From NCBI GenBank assembly GCA_964016885.1, contig OZ024740.1:95728001-95792000 (forward strand): a stretch of 64,000 bases of DNA. The letters run 5' to 3'. Of this stretch, positions 1 to 64,000 are shown one piece after another. Both the position numbers and the translations under genes were made by a program. The DNA is from Eledone cirrhosa (taxonomy: Eukaryota). Positions within the stretch are counted from its first letter, which is position 1. Every line of letters starts with the position of its first letter. The notes below the pieces were generated by a model, which was given only the letters and a program-made list of their open reading frames with translations, was not told the origin of the DNA and did no database searches.

Positions 1-427
1 TACATAATTTACATAAATCTTTCGTTGCACATCTGCAACATCGTCAGTGGTGTTATATTCTTTGTTCCTCCTGTTGTGTTGTATGTCTACGCCATATTTT
101 TATTCAGTCTGTCTATATATTTATTTATTTATTTGCTTGTTTGTTTATCTTATTTTATTTTGTCTTCTTTGCGCATGCGTTTGCGTGTGTGTATAGTGTT
201 ATGTTTGCTCTTGACTAGTGTGTATAGTGTTGTGTCTGCTGGGTGACTAGTGTCTGTTTATGTGCTTGTTGTTATTGTGCTTGTGTATGTATTTATTTAT
301 CTTATTTTATTTTATTTTATTTACTTATTTATACTTCTCTTAGGTCAGTGTTGTTTGTTTGGGTGTTGTTGTTGTTCCACTCATTCTTTCTGTTTAGCTT
401 TGGTCTTCTAATTTCTATTTCACTGGC

Positions 428-718
428 CTATCTGATTTGCCTATCTGCTGGGTCATTCCTATGTTTAGATATTATTCTAATTTCTATGTTGTCTATGTTA
501 CCGTCATGTTGTTGTCTAGCATGTTCGTATAGTACTGACCCGTTTTTTCCTCCTTTTAGTTCCCCCCAGTGTTGGTCTATCCTTTCACCTATGCTACGAG
601 CTGTCTCACCTATGTATGTTGTTGTCATGTTTCTGCAATTACCCTCTGTACATCTTATGCTATAGACTACGTTTCTAGTTTTACAGTTTATCCGTGGGTT
701 CACCTTCATATGATACAT
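428..718 (-). pseudogene. GIY-YIG endonuclease domain of PLE
   Basis: NCKTRNVVYSIRC...YIGETARSIGERIDQH...SVLYEH motif. Confidence 0.9.
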
Positions 719-729
719 TTCCTATTGGT

Positions 730-1203
730 TCAGTGGGTTTTCTTAAAAGGGTAGGTTTTGCTGATCAGTGATTTTTTAGTGGTTCCTGGCTTTTCTACCA
801 CCTTTATTTTTAAGTGGGTCTTTCTCAGGGCCTTTCTACACTGGTTAGCTAATTTCCCTCCAGGGGTGGCGTCCACAAACATGACACTCTGATATCTCTG
901 GTTGTCGTACCATGATGTGGCCTTCCCTATGTTATGTCTAGACCTATCTAAGCTATTCCATGATATGCTCCTGTATAGTGGGCAAATTCCTTTCATGTCC
1001 AGTTCTATGAGGATCTTATACTTTTCCATGGCTCCTTCGTATACTCTGACTCTGTCTCTTTGGTTGTAGCCAGATAACTGCATGCGGTTGATGATGTGTT
1101 GGATGTGTCTTTCCATTTCTGTTGGGTCGCACATGCTGGACACATTCTTCATCACTCGTACCAAATCTGCGATCAGAATATTAAACTTAGCACTACTGGA
1201 CAT
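730..1203 (-). pseudogene. PLE RT thumb/linker fragment
   Basis: Lies between RT and endonuclease pieces; RMQLSGY and MFVDATPGGKLA motifs; homologous to 40796..41107. Confidence 0.8.
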
Positions 1204-1298
1204 TGCTGAGTTTTGAGTACCAGGTATTTGTAGGCCATGGGTTTAGCATAGTGTGAGTGGAGAATTTGGGCTCTCTCGTCTATAGTGTTAATCCAGAG

Positions 1299-2756
1299 TT
1301 ATGTGTCTAATACAGGTAGTCTATAGTTAGGGTGTTTGGAAGGGAAGTCGATAGTTACAGTTATACTCTGGTGTATGGAATTAGCTATCTGCTGGATGCT
1401 TTCCATCGTGCTACGTTCTAAATCAAACTTGTTAGTGCTCTCTAGTGGGGGTGTTCTTATAACTATATTGATATCGTCTACATAACGAGAGTACATGATG
1501 AGGTCTATGGAGCTTTCATTAAGGAGATCTTTAAGTCTCCTTTCCCACCAAACCATGAAAAGGTTGGCAACATCACCAGCTTTGCTGACGCTGATGGCTG
1601 CTCCCTCATTTTGGGTGTAGATTTTCTCATTGAACTTAAATATGTGGCCCTTTAGGGTAGTTTTGATACTAGCCGCTATTGCATGTGCGACCATTTTTCT
1701 TACCTGATCAGTGTTTTGGGGGGTCCGTATAGCTTTGGTCCACCCAATCCACCTTCCTATTGGAGTATTTCTTGCCATTGAGGTTATGGTGGGGGGTCTA
1801 CCTCTTATAGGTCTACAAGGGCAGAAACATCTAAGGTCATGGCTGTCTAGGTTGTCAGTGTCGTAGGTAAGTCTAAGTAGGAGGCCCAGTTCGTCTGTGT
1901 CGACGTCGCAGAACTCCACCTCACTCTCAATGATCATCTCCACACGTCTTTTCACAGCAAAATCAATGTTAATGGATAGGTACAGTGACACCACATCCAT
2001 GCTGCCTATTATGCAGTTGGATAGGCTCCTGTTTTTGTTGCACTCACTGATTCTGCTGAGGAGGTCCTCTGTACTTTCACATACATCTGGGGACATCTTC
2101 ATTATGGGGCGTATAAACATTGAGAGGAAGTAGGAGATCCTGTAGTTGCTAGCTATATTAGCTCCGCATACGGGTCTTGTTGGTGGTCCTGTTGTCGGGT
2201 CGTCGACTGTCTTGTGGTCTTTGTGGAGCCCATACAAGGGTGGTATGCCATTGTTAGACGCCTGGAAGTTGTTGGCAGTGCGTCTGCTTGGCTTTAGGAT
2301 GTCAGTCAACATCATCATGTGAGCGTTGAGGATTTTTTCTCTGCCATCGTGTGTTTGTTGTGCAACTTCGCTCGTGTTGGTGATGTGGGGTTGCATAGCC
2401 TTGATGTAGTTCGGCACGCTATCTATTGACATCCTACCATACTTATATGTGGGTAGACACACTACCTCACCATCCCTTGTGCGCTGCTTTAGGCTAACCA
2501 AGCCTTCTACAGGTTTTCTCCCAAGTTGTTGGGCCTCTGGTGTGCTCTGTCTCTTAGTATACCTGTCTACTACTTGTCTAATTTTATTTCTAGCTATGGT
2601 GAACTGTGCCTCCGTCTCGTCTACTATTTGCTGTGGTATGCAAACTCTTTTATTAAAGGGTAACCTCGTAGGATAGATATTACCCATCTTATATGTTTTG
2701 TCAGCTGGGTTGAAAAATAGTTTCTCTAAGGGGTTTGTCATTTTATCTATCGTCAT
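1299..2756 (-). pseudogene. PLE reverse transcriptase fragment (485 aa)
   Basis: LYGLHKDHK, TRPVCG, GSMDVVSLY, QNEG, SRYVDD and LPVLD motifs of PLE RT. Confidence 0.93.
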
Positions 2757-2764
2757 AGTAGTGT

Positions 2765-3190
2765 GTTGCTATTGTTGTTTCTATCATTAGCATTATTATT
2801 ATTGTTATGATTGCTAGATGTATTGTTGTTTACTTCACCGTTATTGTTGTTGTTGTTACTGTTATGTCTACCATTGTGGTTGTTACTATTATTATGTTTC
2901 TTGTTTTTGTTGATGTTGCTACATGTACTATTTCCATTATTACCACTGTGGTTATTGTTGTTGTTGTTCGTATTGTTACCGTTATTACTACTGTGGTCAC
3001 TGTTGCTGTGTCTGTGGTTAACGTTTCTATTATTATTATGTGGTTGTTGTTGTTCCGTCTATCGCTAGTAGTATTGCCATTATCACTATTTCTCACTGTC
3101 CTGCCATTGTTATGGTTATGGCTGTTATTTCTATACCCAGAGTTATTGTTTATATTAATACTACCGTTATTATTGTTGTTGTTGTTTACC
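2765..3190. repeat. Degenerate (TTG/TTA)n low-complexity tract inside the PLE coding region
   Basis: Trinucleotide runs that read Asn/Thr-rich on the element strand. Confidence 0.8.
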
Positions 3191-3222
3191 TTTGCATTCC
3201 AACGTATTTTTGTGAAACACTT

Positions 3223-3834
3223 TTACAGCTCCGTTTTGCATTCCATAGGGTTAATCTTTTTGTAGATGGCAAATTTGGGTGGCAACCGTAGGATTTGTTG
3301 TTCTTGTTCACTGATTAAAGTGTTCCCATAGATATTTACTGTGTGGTCATTGGTAAATTCTTCCGGTAGTTTTACATCAGTCATACGGATATTGTCGATG
3401 TTATCTGGGTATTTTTGAGAATATTCGATTTTCCTTTCTTGTAGTTTTTTCTTATTCATCCATTCTAATTTCTTCTTGAAATGCCTATAGCATTCGTTTC
3501 GAGCGTATTTCGTTTCGCGTCGGATGACGCTCATGAAGTCATCTCTCTCGTTTGCTGTGATGAGATTTCGGATTTCCTTACCGTTGATGCGTTTCTGTCT
3601 GTAGAGTGCGTTGACTTTTGTGTATGTTGTTCTTTTCATATTAACTGTTATTGTGTGTTTTAGCCGTTCGGCTTGTGTTTTGTTCAATAATAAATTATTT
3701 ACTTGTTTTGATATGTTTGTTGTGTATGTTTTGGAGGAAACACAGTGTTTTAAGAAGCGGATTTGTTCTGCTGTTATTGTAGTTTTTATATAACAGTAAA
3801 CAGTGTCTTTCAATAACCTTTCAGCTTGGCACAA
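3223..3834 (-). pseudogene. PLE N-terminal domain fragment
   Basis: IRFLKHC and VNIYGNTLISEQEQQILRLPPKFAI, resembling the pre-RT motif of PLEs. Confidence 0.75.
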
Positions 3835-4088
3835 GCTAATGCCGTAGCGGCGATGAATTAGTTTAGCGAGGTTTTTTTATATGAAATCGTGTGCCGAAAC
3901 AGATATTGTTATACTTGGGGAGGTTCACATTTGCGTAATATTGCCAAAATTAATAACAGAACACACTCACTGTTTGGTTGGTTTTCGCTTCTCGCTGTCT
4001 TTTATATCTGCGATCTAACTTACTCGGTCCTCAATCTTGCCATTGACTGACCGACGGTCAAAAATAATACAGATACAATATAGACACA

Positions 4089-4159
4089 AACACATATATA
4101 TAGTTTACATAATTTACATAAATCTTTCGTTGCACATCTGCAACATCGTCAGTGGTGTT
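4089..4159 (-). ncRNA. Degenerate hammerhead ribozyme in pLTR (truncated second copy at 1..54)
   Basis: CTGACGA-T-GTTGCA-GATG-TGCAAC-GAAA on minus strand; stems I and III imperfect. Confidence 0.6.
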
Positions 4160-4409
4160 ATATTTTTTCCTCCTGTTGTGTTGTATGTCTACGCCATTTT
4201 TTTTTAATTCAGTCTGTCTATATATTTATTTATTTATTTGCTTGTTTGTTTATTTTATTTTATTTTCTCGTTTTTGCGCATGCGTTTGCGTGTGTGTATA
4301 GTGTTATGTGTGCTGTAAAAGACAGCGAGAAGCGAAAACTAACCAAACAGTGAGTGTGTTCTGTTATTAATTCTGGCAATATTACGCAAATATGACCCTC
4401 CCCAAGTAT

Positions 4410-4473
<64 letters not shown>

Positions 4474-4475
<2 letters not shown>

Positions 4476-5885
4476 AGGACTGGTTTAATTATAATGACCA
4501 GGAGGTGAAGGCTCTGCTGGATAGAAAACAAAGGGCACTCAATGCAGTCCTTAAAGGTGGTAGCTCAGTTGTTGACAATTATGAACGGTGCATATAGGTA
4601 AATAAAGAGACGTCGGTTAAACTCAGGACTATTGAAAATACCTACTGGAGCAACAAATCAGATGAAGTTCAGGCAAGTTTCTGAGGGCAAAAATGTAAAA
4701 TTGCTACACACTCTACGCGGAGAAGTGTATGGTCGTTTAAGCTCACCAGCGGTGCCTTTGAGACCGAAATATGGCTAGCAGTTACTATGTGATCCAAAAT
4801 ACACACGCAGCAGAGGGAGAGGTAACTTTAATGAGATCTTGAACCAGTCATGCCAGGATGATAATTATTTCATTTGCTTCATTCATATTCAACCGGTGAA
4901 GCACGAGAAGGATAATGTACATGTCCTGCATAAGTGACTTCGGCTGTGTATAAACATAACAGTGTTACGTCTCATGGTTAGAATTGTCTGAATGCAGAGT
5001 ACTTAAAGTGTGGTGGTGAAAACGTCACAAATCGACTGGCTCACCTAATGAAAAAAGAGTCGAAACAGAGAGTGTGTACAAGAAGGGCGTGAAAGAGATA
5101 TCGTGACATATCACTTCTTTCAGTATTAGGTAAAGACATGTGTCAACATTTGATTGATGCATTGATCTCGAAGGTTGCTTTTAATGTGTTAGTAGAGTCG
5201 CAGTGATAGGTCAAAAATGAAAAAGGCAGAGGAACAGAACATCCGATCTTTTCTGCTCGGCAGCTGTGAGAAATGTGTAACGAGCAATATACCAGATCTG
5301 TATTGCCTTGACAAAAATATTTGACACCACCAAGCAATCTGTGGTTGGGAATATTTTGGAAAAGTTGGCTGCGCTCCAAAGTTTGTAAAATGTCTGCGTC
5401 TTTCTTAAGATTACATGAAAGCTTGGGTCAGTATTAGTGGTAGCATCTCTGAAACAATATCAGCTGATAAAAGACTGAATCGGAAGAGGACATTCCGGCT
5501 CCATCTTTGCTTTCCTTATATTTTACGATAGTCTTTCTAGTGGAATTTATAAGAAATCTGTTTGCATGGAATTTACATCAGTTATCGCACTTCCAGAAGG
5601 TTGCTCAACAGCGGGTGCTTTGGTGCAAGTACGAATACATTAACATTATATAATTCGAGAGATTTTGTATGCAGATGATAGCAATCTTTTTGCACAAACA
5701 CACAGAGTAACATGCAGCATATTATAAACGCTTTGATGAAGCTTGCAACGCTTTGGGGCTCACAATATTGTTGGACAATTATGTTGTGATGTACCAGGGA
5801 GCGCCTGGGAAAGAATACACGACACCATCTACGTACGTGTACGGAAAGATGCTAAATGTTGCCGAGAAATATGTTTACGTTGAAT
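4474..5885 (+). mobile_element. Decayed RTE (BovB-like) LINE fragment
   Basis: Hand translation gives DWFNYNDQEVKALLDRK at the start and EILYADDS near 5660; many stops. Confidence 0.75.
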
Positions 5886-5889
5886 AATT

Positions 5890-6616
5890 TATGTAAACTA
5901 GAAATGTAGTATACAGAATAAGATGTACTGAAGGACAACGTAGAGATACAAATATAGTGTACAAAGGTGAGACAGCCCGTAGTATAGAGGAACGGATAAA
6001 TGAATACTGGCGACACCTTCATGATAGTAAAGAATCATCTGTACTATACCAACATGCTAAAATAGAACATAAGGGTAAATTAGAGAACATGGAAATAAAA
6101 ATAGAATCTACACACAGAAAAGACGCAATGTTTAGACAAATCACAGAAGCAATAAACATAAATGAATTACAACCAAAATTAAATAGAAAACATGAGTGGA
6201 ACAGCAACACCACAACTTACAATTAAGGACAACATGAAAACACACACGCACATAGAATAAACAACCAACCAGTAACATGTAAATAAACAAATAAATAAAC
6301 GAATATAAACACACACATACACCGGGATGTAACACATACGCAAACTAATCAGAAAACACGCACACACAAACAAGATGGCGTAGGACAGAGCAGAGGAGAG
6401 GTACAAACAATAAAGAAAAGAATCCCCAGTCACTGAAGAGGTCACAGAATGTGTGATGTAAGAACTTTGACAATATATAAACAACCATCTGTTTGTGGAA
6501 CCAACCAACCAACCGGAAATTTATAAATTCCTAAATTTATAAATTTATTATAATAAATTGAAGTGAAACCCCTGGTGCGTGTGTTTCTTTTTGGCAACAC
6601 GACCCTCCCAAAGTAT

Positions 6617-6621
<5 letters not shown>
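5890..6621 (+). mobile_element. PLE group A 3' fragment: GIY-YIG plus pLTR with decayed HHR at 6428..6471
   Basis: YKGETARSIEERINE...QITEAININELQPKLNRKHEW; closely similar to 41190..41943; ends in (TA)n. Confidence 0.9.
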
Positions 6622-6693
<72 letters not shown>

Positions 6694-7054
6694 AAGAGAT
6701 TTTGACAAGCTGTCTATATTTACGGTATACGGACGTGTTCGTTTCTTATAGAAAATATTAAATATGCACCATATGTTTATAAGATGTATAAGTTTAAGTG
6801 AATGATCATTAATCCTCATTCACACGCTATATATTATATGTTATGCCGGATTATATATATACTGGACCACACGTGGCTCGTTGGGTTACTTTCCGTTCGA
6901 AATATTTTTTATAAATCATGTTCACTTAAAGTTTTTTTATAATAATTAAAATATACAGACATGTATATAATGTGAAATGAAACTGGAAGGCCCATATATA
7001 TACGTGTGTCTATGTATATATATATATACATCTGCGTGTGTGTATATCTACGTG

Positions 7055-7089
<35 letters not shown>

Positions 7090-7220
7090 GTATATATAGA
7101 TGAGATTCTACAGGACTAGAACTGTTTCATTCATTTGAAATCTATATTAAAACTGTTATACTCTGCTATGTATTGAGTACCTTACTTACTGTGGTTACCT
7201 CCGATTCAACCCGGAATAAC

Positions 7221-7358
<138 letters not shown>

Positions 7359-7604
7359 CGAAGGAGTTGTGGTAAGGAACCAGATAGACCATAATGCACC
7401 AGAGTACTCCATACTTAGGGTAGTAGAGTGGGTAATATATATATATATAAGTAAGATGTATGGTAGGACGTATGTGAATCGCGATGATCACGTCTGACTT
7501 ACCAAATATGTGACGGTAGCTAGTTAAGCTCTATGGGTATACGCGGAGCAGAAATATTAGTGAAAAAGAACAAAGGAACTATTATGACATTATAACAAGT
7601 TTAT

Positions 7605-7651
7605 TGCCGACAGCCGTTTCGTCCGACCCCATGGTGGGACTTATCAAGGCA
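7605..7651 (-). ncRNA. Type I hammerhead ribozyme, U3-A8 variant
   Basis: Reverse complement of 11171..11217. Confidence 0.82.
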
Positions 7652-8564
7652 TATAACATGTGATTGCAAGATCATTGTTTACATCAACGTATCACTCAAG
7701 GCTAGCAGTTTGAAATTGTTGTATACATCAGCAACTCCGCTTTAAGGGGGGCTCTTTTATATTAGTTGTCGGGGTCAGGGATTGAAGTTTAAAAATTAGA
7801 CAAAAATATATAATTCACGCATCAACATTAAACCAAGAGACTTGGGGTCCCGTAGAAGCACCTCAGAAAATCCCTCAATGAGTGCATAAAGCTTACAGGC
7901 TCCAATACACCTATTAGTCTAGAAGAAAGTTAAGAGGCTAATAAAATAAGAAAACAAACATATAAAGTTTCCCTAAAAAATATATAGAGAGTTCCTATGA
8001 AATTTCTTCTAGAGAAAAAATTTTTTTCTGAAAGAAAAAAAACCTTCTTCCCCCGAGATCACGTTTACAAAATTCAGAAAACTGAATTGAAAACTAGGTT
8101 GAAAGAAACTAATCAATTAGAGGTTAATTCAGAGAGCCTTCCATAAATCTCTCAGAAAAGGCCCCTTTACTATTTCCAATAGAGAGACCCTTCGAGGAAT
8201 TAAAATTTTAGAGAGCCTTTGAGGATAAATATAAAAACGAATTGAGGAAAATTATACATTAAAAGTTAAAAATAAAAAATTACGGTATTTGGGATATCCG
8301 AGGAATTTTCAAAGGGCTGCTTCAACAGATACAACCTAGGCATAATAGGTACAATAATCTAAGCAATTTAAGCAATTTAATTAGGGAGAAATTCAAGGAG
8401 TTTATCAAGTTGGGCAAGATTAAAGAAAGTGGTAACTAAGAAAATACATAAGCAAAAAGACAATAATCATAAAATGTATCCTCAAGAAGGTACAAGGTAG
8501 CTTCAGTGATCTAACCCTGTATTATCACAAAAAAACATTCTAAAATTATTTATACAGGATTAAA

Positions 8565-8712
8565 AATTATTACAAAATCATTACAAAATTAACACAAAAT
8601 CATTACAAAATTATCAAATCATCACAAAATTACCACAAAATCATTACAAAACTATCAAATTATCATAAAATTATCGCAACATTATTACAAAATTATCATA
8701 AAATTATTGCAA
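8565..8712. repeat. ~10-11 bp minisatellite (AAAATCATTAC-like), mirrored at 10136..10250
   Basis: Direct reading. Confidence 0.85.
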
Positions 8713-11170
8713 AAATATAACAGGATGAACATTACTGGTGACCGTGTGGGCGCGATATCCGTTCTGCCTATGCAGTCCCCTGCACAGCTCCAGGCACGAT
8801 ATCCACTAGGCGTAAGCAGTCATCTGCATAGCTCCAGGCGCAGCTGGTCTTGTTTAAACGTTCATTGATCACCTGGTGTTTACTATTATTTGCGTGGACT
8901 CTCTGGGAGATGTACCTGTGGATCTAATAGCCAGTGGTTGCCGGATGTGGTCCGTTCGATCCTTTAGTTTCAGGGGTTGAACGCTTTCGCGATAGACGAG
9001 CCTGCTGGTTCTAAGTCCAAGGTTTCGCTACGCATGATGTATTGGTCCACATGCTATATCGTTAAAAAACCAGTGTGGATTTGACTGGGGTGGTATATTA
9101 CGAACTCCAAGTCCACACGCAACTGGTCAAAAGCGAAGGGCTGTCCTCTCTTTGTTTGCTGTATTGGTCGTTCTCAGCTTAGATGGTGGTCATGTTATCC
9201 ATATTCCGTCAGCCCTGTATATTCAAGACAGATCAGGGTATGTATTTGCGGGTATGGTCCTGCGTCTAAGTTATCCAGAGGGTCTCGCTTGTGGTACTTT
9301 CAAGTTCGCATGTCATCTCCCGGTTAAGACTGCGCATGCTTCGGTGAATCTCAAGCATGGAATGTTAGGGTATCATATTACACGGGGTGACCAGCAGAAA
9401 ATATACATTCTATGCTATCGCGCACGCGCTGGCCTGTGGCTACGACCGTGTCCAGTCTCGGGTAGTAGCAGACAGCAGGTAGACCAGCTATACACACCCC
9501 TGATCAAGGGGCACAACCCCTAACTTATCGAGTGGTCAGACTTCAAGGGAGTCAACTCTCCAAGCCCATTATGTCGACCGTGGTGAAATACAAAAAAAAT
9601 TCCTATTAGTAAAGAACTAATCACTGATAATAAAGAACCAGCTCAAAAGAATGGGGGGGGGGGGCATTCTATTTGGGCGGGGGTTTACTAGGGGAGGGTG
9701 TGGGGGTGAGTTGCTATAGGCAAGGAGCGGCCGCCATATTGGGTGTTTTGTTACTGTTTCCCTAGGCAGTTCACGAGTTTGTTGACATACATCTCCGACG
9801 TCACCCTCTCAGATTAGTCAACGTGGTTCCAGGCCCTCACGATGTCCTGCATCGCAGGCATCAGCTGCCCCCAGGTTGCCCAGCAACAGTGTTGCCACTA
9901 ATCCCAGGTTGGTAATTGGGACACAGGGTCGTCTGTTCCTCACCAGAGTCCCCATCGCCAATCAGGGAGCCGAGGCATCCATGCGGCCGGGGTTACCACA
10001 GAGCACCCTGTACGCCAGCGGGGCCGCTCAACTTGCTCAACAGATCAGAAATCTTCTCGTCCTGCCCCCATACCATACTTAGCTCTTTCTTTTTCTTCAG
10101 ACCGGACACATAGCCATGACACCACCCAGTCCTGCATAATTTTATGATAATTTGATAGTGTTGTAATGATTTTGTGGTAATTTTGTGATGATTTGATAAT
10201 TTTGTAATGATTTTGTGGTAATTTTGTAATGATTTTGTAATAATTTTTAATCTTGTATCAATAATTTTAGAATGTTTTTTTGTGATAATACAGGGTTAGA
10301 TCACTGAAGTTACCTTGTACCTTCTTGAGGATACATTTTATGATTATTGTCTTTTTGCTTATGTATTTTCTTAGTTACCACTTTCTTTAATCTTGCCCAA
10401 CTTGATAAACTCCTTGAATTGCTCCCTAATTAAATTGCTTAATTTGCTTAGATTATTGTACCTATTATGCCTAGGTTGTATCTGTTGAAGCAGCCCTTTG
10501 AAAATTCCTCGGATATCCCAAATACCGTAATTTTTTTATTTTTAACTTTTAATGTATAATTTTCCTCAATTCGTTTTTCTATTTATCCTCAAAGGCTCTC
10601 TAAAATGTTAATTCCTCGAAGGGTCTCTCGGAAGAAGTTCCTATTGGAAATAGTAAAGGGGCCTTTTCTGAGAGATTTATGGAAGGCTCTCTGAATTAAC
10701 CTCTAATTGATTAGTTTCTTTCAACCTAGTTTTCAATTCAGTTTTCTGAATTTTGTAAACGTGATCTCGGGGGAAGAAGGTTTTTTTCTTTCAGAAAAAA
10801 ATTTTTTCTCTAGAAGAAATTTCATAGGAACTCTCTATATATTTTTTAGGGAAACTTTATATTTTTATTTTCTTATTTTATTAGCCTCTTAATTTTCTTC
10901 TAGACTAATAGGTGTTTTGGAGCCTGTAAGCTTTATGCACTCATTGAGGGATTTTCTGAGGTGCTTCTACGGGACCCCAAGTCTCTTGGTTTAATGTTGA
11001 TGCGCGAATTATATATTTTTGTCTAATTTTTAAACTTCAATCCCTGACCCCGACAACTAATATAAAAGAGCCCCCCTTAAAGCGGAGTTGCTGATGTATA
11101 CAACAATTTCAAACTGCTAGCCTTGAGTGATACGTTGATGTAAACAATGATCTTGCAATCACATGTTATA

Positions 11171-11217
11171 TGCCTTGATAAGTCCCACCATGGGGTCGGA
11201 CGAAACGGCTGTCGGCA
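11171..11217 (+). ncRNA. Type I hammerhead ribozyme, U3-A8 variant
   Basis: TGCC-TTGATAA-GTCC(CACCATGGGGTC)GGAC-GAAA-CGGCTG-TC-GGCA: stems I and II intact, GUC cleavage triplet. Confidence 0.85.
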
Positions 11218-11270
11218 ATAAACTTGTTATAATGTCATAATAGTTCCTTTGTTCTTTTTCACTAATATAT

Positions 11271-11373
<103 letters not shown>

Positions 11374-11725
11374 TGTGTGTGTGTGTATATGTGTGTGTAT
11401 ATATATATGTGGGTGTCACAGATATACATATACACCGGTCATAGAGACACACACACGCAAATATATATATATATATATAAACTGGAAACATTCTCCCAAC
11501 TTGTAGAAAACTTATAATGAAACAATTGTTTGGAAAGAGAGATATATTTTAATTTTAATTATATCTCATATAAAATAATACAACTGGCTTTCAACAAAAT
11601 ACATATAGTTAGCACCCCAAACACAACATTGGGATTATACTAACGTATATCCTAATGTCTGTTGAATTAGATAGTTACCAGTCAGAGTTTAGCTTAAAGC
11701 TTTCTCTGTTATTGTATTAAATATA

Positions 11726-11773
<48 letters not shown>

Positions 11774-12558
11774 GGAAAAATTTGAACAGGGACAAAACAG
11801 AGAGGCAGTACAACGAATGTTTATTAATTTCACGCTCTGGAGAGTGGGGTGTTGGTGGGGGACGACGTCTCGGGCATAAGCCCTTCCTCATGTGAGAAGT
11901 GTGTGGGAACATAGTTCAAAGGGTGTGTAGGGGAGTGGTGGAGAGACATATATATATTACGACAGCAACACCAGCCCTTTCACTCCCAGTCACCTTCTCT
12001 GTCCCCTCTCCCTCTCTCTATGTCTCTCTTTCAATCTATTATCTCATAAACACTATCTCTTTCTCACTAGCTTTCTCTCACTTCCTGTTCAGGAAGGTAC
12101 CCGTAAAACTCCGTTTCTCGGGTACACGTGCTCCGATTTACGCGAAAATTATGTTTTTCCAATTGTATTCGCATTTCAGGGACAACTTCTTATCAAAGTA
12201 TTTTACCATTATGCGCCCCTTTTTTGTTCTTCATTACAGACAAGTAAGCAAGCAAACTTTGACCGACTTTTAGTATTATATAAATATATGAACTCTAAGG
12301 TAAGATGCAATAATTGTTTATCAAAAAACGCTTGAATTTATATGCAATAGTCTTAACTGTTATCAATTCATTCATATCAAAAACGAAGTATACATTTATG
12401 TCAATAACTATTATATATGTCTACACAATAATAAATATAACACATATTACACCTGGCCTACATTTATTGAAGATATCGAAACATATATATATATTTATCA
12501 TATATATATATATATATGTCATATATATGCATATATATATATACATACGTATATCTAT

Positions 12559-12699
<141 letters not shown>

Positions 12700-13899
12700 G
12701 AGAAATGTATGTGTGTACCTGTGCGGGTAAAGTCACAAACAAGTATTATTGAGTACATGTCAAATCAGCTTATCTTAGTAAATAAGTTTCTAAACTTTAA
12801 CACCCGAAATTAATGAATCTTATATTAAATCATGCTTTCGTTTATTTGTTTTTTTTTGTCTATTATATGACTTAATAATATATAGAATAAGTGTTTCTTA
12901 TTTCTTCTTCGTTGTAAATCACATCGTTTACTAGGTGTTAAATTGTTCGTGTCAATATGTCCGTATGGTATTTGAAGACGAAATAAATACACGTTCCCCT
13001 ACTATATAACATGAAGTTAAATGAAGTGATAAGCGATACACATTTGCAACGTCCTGCTCTATGAGTTTAATTACACTGATGATGTTTCACTATCCCCATA
13101 GGAATGACACAATGAATCATTCATATGACTTGTGTCAGGAACATTTTTTATAAAGACGTCTTACGTCTCTTAGATTTAGATGTCCTGGAAAGATAGAAAT
13201 AAATTTCATATACTAAATCTTCTGATCTTGAGCAATAGCATTAGGCTTGATATTCCAGTAGTATTGATATATAGCTATTTTATTATCTTTTTTCGATTTG
13301 AAATATATTACATTTTTTCGAATCACTTCGTTTACTTTTATTCATATAAAAACATTTTTCATTAAAACATGATCAATGGCATGCAAAGGGACAATATCGA
13401 AAACAATATTCATTCTATTGCAAAAAAAAAGAAAATGAAATGCCTGAAGCCTGGAAAATAAAGCTTTTCTCCTTAACATTTGTATAAGAAGATCATGACA
13501 GAAGCGTGAAAGCTTTTACTGACTGGTGTCATGAGATGTAAAACCGTAATTTGACGAAATTAAATTAGCTTTGTGCCTTGAAGGACAATAACAGATCCAT
13601 TTCTAGACTTTATAGCATTAAAACTATTATAGCATTTTTTTTTCTGATCTTAATGGTAATCTAATGCAATTTGGCAATCGCTTTAATCTAGTTTTCTTGC
13701 AGCAGATTATAGACTAATGTTCATTATCCTCTTGTTAACTGTCAATGTAATATATGTGTTCAGTTATGATAATAATATTATACAATCATATAGTCTAGCA
13801 ATTAAATGTTCTTCAGATAACGAAAAGAATAGAGACAAAGGAAAAAAAATCATGAAATTTCCCAAAGAAAATATGTCATTCCAGGTAATATTATTGTAT

Positions 13900-14660
13900 G
13901 AAATCCACTCAAATATAATCGGTGGAACCTTCTGTGATCAGGGAACGTGAAACCACCTGCGAGACATGGGACCGGCTGGGACGTAGCCCAGTAGATATCC
14001 CTCCATCTTTCTTCCCCTGCTGACATCAAGTCCCCACAAATCATCATGGATGCCATTCAGTGCAGCTTGTATCAGACACCTTGCCTGCTTTCGCGTGGCT
14101 TCCAAACCTCACAGCGCTGCAAGGCTCCATGCCTTACGCTTATTTTCCACTGAAACGCAGCTGGACAACATTAGCCTGCACATCAGCTTTTACCTGACGT
14201 TTGGCCTCTGGATCTGCGAGCTACATAAATGTCGCTGCAGATCTACCGTGGATTATTTCGCTCTCCACCCGCTTTCCTGTCGCTACAGTGCCGACCGCCT
14301 TCCACGCCATGCTTCCCTCAACTAGGTCATAGAGCATGGCTTGGATGCTACAGACTTCCCTCGTAGCTTGGAGCTGGTGGTGCTGGACCAATGGACGGCA
14401 AAATGACTATCTTCCCGTTTCGCAGTGGAAAAAACACTTCGTCTGCGATGCCACTTGCAGCGACACGCTCTCTAACAGGTTAGCGGTCATACCCTTGGCA
14501 GTGGAGACCTCTCGTGTCCTTGGCTCTAGTGGCACTCCCTACTCACTCCAGTAGGCTCTGAGCTGCCCAGCAGCATGTGTGACCCTCGTGAAATGGAATG
14601 GCTCTTCTAGCGCATCTCACTTACCATCCTCCGGGGAAATACCTTCTCCATTCTGTCCGC
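13900..14660 (+). mobile_element. CRE-type non-LTR retrotransposon 3' fragment (zinc knuckle plus restriction-like endonuclease)
   Basis: HKCRC...HPLSC...RHASLN, DATCSDTL and IPLAVET motifs in ORFs 14050..14325 and 14336..14554. Confidence 0.8.
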
Positions 14661-15269
14661 CGGTGCTGTGAGGCGGCCACAACGTGGGACCCCATTTTCT
14701 TAAAATACAGAGGGATGGGGAGGGTGAGAGATACGGAGGTGATGGAAGTGGGAGTTTGGTGTTGTTTCTGTGTTCGGACACATTGCACCTGTCATGTGGA
14801 TCATGTGATCATTTCATTTTACGTGCTTGACATCGATACTTTACAAAGTAAATTAAATCACGAAATGAAAAAAGGATGGGCTGTCTTAAACACCAGATCC
14901 ATAGCTGTGCAAATCTGTACTTATTATATATCTCCTATATTCAGAATATGAAACGCCGTGGCCATAACCATTTTTCAAAATATTGCTTTGGAAATAATTC
15001 TGGGTCTATGGAAAGTACCAGATTGAGGATTGGCACAAAAATCATTGCAGTATTGCTAGACAAAACTAGGGTAGTCATACAGCATCATCATTGGCCAGGG
15101 ATGCAAGTGTTACTTTTAGGCTTTAGGAAGCTGGTTGTGTTCGACAATTATATTACAATCTCCAGCTTGAGCTGTACGACAAAAGAGATAGCCCTCCAAA
15201 ATCATCCTGGTAAGCATGAAATGGAAGCACAGACCTGGTGTATACTGAGAATCCAAAGAAAGTTCGGAA

Positions 15270-17090
15270 GGGAGCAAACTGTATACATCGGATCATGAAA
15301 CATCACGAGAATTACAGATAAGGAGCAGAAACTAGCGGAGAAGGCTGATTGCTAGCGGCTCGATACAATCGCGGTTTCCTGAACTAATATCCGACGCTCT
15401 GGTAGGGTAGGTTAGTATGGAGGATGTAAAATACTCTATTCCGGTGGTGAGCAATAAATTACCTCACAGGGAGAGTGGGCATACTCACAATTCTGCCGTC
15501 TGTGAGAATGTATTATTGACTGAATACCAAATGGAGGTACGATTTGCAATTTAAGCTTAGGCTAAAAGATATGTCTCTGTGTATTTTGCAAGTGTATTCA
15601 CTAAACAAGCAGTCTGAATGCAGATCCTTCCTTGATGAAGTCACTGCAGCGTTTAATGTATTTAGGATTGAGTCATATATCTTAACGGGAGACGTCAATA
15701 CACATGGTACTATTCACCACATTACATAGAAAGAACTGGCTGGCAGAATCTGCGATTCCTATCTAAATAAGAATGGTGATACCTTCTTAGTCTTCTGTAA
15801 TGGTATCTATAATGAACATCTTCCAGAACAAAGACATTCATAAATATACATGGTATAAGGAAAATCTCGGACAGAAAACAGTAATTGATATTGATTTGTA
15901 TCTGTTCCCTTCGATTCTATGTTGCATGTTCGTTTTAAGAGAAGGACTGAGCTGTCAATTGAATACCATCTAGTTAACAACAACTTGAGACGACCTAAAC
16001 CGAATAAAACCCAGAATATTAGTGGATGTGGAATTCAGGACCACCTATGCAGTTACAATTGCATCCAAACTCTGAACTCCTTGAGTTAACAGAGGACATT
16101 GAAATGGAGGCAAGAGGACCCCTCATTTCAATCGAGATTTGAATGTCACACCCACCGAAGATAGGGGTGCAATAAAGGTTGTCATATAAATAGGTTCTCC
16201 TCCTTATATTTGAGGCGCGAAAATATCCGATAGAGAAACGCAGTCCATATCTAAGACAGGACTTTGGAGTTAAGCTTCAATCCGACTTTATATAAGCAAA
16301 AAATTGGTTTAAAAGGCTATACATCGATTCCGGAATAAGAAGTGCTCATCCAAGTTTCCAATCAAAAATGCTTCTGTTGCTCTCTTTTCAGAGTAATTCA
16401 TCCTCGCGTGTTGGGGAGTATATTTTCCGGATATTTTAAACGCGGTTGCAACAGGATATTCTGATGTATTCGGTGTTTATGTGGGAGCGATTAATTGTCC
16501 CTCGGGGGCTGAGGCACCAAGAGCAGTGAAAGAGCTAAACCGTTGCAAGCTTGCCGGCGATATTATAAGCCTTCAATAGTAAAGGTATTATTTGAATTTA
16601 TTATGTGTGTCATGTGGATTGGATCACTGGAAAGGCCCGCAATCAATTGGAATCCGAAATCATGTTCTAAATTTACAAAAGTGTAGTGGAAATATGTTGT
16701 TAAGACTCGTGGTAAAGATAATGCTAAATTCCTTGCAAAGACATTTTGGGAGATCGTCGAATCCATGCTAGATGATGCACAGTGTGACTTTTATACTGGA
16801 TGCAGCACAGTAGACCAGACACTGTCCCTGTGAACAGGTATTTCAGAAATCGTGGGAGTACATACATGATAAATTTTCTTCCTTGCTAGAACTTGAAAAG
16901 GCATTCGACTGCGTTTCCCGGGACCGATAGGGAAGAGTTCTGCATGAATATGGGATCGATGGACAATTTCCTGTTATTTTAGTATTTGTGTTTGGATAAA
17001 CATTGCTAAATCTAAACCGTTCAAAACGGTTGTCATATTCCGCCATGCTTACTCTCCTGTTCACTATCTTCATTATTTTGATTGAATTGT
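15270..17090 (+). mobile_element. Decayed RTE/RTE-X-like LINE (APE endonuclease and RT)
   Basis: IGS*NIT...KEQKL (APE start), ILQVYS...ILTGDVN, KYTWY and LELEKAFDCVSR by hand translation. Confidence 0.7.
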
Positions 17091-17409
17091 CCAGCCTAGT
17101 TGTTGAAATCACAACTGAGGTGAGTGGGATCAGTCCACTGGCACACCCAGAAGCAATGGTAGGATTTAACACCTCCGTGATGCACTTAATCGGTTTGATG
17201 CTGGGTGCTGCAAGGCTGGAATGTATATCAGTGCTGCGAAGCCTGCTATTCCCGTTTTTTCAGGGAATCTCCTCATCGTACTATACAAATGAGTGTAGTT
17301 CCACAGTAACACGTGGAGAAGTTCCAGAGTTTAGGCCTCCTGATCTGTAGAGATGGAAGTCAGGAAGCTGATTCAAGAGCAATAATGGCAGAAGCAACGG
17401 AATCCAGGT

Positions 17410-18760
17410 ACCAACGATGATATGATAAAGGAAATAGACACTAAAGAGGGATACAGGTATTTGTGTGTTCTGAAGGCAGATGACATCAAGAACAATAAAA
17501 TGAAGGAGCTGATGATTTTTGAATGCATAAGGAGAGTAAGAAACATACTAAAAGCACATATAAATAGTAGAATTGTAAATTCCCGAGTTGTCTTTGATGA
17601 GGTACAGTGCGTCAATTCTCAAATGTAATGGTTCTTGAAGGAAAAAAATGTATATTAAGACGAGGAAGCTAAAGACTACCTACTGCATATTCCACAAGAA
17701 GATTGATCTTGATAGATTCTACTTTTAGAGATCTGAAATTGGTTGTATCAGCGTAGAGGACTGTGTTCTGGTGGAGATGAGGGGTCAAGGAAAGATGTGT
17801 CTAAGAGTAAGGAGCCGATTATCAAAGTTCTATTGAAGAAGGAGACACTAGACGAGGGGTGTCCAAGAGAGAAGTAACAACAAAGGGTAAGAGAATCCTT
17901 CATGAATAAGCCCTTCGTAGCAACATATTTTAAGAACACTGAATTCACACATACACATACATGGAGCTAGTTAAGAAGAGGAGACCTTGAAACAGTTACA
18001 GAGGGAATGCTAATGGCTGCACAGGATGAAGCCCTCAAAATGAGGTGGCGGAAACACAATATTGAGATTAGCCCACTCTGTAGTATCTGTGGGGAGGGAG
18101 AGAGAGAGAGAGTGAGCGAGTGTGTGAAAGAAAGAGAGAGATAGAGTGAGAGAAAGAGAAAGAGAAAATGCCCATACTACCGACAGAGGCTGGGGGCATG
18201 ACATATAAGGAAATGTGATTAACTGGCATTTATGCAAACTTAATGATTTACCACATTGATAGAAAATGATCGAGTCAAGATTCTATGGGATTTCAGGATA
18301 CAGACAGACGAGAAATTATAATACAATATGCCTGATCTGGTGGTTTATCACAAGGGAAAACGATCGTGCCTGATTGTAGATGTAGCCTGCCCCTTTGACA
18401 CAATAATGCAATAAAAAGAAGAAAATTAACCGATACTAAGATTTAAATTGGGAATTAAAAAGGATTCACGACTGTCATGAGATCAAGGTTGTGCCGATTG
18501 TCATAGGCGCACTACGTACTATGTCGAAGAGTTTTCAAGGATGGTGAAAGAACATTAGTGGAGCCCCTTTATTCGAAAACTTCAAAAGGCTTGCTTGCTG
18601 GGAGGAGCAAGAAACCTTCAATACGCCCTGAATATCTGAGGCTGCAGGTAGCGGCCTCTTTTTCATTTAAACAAACTATTCCGTTAAATAACATTAATGA
18701 AAGACCCACAAGAAAATAATGATAATAATATCAGTAATAATATGAATAGTAATACGAATG
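17410..18760 (+). mobile_element. Dong/R4-like non-LTR retrotransposon 3' fragment with (TAA)-rich tail
   Basis: GYRYL, LMAAQDEAL, KILWDFRIQTD, PDLVV, DVACPFD, VVPIVIGAL and LQKACLLG motifs. Confidence 0.85.
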
Positions 18761-19307
18761 ACTTAAACATATATAGAACACATGATAGTAACAATCAGAA
18801 GGAAGAAAATGCATTTCTCATAATTATTTTATTCTATACTCTTATAAATCGATTTTTGAATACTTAGTTTTTTTTCATTTTAATCATTTTTTGCTTCTAA
18901 TTTTGTTGTTATGATATTTTCATAACTGATAGTTAGTGCGTTGGAGATGTTGATGATGCAGCAAGAAAACTTTATTTAAATCTCAGCAAATCATTTTCTT
19001 ACTTTTTATTTCTTCCTTCCTATCTTCGTAGATAATTAATTCATGTCGACTTCACAAGAGCAATAATTGTTCTCTGTAAAATTTACAGATATGTTTGGCC
19101 AGATCTATTCTCAGCATGTCAAGAACAGAAATTGTTTGACAGAAAGCAATTTCACATATCATTCATATAATGAGAAGGTGAAATAGAAATTTTATCTTTC
19201 AATATCGTAAAATTTCGTTCCTATCTTTCTTAGTCAGTATCAGGTGGAAAAATGAAACTATATAATTTGGAAAAAAAAAATTGACAAAATGTTTCTATTC
19301 TTCAAAG

Positions 19308-19389
<82 letters not shown>

Positions 19390-19781
19390 TATCTTGGTAA
19401 TAGAAAAAAAAATCAATGCTATTTAAATTAATAAAGGGAAAAATAATCCATCATAAACATATAATTGATATCAAAATAGGCCTTAAGTGATCTATTTTGC
19501 AGATTAATGATCATGGAATGGAGTAAGATTCTATTTTTTCTCCATTTCTAATGTAAATTAATTACAAATACACGGATAAAAAAAAGAACATGATTTTTGT
19601 TTCTTTATGCCATAAGAAACAGAATATTACTTGGAAAATGAATTTACCGAGTCGAAATTCATATTTATTTCTAAAATAGATTATGCAATGGCAATAATTG
19701 AAAGTATTCACACAGTATAAGAAAAAATGCATACACACAAACAGACACATATATATGTATATATGCATATCTATGTGTAAG

Positions 19782-19865
<84 letters not shown>

Positions 19866-19868
<3 letters not shown>

Positions 19869-21637
19869 TAAAAAATAGAGTAAGAAGCCAGGACTATCCG
19901 TCATAAGTTATCTTCTGGCCATTATAGGTATTGCTTCGCATTAAAGATCATACACCTCAAGCAAGCGCGAGCAATAATAAATAAAGTTATTGCGATAAAA
20001 AGAATTGTGGGGAGAAAGAGAGACATGAAAACAAACAAGAATGGTAAAGCAACATAGAGGGTGAAACATTAAGTCAGTGATACAAAGATCCCTGATGACG
20101 GATAGTCCTTATTCTATTTTTAATTCATATGTATCACATCCGTATTAACGCCCTACGCCATTTTCATCCTTATATTTTTCCCCTCGCTGTGACCTGTCCC
20201 TTTCTCTTCCCTTACTGCTATCATATTTCTCTCTCCTCCTTCTCTATCCTTGTACATCTTACTTTCATTCACCCGCTCTGCTAGTCACCCTCTCTCGGCT
20301 AGCCTCTTCATCACACTTTCACTCACTCACTCTCTGCTACTCACCCTCTTTCACTCCCACCCGTCTGACCCGTGTGAGATTCTTTTCTCGCTCATTTCGC
20401 ATGGCTTGGATACGTCTTTTGTCTTCTCGGCAATGATGCGCCAGATCTTATGTTCACTTTATCACTGACTTAACTTTTCCCCCTTTACGTTGCCTTACCA
20501 TTCTTGTTTGTTTACATGTCTCTCTTTCTCTACCCAACTCGTTTTATCCCAATAACTTTATTTAGTTACTAGCAGTAAAGCCCGGCGTTGCTCGGGGTCG
20601 CTCAGTAGCTGTGTTAAAGTTACAATGTTAAGTTTCTTTCTTGGCTTAAAAACTGTAGTGTCTACTGTGCAGACTTGCATGTGGTGTTTTTGATTAATAT
20701 TCCCTCAACCAACAATATGCCTTATGAAGTTAAGAAAACATAACGATAACCCGAATGTTATAACAAAAGAGGATGCTGGGGATAGAAACTGCACTGGTTA
20801 TTTATTAACAAAGATCGAAAATGTAAACACTGCAACGCAGAGAAAAACATTAGCGTAGCCAAATTATCAGTTATGTCTGTCTGCACGCCTATATCACCTC
20901 TCTGCACGACTGTCTGTCTGCGCGCCTATATCACCTCTCTGCACGACTGTCTGTCTGCACGCCTATATCACCTCTCTGCACGACTGTCTATCTGCACGAC
21001 TGTCTGTCTGCACGCCTAACGACGAAATATTTGCTTGTTTTACGTAGTCTTTAAATAGACTTGTTTTCAAGTAAAAATATTGTTTCAAAATGCTTTTAAA
21101 TGGAAATGAAGAAAAACGGAAGCTTAGTGTTCGAACTGATGAATTTTGCAGGTCAATATTTTGCTGGCTCGACAACTGTTCGTGTATTGTGTTAATGTCA
21201 TTTTAAACGCTGAGAAGGCCAGCGTAATTTTTTACGTAAGACGCTCAATGTAAACAGAACAAAGGGAAATAACTGATAACTTACGCTCAAAAATCGATAC
21301 ATTATATTCGATTTCGTCACATAGGGTGGGTCAATTTGAAATATTTCTTTTTCCGATGTCTTCGCTAGGGCTCAATGTACAAGTATAGCAATTTCGGTGC
21401 AATTCCGTCAGAGATTCTAAGAGGAGATGTGTGCCAAAAATCGATAGACAGACAGACAACCACAGTTTTATATATATAGATTGCTCGCGCTGGCCTGAGT
21501 TATATGATCTTTAATGCGAAGAAATACCTATGTTGGCCACAAGATCACTGATGCCGGATAGTCCTGGCTTCTTACTCTATTTTTAATTCATATGTATCAC
21601 ATGCGCAACAACGCAGAACACCATTTTCATCCCTATA
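19866..21637 (+). mobile_element. ORF-less element with inverted head and terminal direct repeat, interrupted by a Helitron
   Basis: 19866..20050 is inverted at ~20495..20568 plus 21481..21590. 20085..20175 is repeated directly at 21541..21635. (TA)n on both sides. Confidence 0.7.
20569..21480 (-). mobile_element. Non-autonomous Helitron (912 bp)
   Basis: Minus strand begins TC and ends with a CCCGAGCAACGCCGGG hairpin plus CTAG. Inserted between A and T, no TSD. Internal ~37 bp tandem repeat at 20875..21018. Confidence 0.9.
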
Positions 21638-21651
21638 TATATATACAGTGA

Positions 21652-21865
21652 AGGCGTGTGGCTGAGTGGTTAGAGAATTGGATTCGCAATCGTAAGGTTG
21701 TGAGTTCGATTCCTGGACCAGGCGATGCGTTATGTCCTTGAGCAAGACACTTTATTTCACGTTGCTCCTTCTACCTGGAGTTGCGACCGATAGATAGTAT
21801 TAGCAATTGGAAAGACCAATGGAAACATTGTTTCCTCGGTCCGATTTGACGAAAGTCGATCGATT
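21652..21865 (+). mobile_element. tRNA-derived SINE (family 1)
   Basis: A box TGGCTGAGTGG, B box GAGTTCGATTCC, followed by a TGTCCTTGAGCAAGACACT core. Confidence 0.85.
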
Positions 21866-21880
21866 AAAATATATATATAT

Positions 21881-21882
<2 letters not shown>

Positions 21883-21934
<52 letters not shown>

Positions 21935-22025
21935 GGAGAGAGATATATATAGAGAGAGAGAGCGAGAGAGAGAGGGACAGAGAGGGAGAGAGCGAGAGCG
22001 AGAGAGAGAGAGAGAGAGAGAGAGA
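21883..22025. repeat. (AG)n microsatellite (others at 31812..32000 and 32879..32953)
   Basis: Direct reading. Confidence 0.98.
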
Positions 22026-22084
22026 AAATGTGAAGCTAGAAATAGCACGGAAAATATATTTAGATAACATTATTGAAACATTGA

Positions 22085-22270
22085 CAAACGGTGGATTGGC
22101 AGTATCGGTAGAGGGTCGGACGCCATGCTTTCCAGCATAGTTACGTCCCTTTACGATCTGAGTTCAAATCCCGCCGAGGTTGACTTTGCCTTTCATCCTT
22201 ACGGGGTCGATAAAATAAAGTACTAGTAATGCTCTGGGTAATTGCTGGCCTTGTGCCTAAAGCAGAAACA
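22085..22270 (+). mobile_element. tRNA-derived SINE (family 2) with 16 bp TSD
   Basis: B box GAGTTCAAATCC and conserved GCCTTTCATCCTTACGGGGTCGATAAAAT core; TSD ATTATTGAAACATTGA at 22069..22084 and 22271..22286. Confidence 0.92.
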
Positions 22271-22399
22271 ATTATTGAAACATTGAGAGGGACAATTATT
22301 TTTAAAAAGAAGGTTTATAATATATATAATGTATTTGAAGAATTACCCGTTTCTATGTATTATTAAAATTCATCCCATCAAATGTTGAGTGGAAACAAT

Positions 22400-25200
22400 T
22401 AAAAAAGTTAATAGATGTTAAAAACTAAAGGTTTAATTTTAAATAAAATGTTTGGACTAAAGTTTCTTCCAAAACAAGATAGAACTAACCTACAATACAA
22501 ACACCATTCACTCCAGAAGAAATCAACACTGACCACAGGAAATCCCAACTAAACTTCCCCACATTAAAAACTACAACAGGTCGCACCCCCAATACTACAA
22601 AACACAACCCCACAACATCAACACTATGCATCCCAAAAGGAACCCACCCAGACTACATGAACCCACAACAGAACCCTTACACAATAACAACTACAACAGA
22701 TACCACTCTCATCAGCACATCAACTCTCATGTAAAAACAAATTACAGACCAATACAAAACAGACACGCAGACTAAAATTACAACCAAAACAACATTCCTT
22801 TTTTAGGAACAAGACTGAAATACCAGGACACACGATGGCCCCCACTCATGAGAAGCCGAAGATAATTAACCTTTCAAATATATCACTAACTAACACACAA
22901 ATTAATATATTAAGTAAGGGACTGAAATATACACCCACACCATAAACTCTAACTGCCCCGAAATGAAAGATGAAATAATGGAATTCTGCCGAAAACCCAG
23001 ACTAATATAATACATCTCCAATGGCACCAACACTGAAGACGAATCAATAGCCAGAAACTAAATTAAGTTCTGCCCACGAAAAGGGAAGAATAAAACAGTG
23101 GACATCTACTGCGAAAGCACCATCACCTTTTGAACAAATCACAAATAAACACAGGAAATAGAACCTCTCCAAACGGAAATGGAAGGAATTATTCATACTG
23201 CGTAACAACACTTATATAACCATGAACGAAGCTGGTAAAGGGAGCATTGTGGTCATTATGGACACTGACTACTATAGAAATATGTCACTTAAAATCTGAC
23301 ACAACAAATAATATGGAAAAAAACTGCAAACTACAAACAAATTAAAACAATGGGGAACCTCCTTGCATTACTACAAAAATACCGCAGTAGCCTAACCACA
23401 AAATATTTGAATACATATGCCATTTCAAATGTAATACAAGTGCTTTCTACGGCTTACCAAAGATACATAAATGTAAACTCATAAGCAATGCCTGCGACAG
23501 TTCGGCTAACAAATACATACAATTAATACCACCAGAAGACTTAAAACTCAGACCAATTATAGCAGGCCCTGCATGTTCCTGGACATCCTACTAAAGCCCT
23601 TACTAAACCATATACAGAGCTACATACGGGATGACCTGGATATGCTGAACCACATATCCAAAACAGTAAGTGAAAACAATATTCTTATCTCTTTTGACGT
23701 AGTAAACATCAACACTAACATACCCCATATCTATGGAATAACAGCAATCCAGTTTTGGTTAGACACTCACCAATCTGAAATACCAACATCCATCAACAAA
23801 AACTTCATTATTGATGGGCTGCGATTTATCTTACAGAATAATTTATTTAATTTCAATGCCTCAACATACCGTCAAATCTCAGGAACTGCAATGGGCACAA
23901 AGGGATTCCACAAACAACAAATCTACAATCAATCCATTCTATTCTTCGGAGACTCTTTCCTTACACATCTCAAAAATATTTGGAAGAGATACATAGACGA
24001 TTGCTTCATACTATGGTAGCAAGACATAAATACACTAACTCTTTTCAAAAATATGATCAACAACATTAACTATAATATAAAATTCACAATGGAATGTAAC
24101 TCCACTGAATTAGCCTTCTTGGATATTCTCATTCTAAAAACAGATGGGAAAATAGAAACAGACATGTTTTACAAACCGACGGACTCCAAACAGTACCTCC
24201 TACTCACATCAAATGATCCAAAACATACAAAACGTAACATGTATTTCAATTTAGCCAAACGTATATGCACCAAAGTATCAGACCCAGCTAAACGGGACGA
24301 AAGACTAAATGAACTCAAAGACACACTTACCTTAAGCGCCTTCCCACTTGACATAATTAATAACGGAATAGACAAAGCAAAACACGCAAATGTTCATCAA
24401 CCCAACATCCCAAAGCACAGAACCACAAACAATACCTTACCATATGTATCCACGTTCAACCTCAGAAACACGCAAATGTTCGACCTCCTACACAAAAACC
24501 TTCCCGTTCTATTTAAAGATGAATAAAGGAAACACATTCTAGAAACACACAAGATCATCAAAAGCAAAAGGCAACCAAAATCAGTAATACACATTCTCAC
24601 TGGAACAAAGATACACAAACTTATCTCCAACCTTACGGTAACAAAATGCGGGAGAACAAGCTGTGGAACACGCCTATACTTAACGGAAGGACATAAATTC
24701 ACGTTTAAAGATGGCCAAACTTTCACAGTGAAAAACAAGTTCACTTGCAACTCGAAGAACCTGATATATGCAATCACATGCGGTGACTGTCGACATACTT
24801 ATATAAGATTGACGAGGGTGTCATTACGCAAAATAATGACCATCCATCCCCAACAAAACCGAGACATAAACATAAAGAAAACCCCCTTAAGTAGCCACTT
24901 TGCAGATTGTGAAGGAATGACTCTACCCAACTTTAAAATCTTCCCCCTTTACAAGTGCTCCTATTCTTTCAATCAACAACAGAAAATATATAAGGAAAAT
25001 CTATTCACATTTAAACCAAAACTAAATATGTAATCACCTTTGTTAGACCCTCCCCACGCCCAACCCCCCTCACACACCACAAAGTAATTTTTAGTTTTGA
25101 ACAAATTTTTGATTTTTTTGGAAAAAACATTTAATTTCGCACCACAAAGGGATCTGTAACAAACCGGCTGAAAACACCCACACACCACAACCCCCTTCCC
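22400..25200 (+). mobile_element. Near full-length decayed PLE (Neptune-like)
   Basis: KIINLS..ILSKGLKYTPTP, FYGLPKIHK, RPIIAG, SFDVVNINTNIP, GTAMGT, WKRYIDDCF, FLDILI, CGRTSCGT linker and NLIYAITC..C..TYI endonuclease; frameshifted. Confidence 0.9.
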
Positions 25201-25251
25201 GCCCACACATATATGTGGACAGTTTTATTTATATATATATATATATATATT

Positions 25252-25338
<87 letters not shown>

Positions 25339-25363
25339 ATATATAAATATATATATATATATA

Positions 25364-26500
25364 TTTCGTTTCTGAATTTGTTTAGCAATATTCTTTACCT
25401 GAAAACGTGTGTTGAAACCGATATTGTTATGCTTTGGGAGAGTGATGTTGCCAATCAGAAACACACGCACCAGTAGTTTTCACTTCAATTTATTATAAAT
25501 TAAATTTATAAATTTATAAATTTGCGGTTGGTTGGTTGGTTGGTTCCACAACTAAGCGATTGTTCATATATTGTCAAAGTTATTTTGTCACACATTATGT
25601 GACCTCTTCAGTGACCGGGGATACTTTTCTTTGTGTTTGTGCCTCTCCTTTATTCTGTCCTACGCCATCTTGTTTTTGTGTGTGTTGTGTGCTTAGTGTG
25701 CGCATGTGTTACATCCGGGTGTCTGTGTCTGTTTATATTTGTTTATTTATTTGTTTATTTAGATATTACTGGTTGGTTGTTTGTTCTATGTGTATGTGTG
25801 TTTTCATTTTGTCCTTAATTGTAAGATGTGGTGTTGCTGTTCCATTAATGTTTTCTATTTAATTTTGGTAGGAGTTCATTTATGTTTATTGCATCTGTGA
25901 TTTGTCTAAACATTGCGTCTTTTTCTGTGTGTAGAATATATTTTTATTTCTATGTTATCTAATTTTACCTTATGTTCTATTTTAGCATGTTGGTGGAGTA
26001 CAGATCATTCTTTACTATATTGAAGCTCTCGCCAGTTTTCATTTACCCGTACCACTATACTACGAGCTGTCTCACCTATCTACACTATATTCTTATCACT
26101 ACATTGTACTTCAGTACATCTTATGCTATATACTACATTTCTAGATTTACAGTTAATATGGGGGATTAGTTTACAGATTATAGATTTCTTATCTATACAG
26201 CGAGGTCTTTGAAAAGGGTATGTATTGCTAATAAGTGTTTTTATGGAGGTACCTGGTCTTTCTACTATCTTAATATTGAGTTTATGTTTATTAGGGCCGT
26301 TCTAAATGTGTAAGCTAATTCACCTCTAGGGTTTGTATCGATGAACATTACAGTATGGTATTTATGGCTATCATACCATGAGTTTATTATATTAACCTTA
26401 CTCCTAGTTCTTTCTATTCTATTCCAAAATGTGCTCCTATACAAGGGACAGGTCCATTTGTATCATTATTTACCATGTCTTCCAATTTGGTTCTGTGTCC
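25364..26500 (-). mobile_element. PLE group A 3' fragment with pLTR and decayed HHR at 25573..25615
   Basis: Reverse-complement homolog of 40850..42003; (TA)n on both sides. Confidence 0.9.
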
Positions 26501-26531
26501 TCTATATATATATATGTATATATATATATAT

Positions 26532-26650
<119 letters not shown>

Positions 26651-26905
26651 CACAAGATAAGAGGAATACATCATTCATTGCAGTAGTTGCTGCGACTGAT
26701 ACTCTGCTTTTTTATCGAATTAAAAAAAAACATATATTATTTAAAAACATATATTATTTAAAGAATCCTTTGGACATTAGTTTTTAATTTTCTGAATATT
26801 GAAGAATAAATGTTCCTTCATTTCCCACCTGAAAGGGATATGAGACTGAAAAACACACACTACATGCCACCCCCACCACAAACATAAATTTGTGTCTTTC
26901 TAATG

Positions 26906-27532
26906 CAACGGTTCCCACTTTTTATAATACATTCCACCTTAATGATATCGCAAAACAGTATGGCCCCCCCAAAAAATTAAAATGTTTGATATAATATTTT
27001 TATATAAAAATAATTTCGGCATGTATTTTTATTTCAATCAAAACATCTTAAATGTATTATAAACGCTTGTTCAACAAAAAACATTAAAATAATAATATAT
27101 TATTTAATTTCAAAGAACAAATTAATGAGATTTCTGCAATTATTTGTTTTCTATATTCAGTTTTAAATGATAAATTTACTAAAATAAATAATGAACAGTA
27201 CCTCAAAATAGTCAAAGTAATTGTGTCAATGAGAAGCTTACTAAAATAAATAATATATATCCTGTTATAAATATAAGTTTCTTTACTAAGTTTATTTACT
27301 AAAACATAAATTGTTATATCCAGATTTAAATAATTATCAAGTGAAGTAAAATCATAATTCGAAAAGGTAGAAAGTTGATAAAAAGTTGAATATAAAAATG
27401 TGAAGCATGAAAAAGAAAAAAGAATATGTTGGGAAAGTACTCTTCTTTTTTATGTATGAACTTTTGTTATTTTTAGTCAATTCCCGTGGCTCCCCCAATA
27501 ACTGGCTATGGCCCCCTGGTTGGGAACCAATG
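26906..27532. mobile_element. Non-autonomous hAT (Charlie-like) DNA transposon
   Basis: TIRs CAACGGTTCCCA / TGGGAACCAATG; 8 bp TSD TTCTAATG / TTCTAAAG. Confidence 0.8.
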
Positions 27533-27864
27533 TTCTAAAGGGACTGTGACAGACAGACTGAAACACACACAGACACACACACACACACATATGTGTGTAA
27601 TGTTATATATACACCCACACCCTCTCTTTCTATATATATGTATGCATACACTACCTAAAACTATATTCCAATAATATAATTTCTCATACAATCCTCCTGC
27701 TACTTCTACAGAACTCACCCCTAACTTACAATCCCCTATCCCCTTTTTAACTATTGACCACTCAACACAATACAAACACAGGATTTTTTTCAAAACACAA
27801 CTTTCCTCTGTGAAGAAAAACAAGTACTACTACCTTCTCTTACCACCCAACTTTTTAGCAAGAG

Positions 27865-28165
27865 AGATGGAAGAACATTTACGCCAAACATTTGATTTTA
27901 ATTTCAAACATTAGATTTTAACTCCGTAATTCTTTTTAATTTTCTACACTCAACATTTGATAAGATGTATTTTAATAATACATCGAAACCGCTAAATCTT
28001 CATATACTTTATATAAATTATGAAACTTTTTTTAAAGAATTGCTCCTCTCATTTTTTCAATAATGTTATCTGTTCAATAATGTCAGTTTGACGAATCAAA
28101 AAAAAAGAAAAGACAGACCCTTAAATATATTTTCCGTGCTATTTCCAACTTCACCTTTTCTCTAT
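27865..28165 (-). repeat. Inverted, diverged copy of 22021..22470 (5' region of the Neptune-like PLE) lacking the SINE
   Basis: For example AAATATATTTTCCGTGCTATTTC at ~28123 versus GAAATAGCACGGAAAATATATTT at ~22039. Confidence 0.75.
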
Positions 28166-28210
28166 ATCCCCTGTTTTGTATAGAATCCTTAATTCATTTT
28201 TCTAATGTTT

Positions 28211-28261
<51 letters not shown>

Positions 28262-28437
28262 TTATTTATTAAAATAACAGATTAAAGTTTAAGCAAATAA
28301 TCGCTGCTTTCACCCTTAACGGGATCTTCTGAAACTAACAAAGTCAATACGTAAACGCAGAACGGTTCTTATATATTTGATATATATTTATCCTTATCGA
28401 GCCCTCTTTGGATTTTAGTCTTCAAATTTATTATTAT

Positions 28438-28440
<3 letters not shown>
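28262..28440. mobile_element. Small Naiad-type pLTR remnant: HHR on minus strand (28286..28336) joined to an opposite-orientation pLTR piece
   Basis: First half matches 46008..46095; second half matches 49765..49845; (TA)n flanks. Confidence 0.8.
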
Positions 28441-28489
<49 letters not shown>

Positions 28490-28511
28490 GAAAAATTCGG
28501 TCTACATGGAT

Positions 28512-28935
28512 GAATACAATAAATGAAATCTGAGTTTTTCCAATATTAATAATAACATTCGATTCGTTTGCAATTACGCAAACAAGCCTCAATTTTATAG
28601 CCATGTCAGTAGAATGAACACTTCATTATTGCTCTCGTGTTGGCATGCAAACAGAACTGCAGACATTATTGTTTCTGGTTATCACCCATCATCAGAGCAG
28701 CTCACCTGCCAAACTGTCAGAGCTAGTGAAAATGTATGCCATTTTAAAAAAATACACAGTGACTGATTAACCTGATTTGCATATTAGAAAAATGGCTGAT
28801 CAGTTTGTATGCCAACACAAGAGCGAGAATGAAGTGTTCATTCTACTGACATGGCTATAAAATTGAGGCTTGTTTGAATAGTTGCAAACGAATCGAATAT
28901 TATTGTTAATATTAGAAAACTCAGATTACATTTAT

Positions 28936-28936
<1 letters not shown>
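28512..28936. mobile_element. Foldback/MITE-like element with ~150 bp inverted arms
   Basis: 28520..28670 is the reverse complement of 28790..28934. Confidence 0.85.
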
Positions 28937-29028
<92 letters not shown>

Positions 29029-29134
29029 AGAGAGAGAGAGAGAGAGAGAGAGAAATAAAGTATTTCCATTGGATAGGTAAAGGAAAAGAGAGTGGTCTAT
29101 ATAGGCTATATATCTTTGTAATTGTGTAATAAAC

Positions 29135-29335
29135 AACATATGATAATTATTTCATGTCCCAAAGGTTTCATGAAGACACCGAGCTTGACACTTACGTATG
29201 CTTTCAATCATCAGAATTAATTTATTAACATGGGAGAGTAATAAATTAATTCTGATGATTGAAGACAGGCATAACTGTCAAGCCCGCCTACCCTCGTGAT
29301 ACCTTTGGTAAGTGAAATAATTATCCTATGTGTTA
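29135..29335. repeat. ~200 bp imperfect palindrome (MITE-like)
   Basis: CAATCATCAGAATTAATTTATTA / TAATAAATTAATTCTGATGATTG, with outer arms ATAATTATTTCA..CCAAAGG / CCTTTGG..TGAAATAATTAT. Confidence 0.8.
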
Positions 29336-29392
29336 TATTCCATAACTATATATATATATTTTTTTTGCAAACAGATATAAATATATATATAT

Positions 29393-29535
29393 ATAGTCTA
29401 TCAAAGTTCTCTCGCTGCAGATCTACAACATTATCAGTAGTACTATTGTGTTCCCTCTGATTGTACTGTAATATCTCTACGCCAGTTTTCAGAAAAAAAT
29501 ATGATGTTGATGATGTGCAACGAAAGAACTTTGAT

Positions 29536-29544
<9 letters not shown>
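29393..29544. mobile_element. Miniature inverted pair of group A-like pLTR ends with decayed HHR halves
   Basis: ATAGTCTATCAAAGTTCT..CG / CGAAAGAACTTTGATAGACTAT; the stem II sequence GATGTGCAACGAAAGA is shared with the HHR at 4089..4159. Confidence 0.65.
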
Positions 29545-29586
<42 letters not shown>

Positions 29587-30068
29587 TTCTGTATTTTTAC
29601 ACGATGGTCAATCAATGATAAACATTGATTGCCAAATATATTAACTATTAAGTAAATTAACCAAGTATAACAGTATATATATATATATATATATATAGTC
29701 AGAGAGAGAGAGGGACAGAGAGATAGGGATAGAGATAAAGAGAGAGGTGGGGGGAAAAGTACATACATATGTAGCTGAAACTGCATCATTTCCGAAGAGG
29801 AGCGTCCCAGTTGTTTCTGTCAATGAAATTGCCAGATCGTGGAATTATCTTGTAAGTGACTAAGCAAAACATTCATCCGTTTCACATGCATGCAGATCAC
29901 TTGCAAACTTTGTTTTACGCAAGATGTTAAATATATGCTCACTCGAATTAGCGATGTTTCTAATATTTCCAACCTGATAGGACAGGATCAACGCGTAATA
30001 TATAGTTTTGCTAACACATTCTTACATGCATGGGCTGAACAACGTTACAGATTTGCTTAGCGCCATCA

Positions 30069-30178
<110 letters not shown>

Positions 30179-30881
30179 ACCACACACACACATATATATA
30201 TATATATGGAGAGAGGGGGAGATGTACGATAGGTGCAAATGCATTGCGACCAAAGGAGGTTTGCTACGATGAGCACTCGAATGTCATGGGGAGCAGTGTA
30301 TCAATAATAATATCAAAAGTGATCAAAGATTCAGTATTGCACCATTTACATATTTAGTTACATATTACATGTTTCACTGGTGATCAGCTCGAGGAAATAT
30401 CGATTAAAGTTCGATCCAGACTCTGGGAACGGAAGCTCCTCAGATATGTGTTCGCATCTATACGAACGTCCAAATGTCGTTGAAATATATAAATATATAT
30501 ATATATATGTGTGTGTGAATGCGCGCGCGCGTGTGTGTGTAGTCAAGATATGAAATATATTGGGGTGATGAATGTATGGAATTTCATAAAATTGTAGGAA
30601 TCTCAAACGCGAAGATACCTGTAAAGAGCCAGTTGCTATTATGATTAGCAAAAAATCGGGTTCAAATATAACCCCGCATGAGCAGAACAACAGACACGGA
30701 ATTAGGGAGAGAGTGTGTGCGCTAAAGAAACAGAGAAAACGGTATACGAGGAGAAACTAGAGAAGTAGAGAGTGAAGAGAAGAAATGTCGAAATGAGAAC
30801 GACAGAGAAAACATTTCACATGGAGAATTACGAAAGATTAAACAGTCGAAAAGTGTTGAAGAACGTACAATATATAAAGAA

Positions 30882-31063
30882 ATAATTGTTTCTACTTTTA
30901 GCACAAGGCCAACAATTACCCAGTGCATTACTTGTACTTTATTGTATCGACCCCCTAAAAATGAAAGGCAAAGTTAACCTCGGCGGGATTTGAACTCAGA
31001 ATGGCAAGGGCCGTAACTCTATGCGTCAAAATATGGCGTCCGACCCTCTACCGATACTACCAA
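30882..31063 (-). mobile_element. SINE family 2 copy
   Basis: Reverse complement of 22095..22275. Confidence 0.9.
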
Positions 31064-31417
31064 AGAAATAATGATCGAAAGCGTCGTAACTAATGTGTCT
31101 GCTTCCTATTAGGCACATGTATTTGCGCGGAAAAGGGAATAACAGGAATTTAAGGCTAGCCCGTGCAAAGGTTGTGTTGGTGTCATGCTGGTATATAGAT
31201 AGAACATTACAAAATGAGTGGGCAGTGGAAATGTGTTTCTATTGAGCTATGGCTAATCGAAAATGTGGTACTCTCTTATTCTGAAAAAAAAACAGCAACA
31301 GGCGAGAGGACCGCATAAGGTGGCATTAGTGTGGTAGAGATAAGAGATAGTGAATCAGAGAGAAAGAGAGATAGAGTGAGTAATAACAGAGAGATAAATT
31401 GATAGACAGAGTGTGGC

Positions 31418-31812
31418 GAAGATTCTACTTAAAGAGATCTGAAATAGGCCGTATCAGCGTAGAGGACTGTGTTCTGATAGAGAAGAGCGGTCAACATAAA
31501 TATGTCTCTGAGAGTAAGGAGCCGATTCTCAAAGTTCTATTGAAGAAGGAGATAATAAACCAGGGTGTTTCAAAGAAGGAAGTAACAACAAAGAGGAAGA
31601 AAATCCATCATTAAAAATGCCTCGTAGCACCTTTTTTAAAGAAAACAAAAATCACAGATCCACAGACATGGAGCTGTTTAAAAGAGGACACCTTTAAAAA
31701 GTTACTAAGGGAATGCTAATGGCTGCACAGAATGAAGCCCTCAGAACGAAGTGGGTGAAACATCATATTGACAAGGAGGAGATTAGTGCAATCTGTATTA
31801 TCTGTGGAGATA
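31418..31812 (+). mobile_element. Dong/R4-like LINE fragment
   Basis: MLMAAQNEALRTKWVKHHID..CIICG; closely similar to 17715..18095. Confidence 0.85.
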
Positions 31813-31824
31813 GAGAGAGACACG

Positions 31825-31894
<70 letters not shown>

Positions 31895-31900
31895 GAGAGA

Positions 31901-31986
<86 letters not shown>

Positions 31987-32812
31987 GAGAGAGGGAGAGA
32001 GATAGGAATGACAGAGAGACAGATAGACAGACACAGTGTTTCCGAAGATAGATGGATCAAACAAACCAAACGGCAAGTAGAATTACATCTAAACTTGGCT
32101 GCAACAGCATGTGATCACAAGGCAGAAGTTGTAGCAGTGGTATGGGAAAGAGGAGACAGCTGAGTGTGCCTGGCACCGTTATCCGTTCATCTTCGAAGGG
32201 CAAAGTGCTTCAATATATGTACGTAAACATGATATGAAATGAATTGGAACGTAAAGAGTGCATAAATCTCTTCACAAAATACGCACGTAATTTCTTTCCC
32301 GCACGAAATTACTTGGCTAGAAGGAAACTGACGAGAAAATTACGAAACTTTATATTTGATAAATTACTCCATCGTTCTCACTAATGCTTTTCTTCACTTC
32401 TCTCTCGCTATATATATACTTCTCTCATTTCACATATTATCCTTTTCTATTCCCTCGCAGTTTCGTCTGTTATATCTCATTCTCGTTTCTTAATTGACCG
32501 TTTTGTTCCGCTCACAAGATATAATTTTGCCTGATCCTTTGCTATACTTAATAACAGATGGCTGTTTTACTGGTTTTGCATGTCTGAAATCTCTATAATT
32601 CAATGAAGTATTATATATATATGTATATACATATACATATATATAATTACAAGTTTAACTAGGTTCAATGAATTCATCAATGATTGAAGTTTCAGGCATC
32701 AACTTATTTTATCTGATAAGGACGTACTGTTGAAATAGATCAGTGTCACTGAAATATGTATAATAAAATATATTTGATCACATGAATGTCTATATTTATT
32801 AATATTTTGAAG

Positions 32813-32956
<144 letters not shown>

Positions 32957-33409
32957 AGAAAGATGTGGTAGTTAGGTAGATAGATATGTTCGGACAGGAT
33001 ACGTTAAGGACAGGACTGTACACTTGGTGAGGTGATGTTCAAGCTTAATGCGAGTTGATAATCTGTAGAGGGAAGAATGTAGAGCATCTGGAGTTAATCC
33101 AATATTCATGGTTCACTCACTGCAAGGAACTATTATTCATATAGCATAAATTAAAAACCACCATTAGACCAGCCGGTTTACTGGGAAAACTCTCATCTAG
33201 CCCGACGAAATGTATGTGGATCAATTAAATTTACTACTAACAGATTTATTTGATTTATATTTGTATATATTTAAACCTAATATATACATTCCGTATACTG
33301 TACCGATTGTGTTGTTATTTCTGTTGACCTATTTCATGTATATGTATATGTATATATATGTATATATATGTATATATAATATTTCCAGAAAAAATAACAG
33401 AACACACTG

Positions 33410-34900
33410 ACTGGTGTTTGGAAGGGTAGTCAATAGTTACTGTTATAAACTGGTTTATGGAGTTAGATATCTGCTGGATGCTCTGCATTATGCTAATTTC
33501 TAATTCATGTGTATTACTAATCTCTTGTGAGGGTATTCTTATTACAATATTAATATCGTCTACGTAACGAGAGTACATGACGAGGTCTGTTGAGATCTCT
33601 TCAAGGAGTTATCTGAGTCTTCTCTCCCACCATTACATAAATAGATTGGCAACCTCGCCAATGGCTGCTCCCTCATTCTAGATGTAGATTTTTTCATTAA
33701 ATTTAAACATATGGCCCTTTAGGATAGTTTTATTACTAGCCCTTAATGTATGTGGGACCATTTTTCTCACCTGATTATTGTTTTTGAGTGTCAGTATGGC
33801 GTAGGTCCATTCATTCCATCTTCCCGTGAGAGTCTTTTTAGTCATTGATGTAAAGGTGTGGGGTCTACCCCTTATAGGTCTACTGGGGTAGAAACAGCTA
33901 AGGTCATGATTATCTAGGTATTCGGTGCCATACCTAAGTCTCAGTAGGAGACCCAGTTCATTTATGTCGACGTCGCAAAACTCCACTTCGCTCTTCCTGT
34001 ATAATTCCCCACATCTTTCCACAGCAAAATCAATGTTATTTGATGGGTACAGTGATACTACATCCATATTGCCTATTATGCACTTAGTTAAGTTTTTGTT
34101 GTTGCATTCATTGATTCTGCTGAGGTGATTCTCTGTGCTGTCACATAAAGCTGGGGACATCTTAATTAGGGGGGCGTATAACCATAGAGAGGAAGTAGGA
34201 GATCCTGTAGTTGCTAGCAATATTGGCTCGGCATACAGGTGTTGTTGGTGGACCTGTCGTTGGGTGGTCGGTTGTCTTATGGTCTTTGTGGAGCACATGC
34301 AAAGGTGGGATGTCATTGTTAGACGCTTGGAAGTTGTTGGTTGTGCGTCTACTTGGATTTAGGATGTCGGTCCACATCATCATGTGAGCGTTGAAGATCT
34401 GTTCTCTCTCCTCATGTGTTTGTTGTGTTGTTTAGTTAGTGTTGATGATGTGGGTTGCATAGACTTGATATAGTTCGGCATGCTCTCTATTGACGTCCTA
34501 CCAGATTTGTCTGTGGGTAGACACACTATTCCTTGTTCGCCGCTTGAGGCTAAGTTGTCCTTCTACAGGTTTTCTTCCAGGTTCTTTAATTTTTGGTCCG
34601 CTTTGTCTCTTAGAATGTTGGTCTACTACCTGTCTATGTTTATTTCTAGCTATGGTAAACTCTGCTTCTGTTTGGACATATATTTGTTGTGGTATACAAA
34701 TACTTTTATTAAAAGGTAATTTATTGGGATAAATTCTGTTCATCTTGTATGTTTTGTCAGCTGGGTTAAAGAACAGGTTATCTAAGGGGTTCTCATTAAA
34801 TCTCCCGTTATAGTTGTGTGTACCTCTATTATTGTCATTATAGATGTTGTTTTTCCTATTGTTAAAATTATTATTATTGTTATGATTGTTAAATACATTG
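33410..34900 (-). mobile_element. Decayed PLE group A RT fragment
   Basis: MYSRYVDDINIVIR, GNMDVVSLYPS and HKDHK; colinear with 1330..2830. Confidence 0.92.
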
Positions 34901-35244
34901 TTGCTGCTGTTTTTTTTCTCATTTAGTCAAACCATCTATCTGGCCATATTGGCTTATCCTTTTTCTACTCCTGTGCAATACGGGGATGCTAAAAGACGAG
35001 CCATTACTTTGTGCTTTTTAATGCTGTTTTGTGCAAGATGAAAGATCTGCAGGATAAAACAGCATCACTGAAACAATCTGTTTTGAAATAGCTTGAGGAG
35101 AATTAAAATACAATTATCTTGGGAAATATGTTGGAAATGTTATAAGGAAATGGCATAGGGGTCAACTTAATCGACTTTCCCCTCTGCCCAACTCACTGGC
35201 CTTGTGCCTAGAGTACACATCATTATTATATCCACTTATATGTA

Positions 35245-35455
35245 TGGCGGATTAGCAGTATCGCCAGAGCGTCGGATAATGTGTCTTGCCGTATATAGTT
35301 ACGTTTTCAGAGTTCAAATCCAACCAAAGTTATCTTTGTTTTCATCCGCACAAGGTCGATAAAATGAAGTACCAGACACGCACTGTGATCAATTTAGTTG
35401 ACTTCGCCATCCCTTAAAATGGTTCGTATTGTGTCTGATATCATAAACCTTTATT
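35245..35455 (+). mobile_element. Diverged SINE family 2 copy (3' fragments also at 35155..35225 and 54325..54403)
   Basis: GAGTTCAAATCC B box and TTCATCC..GGTCGATAAAATGAAGTACCAG core. Confidence 0.8.
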
Positions 35456-38189
35456 GTATCCAGTTATTTATCTTCAACTTGACAATGTTCTCTTAAAATA
35501 CAGATACTTGCAAATGATTTCTTTATATCTGTTTTCTTTCAAAATATAAGAGAAATCTCTTGAGAATTTTTCTATAACATTTTCTCATGAATTTCTACTA
35601 CCATCACCTCAAATGTAATATAATCATAATAATAACGCAGAAAAGAAAGATCAGCAGGATAAAACAGCAGCAATGGAACAACCTGCATTAAAAAAAATAT
35701 GACGCAATCATTTAAAAAATATATAAATTTCATATAAACTAAATGGAAAATTCTTAATATGTTTCTGGACGTGGTTATTTTTAATTAACTACACGCAATT
35801 TGTATTAAATCTATGCTGCATGGAACATTTTCTATAATTGCCTGGACTTGGATATTTTCGAATAAAATCACATAATTCCCTCTAAGTAATGGACTGAACG
35901 TGAGGATTGTGAAAGAAATGATAATATTTTAGAGGGGATATATGTGTTTCTAAAATGTAGATTTTATGCATTATCAGATAGCTGAATGGCAATATAAGGT
36001 TTTATATATAACACATCATAAGTATATAATGAGACATTCCGAAGGGTTTGCATCCAATTTGTAAATTAATATGTATGCAGAGAAATCAATTTAATTTCAT
36101 GAAAATATAATTGTCTATTCTGTTCCAAAATAATAAATTACTTCTACACTATTCCTCCAATTTGTATTTCTTTTTTTCTCATATTTGTGCACTAATATAT
36201 TTCATAAAATAGGCAAACCTGTGTCAAACAGCAACCCTTATAATTTCCTCCGAATATCTTAATTCAGCCTTCTATTTACTACACAGCTTTTCTCACGTAC
36301 ATTCCCTGCGATTCCTAATTCTATAGATGCATCTATGAATATATCCTCCACATCAATAAAGCTTAATTTATGTTAGACAAGCTCGTGTCAGTTTTATAAT
36401 GTAGCAATCAAAATGCCAACACGGAAATCTGCTTTCTGATTTACATTATTGGAAAAATATTTGATCTCGGTATTGCAAGATAACGATTTAATTTATGATT
36501 CCACAGGCCCTATTACATACAACTTTATGATTACACAAAACTTTCTACAGAATTATAGCTATATTTATTGGATTATTAAAAGTGAAACTTATGTATATGT
36601 ATGATAGAACTAAACTCTTCGATGTCCGCTATTATAATAAAAGTAGTGACATACCTTATAATTTGGACCTACAATTTCCCAAACGAGAAAACAATATATA
36701 ATATATTACATTTTTAAGTACCTTAATGCATAAATATAATGTTCTTAACGGATAATACATTTCTATCGATAAAATACACTGCGTTCACTGATTTTCTCTA
36801 TTCGATTTCTCTCATACGTAATGAAAATATAATTTCTTGACAAACAAATCCCTAATTGATATTCCAATTTGCTTAATGATGTGAAAGTTGTAGTAATACA
36901 ATTGTCATATATACCGTTGAACGTTGGTAAGGCGTAAATTATGCTTTATGTGATTACACATGAAATATATTTAGGCGAGATATATGTATATGTTCTGTTT
37001 AATACGTCAAATACGTGATCTTCTGCATAATTTGGATTATCACCATATATACATGATTCTTGCAACAAGTTTACGAAACTAGTAATGGTATTATAAAGTA
37101 CTTCTTTTCAAACAATCGGTTTCAATTAAAATGGCAACAGTTGCCAGTATTTACAAGTTAAAAGTGAGCCATGTTTAATCATCATTTATCATTTAATCCA
37201 TATCCATATATTTATGGGATCAAGAAACTTTGTTTATATTTATCTAATGCTACTTTGCAATAAACGAGGAATATATTGATATTCACACACACATTACTCT
37301 ATATCATTATATATTAATAACAGTGCGCCGTGGCTGTAGATGCTGGGATTAATATTTATTTGAATATGATATTTGCATTAGCCTGCAAACTCACGCAATA
37401 TAATAACACCATCATAATCGCTATTATAACCATCGAAGGCACTATCATCACAACCACCACCATCAACACCTGGAGTAGCCACCTCGTGCATATTTTCTCT
37501 CCAGCATTTTCTGCATCATTCACTTTCTCCTAAATATCATCAGCATCATAAACATTATCAGTTTAATCATCGTTGTCAGTGTGTTATCGATATAATCACC
37601 AACTTAACAATCATCGACATCATCATCATCACCATCATCATTATCATAATCATTATGGTCATTATCTTCATCTCACCGTCACCTTACTTTAAGTACCAAC
37701 TCTACGTAGGACCAGAAGCTATTGCTGTATTTATAAATATTTATGACATACGGTTGGGTTACATACTTTCGCTTACGTACTTTGTTTAATATAAACCCTA
37801 TCAATAAAAATGTTATTATTAATCGATTCTTCATATTTGTTCATTTATTCCAACCTATTATTTTCTTCTGACTTCACTGTTAAGTTCTCTTTATAATTAT
37901 AGACATTTATAAATGAATGATAAGCTCCATCTGGTGACAGAATTTCGAAGGGGTATAAATATGTCGTAAATGTTTTTTTTTCTTTTCATTATTTATGAAA
38001 AGATCGAAACAATTTAAAAAAAGTAGAAACAATTATTTATCAAAAGATTAGAGAAGTCAATGTAGTTATCAAGTAAAACGTGTACCTATTAAAGAGGGAG
38101 ATAGGAGCAGAAATTATTCATTTCACTTTGAGTGTGGTATAGATAATCTATCTGTTTGTATTATTTTAAACGTGCACACATAAATTAAT

Positions 38190-38800
38190 CATTGCGAAGT
38201 TATTTGTACGGGACTTGCTGCAGAATGCTGTGTATGACTATGGGATCGATGGTCAGCTTCTTACTACCCCGCCGTCTCTATACGAATACCCGAGTATTGG
38301 CATTCGAATAAATCGTACTGAATCGAAACTGTTCAATGTGGGAGACTCCGTAAAGTGTGCGTACTATCAAATCTCCTGTTCATTATTCTTATCAACAGGA
38401 TTGAAATACGCAGCCGGGTTGTTAGTGGTATAACGATTGGCTGGTGAATGATCAGTGGGCTGGAATTTGCAGACGAGATGATGTCACTTAAATCAACAGA
38501 TGGTGATCTAATATATTTACTTGATACGTTTCATACCGAGGGCTGAATACCTAGAATGAATACCTGTGCTGCGTAAACTAAAAATCCCGTCCTCTCCGTT
38601 AAGGTTGCCAGCAAATAGAATCCTTAAAGACTCATCATTCATGGAGAACTCAAGTGTTATGGTAAGAATGAATCACAGCTTGGTTCCCTTGATGATAGAA
38701 TGTGTACATTTGGTGCTGAGTCATAGTGGAGTTCGAATTAACGATGTGTCAAGTGTTACTTTTGAACTGATGCACAATTCAAAGGAATGTGGCGTTGGTG
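38190..38800 (+). mobile_element. Decayed RTE-X-like RT fragment
   Basis: YDYGIDGQL (compare 16945) and LEFADE at the catalytic position. Confidence 0.55.
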
Positions 38801-38849
38801 TTGCCATCAGTTAATTTTATGAAGCAAATTGAAGAATGCGGTTATAATT

Positions 38850-40150
38850 ACTTTTGGATATTGGAAAATGATAAGTTAATGCAGGAGGAAATAAAAGAAA
38901 AACATGCTAAGACTGAGAATTAGTCTCAAGTCGAAACTGAATGGACAGCATAAAATGAAGGCTATACATGGGCGGTATTACTCCTTAGATGTGGAGCAGG
39001 GGTGATCACGTGGTAAGTTGAAGAGCTAAATAGTTTAGACCAAAAGACAATAGAGTTAGGCTACATAAAGAATATTTCACCCTTAGAGCCACACATTCAT
39101 ATTATATGTGCCAAGAAAAAAGGGGCAAAGGATTGCTGGAGTGCGAAGACAGCACTAAAACAGAAGAAAATGAGAAGACGTGGTACATAATAAATTCCAC
39201 AAAACCACTGTTTCAACATTGAAAAACAGAAGACTGCAAATAAAAAGCACGAGGATGGATGAAGCTGAATGTAGGTGGACAGGAATAAGAATGTATGGAC
39301 AATTGCATAGATATGTTGAGGAAGAAAGAGACAGAGTAAATAGATTGTTATGGATGTCTATAATTGATAAAAACCGGAAATAATATCCTTAAACTCTGCT
39401 GCTAAAGAGCAAGGACTAAGAACTAACTACATCAAGCATAGAGTAAACTACACATCATAAAGCGATACGTGTAAACAGTGTGGCATGAATGGAGAAAGTG
39501 TATAGCATACAACAGGACAATGCACAGCATTAGCTCAGAAAGAATACAAGAGACTTCACGACAATATAGCAAGGCTCTTACATTGTGCACATTGTTGAAC
39601 ATATGCACATGAGATAAAAATGAAGGTGTACGAACACAACCCTGAGGGCGTCATCGAAAATAATGATGCAGTTATCCTGTGGGAATACGTGATACAGTGT
39701 GACCATGGGATTGAGCATAGGAGCTCTGATATTGAATTCGTTAAAAAGAAATTAAACACTGTTGGATCAAAGATATAGCCTGCCACCTGTTAACAAAGTA
39801 TGCATCAAAGAAGGAAAATAATTGACAGACAGTATAGGTTGTTTTCGGTGGTTAAGCAGTTGTAGTCACTGAAAACATCTGGTGATGATATCATTAATAT
39901 TTGGAGTCTGAGGAACATTGAGTAAAGATATTGGAAGTGCATTAAACAAATACGGGTTGCAATAAGGATGGAACACTTTCAAAACACAGCATTGCTTGGA
40001 ACATGTCGAATACTCTGGAGGGCACTCGAAAGTTAAGGGATGTTGCATCAGTTAACTAATAGTCAACAGATAATATGATAATAGATACCAAGCGTTAAAA
40101 GCTGAGTAATGAAACAATAAAATAAATATAATAATATAATGATGATTATG
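38850..40150 (+). mobile_element. Decayed Dong/R4-like LINE 3' fragment with (TAA)n tail
   Basis: MYGQLHR, AAKEQGLRTNYIK, CKQCG..ESV.HTTGQC..LAQKEYKRLHDNIA and ILWEYVIQCD motifs. Confidence 0.85.
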
Positions 40151-40729
40151 AACATAGTTATTGTAATTATTATAAGGGAGGTAACGTTTCGTGTTACGAT
40201 GAAAGGAGCAGAAAAGTGTAACTAGATATCAAGAAAGCTACTGAAGTTGGTTCACAGAAACACAATCACAGTCTTTGGATGAATACACCTTGAATAGATC
40301 TCAAGCACCGAGGCGTACTTCCTAGTTTCGGACAAGTTTCACAAATTAATAGACATGCTGTTAATTTCTCATTTTCTAAAACCCCCAATGAACCAAGCAG
40401 CACGGCAGCTACAATTTATCAAATTTATCAAATTACAAAAATGTATATAATGTATAGCACAGGAATTATTCATAGCACTAGCAACAAGACTCACGAAATG
40501 ATTTAACAGACGAAAGTAACCAACACCTTAGCTAAGGGACCACCACAAATGATCACATTGAGTACATAATAGACTCAGCTGATAATGGAAACGAAACTTT
40601 CAATCGCAGACGTTCGTCTGAATGTCAACTAAAGAATAATTTTGCTACAGTCGCAAATAGTATATAGACACATTTAACACCAACACCATATGTGTAGCCA
40701 TATTAGCTGTTACCAAAACTAGTGATATT

Positions 40730-41999
40730 TAACATTTTAAATAACGGATTTAACCCGAAGAACTAGGGAGACACATACAACACTTCATCCACCGTATGCA
40801 GTTCTCTGGCTACAATCAGAGAGATAGAATCAGAGAGTATAGAGGAGCCAGAACCAAATGGGAAAAAATGTTAAATAATGACATAAATGGGACCTGCCCC
40901 TTGTATAGGAGCACATTTTGGAATAGAATAGAAAGAACTAGGAACAAGGCCAATAGAATAAACTCATTGTATGATAGCAATAAATACCAGAGTGTAATGT
41001 TCATCACTACAACCCCTAGAGGCGAACTAGCCTACACATTTAGAAGGGCCCTAAATAAACATAAACTCAATATGAAGATAGTAGAAAGACCAGGTACCTC
41101 CGTATAAACACTTATTAGCAAGACATACCCGTTCCAAAGACCCTCATGTATAGATAAGAAATGTATAACCTGTAAAATAAGCCCCCATATTCACTGTAAA
41201 ACTAGAAATGTAGTGTATAGCATAAGATGTACTGAAGGACAAGGTAGAAACAAAAATATAGTGTACATAGGTGAGACAGCTCGTAGTATAGGGGAACGAA
41301 TAAATGAACACTGGCGAGACCTTCAAGATAATAAAGAATCATCTGTACTCTACCAACATGCTAAGATAGAACACAAGGGTAAATTAGAGAACATAGAAAT
41401 AAAAATAGAATCCACACACAGAAAAGATGCAATGTTTAGGCAAATTACAGAGGCAGTAAGCATAAAAGAATTACAACCAAAATTAAATAGAAAATATGAG
41501 TGGAACAGCAACATCACAACTTACAATTAAGGACAAAATGAAAACACACACACACATAGAACAAACAACAAACCAACAACATGTAAATAAATAAACAAAT
41601 AGATAAATTAACACAAACACACACTGACACCCGGATGTGGCGCATGCGCAAACTGAGCACACAACACACACACAGAAACAAAATGGCGTAGGACAGAAGA
41701 AAGGAAAGGCACATAAACAAAGAAAGGAATCCCCAGTCACTGAAGAGGTCACAGAGTGTGTGACAAAAGGACTATGACTATATATAAACAACTATCTGGT
41801 TGTGGAACCAACCAACCAACCAGAAATGTATAAGTTTGTAGATTTGTAAATTTATAAATTTATAAATATATAATAAATTGAAGTGAAAGCAACTGGTGCG
41901 AGTGTTTCTTATTGGCAACATGACCCTCCCAAAGTATAACAATATCGGTTTCAACACACGATTTCAGATAAAGAATATTGCTAAACAAATTCAGAAACG

Positions 42000-42003
<4 letters not shown>
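40730..42003 (+). mobile_element. PLE group A 3' fragment (linker, GIY-YIG 41213..41530, pLTR)
   Basis: VYSIRCTEG..YIGETARSIGERINEH; the pLTR tail runs into sequence homologous to the ORF start at 3850..3925. Confidence 0.92.
41735..41779 (+). ncRNA. Minimal type I hammerhead ribozyme in pLTR, with G12 mutated
   Basis: AGTCA-CTGAAGA-G-GTCACA(GAGTG)TGTGAC-AAAA-GGAC-TA-TGACT. Confidence 0.75.
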
Positions 42004-42054
<51 letters not shown>

Positions 42055-42364
42055 ATATAAAGAAAAAAACATGAAATCGAAAATGCAACTGGAGTCTTAT
42101 TTAAAAAAATTTATATATATTTATTTGGTTCCTTTACCGGTTTCGCAGTTCTGCTTTTCAAAAGTAGAGTTGAGATGGAGCGTCTGTGATGTTTCTGACA
42201 TTTTCTGTCAGATGTGAGAAAAACAAAAGACCCTCCATCTCAACTCTACTTTTGAAAAGCAGAAGAACTGCGAAACCGGTAAAGGAACCAAATAAATATG
42301 TATATATATATATTTTTAAATAAGACTTCAGTTGCATTTACGATTTCATCTATTTTTCTTTATA
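42055..42364. mobile_element. 310 bp hairpin element with one hammerhead per arm
   Basis: 42055..42185 is inverted at 42228..42364; HHRs at 42132..42164 (-) and 42249..42284 (+). Confidence 0.85.
42249..42284 (+). ncRNA. Minimal hammerhead ribozyme, U3-A8 variant
   Basis: CTT-TTGAAAA-GCAG(AAGAA)CTGC-GAAA-CCGG-TA-AAG; palindromic stem III. Confidence 0.75.
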
Positions 42365-42593
42365 CTTTCACTCGTGTAGGACACCTCGGTTATTTTTCAT
42401 TTTGTAAAAAAACCTCACTTTCTAATACATATATATATATAGGCACACGAGACTATATATATATATATATTGCACTGATTCTCTTTTTTCTGCGATATCA
42501 TACTCTGCTCTAAGAGAGCCTACCGCAAATGGACACTTTAAGCATCCAACACCATTTATCTATCTATGTATATATACACATAATATATATATA

Positions 42594-42656
<63 letters not shown>

Positions 42657-43844
42657 CCTAACCATATTTTTGGGCTTTATCGCGACGATGGTCTAATACT
42701 TTCCGATACCACCATAGGCCATACGTTAGATAGATTAAGGAAAAACTTAATAAAAACCTTCGCCAGTTTCAATCTTAAAATTACTATCGACACTAACCTT
42801 TCCAATGTAGATTTCCTAGATATAAACCTAGATTTGCCTACTGCTTCTTATAAACCATACCATAAACCTAATGAAAACTTAAAATATATAAATAAAGGCT
42901 CTTGCCATCCTCCTATAGTTTTTAAAAACCTTATCCCTAATATTAGCCGTAGGATCTCCACCCTCTCTTCCTCAGAAGCTATTTTTAATAAGGCATCACC
43001 CTACTATAATAAAGCCCTCCAAAATAGCGGTTTTAGCGAACCGATTAAATACATACCCAACTATACTATTAAACAGAAAAACAGGAATAGAAAAATAATC
43101 TGGTTCACACCTCCCTACTCTCTAGCAGTTAAAACTAATGTAGGCAAAACATTCCTAGAGCTCCTAGATAAACATTTCCCTAGAACACAGATACTATAAA
43201 ATCTTTAACAGAAACTGTGTCAAAATTAGCTATTCCTGCGCTCCCCCTATTAAGTCCTATATCATCAACAAAAAAATCACCTAGAGAAAATCAAACTTAC
43301 TCCTGTAGAATCAAAAGTGAATGCCCATTACAAGGTAAATGCAACACCAAAGCCATTGTATATGCGGCTAAAGTGACAATCATCAGCAACAACCATCCAG
43401 CCACCAGTGAACGATATGTGGGTAGGACGCAAGACAAATTCAAAACGCGTTATTACTCACATGTTGCATCCTTTCGACATCCAGAAAAAAGATTTACAAC
43501 AGCTCTGGCTAGCAGAATTTGGGATTTAAAAGACCAAGGCATCCAATATAAATTGGATTGGTCAATGTTGAACCAATCTAAAGAATATGCAAGAGGAACA
43601 ACAAAATGCACGCTCTGCATAAATGAAAAATATTGGATCTTGCAAAATTTTAAATCACCAAAGACCTGCCTGAACACAAAGACGGACATTTTCACCAGTT
43701 GCCCACAGATGAAATCACACCTGCTTTCCAGCTCATATAAACTTAACACACTTTCAGATACTTATCCTCCATAAACTCTTATTATTCTCTTTATAATTAC
43801 CCTTTCTGATTTACTTTCATTTTTATCCTTATTATTAATTTCAT

Positions 43845-44115
43845 TTATTTTTATTTTCATTTTTATTTTTATTTTCATTTTCATTTTTATTTTTATTTTT
43901 ATTTTTATTTTTATTTTTATTTTTATTTTTATTTTTATTTTTATTTTTATTTTTATTTTTATTTTTATTTTCATTTTTATTTTTATTTTTATTTTTATTT
44001 TTATTTTTATTTTTATTTTTATTTTTATTTTTATTTTTTTTTTATTTTTATTTTTATTTTTTTTTTATTTTTTTTTTCTTTTTATTTTTATTTTTATTTT
44101 ATTTTTTTTTTTTTA
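43845..44115. repeat. (TTTTTA)n hexamer repeat in PLE 3' region
   Basis: Direct reading. Confidence 0.97.
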
Positions 44116-45158
44116 ATTTTTACTTCACATCCACCAATAATCCACCCCCTTTTATTCTTCGATTCACTTACCTATTATCTTCACTTTCCATTTTTTACTT
44201 CCCTATTTCCTTCACTAACCGATTATATGGTCACTTGCGTTTTCCACTCCAGATATTTTTTATTTTTATTTTTATTTTTTTTATTTTTGCGCAGCCAATC
44301 CTACAATTTTATAATTTTATATTTGTACTTATTTATCCACAAGTTTTTACACCCTGTATCTATGTGGCTGAACGCCTTAATGTGTGTATACTTTCTATAT
44401 ATGTACATGAGCGCCTACGTATGTGTGCGCGCGTGCGTGCGTGTATATATATGTATATATATGTATGTGTACGTGCATGTGTCTTTATATCCGTGTTTTT
44501 ACATCTAGGTTTTATGTTTTGTTTCTTTTTTCTTCTCCCCTTTTTTTACATCCTCATCTTTATGCGTGTGCATGCAAACAGGTGAATATGCGTGATTGTA
44601 AGTATGTGTGTGTATGTGTGTGTATGTGTACGTATCGAACGTATGGATGTGTAAGTGTACGTGTGTATATAAGCATGTATATTTTTGCGTTTCTTTTGTG
44701 AGATATACGTGTGTGTGTATGCGTGTACCTTGTTTTGTCTTCTTTTCTTAAATTTGTTCTTTCTAAATTATTGTTCCATTATTATAAATATATCGAGATT
44801 GCTACTTTCCTTTAATTATTACACTCCCTTACCTCTTTTACTTCCGCATATAAGTGTACGTGTGTGTAGGTGTGTTTATGCGCGCGCCTTCATATTCTTA
44901 TGATGTATCTATTCAGTCTGTAGATTACAGATACACAGATACATTTGCCCTAAATTATATATTCACGCACACTTTTTCACTATACGTATACATATGTGCA
45001 TACACATATATGCACACCTCTGAGCGTATATACATACATATACACACACCTAACTATATTTCTTGTAAGATTTTATATATTTCATATTCTAATTCATATG
45101 TCTATTTTTTTTTGCTTTTCTTGATGAGACTTTCCAAGTATTTACCCATGTTTTATAC

Positions 45159-45233
45159 TGCCTCGTCTGACGAACGAATGAAGACGTTTTCTTTCGTATT
45201 CGCCTCATTTGGGAAACCTCTGGTAACGAGGTA
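45159..45233 (+). ncRNA. Type I hammerhead ribozyme with extended stem II
   Basis: TGCCTCGT-CTGACGA-A-CGAATGA...TCATTTG-G-GAAA-CCTCTGG-TA-ACGAGGTA. Confidence 0.85.
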
Positions 45234-45246
45234 ATTATATTGTATT

Positions 45247-45323
<77 letters not shown>

Positions 45324-45588
45324 TAGATATTTATTTATATATATATTTATATATATCATATGTGTATATATACATAGATAGATAATTGGGATTGGATGCT
45401 TAAAGCGTCCTTTTGCGGTAGGCTCTCTTAGAGCAGGGTATGATATCGCAAAAAAAGAAAAGAATCAGTGCAATTTTCAGAGTCAGGTTTGATCATCACA
45501 TCGAACGTATCTCGATCTGGTCGCCAGAGAAACTATTGTAATATGTCCAATAAATTATGTCGTCGCAACGCTGATTCTCTTTTTTTCT

Positions 45589-45744
<156 letters not shown>

Positions 45745-45854
45745 GAGATAGAAAGAGAGAAGGAGAGTAATAATAATAAATGTGAAACCCAAAATCCAAA
45801 GATTTAAGGGTGAAAAGAGTGATTCCCTGCTTGAACTTTGATCATCTATTTTAA

Positions 45855-45909
<55 letters not shown>

Positions 45910-45919
45910 ATATATATAG

Positions 45920-46693
45920 GAATAATAATAAATTTGAAGACTAAAATCAAAGGAGGGCTCGATACAGATAAATATATATCAAATATATAAGTACCCTATT
46001 GCAAATATTTATTAAAATAACAGATTAAAGTTTAAGCCATGAATCGCTGCGTTCACCGTTAATGGGATCTTCAGAAACTAAAAAAATCAATCTGTGAATG
46101 CATAGTTAAATATTTCAAAAAACTTTGCAACCAAAGGAACACAAGAAGACAATACTTAGGTTCGTGACGACGTTCCCTGGCATGGAACGGAAAAAAGCGA
46201 AGCGAATACGTCGTTATGGGGAGCGGTAAAAATAATTACACGCGAAGACAAAACCACGTTTATGGTATAAACGAAGTCGTAAACTAATATTCTTTGTAGG
46301 AAACAGGATGATTCTCGGCTTCAGAGTTAAGAATAATGTAAATTAATTAGTAGAACAAAAATGACAAATGTTATTATAAAAATAAAATTAAATATATACA
46401 CACACGTACGTATATACGTACATGCAGTACATAGGCGAAAGCACCCGCCATGCATGCATAAATATGCACGTACACATAAACACGCCAAGACATGCATAAA
46501 CCCGCGCGACACCTGTAACCGCACACATACGAACGCATACACCAAATACACATAAAAAAAATATATGTGTGTATATATATATATATATATGCCCGCCCAG
46601 CCAGTGGAATGGCGCCATCTTATGGCTAAAATAGCACGACGTGCTGTGAACAGCGGCGCCGGTCGGCGCCCGACAGACTGCTCGGTCAAGGTG

Positions 46694-46751
<58 letters not shown>

Positions 46752-48745
46752 TATGTAAATATACACACAAAAATAATAATATAACACACGCACACACATA
46801 CCTGCAGGTTACTACACATATGTTCACCAGACATACGTCATCCAAAATATAATGTATACATAACACACCTTAAATACGTTCAAACACGGATACACGCATA
46901 CACACACAACATGAAATAGACATATGCACATAACAATATACACATATACCAGTATATATAATATACTATATACACATATAACAAGTACAAGCATATATAC
47001 GTACGAGAAAGTATACGTACCTTCACAAAACATACGGGTAAGTTATACTTACCTACACAAATAAATAATAGTATAAATATAAAATAGCACATCAAGACGT
47101 AAGTTATCCGCGTATTGTTCGTATTATCCGTTAGGCAATCATGTGGGCTGCAATACAGGAAACGGTTATGCAATTTGTGTTTATAAACCGAAATTGCCCT
47201 AGATTTTTTGTTTAAGATGTGGTCATTGGCGTAGTGTATTTCCAGTGCTTCAACGAGATAGAGCTCGCATGCGCTTATATGTCCGTTATACGATCTAGCC
47301 TTAGCTTGGATCTACCAGTATAACCTACATTGGGTGTGGTTGTCTTTTAGACTCCAGATATAAGCTGTAAGTGACGTCATATTCCTTCTTAAAGTGTTAA
47401 GAAAAGAATAGGTGTTCATGTAACGACGTTGCTTGAATCTAAGTGCGGTTAACACTCTGTTGACCCTACGGGGTGTGGGTGTTTCGACCTTACATTTGGA
47501 GACAATCATATTGGAGAGGCATTTCCCGGAAAGAGGGCAGTCAACACGATTCCTACAATTACAGTTAGTACTAGCTATAGGGCTTAATGTGTTCCAACGG
47601 CTAGGTAGTTTAAATTTTACTGATGTAGTTTAAATTTTACTGCTGTTATGCGCAAGGGTAGGAGTCATGGAGACAAATATTTTGATGTTAGTTCCATTAA
47701 ACATTTTATTATATTTATGTGCTGACGGGAAATTCTTCTTAGTAAGGGAGGGAACGATCTTAACTAATGGTGTGGCCACCTCCATATTATATGATGGGTT
47801 ATACCATATAATGCGTGGGGATCTATTTTTTCTAGGTCTATGTTCATACTTAGTATATGCTACGTTATCGACAAATCTACTCCGAGCAAGAGGTTCATTG
47901 TAATATGTAGAATGGTCGGTGAAAAATATGCTCGTTAGTAGATAGACGAGAAAGCATCAAAGAAACGTTTCTTATCAGGTTCTTGTGTATGCTGACAGGA
48001 TGCCTAGAATGCTTACTTACGTAATTATGCGTATCTTTCCGCTTTCTATACGGGTGGTGCATGCCATTCGACAAATTGAGGGTAACGTCGATGTAATTAA
48101 CGACCGGGAGGGTGGCGTCAACCTGTATGAAGTGGTTGAAAGATTTAAAGAAGGCTGTGAGTTCTTTTCTGGACCTGTCGCAAACGCGTGGACGGCACTT
48201 TGTCATGGCCAAAAGCACATCATCGCAGTGCAAACCACCGCCCTCATTGCGGAATTCTCCCTTGATAGTGAACAGAAGGAAAAGGCCGATAATATATGTA
48301 TACTCAACCGAATCGCTGGCGTTCATATATACGTCGAATGGGGTACTAGTATTTTTTTTTATCCAGATAGAGTCGTCGAAAGTAATCACCGACTTACGGG
48401 CATTCAGGATGACATCAACTTCGAAATATCTAACCAGCGTGAGCGTTTTAGCGAAATTAATCGCTCTAAGAAATGGTAGAGTGATGGAGGAGTAGTAGTT
48501 ATTGGTGCCGAATTGGATAAAACGGTAATGTTCCTTGTTGCATATGCCATTGAACCAATCAATCACTGCGAAAGAATTATTCCACGGTGCAAGAGGGGCC
48601 AAGCTTCTAATTTCAGGTTTAATTCGTAGGGTTAATTAGCTGAATAGAGGGGTTGTTGGCGAAATTGGGCTTGTGATCCTTCAGGTTAAATTGGCGATAA
48701 ATAGGGTCCAGAGATTCACCCCGGTTTTGGATGTTGAGCTCAGAA
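45920..48745 (-). mobile_element. Naiad-like PLE (second family), 5'-truncated inverted copy with pLTR and HHR at 46029..46079
   Basis: ORF 47895..48602 (VIDWF, FIQF, GGLHCDD, VNYIDVTLNL, SRHP); reverse-complement homolog of 50370..52570 and 48770..49845. Confidence 0.9.
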
Positions 48746-48764
48746 GTGATTATAAACAAAAAAT

Positions 48765-51700
48765 CTTATGCAATTTCGGATTCTAAATACAAATAGCATG
48801 AAACTTTCCTGTATTACAGCCCCACATTATACTCTAACGGATAGCACGAACAATACGCGGATAATTTACGTCTTGATATGGAAGCTAAGTATATTTTATG
48901 TTCATACCATTACTTATTTGCATAGGTATGTATACCTTACCCGTATGTTTTGTGAAAGTACGTATACTTTGTCGTACGTATATATGTTTGTATTTGTTAT
49001 ATGTGTATATGTGTATGTGTTGTATGTGTGTGTATGCGTGTATGCGTGTTTGCACGTATGTAAGGTGTGTATATGTGTACATTGTGTTTTGGTTGACGTT
49101 CTTTTGGTGAAAATATGTGTATTTACCTGTAGGTATGTGTGTGCGTGTGTTATATCCATATTTATGTGTGAATATTTATGTACGTTTATATAATTATATG
49201 TATACACACACACACACACACATACATATATATTTTTTTAATGTGTATTTGGTGTATACTTTAGTATGTGTTCGGGTACAGGTGTCGCGCGTTTTTATGT
49301 ATGCGTGCACATGTTTATGTATATGCATTCATGGCGGGTGTTTTCGCGCATGCACTTGTATGTACGTATATAGATACTTGTATGTATATATGTAATTTTA
49401 TTTTTTTTATAATCTGTCATTTTCATTGTACTTCTTTATTTACATTATTCTTAACTCTGAAGCCGAGAAGCACTCGGTTTATTAAATAGACTTCTACGAC
49501 TTCATTTATACCAGAAACGTGGTTTTGTCATTGCGTGTAATTTTTTCATCAACCACATAACGACGTATTATCTTCGCTTTTTTCCGTTCATTACCAGGGA
49601 ACGCCGTCACGAGCCAAAGTATTGTCTTCCTGTTTTCACTGTTTTTCGATATATTTACTTCTGCGTTCACAGATTAATTTTTTAGTTTCAGAATATCCCA
49701 TTAAGGTTGAAAGCTGCGATTATTTGGTTAAACTTTAATCTGTTAATCTAATAAATATGTGCTCTACGGTTCTTATGTATTTGATATTTATTTATCCTTA
49801 TCGAGGTCTCTTTGGTTTTAGTCTTCAAATGTATTATCATTACTATTTGGCTCCCTCGGTTAATCACTCTATTGATATATATTCATAATGCAGGAACAAC
49901 ACCTGAATATTTCAACAGAGAACATACCGGTACCTAGCAGGAAGACATACCTATAACTTATGATACAGAAAACGGATCCCTTCCTTAAACGGTTGCGTTG
50001 GCGTGCCTATTATTATATTATTTCGATAACCAGGAAAAAGCGAACGGTAAACAGGATAAATTTGTGTTTAAATCTTATAATAACCTTCCGTTTAACCCGG
50101 CATTACTATCCTTCGAAAACGATGTCTTGGAACTCATACATCGAATCAAATTTCGGAATAGTAGCAATTCCTTCCCGAAGCAACTGAAGAATAGAATTCG
50201 TTCTATTAGGGATTCTAATGCCGTGCACGTTCACTACGACAAAACTGGCAATGTATATCAAATGGAGCGCAGTACTTACCATCAACTGCCACATAATGCT
50301 GTAACTAATGATTACGGAAAACCAATCGGGGTGTTATTATTGACATCAAAGATGCTAGGGTTAAAATCACTTCTGAGCTCAACGTGCCTTTTTCTACCCA
50401 CTTTAACCTGAATGATCACAAAACGATTTTCGCCAACAACCCCTCTTTTCGGCTAATTAACCCTACAATGTCTGATTTAGGTAGACTTAGTAAAAGGATT
50501 TTAGATAGAATTATACCTGAAATCAGAGGCTTGGCTCCTCTTGCACTGTGGAATAATACTTTCTCGGTGATTGATTGCTTCACTGGCATATGCAATAAGG
50601 AACATTGCTGTGTTAAGCAATTCGATCACACTAACTACTACTCCCCCATCATTTTACCACTTCTCCTTAGAGCTATCAATATTCGCTAAAACGCTCACGC
50701 TGGTTAAAGATTTCTAAGTGAATAATTTCTACGACGCTATTTGGATTAAAAAATTTAATACTACCCCATTCGACGTGAGTATGGGCACCAGTCATTCGGC
50801 GGATGTTACATATATTATCGACCGTTTCCTTCTTTTCTTTATCAAGAAAAAATTCCCCAATGTGGGCAGTAGTTTTTATCGCGATGACGAGCTTTTTTTG
50901 CCAATGACAACGTGCGGCCGATGCGCTTGCGACAGGTTCAGAAAAGAACTAACAGCCTTCTTTAAAGACTTAAAACCACTCCATAAAGTTTGACGCCAAC
51001 TTCTCGGTCGTTAATTACCTCGACGTTACCCTCAATTTGTCGAATGGCTTGCACTACCCGCATAGAAAACCGTATGATACACTTAATTACATAAGAAATC
51101 ATTCTAATCAATCTGCAGGCATAACCAAGAACCTGGTAAGAAACATTTCTTTGAGAAATTCCCGTCTATCTACTAACGAGCACATTTTTAGCAACCTTTC
51201 CACAATGAGGCCCTTTCTCGGAGTGCATTTGTCGATAAGGTAGCATATACTAAGTATGAGCATTGACCTGGAAACATTTAATCCTGACGCATTATATGGT
51301 ACAGCCCAGCATATTATATAGAGGTGGCCACACCATTAGCTAAGATATTTCTCTCTCTTATTAAGAAGAATTTCCCTTCAGCACATAAATATGATAAAAG
51401 TTTTAATAGAAATACCATTAAAATATTTTTCTCCACGACTGCTATCCTTGCGCATAGTATCAGTGCTTCAAATTTAGCAACACTACCTGGCCCTAGGAAC
51501 ACGTGCAACCATGTAGCTTGTACTAACTGTAATTGTTGGAATCGGGTTGACTGCCCTCTCTCCGGGAAATGCTTGTCCTGTAACATTGTCTACAAATGTA
51601 AGGTCGTAACACCCACACCCCGTAGGGCCAACATAATGTTAACTGCCAATAGATTCAAGCAGCGTCATTACATGCACACCCATTATTTTCTTAAAACTTT

Positions 51701-52325
51701 AAGAAGAAATATGACGTCACTTTCAGCTTATATCCGGAGATTAAACGACAACCGCACTCAATATGTTACACTGCGAGATCCTAGCTAAGGCTAGATCGTA
51801 TAATGGAATTAAAAGGCCAAAAAGCACTGTAAATACTCTACGCCAAAGACCACATCTTAAACAAAAGATCTGAGGCAATTTCGACTTGTAAATACACATT
51901 GCATAAAACTGTCCTGTATTACAGCCCCACATTATACCCTAACGGATTTTACGAACAATACCCGGATAACGTACGTCTTAATGTGGTAGCTAAGTATATG
52001 TTATGTTTATACCATTATTTATTTGTATAGGTAAGTATATCTTAAACTTAATTTTTGTGAAAGTGCGTATACTTTCTCGTACGTATATAAGCTTGTATTT
52101 GTTATATGTGTATATATTATATGATATATACTGTTATATGTGTATATTCTGTATGCTGTGTGCATGCACGTATGTAAGGTGTGTATAAGTGTATATTGTG
52201 TTTTGGTTGACGTAGGTTGTTGAACATATGTGTATTTACCTGTGGGTATGTGTGTGCGTGCGTTATATACGTATTTATGTATGCATATTTATATTCGTTT
52301 ATATAATTATATGTATACACACACG

Positions 52326-52373
<48 letters not shown>

Positions 52374-52580
52374 TGTGTAGTGTATTTAGTGTATACGTTC
52401 GTATATGTGCGGGTACAGGTGTCGCGCGTGTATATATGTACGTGCATATGTATATGCATGCATGGTAGATATTTCCGCGTATGCACGTGTATGTACGTAT
52501 ATATATGCATGTAAGTATATATTTAATTTTATTGATTTTAATAACCTCTGTCATTTTCGTTCTACTAATTTATTTACCTA
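48765..52580 (+). mobile_element. Near full-length decayed Naiad-like PLE: pLTR 48765..49860, ORF ~49890..51950, partial pLTR
   Basis: FLKRLRWRAY, HYDKTGNVY, RLINPTMSDLG, FYRDDE and CNC..RVDCPLSGKCL motifs; 48765..49450 repeated at 51875..52580; decayed HHR at 49684..49734. Confidence 0.92.
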
Positions 52581-52583
52581 ACG

Positions 52584-52650
<67 letters not shown>

Positions 52651-52660
<10 letters not shown>

Positions 52661-53637
52661 ATACATGCTAGTGTACGTATGTATACGTATATGGGTGTAC
52701 GTATACATACTTATATTTAAGCATCAGCCGTACTAAGAGTGGGAAATGACCTTTCATTTTTTTCCATTTATCGTTTTCGGTACACCCGGCCGACAAAATC
52801 ACTTGATATGCTAATTTAGCTGCTCAGCCGTTAATATGCATAAGGTAGGTTTACACTTTCAAATGTGCAATCGACTGACAGGAAGGTATACAGGGCTGAT
52901 GACAGCTGATAAGCTAGAAACTAGTTCATCGTTGCTTAGTCTGTGTTGAATAAAAGAGCAACGGTTGTTGCCGAATGCCGAACACTGTACGGCTACTGAT
53001 TCTTGATGTTTGTTTACAAACAGAGCGGGCATTGTAATAAATATTCGGTAAATCCTTACGTACATATATGTGTGTGTGCATGTATGTATGTATATACATA
53101 CTAATGTTACGTCTGTATACATATATGTATGTACGTATACATACTTATATTTAAGTATCAGCCGTACTAAGAGTGAGAACTGAAATATCATTTTTTTCCA
53201 TTTATCGTTTTCGGTACACCCGGCCGACTGACTCACGCGATATGCAAATTGGGCTGCTCAGCCGTTAATATGCATAAGAAAGGTATATACTTTCAAACGT
53301 TCACTCGACTGACAGTATGGTATACGCCGCTGATGACAGCTGATAATCTAGAAACTAGTTCATCGTTCCTTAGTCGTTGTTGAACAAAAGAGCAGCATTA
53401 GTTGCCGAACAATGTACGGCTACTGATTCGGTTGATTGTTTACAAATAGACCGTGCATTGTAATAAATGTTCGGTAAACCCATACGTACATATATATATA
53501 TATATATATAAGTGTGCATGTATGTGTGTATATATATACTAGTGTACATCTGTATACATATATGTATGTACGTATACATATTTATATTTAAGTATCAGCC
53601 GTACTAAGAGTGAGAAATGACATTTCCTTTTTTCCAT
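52651..53637 (+). mobile_element. ORF-less 434 bp tandem repeat (~2.3 units) with one minimal hammerhead per full unit
   Basis: CAGCCGTACTAAGAGTG recurs at ~52725, ~53159 and ~53596; CTGATGA-CAGCTGATAAGCTA-GAAA-CTAG-TT-CATCG at 52890..52932 and a variant at 53324..53366. Confidence 0.82.
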
Positions 53638-56124
53638 ATATATATATATGGATATATATATATAGAATTCACATGGATCAAAGTTCTGTTCAAACCATTT
53701 ATTAGCTCACAATTGTTTCGTCCAAACCGAGGTTCCAAACCCTCGGAGCGATTTTTCAATGATTGTTTACATACATGACCTCCTTTCCAACACAGGAGAC
53801 ATACAGATACATATGTATATATTAATGCACGGTGGGGTGACATCCATTATAATATGTTTGCATGGCAATTTAAATTCAAAAATTAAAATCATATTAGAAC
53901 AAAATTAAAATACAACATCGGCAGTTTACGAAGATAATGCAGTCAGTTGTTAGTCAGTTGTAGTAATTCGTGCATGCAATAGTTACACGTATATATATAT
54001 ATGTGTGTGTGTGTATAGATTGACACATACTTACGTTTATCTGCGTGGTTTAATCAATAACCTGTGTGTGTTTGTGTATGTGTGTGTGTTCTGAAATGTC
54101 ACCTCTGCCGATACTAATTCTATTTGTAAAATGCGATTAGCTTGTTGATATTTACGATTTGGATGATGGATACATTTTGACTGGTTCAAATATAAAATAC
54201 AAAGGAAAATACAAATGAAACTGCATCAACACATACCGCAATTTGCTTAATGCTCAGAATGAATTCATGCAGAAATTAAATGTGACTTCTATGTTGCTTT
54301 TATTATCTGTTGATGTCCACTTCATCCTTAAGGGCTCGCTAAAATAAAGCACCAATAATGCACTGGGTTAATTGCTGGCCTTGTGCAAAAAGTAGAAACA
54401 ATTATCTGTTCTTGTTTGATAATATTTATTCAAATGTATATGTATGCAACTATGAACTAGAATGTTCTATATGTTGATCTTCTACTTGAATATTCTTCCC
54501 GTCATCATCATCTCTGAATAATCATACCTTTAAATTACTGTTGAAGGTGACATCCACTCATGCAATGTCCAAATATATGCGATGCTCTATCCTCTCCATC
54601 TAAGTAACTTCGCTTGTATAAGAGATATGTTAAATATAACAAACATGCCTGAAACAAACGTCAAAATCGCAATCAGATAAAATCTTCGTTAGGTACACTG
54701 TGTAATCGCCTGTGGTACGCTCAATATATCTATATCTACGACTGACCACATAGAATATTATATCTATATGTTGTCATTGAAGGAAAAATAATAATTTTGT
54801 TTAGAATGGTGATACTACTAAATCTATATTCAAATCTTACGCCAAATTACATATTTATATCTTTATCTTGACTGTAGCATTTGAGAGGGGAGACTTGACC
54901 CAAAGTATATTATACAGTTATTCATGGTACACAAACTTTCGACAACACAGTTGATTGTTCATTAGACTATATACTCAGCAATGTGCATTCTCAAAAGTCG
55001 CAATACAACTAAACAATTCTGATTTATTGTCTATTATAGACTTGTATAAATTGTGTGATACACACACATATACAGCGTGGAATTCACGAAAATATTCTGG
55101 ACATTTTTAGAACATCTAATTAAATATAATCATATATGATATAGGTACAAACCGTAAAAGTGTAAGATAATTAGATCAGCCTCAGTAGATTTGTTTTAGA
55201 AATAATCGCAGTATGTTTATGATGTCAAAGAGACAATTGCACCATATATTCCCATTAATTTGGTATTGACTACAAATCCCACCGAGTGTGACTTTACATT
55301 TTTCTCATTTCGGAGTGTATTGATGAGCCATAGTATATTTACTTATCTGCAATGTTAAATCATTGGATGCTCACTGATAAACAGTCAATACCATAACTTG
55401 TTTCTCGTTATGACAAAATAGTTATGTATATGAATTTTGGAGTCTAAAATAGCTATTTCAAGTCATTTAAATGATTATCTATGACTTTTAAAATGATTAT
55501 ATTTCCTCTCTTCGTTTAAATATTATTATTATCCATATTCTGTAACAGAATTATATTTCCCTATTTCGTTTAAATATTAGAGGAAATTAAATGCAGAATT
55601 TCTGCAGATATTATTGAATTGATATTTTCTGAATGACAGCGGAAATTTGCTGCATTATGGTCAGATATTCATAAAACAAAAGCCTCAACATTTTCTGAGA
55701 CAAAGAAATAAGTATAAAAACATATTGAGAATATTATTTACTGCCAAGGAAAATTGGCTAACAAACAATAGGTGCAGACGAAGATTGGATAAATGGATCT
55801 AGATCTGTGGTAAACAGATATTTCTAAATAAGGAAGTAAATTTATTTGATTAATTTAGATTATTTGAAGAGAATTAATTCGATTTTTAGACAGTTACCAA
55901 TCCTATATATTTTCATTTGAAATTAAATGTTCAAGGTTTAGTATAATAGCAAATGCCTATAATCAGAAATACACTTTTAGAAATAGGGCAATATATATTT
56001 CTTAAATTGAAATAAACAAATCACTTTGCTGTGATTGGTTTCGAAATAGTAAAAAAATACCTTTAATAAATACCACAGGCAGGAAATATGGACAAATAGC
56101 TGGAATAATAAATATACTGCCATT

Positions 56125-56310
56125 TGGATTGGCAGTATCGGTAGAGGGACGGACGCCATGCTTTCCAGCATAGTTACGTCCCTTTACGATCTGAGTTCAA
56201 ATCCCGCCGAGGTTGACTTTGCCTTTCATCCTTACGGGGTCGATAAAATAAAAGTACTAGTAATGCACTGAGTAATTGCTGGCCTTGTGCCTAAAGTCTA
56301 AACAATCATT
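56125..56310 (+). mobile_element. SINE family 2 copy
   Basis: Nearly identical to 22092..22270. Confidence 0.92.
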
Positions 56311-56523
56311 AATTTTTTTTCTAGGTTCTAGTTATTATACCGAGATCAGTTATTCATTCAAGTTGTGTTTTAATGCCAGTCCATCCTTTGGTTGTGATAT
56401 GCTTTTTTTCAGATGCAGACGATGAACTTGCATACATTTATAGAGATTCCATAACATATTGTCTTTCGAGACTAACTACATTTATAGAACATATAATATA
56501 ACGATGGTTTTTATTACATAATA

Positions 56524-56709
56524 TAATTGTTTCTACTTTTGGCACAAGGTCAGCAATTACCCAGTGAATTACTGGTTCTTTATTTTATCGACCCCGTAAG
56601 GATAAAAGGCAACGTCAACCTCGATGAGGTTTGAACTAAGAATGGAAACGGTCGTAAATCTATGCGTCAAAGCATGGCGTCTGAACTTCTATTGATACTG
56701 CCAATCCAT
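56524..56709 (-). mobile_element. SINE family 2 copy, inverted relative to 56125..56310
   Basis: TTTTATCGACCCCGTAAGGAT..AAGGC and TTTGAACT motifs. Confidence 0.9.
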
Positions 56710-57279
56710 AATATAATGTGAAGTCAACACAATCTAAACAAATTAGCTCTCATATCATAATTGAAATTAAATGTACTAAATGTACAAAAAATGTTCAATA
56801 TGTAAAGCAAAAATAACACTTCGTAACGTGCCAGAGGTATTATGCGGTAAAAATTTCCAAACAGAAAGAGATATAACCTATTCACAAAACCTTGATAGAA
56901 TGTAATAATTATCTTATCTTTACACTGAGTATCATTGAATGATACACAAAGAATATAATTCATGTTAATTTCTGTTCTCATGAATTCTAAGTCCATAAGG
57001 CCATTGCCTCCAACATTAAATCATGCAATTCCCCGAATGTTTGCCATTTTCGTGTTCGTTACGGGAAAATATATTTGTTCTAATATATATATATATATAA
57101 ATATATATATATTTCTGTGTCTATGTGTGTATTTGTCTGTGTGGGTGTGTGTATAATTATGTGTATAATCTCTCCTTCAAATGTATAATAACAAACAAAC
57201 AAGAACTACCTAACATATCCTTGTGCTCTTGTATAAATGGATATATACGCCAACAAAATTAGCATTGTAAAATAGAGGA

Positions 57280-59700
57280 TATTATGTATGAGACATCATT
57301 CAAGACATCAAACCCAGCCCACACCACCGAACTCCACCGATATGCCGGCAGTTCACAATTACTGCAAAAAGTATGCCTTACTCGTAAAAATTGAACAGAA
57401 AAAGAATTCTCCACTTACGTCTGAAAGCAATTACTCTGCCGAATATAGCAATCACAGGAGTACAGCAGAATAAACCACACCAAGATCAAGCAATTAAATG
57501 TTATTAAAAAATATATTTTTCCCGATTTATTCAGCAACGGAAATAAACTGGACAGGCGGAAAAATATTACCATTTCCATACAGGCAAACGTTTCATAGTT
57601 CGGAATAGATTTATCAACTACAATTAATCGTCTTTGAACAAGAAGGGTTGAGTCCGTACGAACATATACATGGGTACACAAATAAATCGATCCAAGTCAG
57701 AAATCTGCTACATTAGTGAAAGCATTTTATGGAACAATTGTATCCAATGGGACATTTTAGTCTGTTACACTTCGATTACCAGAAACCTTCTTCAATATAA
57801 CTGTGTATTACAACTATGAAATTTACGCCATTGATATTGATAAGCTCCACATTTATTACACGCAAAGCGAACGCTGTTTTTCAGGAGGAGAACAGAGTGG
57901 ATATAATTGCCGCTACAACTGGAACGTTTGGCCCTAGCATGGTGTCGTTTGACAAAGTGAACATATGGTGTTTGTTGGCTCATATTTACTCAGCACCCTG
58001 GGAGATGTGTAACAATCCATACACATGGGCCTCTAGAGAGAAGACGACATAGGATTATGCAACAATACGAAAAGTCAGATTAAGAAATGGTATTATAAAA
58101 AAGCTTTAGGCACTTCGATAAAAAATCTCTATAGAGGCAAACTTATTACTTTAAATTCTCTAGGCGTAAGATTATACTTAGAATGTAATTAATGAATGCA
58201 AATAGAAAATTAACATGAATTTCAATGACTTCTATCCAAATATAATGTTAAAAGATGTAATCAACAACTTAGGTAGCGGCATATCATACTTCTAATCTAG
58301 GAAATATTAGAAAATGGGAGATAGATAGAAGCAAAATAGAGTTTATGGGCGGTCATATTTGCATCAGTTACTGATTTGGGTAATTTTAAAACCTTTTGGA
58401 AGATTAGGCACTTTAAGAAGTACCCTGAACTTTGGTTAGATGGAGGCAGCAATATATTATTCGAAAAATACCCTTTTCCCTAATGCCTGGTGTGAATTGA
58501 GATATACTCTAGTTTGAATTGAAATATATTATTGCAGGTTATTTAAGGGCTTTTTTTGTGTTAGCCAAAAGTTAGCAAGTCTAGGTCTAACGATATAATG
58601 AAATGGGATGCGCCGACTGTTTGAGAGCACAGGACCAGCCACGTGGTTACCATTGTATCCAAATTCAAGGAAAACCTTAACAGCATGAGAGGTTGAAAGG
58701 GAGTGTGATGGATTTTCTTCAGCTCGGTGGTCTTCGCTTCAGCTATTAAATTAAGCGAATGAAATCGTATCTGTTTGGCCACATATAAGAGGGATATACC
58801 CTGATTCACAGACATTTCAATCGGACAATGTAGAAGGTGTACAAATATGATATGGAGAAATGTCTACCTGCATGCACTAGTGGTACAAAATTACTCGAAA
58901 AGTCACTTCAAAGATAGTAATAATGCCGAATGCTAAGGCACTCTATTAATTTGAGGATATGCTGGAATTCAACTTTGGATTGACAAATAAAATAGTTTCG
59001 TTGATCAACCTCCAACTTCGAAATTAAGTGTTCAACCTTCACGCCTGCTAACTGGAAAGCCTCATTTCTTCTCACTGATGAATAATGAATCCTTACGAGG
59101 TGGGAAAACTACATTGCTATATCCGGTAACGACCAACATTTCTAATGCAAAAGAATTGTAGCAAGGGCGAGGTATAATTTCTAGCGACTTACAAAGAAAT
59201 GTAGTCTAATACCGTGCTCAAGTTAGCTGACGAACAATCATATTTCCGCTTCCATCCATGGACGTAGGACAGATGGCCAAACATTTACGCAATTGTATGA
59301 CTTCATGAAATCATGAGAATATTGCCAGCTGTTGCATGTTCCATTCTTGGTCATCTGAAAGGCATAGGATTACATTACACCAGAGAGATGTGGGAAGTCC
59401 AGCCGCTGTATGGTATCAAAATACAGACCCTGTTGTCTAGAAATCTCCAGATTCTTTAGTTTTTTTCGGATAAATTGTGCTAAATCCAAACTACTAAATG
59501 TGGTTTTGTACCTCTTCATAATTTCTATAAATATAATTAGCATACCCAATGGAGCTGGACGTTGTATAAAACCCGCAGGAGTACGATCGGTTGACAAGAA
59601 ATATGCAGAAAAGTTTGTGTCATTTGACTGGCCAGAATGTGATTTACATCATTAACTGGAATGGTTTGTGTCTCATACGGTAAGACAGAAATAAAAACCA
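57280..59700 (+). mobile_element. Heavily decayed non-LTR retrotransposon (possible ORF1 knuckle remnants and RT N-terminus)
   Basis: GRRTDGQTF, GKSSR..SKYRPCCL and FVSFD resemble RT motifs PGPDG, YRPISL and FxD in the right order; ERCFS near 57870. Confidence 0.4.
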
Positions 59701-59881
59701 GCATTGCGAAGACTGGCGCGCAAAGCCATCAGAGGTCGCACCTGGATGTAGACGAAGAAGTAGGTGAATGCATAAAATGCTTGATCTCCGTTGGTCTTAC
59801 TTCAGGAAATAGGTGGTTGACAAGCAGGCTTTTTCCATCCGATAGACGTTCCGGATGTCAAGCCACGACACTCCCAGGAAT

Positions 59882-59922
<41 letters not shown>

Positions 59923-59942
59923 ACACATATATATATATATAT

Positions 59943-60721
59943 ATATAGATAATTTAATATATCAACTAACATAAGCGCACAGATGCACGCCCATGCTAGC
60001 AAATACACAGGTTATGTCATAGTACCTAGGTGGTTCAATGCAGGAGAATGCAGAACAATAATATAAAAGACGTAAAATAAGAAAATATTTTCCAAAAAAA
60101 TTTAAAAAAAATATTTTACTTACTTACTTAAATTTTCACTCCAACTAATTAGTTTCTGCAATGGGATAAAGACAGTTACGTAATCCAACTGTCGAGAATT
60201 CATTGCGTCATCAGGGAGTCTATTCTCAGTTAAGTCTCCAGGCAATGCGCGGACACTGGCGGCTCATATAAAAATAATAATAATTCGGTAGATCGAACAG
60301 CTGGCGAGGACTGGATTCTATGCACCGAAATTCTCACTGCTTCAGGTCAAATGGCCGATTCTAAAGAATCAATCACGTGACACAGAGGCTAGTTAGAAGG
60401 AATGAGATGGTAAGATGACTGACGCCTACTAACACCCCAAACAAATTTTTTTAGAAGTGGTTTTGGCAAGTTTGCTCGACAAATCAGTGATTTGGAGATA
60501 AATATAGATAATTTAATATATCAACTAACATAAGCGCACAGATGCACGCCCATGCCAGCAAATACACAGGTTATGTCATAGTACCTAGGTGGTTCAATGC
60601 AGGAGAATGCAGAACAATAATATAAAAGACGTAAAATAAGAAAATATTTTCCAAAAAAATTTAAAAAGAATTTTTTACTTACTTACTTAAATTTTTGTTC
60701 TGCATTCTCCTGCATTGAACC
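59943..60721 (-). mobile_element. ORF-less 559 bp monomer with ~190 bp direct repeats, an HHR and a 27 bp inverted head
   Basis: 59943..60136 repeated at 60502..60695; 60695..60721 is an inverted piece of the repeat. Confidence 0.85.
60138..60219 (-). ncRNA. Type I hammerhead ribozyme with long two-helix stem II
   Basis: ACTCC-CTGATGA-C-GCAATG..GACAGTT..AACTGTC..CATTGC-A-GAAA-CTAATTAG-TT-GGAGT. Confidence 0.88.
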
Positions 60722-60750
60722 GCTGTTTTTATTCCCGTCCAAATGTTCAC

Positions 60751-60830
<80 letters not shown>

Positions 60831-60833
<3 letters not shown>

Positions 60834-61290
60834 TTAATATAGAATAGCTTCTACATGACTAGAACTGTTTCATTTGTGAGAAATCACTAGGAAGCTGGCT
60901 GTCCAAGTAAAGGGTAGTATTTATCTCTAACCTTATCTGGTGGTACGAGAGGGCGGGGATTGGGATGGGTGTAGGTCATATGTTGAAGGATTTAAAATCT
61001 AATTCTTTAAAGCTATAATATTAACAAAGGCAGAAAGAATACTGTAAACAAGTTCAAAATTGGAATACCACTCCTTGTTTATCTCTTGAAGAAACAATGC
61101 GTGTCGGACAGGGGTCTACAGGATGGGTGGGAATCAATGGTTTAAAGAAAAGGCAAATTCTTTAGAGGGTAATTCTTTAAGGCTGAAATAAGGGTGTTCA
61201 AAGGCAGAAAAGATTCCATCATCTGATTCAACTGTTGGGGTTAACGCCCAATAGTGAAGTTTCTCTTAATATATATTCCAGGTGTCCACA
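60831..61290 (-). mobile_element. Probable PLE 3' end with decayed HHR at 60846..60896 (related fragment at 7106..7132)
   Basis: AGCTTC-CTAGTGA-TTTCTCACAAAT-GAAA-CAGTTCTAGTCATG-TA-GAAGCT; core departs from CTGATGA. Confidence 0.6.
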
Positions 61291-61584
61291 AACACATTCA
61301 CACACGCGCGCCCACTTACACACATACACACACTTACACGCGCACACAGATGTAGGCACACACCAAACAAACATACATAATGGTACATACACCCATACAT
61401 ACAAATACATACATACACATATACATATATATGTGTACATACATACGCATACATATACATATATATATACATATATATATATATATACATCATAAATCAT
61501 GTCTTTAGAATCATCAGATAACATATATACTATTTCTTCTTCTAATTAGCATAATTCACCATATAGTTTGTCTCCTGATAGTTT

Positions 61585-61661
61585 GTCTCCTGATGAATCC
61601 TAACTCAGGACATTCCTATTATTTGGATGTCTAAAAATACGGATGAAACCATGGTAGAGAT
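61585..61661 (+). ncRNA. Type I hammerhead ribozyme
   Basis: GTCTC-CTGATGA-ATCC..GACATTCC..GGATGTC..GGAT-GAAA-CCATGG-TA-GAGAT. Confidence 0.9.
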
Positions 61662-62241
61662 AAATTACGGTATGTACGCATTTCTTCTAAGTTTAATTTT
61701 ACACCTAATTGTGTATGTTTGATGATATATTTAGTCAGTTTCTACATGCTGTCGAAATATTGGATAAATACTCGATTGGGGCCACCGCGAAGAGGCTACG
61801 TTCGGTTATTTGTAGGAGATTTCTCCATAAGAGCCTTTCTTCTTATTGGTTGATCTAATTGATTTTTTATATGGTTAATTATGCTAATTAGAAGAAGAAA
61901 TAGTATATATTTTATCTGATGATTCGAAATACATGATTTATGATATATTGCTCTGATTTTTTAATTTACTAATTCTTCATAGAGCTTAAAAGTGACCAGT
62001 TGCAACATATATATATCTATAACTTTGTGTATATGTTAACCTTTATATTTAATAATCTCCCGATAGGTTGAGATTAAATTTGGCGATATGTGGCTGCGCT
62101 TTCTAGCAGCAGGCCTACCCGCCGTAAGCAACCAATCACATTATTTCTGGCTTGACCAAAGCCACATAGCGATTCTTAGCCATTTTTTAATCTATTTTTG
62201 GCGGGATCGGATTGAAAAACTAGATTTCTGATTTTGAGTTT

Positions 62242-62318
62242 GTCTCCTGATGAATCCAAACTCAGGACATTCCTATTATTTGGATGTCTAAAAATAGGGA
62301 TGAAACCATGGTAGAGAT
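62242..62318 (+). ncRNA. Type I hammerhead ribozyme (second tandem copy)
   Basis: Same core and stems as 61585..61661; the differences fall in unpaired parts of stem II. Confidence 0.9.
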
Positions 62319-62706
62319 ATAATTACGGAATGTACGCATTTCTTCTAAGTTTAATTGTACACCTAATTGTGTATGTTTGATGATATATTTAGTCAGTTTC
62401 TACATGCTGCGAAATGTTGGATAAATACTCGATTGGGGCGACCGAGAAGAGGCTACGTTCGGTTATTTGTCGGAGATTTCTCCATAAGAGCCTTCTTCTT
62501 ATAGGTTGATCTAATTGATTTTTATATGGTTAATTATGCTAATTAGAAGAATAAATAGTATGTATTTTATCTGATGATTCTAAAGACATGATTTATGATA
62601 TATTGCTCTGATTTTTTAATTTATTAATTCTTCATAGAGTTTAAAAGTGACCAGTTATACATATCTATAACTTATACATCTATAACTTTATGTATATGTT
62701 AACCTT

Positions 62707-62761
<55 letters not shown>

Positions 62762-62766
62762 GTCCA

Positions 62767-62818
<52 letters not shown>

Positions 62819-62951
62819 TATACACATACACAGATATATACACATACATACACATTTACACTCATACATATACATATACATACATATACACATATATTCA
62901 TATATGTACATACATATACACATACATATACACATATATATACACACACAT

Positions 62952-63022
<71 letters not shown>

Positions 63023-63092
63023 CATATACACGCACACACACACATATGTGTATACATATATATATACACATATAACTGAAGTCGTAGACTAA

Positions 63093-64000
63093 AATTCTAT
63101 TTGGATTAAAAATCTAATAGTACCCCATTCGACGTGAGTATGAGCGCCAGCGATTCCGCGGAGGTTACGGATTTTATTGGCCTTTTCCTTATTTTCTCTA
63201 TGAAGGAAAAATTCCCCAACGTGGGCGGTAGTTTGTACCGTGATTATGGTCTTTTGCACATGACCACAGCGGCCCACTTACTTGCGACAGGTTCAGAACA
63301 GAACTCACAGCCTTTAAAGATTTCAGCCGCTCCATACAGGTTGAGACCAACCTCTATGTTGTTAATTACCTCGACGTTATCCTCAATTTATCGAATGGGT
63401 TGCATTAACCCTATAGAATGGCGAATGATACGCTTAATTACACAAGTAACCATTCTAGCCATCCTGCCAGCATATCCAAAAACTTGGTAAGAAACGTTTA
63501 TTTGAGGCTTTCCCCTCTATCAACAAACGAGCATATTTTCAACGACCATTCCACATATGACAATGAAGCTCATGCTCGCAGTGGATTTGTCGATAAAGTA
63601 GCATATAGAGATTTCGAGAATAGACCGAGGAAAAATAGATCCAGATGCATTATGTGGTATAACCCATAATATAATATGAAGGTGACCATACCTTGAGGTA
63701 AGATCTTTCTCTCCCTTATTATGAAGCATTTCCCTCCAGAACATAAATATAGTAATTTTTTTAATAGAAATACCATTAAAATGTCTTACTCTACGACTCC
63801 TAACCTTGCACATAACATCACAGCTTCAAATTTAGCTAAATTACCTAGCGGTACGAACACGTGCAGCCCTGTAGCTAGTACTAACTGTAATCGTAGCAGT
63901 CGGGTTGATTGCCCCCTATCCGGGAAATGCCTCTAGTAACATTGTCTACAAATGCAAGATTGAAACACCCACGTCCCGTAGGGCCTACATAGGGTTAACC
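63093..64000 (+). mobile_element. Naiad-like PLE fragment (same family as 48765..52580), running off the window
   Basis: DSAEVTDFIGLF, GSLYRDYGL, SSHP, IMWYNP, FNRNTIKMSYS and CPLSGKCL motifs. Confidence 0.92.

Follow-up and report, generated by a model that had tools for sequence, protein, structure and literature searches.

The locus analyzed here raises the question of how a repeat that encodes no protein is copied and inserted, and by which enzyme. It lies at positions 59943..60721 of a 64,000-nt stretch of the Eledone cirrhosa genome (assembly GCA_964016885.1, contig OZ024740.1, positions 95,728,001-95,792,000 of the forward strand; the window, hereafter), where a first-pass annotation had described an ORF-less 559-bp unit with ~190 bp of redundancy, a minus-strand hammerhead and a short inverted piece at the 5' end, and had proposed reverse transcription around a circular or multimeric RNA. 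The family of 559-bp-unit repeats to which this copy belongs is denoted family 1, and its coordinates (q) run along the hammerhead (minus) strand, from q1 = 60506 to q559 = 59948.

The copy sits between two TA-rich microsatellites and consists of one full unit (59948..60506, minus strand, q1 to q559) and a partial upstream unit (60507..60695, minus strand, q371-559) that is 5'-truncated 6 nt past the predicted ribozyme cut site. The resulting direct repeat, 59943-60136 versus 60502-60695, covers 194 bp at a spacing of 559 bp and is 98.5% identical, with three substitutions (59997/60556, 60109/60668 and 60113/60672), in agreement with the unit length, redundancy and near-identity that had been annotated; the 194 bp reflect the 5' truncation point of this particular copy and are no fixed length. 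No ORF was found on either strand of the circularised unit, where stop-free stretches reach at most 53 codons and ATG frames at most 27. The unit has a GC content of 36.9% and a predicted fold with z = -3.6 against 100 shuffles, none of which folded as well.

At the 3' (long-site) end, the sequence, together with the family's 3' junctions in TA runs, identifies the (TA)(CA)n(TA)n microsatellite at 59881..59947 as the target, and its last 5 bases overlap the element's own UAUAU. An internal site at q446 (60061..60065, minus strand, ...UUUUAUAU), 82 nt past the predicted cut, is the short 3'-end site of the family; it is read through in this copy, both there and at 60620. The 113 nt between the short and long sites (59948..60060, minus strand), the "tail", comprise a GUUC...UUGAAC hairpin, then CAC, then a long hairpin that ends at the long site, q559; the first hairpin motif is common to families 1, 1b and 3. 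On the opposite side, a 27-bp piece on the plus strand (60695..60721), corresponding to q449-475, the hairpin after the short site, is the exact reverse complement of 60591-60617. It had been likened to the inverted 5' copies of Penelope-like elements (PLEs), and the exact inversion stands; however, the piece is atypical for family 1, in which the usual inversion is a long second arm, and it ends at q475, at neither fixed 3' site. It probably arose at the 5' junction as a fold-back or a templated insertion. Beyond it lie ~31 bp of single-copy sequence (60722..60752), with a 24-nt core found once in the genome, and the right-hand (TA)n run (60753..60830). Directly left of the element, positions 58400-59880 hold a stop-ridden, coding-looking stretch; Pfam searches with eight frames of the window, four of them covering this stretch, returned no relevant family.

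A pattern scan of the window, which gave 4 matches in all, places a type I hammerhead motif at 60138..60219 on the minus strand. Reading from 60219, stem I (ACUCC/GGAGU, 5 bp) is followed by CUGAUGA, a stem II region of 51 nt that forms two helices (6 bp, and 7-8 bp), GAAA, CUAAUUAG, and the triplet GUU at 60145-60143, which is among the cleavable NUH triplets (PMC3138052) and puts the predicted cut at 60143/60142. The strand, the stem I length, the two-helix stem II, the triplet and the cut position are thus the same as in the first-pass annotation. Its 8-nt stem III palindrome is palindromic as claimed, but becomes 10 nt once A15.1/U16.1 are counted (self-duplex, -9.0 kcal/mol), and the core is not "perfect": positions 10.1-11.1, the core-closing pair of stem II, are a C·A mismatch, the other core boxes being intact. 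Because this mismatch is unchanged in nearly all family 1 monomer rows and is kept as C/U·A in two sister families that are ~73% alike, it is a trait of the family and not decay of one copy; it may slow cleavage. An Rfam scan of 55000-64000 detected no hammerhead family at E<=1, and otherwise only microsatellite-driven miRNA/snoRNA matches below their cut-offs.

Compensatory changes between the sister families support the proximal part of stem II, where one pair takes four Watson-Crick types across 8 aligned sequences and 99.1% of cells are paired, compared to 94.5% in shuffles (0/500), a contrast that is inflated by the relatedness of the sequences; only 4 of the 6 pairs were counted because MAFFT misplaced a gap in stem II. 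The distal part carries a UUCG loop in families 1b and 1c and another loop in family 1. The active fold of the hammerhead region (-18.1 kcal/mol) is not the minimum-energy fold (-22.8 kcal/mol), and stem I is not formed in the predicted fold of the circular unit. A possible pseudoknot (60194..60227, minus strand), suggestive only, would pair GAGAAU upstream of stem I (60227-60222) with AUUCUC in the stem II internal loop (60199-60194). In shuffles, with windows picked after the sequences had been seen, its P value is 0.029 in family 1 and 0.026 in family 2, and none is significant in five other hammerheads (0.17, 0.76, 0.31, 0.79 and 1.0); all 30 pseudoknot cells of the aligned set are paired, without any double change. 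Known hammerheads include examples of pseudoknots joining stems I and II as well as of a mismatch at 10.1-11.1 (PMC3088659), and the present motif may be a long-stem-II variant closed by such a pseudoknot.

Family 1 is widely dispersed in the genome. A 29-nt ribozyme word yields 4,189 exact matches genome-wide, against 0 for the control, so that the locus is not the unique local duplication that had been named as a competing possibility. A DNA search of the same 3.0-Gb genome produced 1,486 candidates, 39 of which were scored and are mostly 94-98% identical. To these, 58 loci were added, chosen regardless of quality from the first 100 listed word matches, on contig 1 (one additional cluster among these 100 was already in the set of 39); the 58 form an unbiased set within the 97 loci analyzed. 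Before counting, matches of <80% identity longer than 150 bp were left out, which renders locus L101 one-armed, as were neighbouring sister-family matches in L037, L109, L145 and L146; homopolymer and hairpin stretches (q41-72, 223-242 and 369-432) and 4 nt at match ends were left out too.

Insertion lengths range from 204 to 3,446 bp (the unbiased set has a median of 732), and each insertion, placed in (TA)n, is an array of anything from less than one unit to more than five, with the units adjoining each other directly, head-to-tail. Their 3' ends fall at two fixed sites, q446 (short) and q559 (long), 82 and 195 nt past the predicted cut, both of which are UAUAU words that match the TA target; the respective junction words occur 1,249 and 1,243 times genome-wide. 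The 5' ends are variable and spread over the unit. Given these variable 5' ends and the head-to-tail units, an LTR pair is excluded, and the dispersed copies show neither an LTR pair nor a visible target-site duplication (TSD). The expectation that copies would be circular permutations of the same 559 bp did not survive: only the 5' ends vary, and the two fixed 3' ends rule out free permutation. Cleavage by the ribozyme as the rule that sets the 5' end was also considered and rejected. The copy at 59943..60721 stops 6 nt past the cut, and 11 of 159 5' ends fall in q361-380 where 5.7 are expected (P 0.03), but this excess is absent in the unbiased set (4/94 just past the cut, P 0.44).

The two 3' sites differ in their junctions with the target. 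Extra (TC)n or TATC units lie between the element and the TA run at 19 of 65 long ends (observed at L007, L023, L037, L097, L102, L117, L118, L123 and others) and at none of 68 short ends. These units reflect either stuttering at initiation, which may be telomerase-like, or compound-microsatellite targets. At L014, a 20-nt false start lies ahead of the true start.

A strict regularity of the family concerns the pairing of its ends. Among the 97 loci, 62 are two-armed, with the arms head to head, and in 54 of these both outer ends are canonical; all 54 combine one short and one long end, none is concordant, and the tail is accordingly present at exactly one end in each. The other 8, including the copy at 59943..60721, have one non-canonical end. 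Since one-armed loci split into 17 long, 17 short and 1 other, the chance of 54 discordant pairs out of 54 is ~0.5^54. Fifteen of the 54 have arms that are not nested in either direction (for example, 161+52, 125+82 and 186+120 bp); both arms must therefore have been primed on RNA, because fold-back of one cDNA cannot make them. In the remaining 39, one arm is contained in the other, and in 6 of the 54 both 5' ends lie at the same coordinate, which may identify these 6 as fold-backs. The arms overlap by a few bases at their junction in 32 of 54 loci, and abut or are separated by a short gap in the rest. A tail at one end has been described for PLEs as occurring "often" (PMC8557442) or "optionally"; within the open-access literature, we found neither a strict count of such ends nor a model of twin priming on one RNA.

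The same end rule was observed in sister retrozymes, at 9/10 loci of family 1b, 4/4 of family 2 and 14/15 of family 3, with one concordant locus each in families 1b and 3; these counts drop L159 (overlapping L158) and L058 and L065 (overlapping neighbours), and family 1b locus L170 is unclassified. Two families that encode ORFs with Hydra motifs follow it as well, the first with 2 pairs and the second with 5.

Families 1b and 1c, ~73% like family 1, occur at L037 23-752 and L152-L171, and at L109 and L170; family 1b has a 523-bp unit, ends 109 nt apart and one array of ~16 units. Family 2 is unrelated and present in the window itself at 61485-62714, with a 657-bp unit, hammerheads at 61584-61662 and 62241-62319 (plus strand), a CCAUGG stem III palindrome, a 48-nt stem II region and 4,055 first-look candidates in the genome; its copy here is two-armed, with an 81-bp inverted arm ending at the short site and the direct arm at the long site, the sites being 103 nt apart. 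Family 3 (L002 2750-3560 and L215-L230) is young, with a 483-bp unit, copies 99-100% identical and arrays of ~9 units; at L002, it is inserted in a TA run adjoining a family 1 copy. The window further contains a type I hammerhead motif with a long stem II at 45161-45231 (plus strand), ~25 nt before a (TA)n run, and, at ~42130-42290, a head-to-head pair of short hammerhead-like motifs with a U3/A8 core variant and a CCGG palindrome.

The composition of the arrays bears on the nature of the template. Units diverge by 0.54% within an arm, by 0.77% from one arm to the other and by 4.7% from locus to locus; in 420 of 448 cases, a variant diagnostic of a subfamily is fixed throughout its array. Of the 28 non-fixed cases, 11 come from one chimeric array; the L103 array joins two units from different subfamilies, with 11 diagnostic sites mixed, and is the product of a template switch or recombination. 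Fourteen variants are private to one of the 97 loci, in the sense of private within a small sample; all are fixed in every unit that covers them, 10 of them across both arms. No partial variants are shared between arrays in the family 1 loci compared, and a unit is about as similar to its nearest copy at another locus as to the other units of its array. Five variants of family 3 are found in numerous combinations; each combination is uniform through up to nine units and, as a rule, in both arms (one array is an exception, with a single site seen in 1 of 3). Private fixed variants are also present in 4 of 16 arrays of this family. Homogeneous multi-unit arrays thus imply a circular or multimeric RNA template, as the first-pass annotation had it, and fixation through units and across arms indicates that both arms derive from one haplotype in almost every insertion. 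Because private variants and recombined haplotypes are fixed array-wide, a one-unit bottleneck followed by re-expansion is called for, which a circle explains most simply, short of proof; homogeneous arrays as such would also be expected from one homogeneous source array per cell.

Family 1 is physically separate from Penelope ORFs. In tblastn searches of the 97 flanks with four PLE proteins, family 1 runs into a Penelope ORF at 0/97 loci; an ORF fragment is found in the fetched flank of 33, and a TA run parts it from the element in all 33, so that the copies do not always abut an RT ORF, the other possibility that had been raised against the first-pass reading. A BLAST search for sequence shared with an autonomous Hydra-type family, against 26 loci, gave one 19-nt match only (E 0.06), and a pattern for the long end with any other continuation gave 14 matches whose words are one base off family 1; the search for an autonomous partner covered a few of the PLE subfamilies of this genome. 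Contigs from five runs of unrecorded kind contained family 1 variants and TA junctions only, with no ORF continuation.

Nearly intact Hydra ORFs are encoded in the same genome. The first ORF-coding family shows the motifs RWR/RWI and DKT as well as CxCX5C, CxxC and CxH, and was assigned to the Hydra clade from the motifs listed in PMC8557442, Pfam having no family for the protein; the second is 42% identical to it over 544 aa and is ordered as a long-stem-II hammerhead, the short end, the long end and the ATG. Since a Neptune-type family in this genome also has TA-joined ends, the clade of the driver is deduced from the layout. At L124, L127 and L129 are Penelope elements of the Neptune type, with a CxxxxCxxC linker; they carry a minimal hammerhead, and their two 3' ends, ~50 nt apart, are joined to TA. 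A 5'-truncated, broken Hydra-clade RT-EN remnant lies in the window at 63080-64000 and in L031 at 1001-1520; its family is very abundant (27,652 first-look candidates) and has open frames of up to 723 aa elsewhere, and a minimal hammerhead-like word with U3/A8 occurs near L031 1493-1523.

Taken together, these findings are best explained if the protein-free 559-bp hammerhead repeat is a non-LTR retrozyme moved in trans by the RT-endonuclease of a Penelope-like element, probably one of the Hydra clade, a reading to which we assign a probability of about 0.7. The non-coding tandem unit, the type I hammerhead in each unit and the dispersed copies without LTRs are those of non-LTR retrozymes; L012, L016 and L041, among others, qualify as "active" in the sense used for this class, and the copy at 59943..60721 itself holds one hammerhead only. 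No ORF combining RT and GIY-YIG between pseudo-LTRs (pLTRs), as in an autonomous PLE, is present, and by the layout tested (partial tandems, an inverted 5'-truncated arm and a tail at one end) family 1 is likely a non-autonomous PLE. The combination of (TA)n targeting with a hammerhead, in the same order of parts as in the local Hydra elements, points to a driver of that clade. A plant-type LTR retrozyme, with type III hammerheads in LTRs and a 4-bp TSD, was rejected, the topology here being type I with no LTR pair or TSD.

A pathway consistent with these features can be outlined. The array would be transcribed from the hammerhead strand, the hammerheads in the multimer would cut, probably as dimers via the palindromic stem III, and the unit would be ligated to a circle. 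A Penelope protein would then bind the hairpins 82-195 nt past the cut and nick the (TA)n tract on both strands, each DNA end pairing with a UAUAU of the same RNA, one at the short site and one at the long site, and cDNA synthesis would then proceed backwards across the cut site and around the circle, over a distance that varies. Joining of the two cDNA ends by microhomology would give head-to-head arms, and joining of one cDNA end to the target would give one-armed copies. The copy at 59943..60721 would have started at the long site, run 1.34 units to 6 nt past the cut, and been closed by a short inverted copy of its own hairpin. We consider it an even chance that Penelope integration is such an asymmetric twin priming, in which one protein dimer uses one ribozyme-made RNA circle, and the two nicked (TA)n strands each start a cDNA at a fixed site of their own, both cDNAs rolling round the circle.

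The most serious alternative retains the element class and the priming sites, and replaces the circle with an uncleaved linear multimeric transcript of a source array, with the hammerhead slow or incidental. In its favor, hammerhead mutants leave insertion by the Poseidon element PAc unchanged in vitro, unprocessed RNA being the main substrate (PMC11167929), and no cleavage was reported in 8 of 9 Xenopus retrozyme dimers (10.64898/2026.07.22.740005); the C·A mismatch and the non-active minimum-energy fold fit a slow ribozyme, and partly cleaved linear RNA would give the weak excess of 5' ends past the cut. That excess is, however, missing from the unbiased set, arrays share no in-phase partial variants, and the private variants found in all units, with recombined haplotypes over up to 9 units, need the one-unit bottleneck and re-expansion. 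We view a linear template as unlikely. Under another alternative, priming would occur once, and the inverted arm would arise by self-priming or fold-back, a route put forward for rotifer Penelope with an antisense template, and would end where it meets the other TA-like site; self-priming at palindromic junctions has been suggested (PMC3846280), and the nested arms, the 6 loci with coincident 5' ends and the 27-bp piece of the present copy, which looks like a fold-back, are in its favor. The 15 non-nested loci refute single priming as the general route, leaving it as a possible source of a subset, and nothing in it accounts for the two ends never sharing a site; as a full account, it is very improbable.

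The least plausible alternative, to which we give hardly any weight, takes the copies for solo pLTR fragments of an autonomous Penelope or for a DNA-level satellite or local duplication. The Penelope ORF fragments flanking a third of the loci could be taken to favor it, and unequal crossing-over can enlarge tandem arrays, but the TA run always intervenes between ORF and element, the units are directly consecutive, q365-559 continues into an RT-EN ORF at 0/97 loci, and scattered loci whose 3' ends are fixed and whose 5' ends are ragged bear the footprint of retrotransposition. A retrozyme mobilised in trans by a Penelope-like enzyme remains the preferred reading.

Because the element class is already known, the locus itself is unsurprising. 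Family 1 as a whole amounts to a natural experiment: its thousands of young, short insertions obey a strict end rule, include arms that are not nested and carry one haplotype each, which bears on how PLEs come to produce tandem and inverted copies tailed at a single end and on whether retrozymes ride on PLEs through circles. Should twin priming be correct, the optional Penelope tail, the pLTR and the head-to-head inversion would be one footprint; a 559-nt RNA with two mapped start sites, along with the local Hydra ORFs, makes the mechanism testable in vitro.

Compared to known systems, family 1 is closest to metazoan non-LTR retrozymes, for which RNA circles have been reported in animals (PMC7229834) and an origin from Penelope pLTRs has been put forward (10.64898/2026.07.22.740005). 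As these two sources describe them, they share with family 1 non-coding tandems of <50% GC with one type I hammerhead per unit and no LTR, PBS or PPT, dispersed as monomers to multimers and coexisting with PLEs. The unit length falls within the 51-972 bp range of Li, Clavereau and Pollet 2026 (10.64898/2026.07.22.740005) and exceeds the 170-400 nt of the invertebrate circles of Cervera and de la Pena 2020 (PMC7229834). Unlike the retrozymes as described there, family 1 has a two-helix, 51-nt stem II with C·A at its base and no visible TSD, and its fixed 3' ends and head-to-head arms have no counterpart in the retrozyme descriptions of these two sources. The hammerhead also resembles the minimal hammerheads of PLEs (Cervera and de la Pena 2014, PMC4209133) in the 4-5 bp helix I, the enlarged helix II, the palindromic helix III and the extra nucleotide after position 9 followed by G-C, but its helix II is much longer (two helices), a second unpaired A precedes G12, and helix III is 3 bp. 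Circular templates were proposed in the same work for copies of more than one unit.

Among PLEs, partial tandems, inverted 5' copies and (TA)n targeting by Hydra elements have been documented (PMC8557442; see also PMC3846280), and Hydra-clade elements (Craig et al. 2021, PMC8557442) match family 1 in (TA)n targets, hammerhead, partial tandems, an inverted 5'-truncated copy and a one-end tail, whereas family 1 has no ORF and no sequence match to the local Hydra families examined. The tail is 113 nt in family 1, ~85-90 nt in the local Hydra families and 30-40 bp as described for Hydra (PMC8557442). Chlamys elements such as MRC1 are likewise non-autonomous, ORF-less and pLTR-forming, with multicopy head-to-tail insertions in microsatellites; they differ in being algal, mostly without a hammerhead, and similar at the 3' end to a known autonomous family, a similarity not found for family 1 (PMC8557442). 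A mechanistic parallel is PAc of Anolis (Frangieh et al. 2024, PMC11167929), in which two internal RT start sites downstream of the hammerhead define the tail, targets are AT-rich, both strands are cut and extended, and a dimer is predicted. In PAc, the start sites have no homology to the cleaved DNA and do not differ between strands (PMC11167929), whereas in family 1 both sites are UAUAU words that match the TA repeats of the target, and a given insertion has its two ends at different sites.

Follow-up and report, generated by a model that had tools for sequence, protein, structure and literature searches.

A 657-nt non-coding tandem repeat with hammerhead motifs and two-armed insertions into TA repeats in the genome of Eledone cirrhosa

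The non-LTR retrozymes of metazoans, such as those described in coral, mussel and axolotl, consist of non-coding units in tandem, each with one type I hammerhead (PMC7229834), and they have a low GC content, many dispersed copies and co-occurring Penelope-like elements (PLEs). Their units measure 170-400 nt (Cervera and de la Pena 2020, PMC7229834), and in a survey of vertebrates the consensus sequences are 51-972 bp long, those of ray-finned fish averaging 650 bp (Li, Clavereau and Pollet 2026, bioRxiv 10.64898/2026.07.22.740005). A link between retrozymes and PLEs has been proposed in both PMC7229834 and the preprint 10.64898/2026.07.22.740005. Amphibian retrozymes have a weak palindromic helix III, suggesting dimeric action, and 235 matches to the Rfam hammerhead-1 model have been reported in the literature for the giant squid genome. 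Plant LTR retrozymes (Cervera et al. 2016, PMC4918200) are likewise non-autonomous and hammerhead-bearing, and their circular RNAs are 600-1000 nt long.

PLEs that carry an endonuclease insert with 5' truncation and as partial tandems (Arkhipova et al. 2013, PMC3846280; Craig et al. 2021, PMC8557442). According to the same two sources, an insertion can have an adjacent, head-to-head inverted, 5'-truncated copy and a 'tail' at one end, the targets are AT-rich or microsatellite sequences, and palindromes or microhomology are found at the junctions. The PLE literature regards the mechanism behind this two-armed, one-tailed geometry as undefined (PMC8557442).

The repeat described here shares the features listed above for metazoan retrozymes and for PLE insertions. 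It lies in a window of 64,000 nt, which is the whole stretch of Eledone cirrhosa DNA that was analysed (assembly GCA_964016885.1, contig OZ024740.1, positions 95,728,001 to 95,792,000). At 61485-62711 of the window, a non-coding 657-nt repeat forms a tandem of 1.7 units, with a 15-nt restart and an inverted head of ~80 nt added to it. The original prediction had named the 657 bp tandem, the inverted head and a re-start of ~15 bp, and all three proved real by BLAST, TRF and repeat comparison. The left flank (61384-61484; TRF rows 61384-61494, and sequence) is a compound (TACA)n/(TA)n microsatellite, which we take as the insertion target. It is followed on the minus strand by the short inverted arm, or A arm (61485 to 61564 or 61565; BLAST 94%), covering unit positions 369 to 289. 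The outer end of this arm (...CATGATTTATGAT) is the main 3' end of the family, a class found in 67 sampled arm ends, and its outermost 4-5 nt are indistinguishable from the TA repeat.

Between the two arms lies the restart (61565-61579, plus strand; repeat search and TRF), an exact extra copy of unit positions 1-15. The duplication of 61565-61579 at 61580-61594 is exact and falls in a TRF row at 61563-61594 with 2.1 copies at 100%; extra short segments at the arm junctions were also found in other loci (e.g. L026, L062, L067 and L078). The long B arm, on the plus strand, starts with the full 657-nt unit 1 (61580-62236), which is non-coding with a GC content of 33% (repeat and BLAST comparison, ORF check). 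It ends with a partial unit 2 (62237-62711; sequence and BLAST) that covers unit positions 1-469 and, at its outer B end (...AACCTTTATAT), merges into (TA)n. The right flank (62712-63028) is a (TA)n microsatellite, recorded by TRF at 62707-63028 with 160 copies. Units 1 and 2 share 96.0% identity across 472 aligned positions, and the segments 61580-61662 and 62237-62319, which start 657 nt apart, are 98% identical. No open frame longer than 68 codons was found in the circular 657-nt unit, and none of the 21 window ORFs of at least 150 aa had a meaningful Pfam match.

The unit had been described as longer than typical, which is true only against the 170-400 nt of PMC7229834; since 51-972 bp is reported in 10.64898/2026.07.22.740005, a size of 657 nt is unexceptional, and it resembles that of the circular RNAs of plant LTR retrozymes. 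The plant elements, however, have their hammerheads, of type III, within LTRs, contain a primer binding site and a polypurine tract and use LTR-element enzymes, none of which applies to the 657-nt family.

Each of the two units carries a hammerhead motif on the plus strand. Motif 1 (61584-61662) is of type I and is supported by sequence, RF00163 alignment, descriptor and covariation; motif 2 (62241-62319), supported by sequence and descriptor match, has the same core. The predicted cuts, after A61656 and A62313, are 657 nt apart. Both copies have the core CUGAUGA...GAAA, the A15.1-U16.1 pair and the cleavage triplet GUA, and stem I (UGUCUC/GAGAUA) has 6 pairs with helix I open, as in the type I topology. 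Stem II (AUCC/GGAU) has 4-5 pairs and a distal hairpin, a 37-nt insert behind a large internal loop that sets this helix II apart from that of the metazoan retrozymes. In both copies helix III is the palindrome ACCAUGGU. The intact core, stem I and palindromic stem III claimed earlier for both copies can therefore be read directly from the letters.

A hand-written hammerhead descriptor matched the window five times, two of the matches being the copies in the 657-nt unit, compared with a mean of 0.02 and a maximum of 1 in 200 dinucleotide shuffles of the window. Other hammerhead-like repeats are present in the window, none of which resembles the 657-nt unit. In Rfam searches no hammerhead was found at the gathering score, nor at E<=10 within 61000-63000, where the matches were miRNA-like and lay on microsatellites. 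When a search was restricted to 106 nt, RF00163 (clan CL00010) aligned over its full length (model 1-45 of 45) with 61584-61662, and the score of 16.4 bits (E 0.12) missed the gathering threshold of 34 bits, a shortfall that comes from the length of the helix II insert and the weakness of helix III.

Variation within the family agrees with the proposed structure. Among 95 distinct copies, 89.5% of cells were paired, compared with 30-46% when partners were slid, and two-sided changes occurred at eight pairs compared with 3.9 in shuffles, none of 500 shuffles reaching the observed value. In helix II of these copies, pair 10.1/11.1 was found as AU (38), UA (11) and GC (10), and pair 10.5/11.5 as UA (43) and GC (14). 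Every hammerhead feature was kept in 81 of 121 family copies; the closing pair 10.1/11.1 was an A-A mismatch in 46 of the 121. A lower variability of the ribozyme than of the rest of the unit is not established: in a one-sided Mann-Whitney test, p was 0.033 in an unbiased sample of 21 loci, and 0.55 and 0.46 in larger samples without the seeded positions.

Helix III alone gave no fold (0 kcal/mol), and the 8-bp duplex of two copies was predicted at -13.2 kcal/mol. As helix III folds only in the two-copy duplex, a dimeric hammerhead acting through the palindrome, which the original prediction had put forward, is plausible on predicted energies. Copy 2 has a C-to-G change at 62299 that favours a competing hairpin, and its unconstrained fold (-20.1 kcal/mol) is ahead of the hammerhead-constrained one (-13.7 kcal/mol) by 6.4 kcal/mol. 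The predicted RNA monomer from cut to cut (61657-62313, plus strand) has a predicted fold of -170.6 kcal/mol compared with -140.5 +/- 6.5 kcal/mol in 20 shuffles (z = -4.6), none of which was as good. Three sequencing runs of unknown kind from one sample gave short repeat-only contigs with no pile-ups of starts or ends and are uninformative on expression.

The competing fold in copy 2, the A-A mismatches and the sub-threshold Rfam score would all suit a hammerhead that is catalytically dead or irrelevant, in which case copying would proceed from linear read-through or multimeric transcripts, with neither cutting nor circles. Naiad PLEs thrive without hammerheads (PMC8557442), and the 121 inner arm ends of the family sample described below all miss unit position 78, where the RNA is predicted to begin, the nearest being at 72 and 117. 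The compensatory variation in helix II and a core that is intact in most copies argue against such a relic, as does the architecture of the insertions, in which an arm can exceed one unit only if its template is multimeric or circular, and the missing A+A class is easier to explain with a single A site per template. We therefore regard a dead hammerhead as unlikely, although it deserves to be kept in mind.

The family is large. An exact 25-mer from the unit was found at 860 genome sites, compared with none for a control 25-mer, and a whole-unit genome search returned 4055 first-look candidates. Among the first 100 matches of the 25-mer listed, there were 12 close (-,+) pairs and no close (+,-) pair. 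The architecture was determined in a sample of 81 family loci, 79 of which were counted as insertions (42 two-armed and 37 one-armed) and 2 as odd. In the 42 two-armed loci the 3' ends always point outward. These 3' ends are fixed at two sites ~100 nt apart, A at unit position ~369 and B at ~469, and the 5' ends are variable. Two-armed insertions were divided into 34 with A+B, 6 with A and another end and 2 with B and another end, with no A+A and no B+B; single arms ended at A in 34 cases, at B in 2 and elsewhere in 1. Within unit 1, site A (61940-61948, plus strand; unit positions 361-369, AUGAUAUAU) is placed by the outer arm ends as the family's main presumed start of reverse transcription, and site B (62040-62048, plus strand; unit positions 461-469, CCUUUAUAU) as the second start, for the other arm. 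Unit positions 361-400 form the least variable block of the unit. A local fold pairing sites A and B was considered and discarded, being no better than shuffles (z = -0.87).

TA-rich sequence is present on at least one flank in 66 of the 79 insertions, and as the flanks are TA repeats, target-site duplications are unreadable. Arms often exceed one full unit, and in each of the 81 loci neighbouring units adjoin without a gap, at a period of 657 nt. Median identity was 97.2% between the arms of an insertion and 97.6% between units within an arm, compared with 90.7% between loci, which indicates one event per insertion. This two-armed, two-end pattern is not described in the available passages of PMC7229834 or 10.64898/2026.07.22.740005.

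Tandem units could also result from DNA-level spread and amplification, through segmental copying or unequal crossing-over, of a satellite-like repeat with a relic hammerhead. An array of ~9 units at C4:193999086-194005249 and 25-mer matches spread over 28 kb at C1:92985996-93014430 would fit this, and unequal crossover has been invoked for the growth of arrays (10.64898/2026.07.22.740005). However, sharp 3' ends at two sites, variable 5' truncation, inverted arms facing outward and (TA)n targets are marks of reverse transcription, and the arms of one insertion resemble each other far more closely than copies from different loci do, so that a satellite origin seems very improbable.

The inner ends of the arms bear on how the inverted head arose. 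The original prediction placed reverse-transcriptase template switching at the ribozyme. Switching and two-sided priming do hold as a family-wide pattern, but the location at the ribozyme is not supported, as unit positions 1-80 contain 15 of 121 inner arm ends, or 12.4%, against 12.2% expected by length. The peak of inner ends is instead at 461-480, a TA patch, with 11 of 121. This enrichment at the patch would be in line with self-priming, in which the strand snaps back at a palindrome and the head does not come from two primings at DNA break ends. Palindromes at inverted junctions led Arkhipova et al. (2013, PMC3846280) to infer self-priming for PLEs, and a few junctions here lie at palindromes, such as that of L067 at ACCATGGT (unit positions 72 and 67). 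Snap-back, however, predicts that the arms meet at the same template position, and inner ends are at most 20 nt apart in only 1 of 34 A+B insertions (L056) and at most 80 nt apart in 11 of 34, compared with ~8 by chance. At the 61485-62711 locus the arms meet at 289 and 1, and in the 81-locus set no relation was found between the two inner ends of an insertion. Nor would self-priming explain why one outer end is of the A type and the opposite one of the B type, and we consider it unlikely as the source of the inverted head.

The family has no reverse-transcriptase or endonuclease ORF of its own, unlike PLEs, and its enzymes would probably be supplied in trans. Searching this genome for GIY-YIG yielded 10,597 first-look candidates, and 150 matches scored above the cut-off; intact ORFs of 844-1096 aa with RVT_1 and/or GIY-YIG exist in the genome, and the window itself has a decayed PLE ORF at 22760-25033. 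The PLE copies here have (TA)n termini, a one-sided tail of 37-47 nt and an inverted arm. In contrast to PLEs, the arms of the 657-nt family often extend beyond a full unit and its 'tail' is ~100 nt, against 30-40 nt.

A closer relationship is conceivable, in which the unit is the pseudo-LTR of an autonomous PLE and the tandem its ordinary terminal structure. PLE terminal repeats bear hammerheads and make partial tandems with inverted copies (PMC8557442, PMC3846280), Xenopus retrozymes resemble PLE terminal repeats (10.64898/2026.07.22.740005), and fragments of PLE ORFs were found in the flanks of 14 of the 81 family loci. Yet there was no ORF between units in any of the 81 loci, and frames in the circular unit do not exceed the 68 codons given above. 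The survey for a linked ORF that had been suggested at the outset thus found the unit as the terminal repeat of an autonomous element in 0 of 81 loci. At the five junctions inspected, (TA)n or other non-family sequence lies between the PLE fragment and the family copy, indicating that the two are separate insertions. BLAST found no unit-like terminus among 22 PLE loci, a small sample compared with more than 10,000 candidates, and the hammerheads sampled near PLE ORFs were minimal types, unlike the motif of the 657-nt unit. A pseudo-LTR is therefore improbable, and shared targeting of TA repeats is enough to explain the neighbouring PLE fragments. No enrichment of PLEs beside family copies is claimed, because the window has ~1 PLE per 64 kb.

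A relative with ~80% identity, the only match to the unit in the 22 PLE loci (L039/L053), in which the internal TA patch has expanded to a microsatellite, was considered as an autonomous partner and rejected, being a separate neighbouring insertion behind (TA)6. The L053 relative was also set aside as support for covariation, owing to stem I mismatches and a mutated core in one copy.

Because its insertions match the published PLE pattern and PLEs are abundant in this genome, we place the 657-nt element among the animal non-LTR retrozymes, as a new family within this known kind whose self-cutting is predicted. The locus at 61485-62711 is probably an old two-armed insertion of this non-coding family with a type I hammerhead motif, likely made into (TA)n by target-primed reverse transcription with PLE enzymes acting in trans. 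According to this explanation, tandem 657-nt copies would be transcribed, and hammerheads, paired with each other by their palindromic helix III, would cleave after A61656 and A62313 to free a 657-nt RNA, which a host tRNA ligase would probably circularise, as shown for other retrozymes. A PLE endonuclease could then cut a TA repeat, and both DNA 3' ends could base-pair with UAUAU patches on a single template, at its sites A and B. Two reverse transcriptases would copy the template inwards, often beyond one unit, and the two cDNAs would be joined through microhomology and template switches. At this locus, the joining may account for the 15-nt restart and for a head that stops at unit position 289.

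A more specific version of the favoured mechanism can be offered only tentatively. Here, two reverse transcriptases would start simultaneously on one monomeric circular RNA of 657 nt, one from each end of the cut TA repeat and at two fixed sites 100 nt apart, and each would round the circle. This could account for the absence of A+A (0 of 42) even though A is the end of 34 of the 37 single arms, and also for both arms exceeding one unit and being as alike as neighbouring units. If it is true, thousands of insertions would be natural records of how Penelope elements integrate and of where the one-sided 'tail' comes from.

With this finding, the animal retrozymes gain a large family (657 nt) whose helix II is unusually extended, and the hundreds of insertions of the family provide clean, countable evidence for PLE-like two-armed, one-tailed insertion of retrozymes. 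The strict A+B pairing is a constraint for any model of Penelope integration, which could be tested with a small non-coding template.

On reading the sequence, the predicted layout at 61489..62711 of the window was borne out. A full unit of 657 nt (61580-62236, by BLAST) is followed by a second one, matched over unit positions 1-475 at 93.4% identity, in which the real identity stops at 62711 (position 469) and the last matched bases are a TA repeat. A repeat search of the window placed two 83-nt copies at 61580-61662 and 62237-62319 (98% identity, spacing 657 nt), with other unit blocks in register at 95-98% identity. Upstream, an inverted piece at 61485-61565 corresponds to unit positions 289-369 (94%, BLAST), and a 15-nt exact restart occupies 61565-61579. 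The element is flanked by a (TACA/TA)n microsatellite on the left and by (TA)160 on the right, and BLAST of the unit against the window gave matches at this locus only. The copy is an older one, its units being 96.0% alike and its head 93.8% identical to the units.

The unit, with a GC content of 33%, is non-coding: read as a circle, it has no stop-free run longer than 68 codons. The repeat adds a new family to the animal non-LTR retrozymes already known. The original prediction held the monomer to be unusually long, but 657 nt lies within the 51-972 bp given in a preprint (10.64898/2026.07.22.740005). In the 3.0-Gb genome the unit gave 4055 first-look candidates, the 76 scored matches having 89-100% identity, and an exact 25-mer from the 3' half of the ribozyme occurs 860 times (reversed control, 0). 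Units of 657-664 nt also form long arrays: one at G000:C1:92985996-93014430, 2.8 Mb from the window, with 25-mer matches across 28 kb, and one of about nine units at G000:C4:193999086-194005249. Therefore, the family also makes satellite-like arrays.

Both window copies carry the hammerhead core CUGAUGA and GAAA, helix I (UGUCUC/GAGAUA), helix II (AUCC/GGAU, then a large internal loop and an 8-bp hairpin), a palindromic helix III (ACCAUGGU) closed by an A15.1-U16.1 pair, and the triplet GUA; therefore, cuts are predicted after A61656 and A62313. Helix II of this family is unusual, and the classical form, GUCC...GGAC, is found in more diverged subfamilies. Rfam returned no hammerhead at the gathering score, and a search of 2 kb gave none at E<=10 either. 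When only 106 nt were searched, RF00163 aligned over its full length (model 1-45/45) in the same register as the hand-read motif, but the score of 16.4 bits (E 0.12) falls short of the threshold, 34. A hand-written descriptor called for the core, the 15.2-16.2 pair, UH, a helix II with 3 or more pairs and a helix I with no fewer than 5 of its 6. It matched five times in the window, the two copies described here among them, whereas 200 dinucleotide shuffles gave 0.02 matches on average and 1 at most. Across 95 distinct family copies from 81 loci, aligned to count pairs of the hammerhead structure, 89.5% of cells were paired, against 30-46% with the partners slid. Both-sided changes occurred at eight pairs against 3.9 in shuffles, with 0/500 shuffles as high, counts that overstate independence because the copies are related. 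In this alignment the closing pair 10.1/11.1 was A-U in 38, U-A in 11, G-C in 10 and unpaired, mostly A-A, in 36, while pair 10.5/11.5 was U-A in 43 and G-C in 14.

By themselves, the 20 nt that surround helix III form no fold (0 kcal/mol), but two copies are predicted to form an 8-bp duplex of -13.2 kcal/mol. This fits the dimeric hammerhead mode, demonstrated for amphibian retrozymes according to PMC7229834. Three findings count against activity: an A-A mismatch at 10.1/11.1 in 46/121 family copies, the retention of every hammerhead feature in only 81/121, and, in the second window copy, a competing hairpin of -20.1 kcal/mol against -13.7 for the hammerhead-constrained fold. A test for lower variability of the ribozyme positions gave p = 0.033 in the 21-locus sample, but p = 0.55 and 0.46 in larger samples without the positions that seeded the sampling. 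The RNA predicted to be released, 657 nt long, has a strong fold: -170.6 kcal/mol, whereas 20 shuffles gave -140.5 +/- 6.5.

Other hammerhead-like repeats lie in the window. The motif at 60137-60220, within 59837-60695 (-), passes the descriptor and has a palindromic helix III (CUAAUUAG); it belongs to a partial, roughly 560-nt tandem (59939-60136 and 60498-60695, 98% alike), which lies next to (TA)40 at 60751-60830 and has no sequence relationship with the 657-nt unit. Further descriptor matches are at 45161-45231 (+), part of whose flank is repeated inverted at 42469-42654 (89%), and at 30360-30449 (-). The tandem at 52580-53641 (+), with units of about 434-500 nt that are about 85% alike and CTGATGA...GAAAC at 52896 and 53330, fails the descriptor, since it lacks helix I.

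Insertion architecture was analysed at 81 loci, 21 from the unit search and 60 from the 25-mer search. The 21 are the independent loci among the 30 listed by the unit search (of the nine dropped, three repeat kept insertions and six come from one long C4 array). For the 60, the first 100 listed places of the 25-mer were grouped into clusters and the leading 60 clusters were taken, without the window locus, L005, a 28-kb array and the three clusters at the end. The latter sample is biased at positions 68-92, because an intact 25-mer was required.

Of the 81 loci, 42 show two divergent arms whose 3' ends face outward, 37 show a single arm, and two are odd; one of the latter, L069, represents two insertions because its arms are only 76-81% alike. 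Close pairs of the 25-mer among the first 100 listed places were oriented (-,+) in 12 cases and (+,-) in none. Outer ends fall at site A (unit ~369, ...CATGATTTATGAT, the BLAST end of 67 arms) or site B (unit ~469-475, ...AACCTTTATAT); another TA patch (435-457) holds a few more. Insertions with two arms comprise 34 A+B, 6 A+other, 2 B+other and no A+A or B+B, and the single arms 34 A, 2 B and 1 other. Over the 81 loci, the least variable blocks of the unit are 361-400, 461-480 and 501-560 (61940-61979, 62040-62059 and 62080-62139 in the window), with a minor-base fraction of 0.017-0.037 against about 0.07 for the unit as a whole. Of these blocks, 361-400 and 461-480 correspond to start sites A and B, and 501-560 is GC-richer. 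At least one flank has at least 70% TA dinucleotides in 66/79 insertions. The two arms of one insertion have a median identity of 97.2% (n=82 pairs) and units within an arm 97.6% (n=84), but the median between loci is 90.7% (n=2676); therefore, each insertion is one event from one template or near-identical templates. Some are young, with arms 99.5-100% alike.

The two-armed A+B pattern matches hallmarks of Penelope-like elements (PLEs), for which PMC3846280 and PMC8557442 describe copies truncated at the 5' end, partly in tandem and adjoined by an inverted 5'-truncated copy, with a tail of 30-40 bp at one end only, AT-rich or microsatellite targets and palindromes at inverted junctions, and call the insertion mechanism undefined. 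Dependence of retrozymes on PLEs has been proposed (PMC7229834) and argued from co-occurrence and terminal-repeat similarity (preprint 10.64898/2026.07.22.740005). A GIY-YIG search of the genome gave 150 scored matches above the cut-off and 10,597 first-look candidates, and ORFs of 844-1096 aa carry RVT_1 and/or GIY-YIG. A decayed PLE ORF (reverse transcriptase and GIY-YIG, many in-frame stops), missed by Pfam alone, lies at 22760-25033 (+) of the window. Along 780 aa it shares 42% identity with an intact ORF of 938 aa found elsewhere in the genome; it ends near (TA)69, with (TA)n at 25226-25364, and is about 36 kb from the retrozyme, to which it is not linked. Copies of PLEs in this genome likewise have (TA)n at their ends and the same end dimorphism: the copy at L050 stops about 47 nt before the ends of those at L046 and L047, and the inverted arm of the L053 PLE carries a 37-nt extension. 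Among 22 PLE loci, no PLE terminus matched the unit. PLE fragments occur in the flanks of 14/81 family copies, but at the inspected junctions the two were parted by (TA)n or other non-family sequence.

The best-supported reading is a six-step scheme, from transcription to joining. Tandem copies are predicted to be transcribed, and paired hammerheads would release the 657-nt RNA. As judged from the architecture, a PLE endonuclease would then cut a TA repeat, the two DNA 3' ends could base-pair with the UAUAU patches of sites A and B, two cDNAs would extend inwards, often over more than one unit, and microhomology would join them. The complete lack of A+A insertions suggests that both primers act on one template with a single A site, as a monomeric circle would have; this lack would be equally well explained if the enzyme complex had a fixed geometry on a multimer. 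Formation of the inverted arm by snap-back, as in PMC3846280, fits poorly, as inner ends lie within 20 nt of each other in only 1/34 A+B insertions.

Inner arm ends are scattered over the unit, with one clear peak at 461-480 (11 ends), a TA patch. The original prediction placed template switching at the ribozyme; however, positions 1-80 hold 15/121 inner ends, near the 12.2% expected by length. Short extra junction segments also recur (for example L026, L062, L067 and L078), and thus the head at 289 and the restart are ordinary template-switch products: the junction of the window copy reflects template switching while two cDNAs were joined, with no ribozyme-specific event. At L027 (G000:C5:84924820-84928477), the element's last bases (ATGACATGATTTATGAT) are present a second time, as a 17-nt copy at ~1100-1140 directly outside the A end and followed by TA repeat; this resembles a start of reverse transcription that was aborted or repeated.

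In a relative of the unit (~80%) in L053 (G000:C1:91424500-91434499; 7420-7492), the internal TA patch (unit 426-460) has expanded to a (TA)n microsatellite inside the tandem. Therefore, the element's own TA patches may seed fresh target sites.
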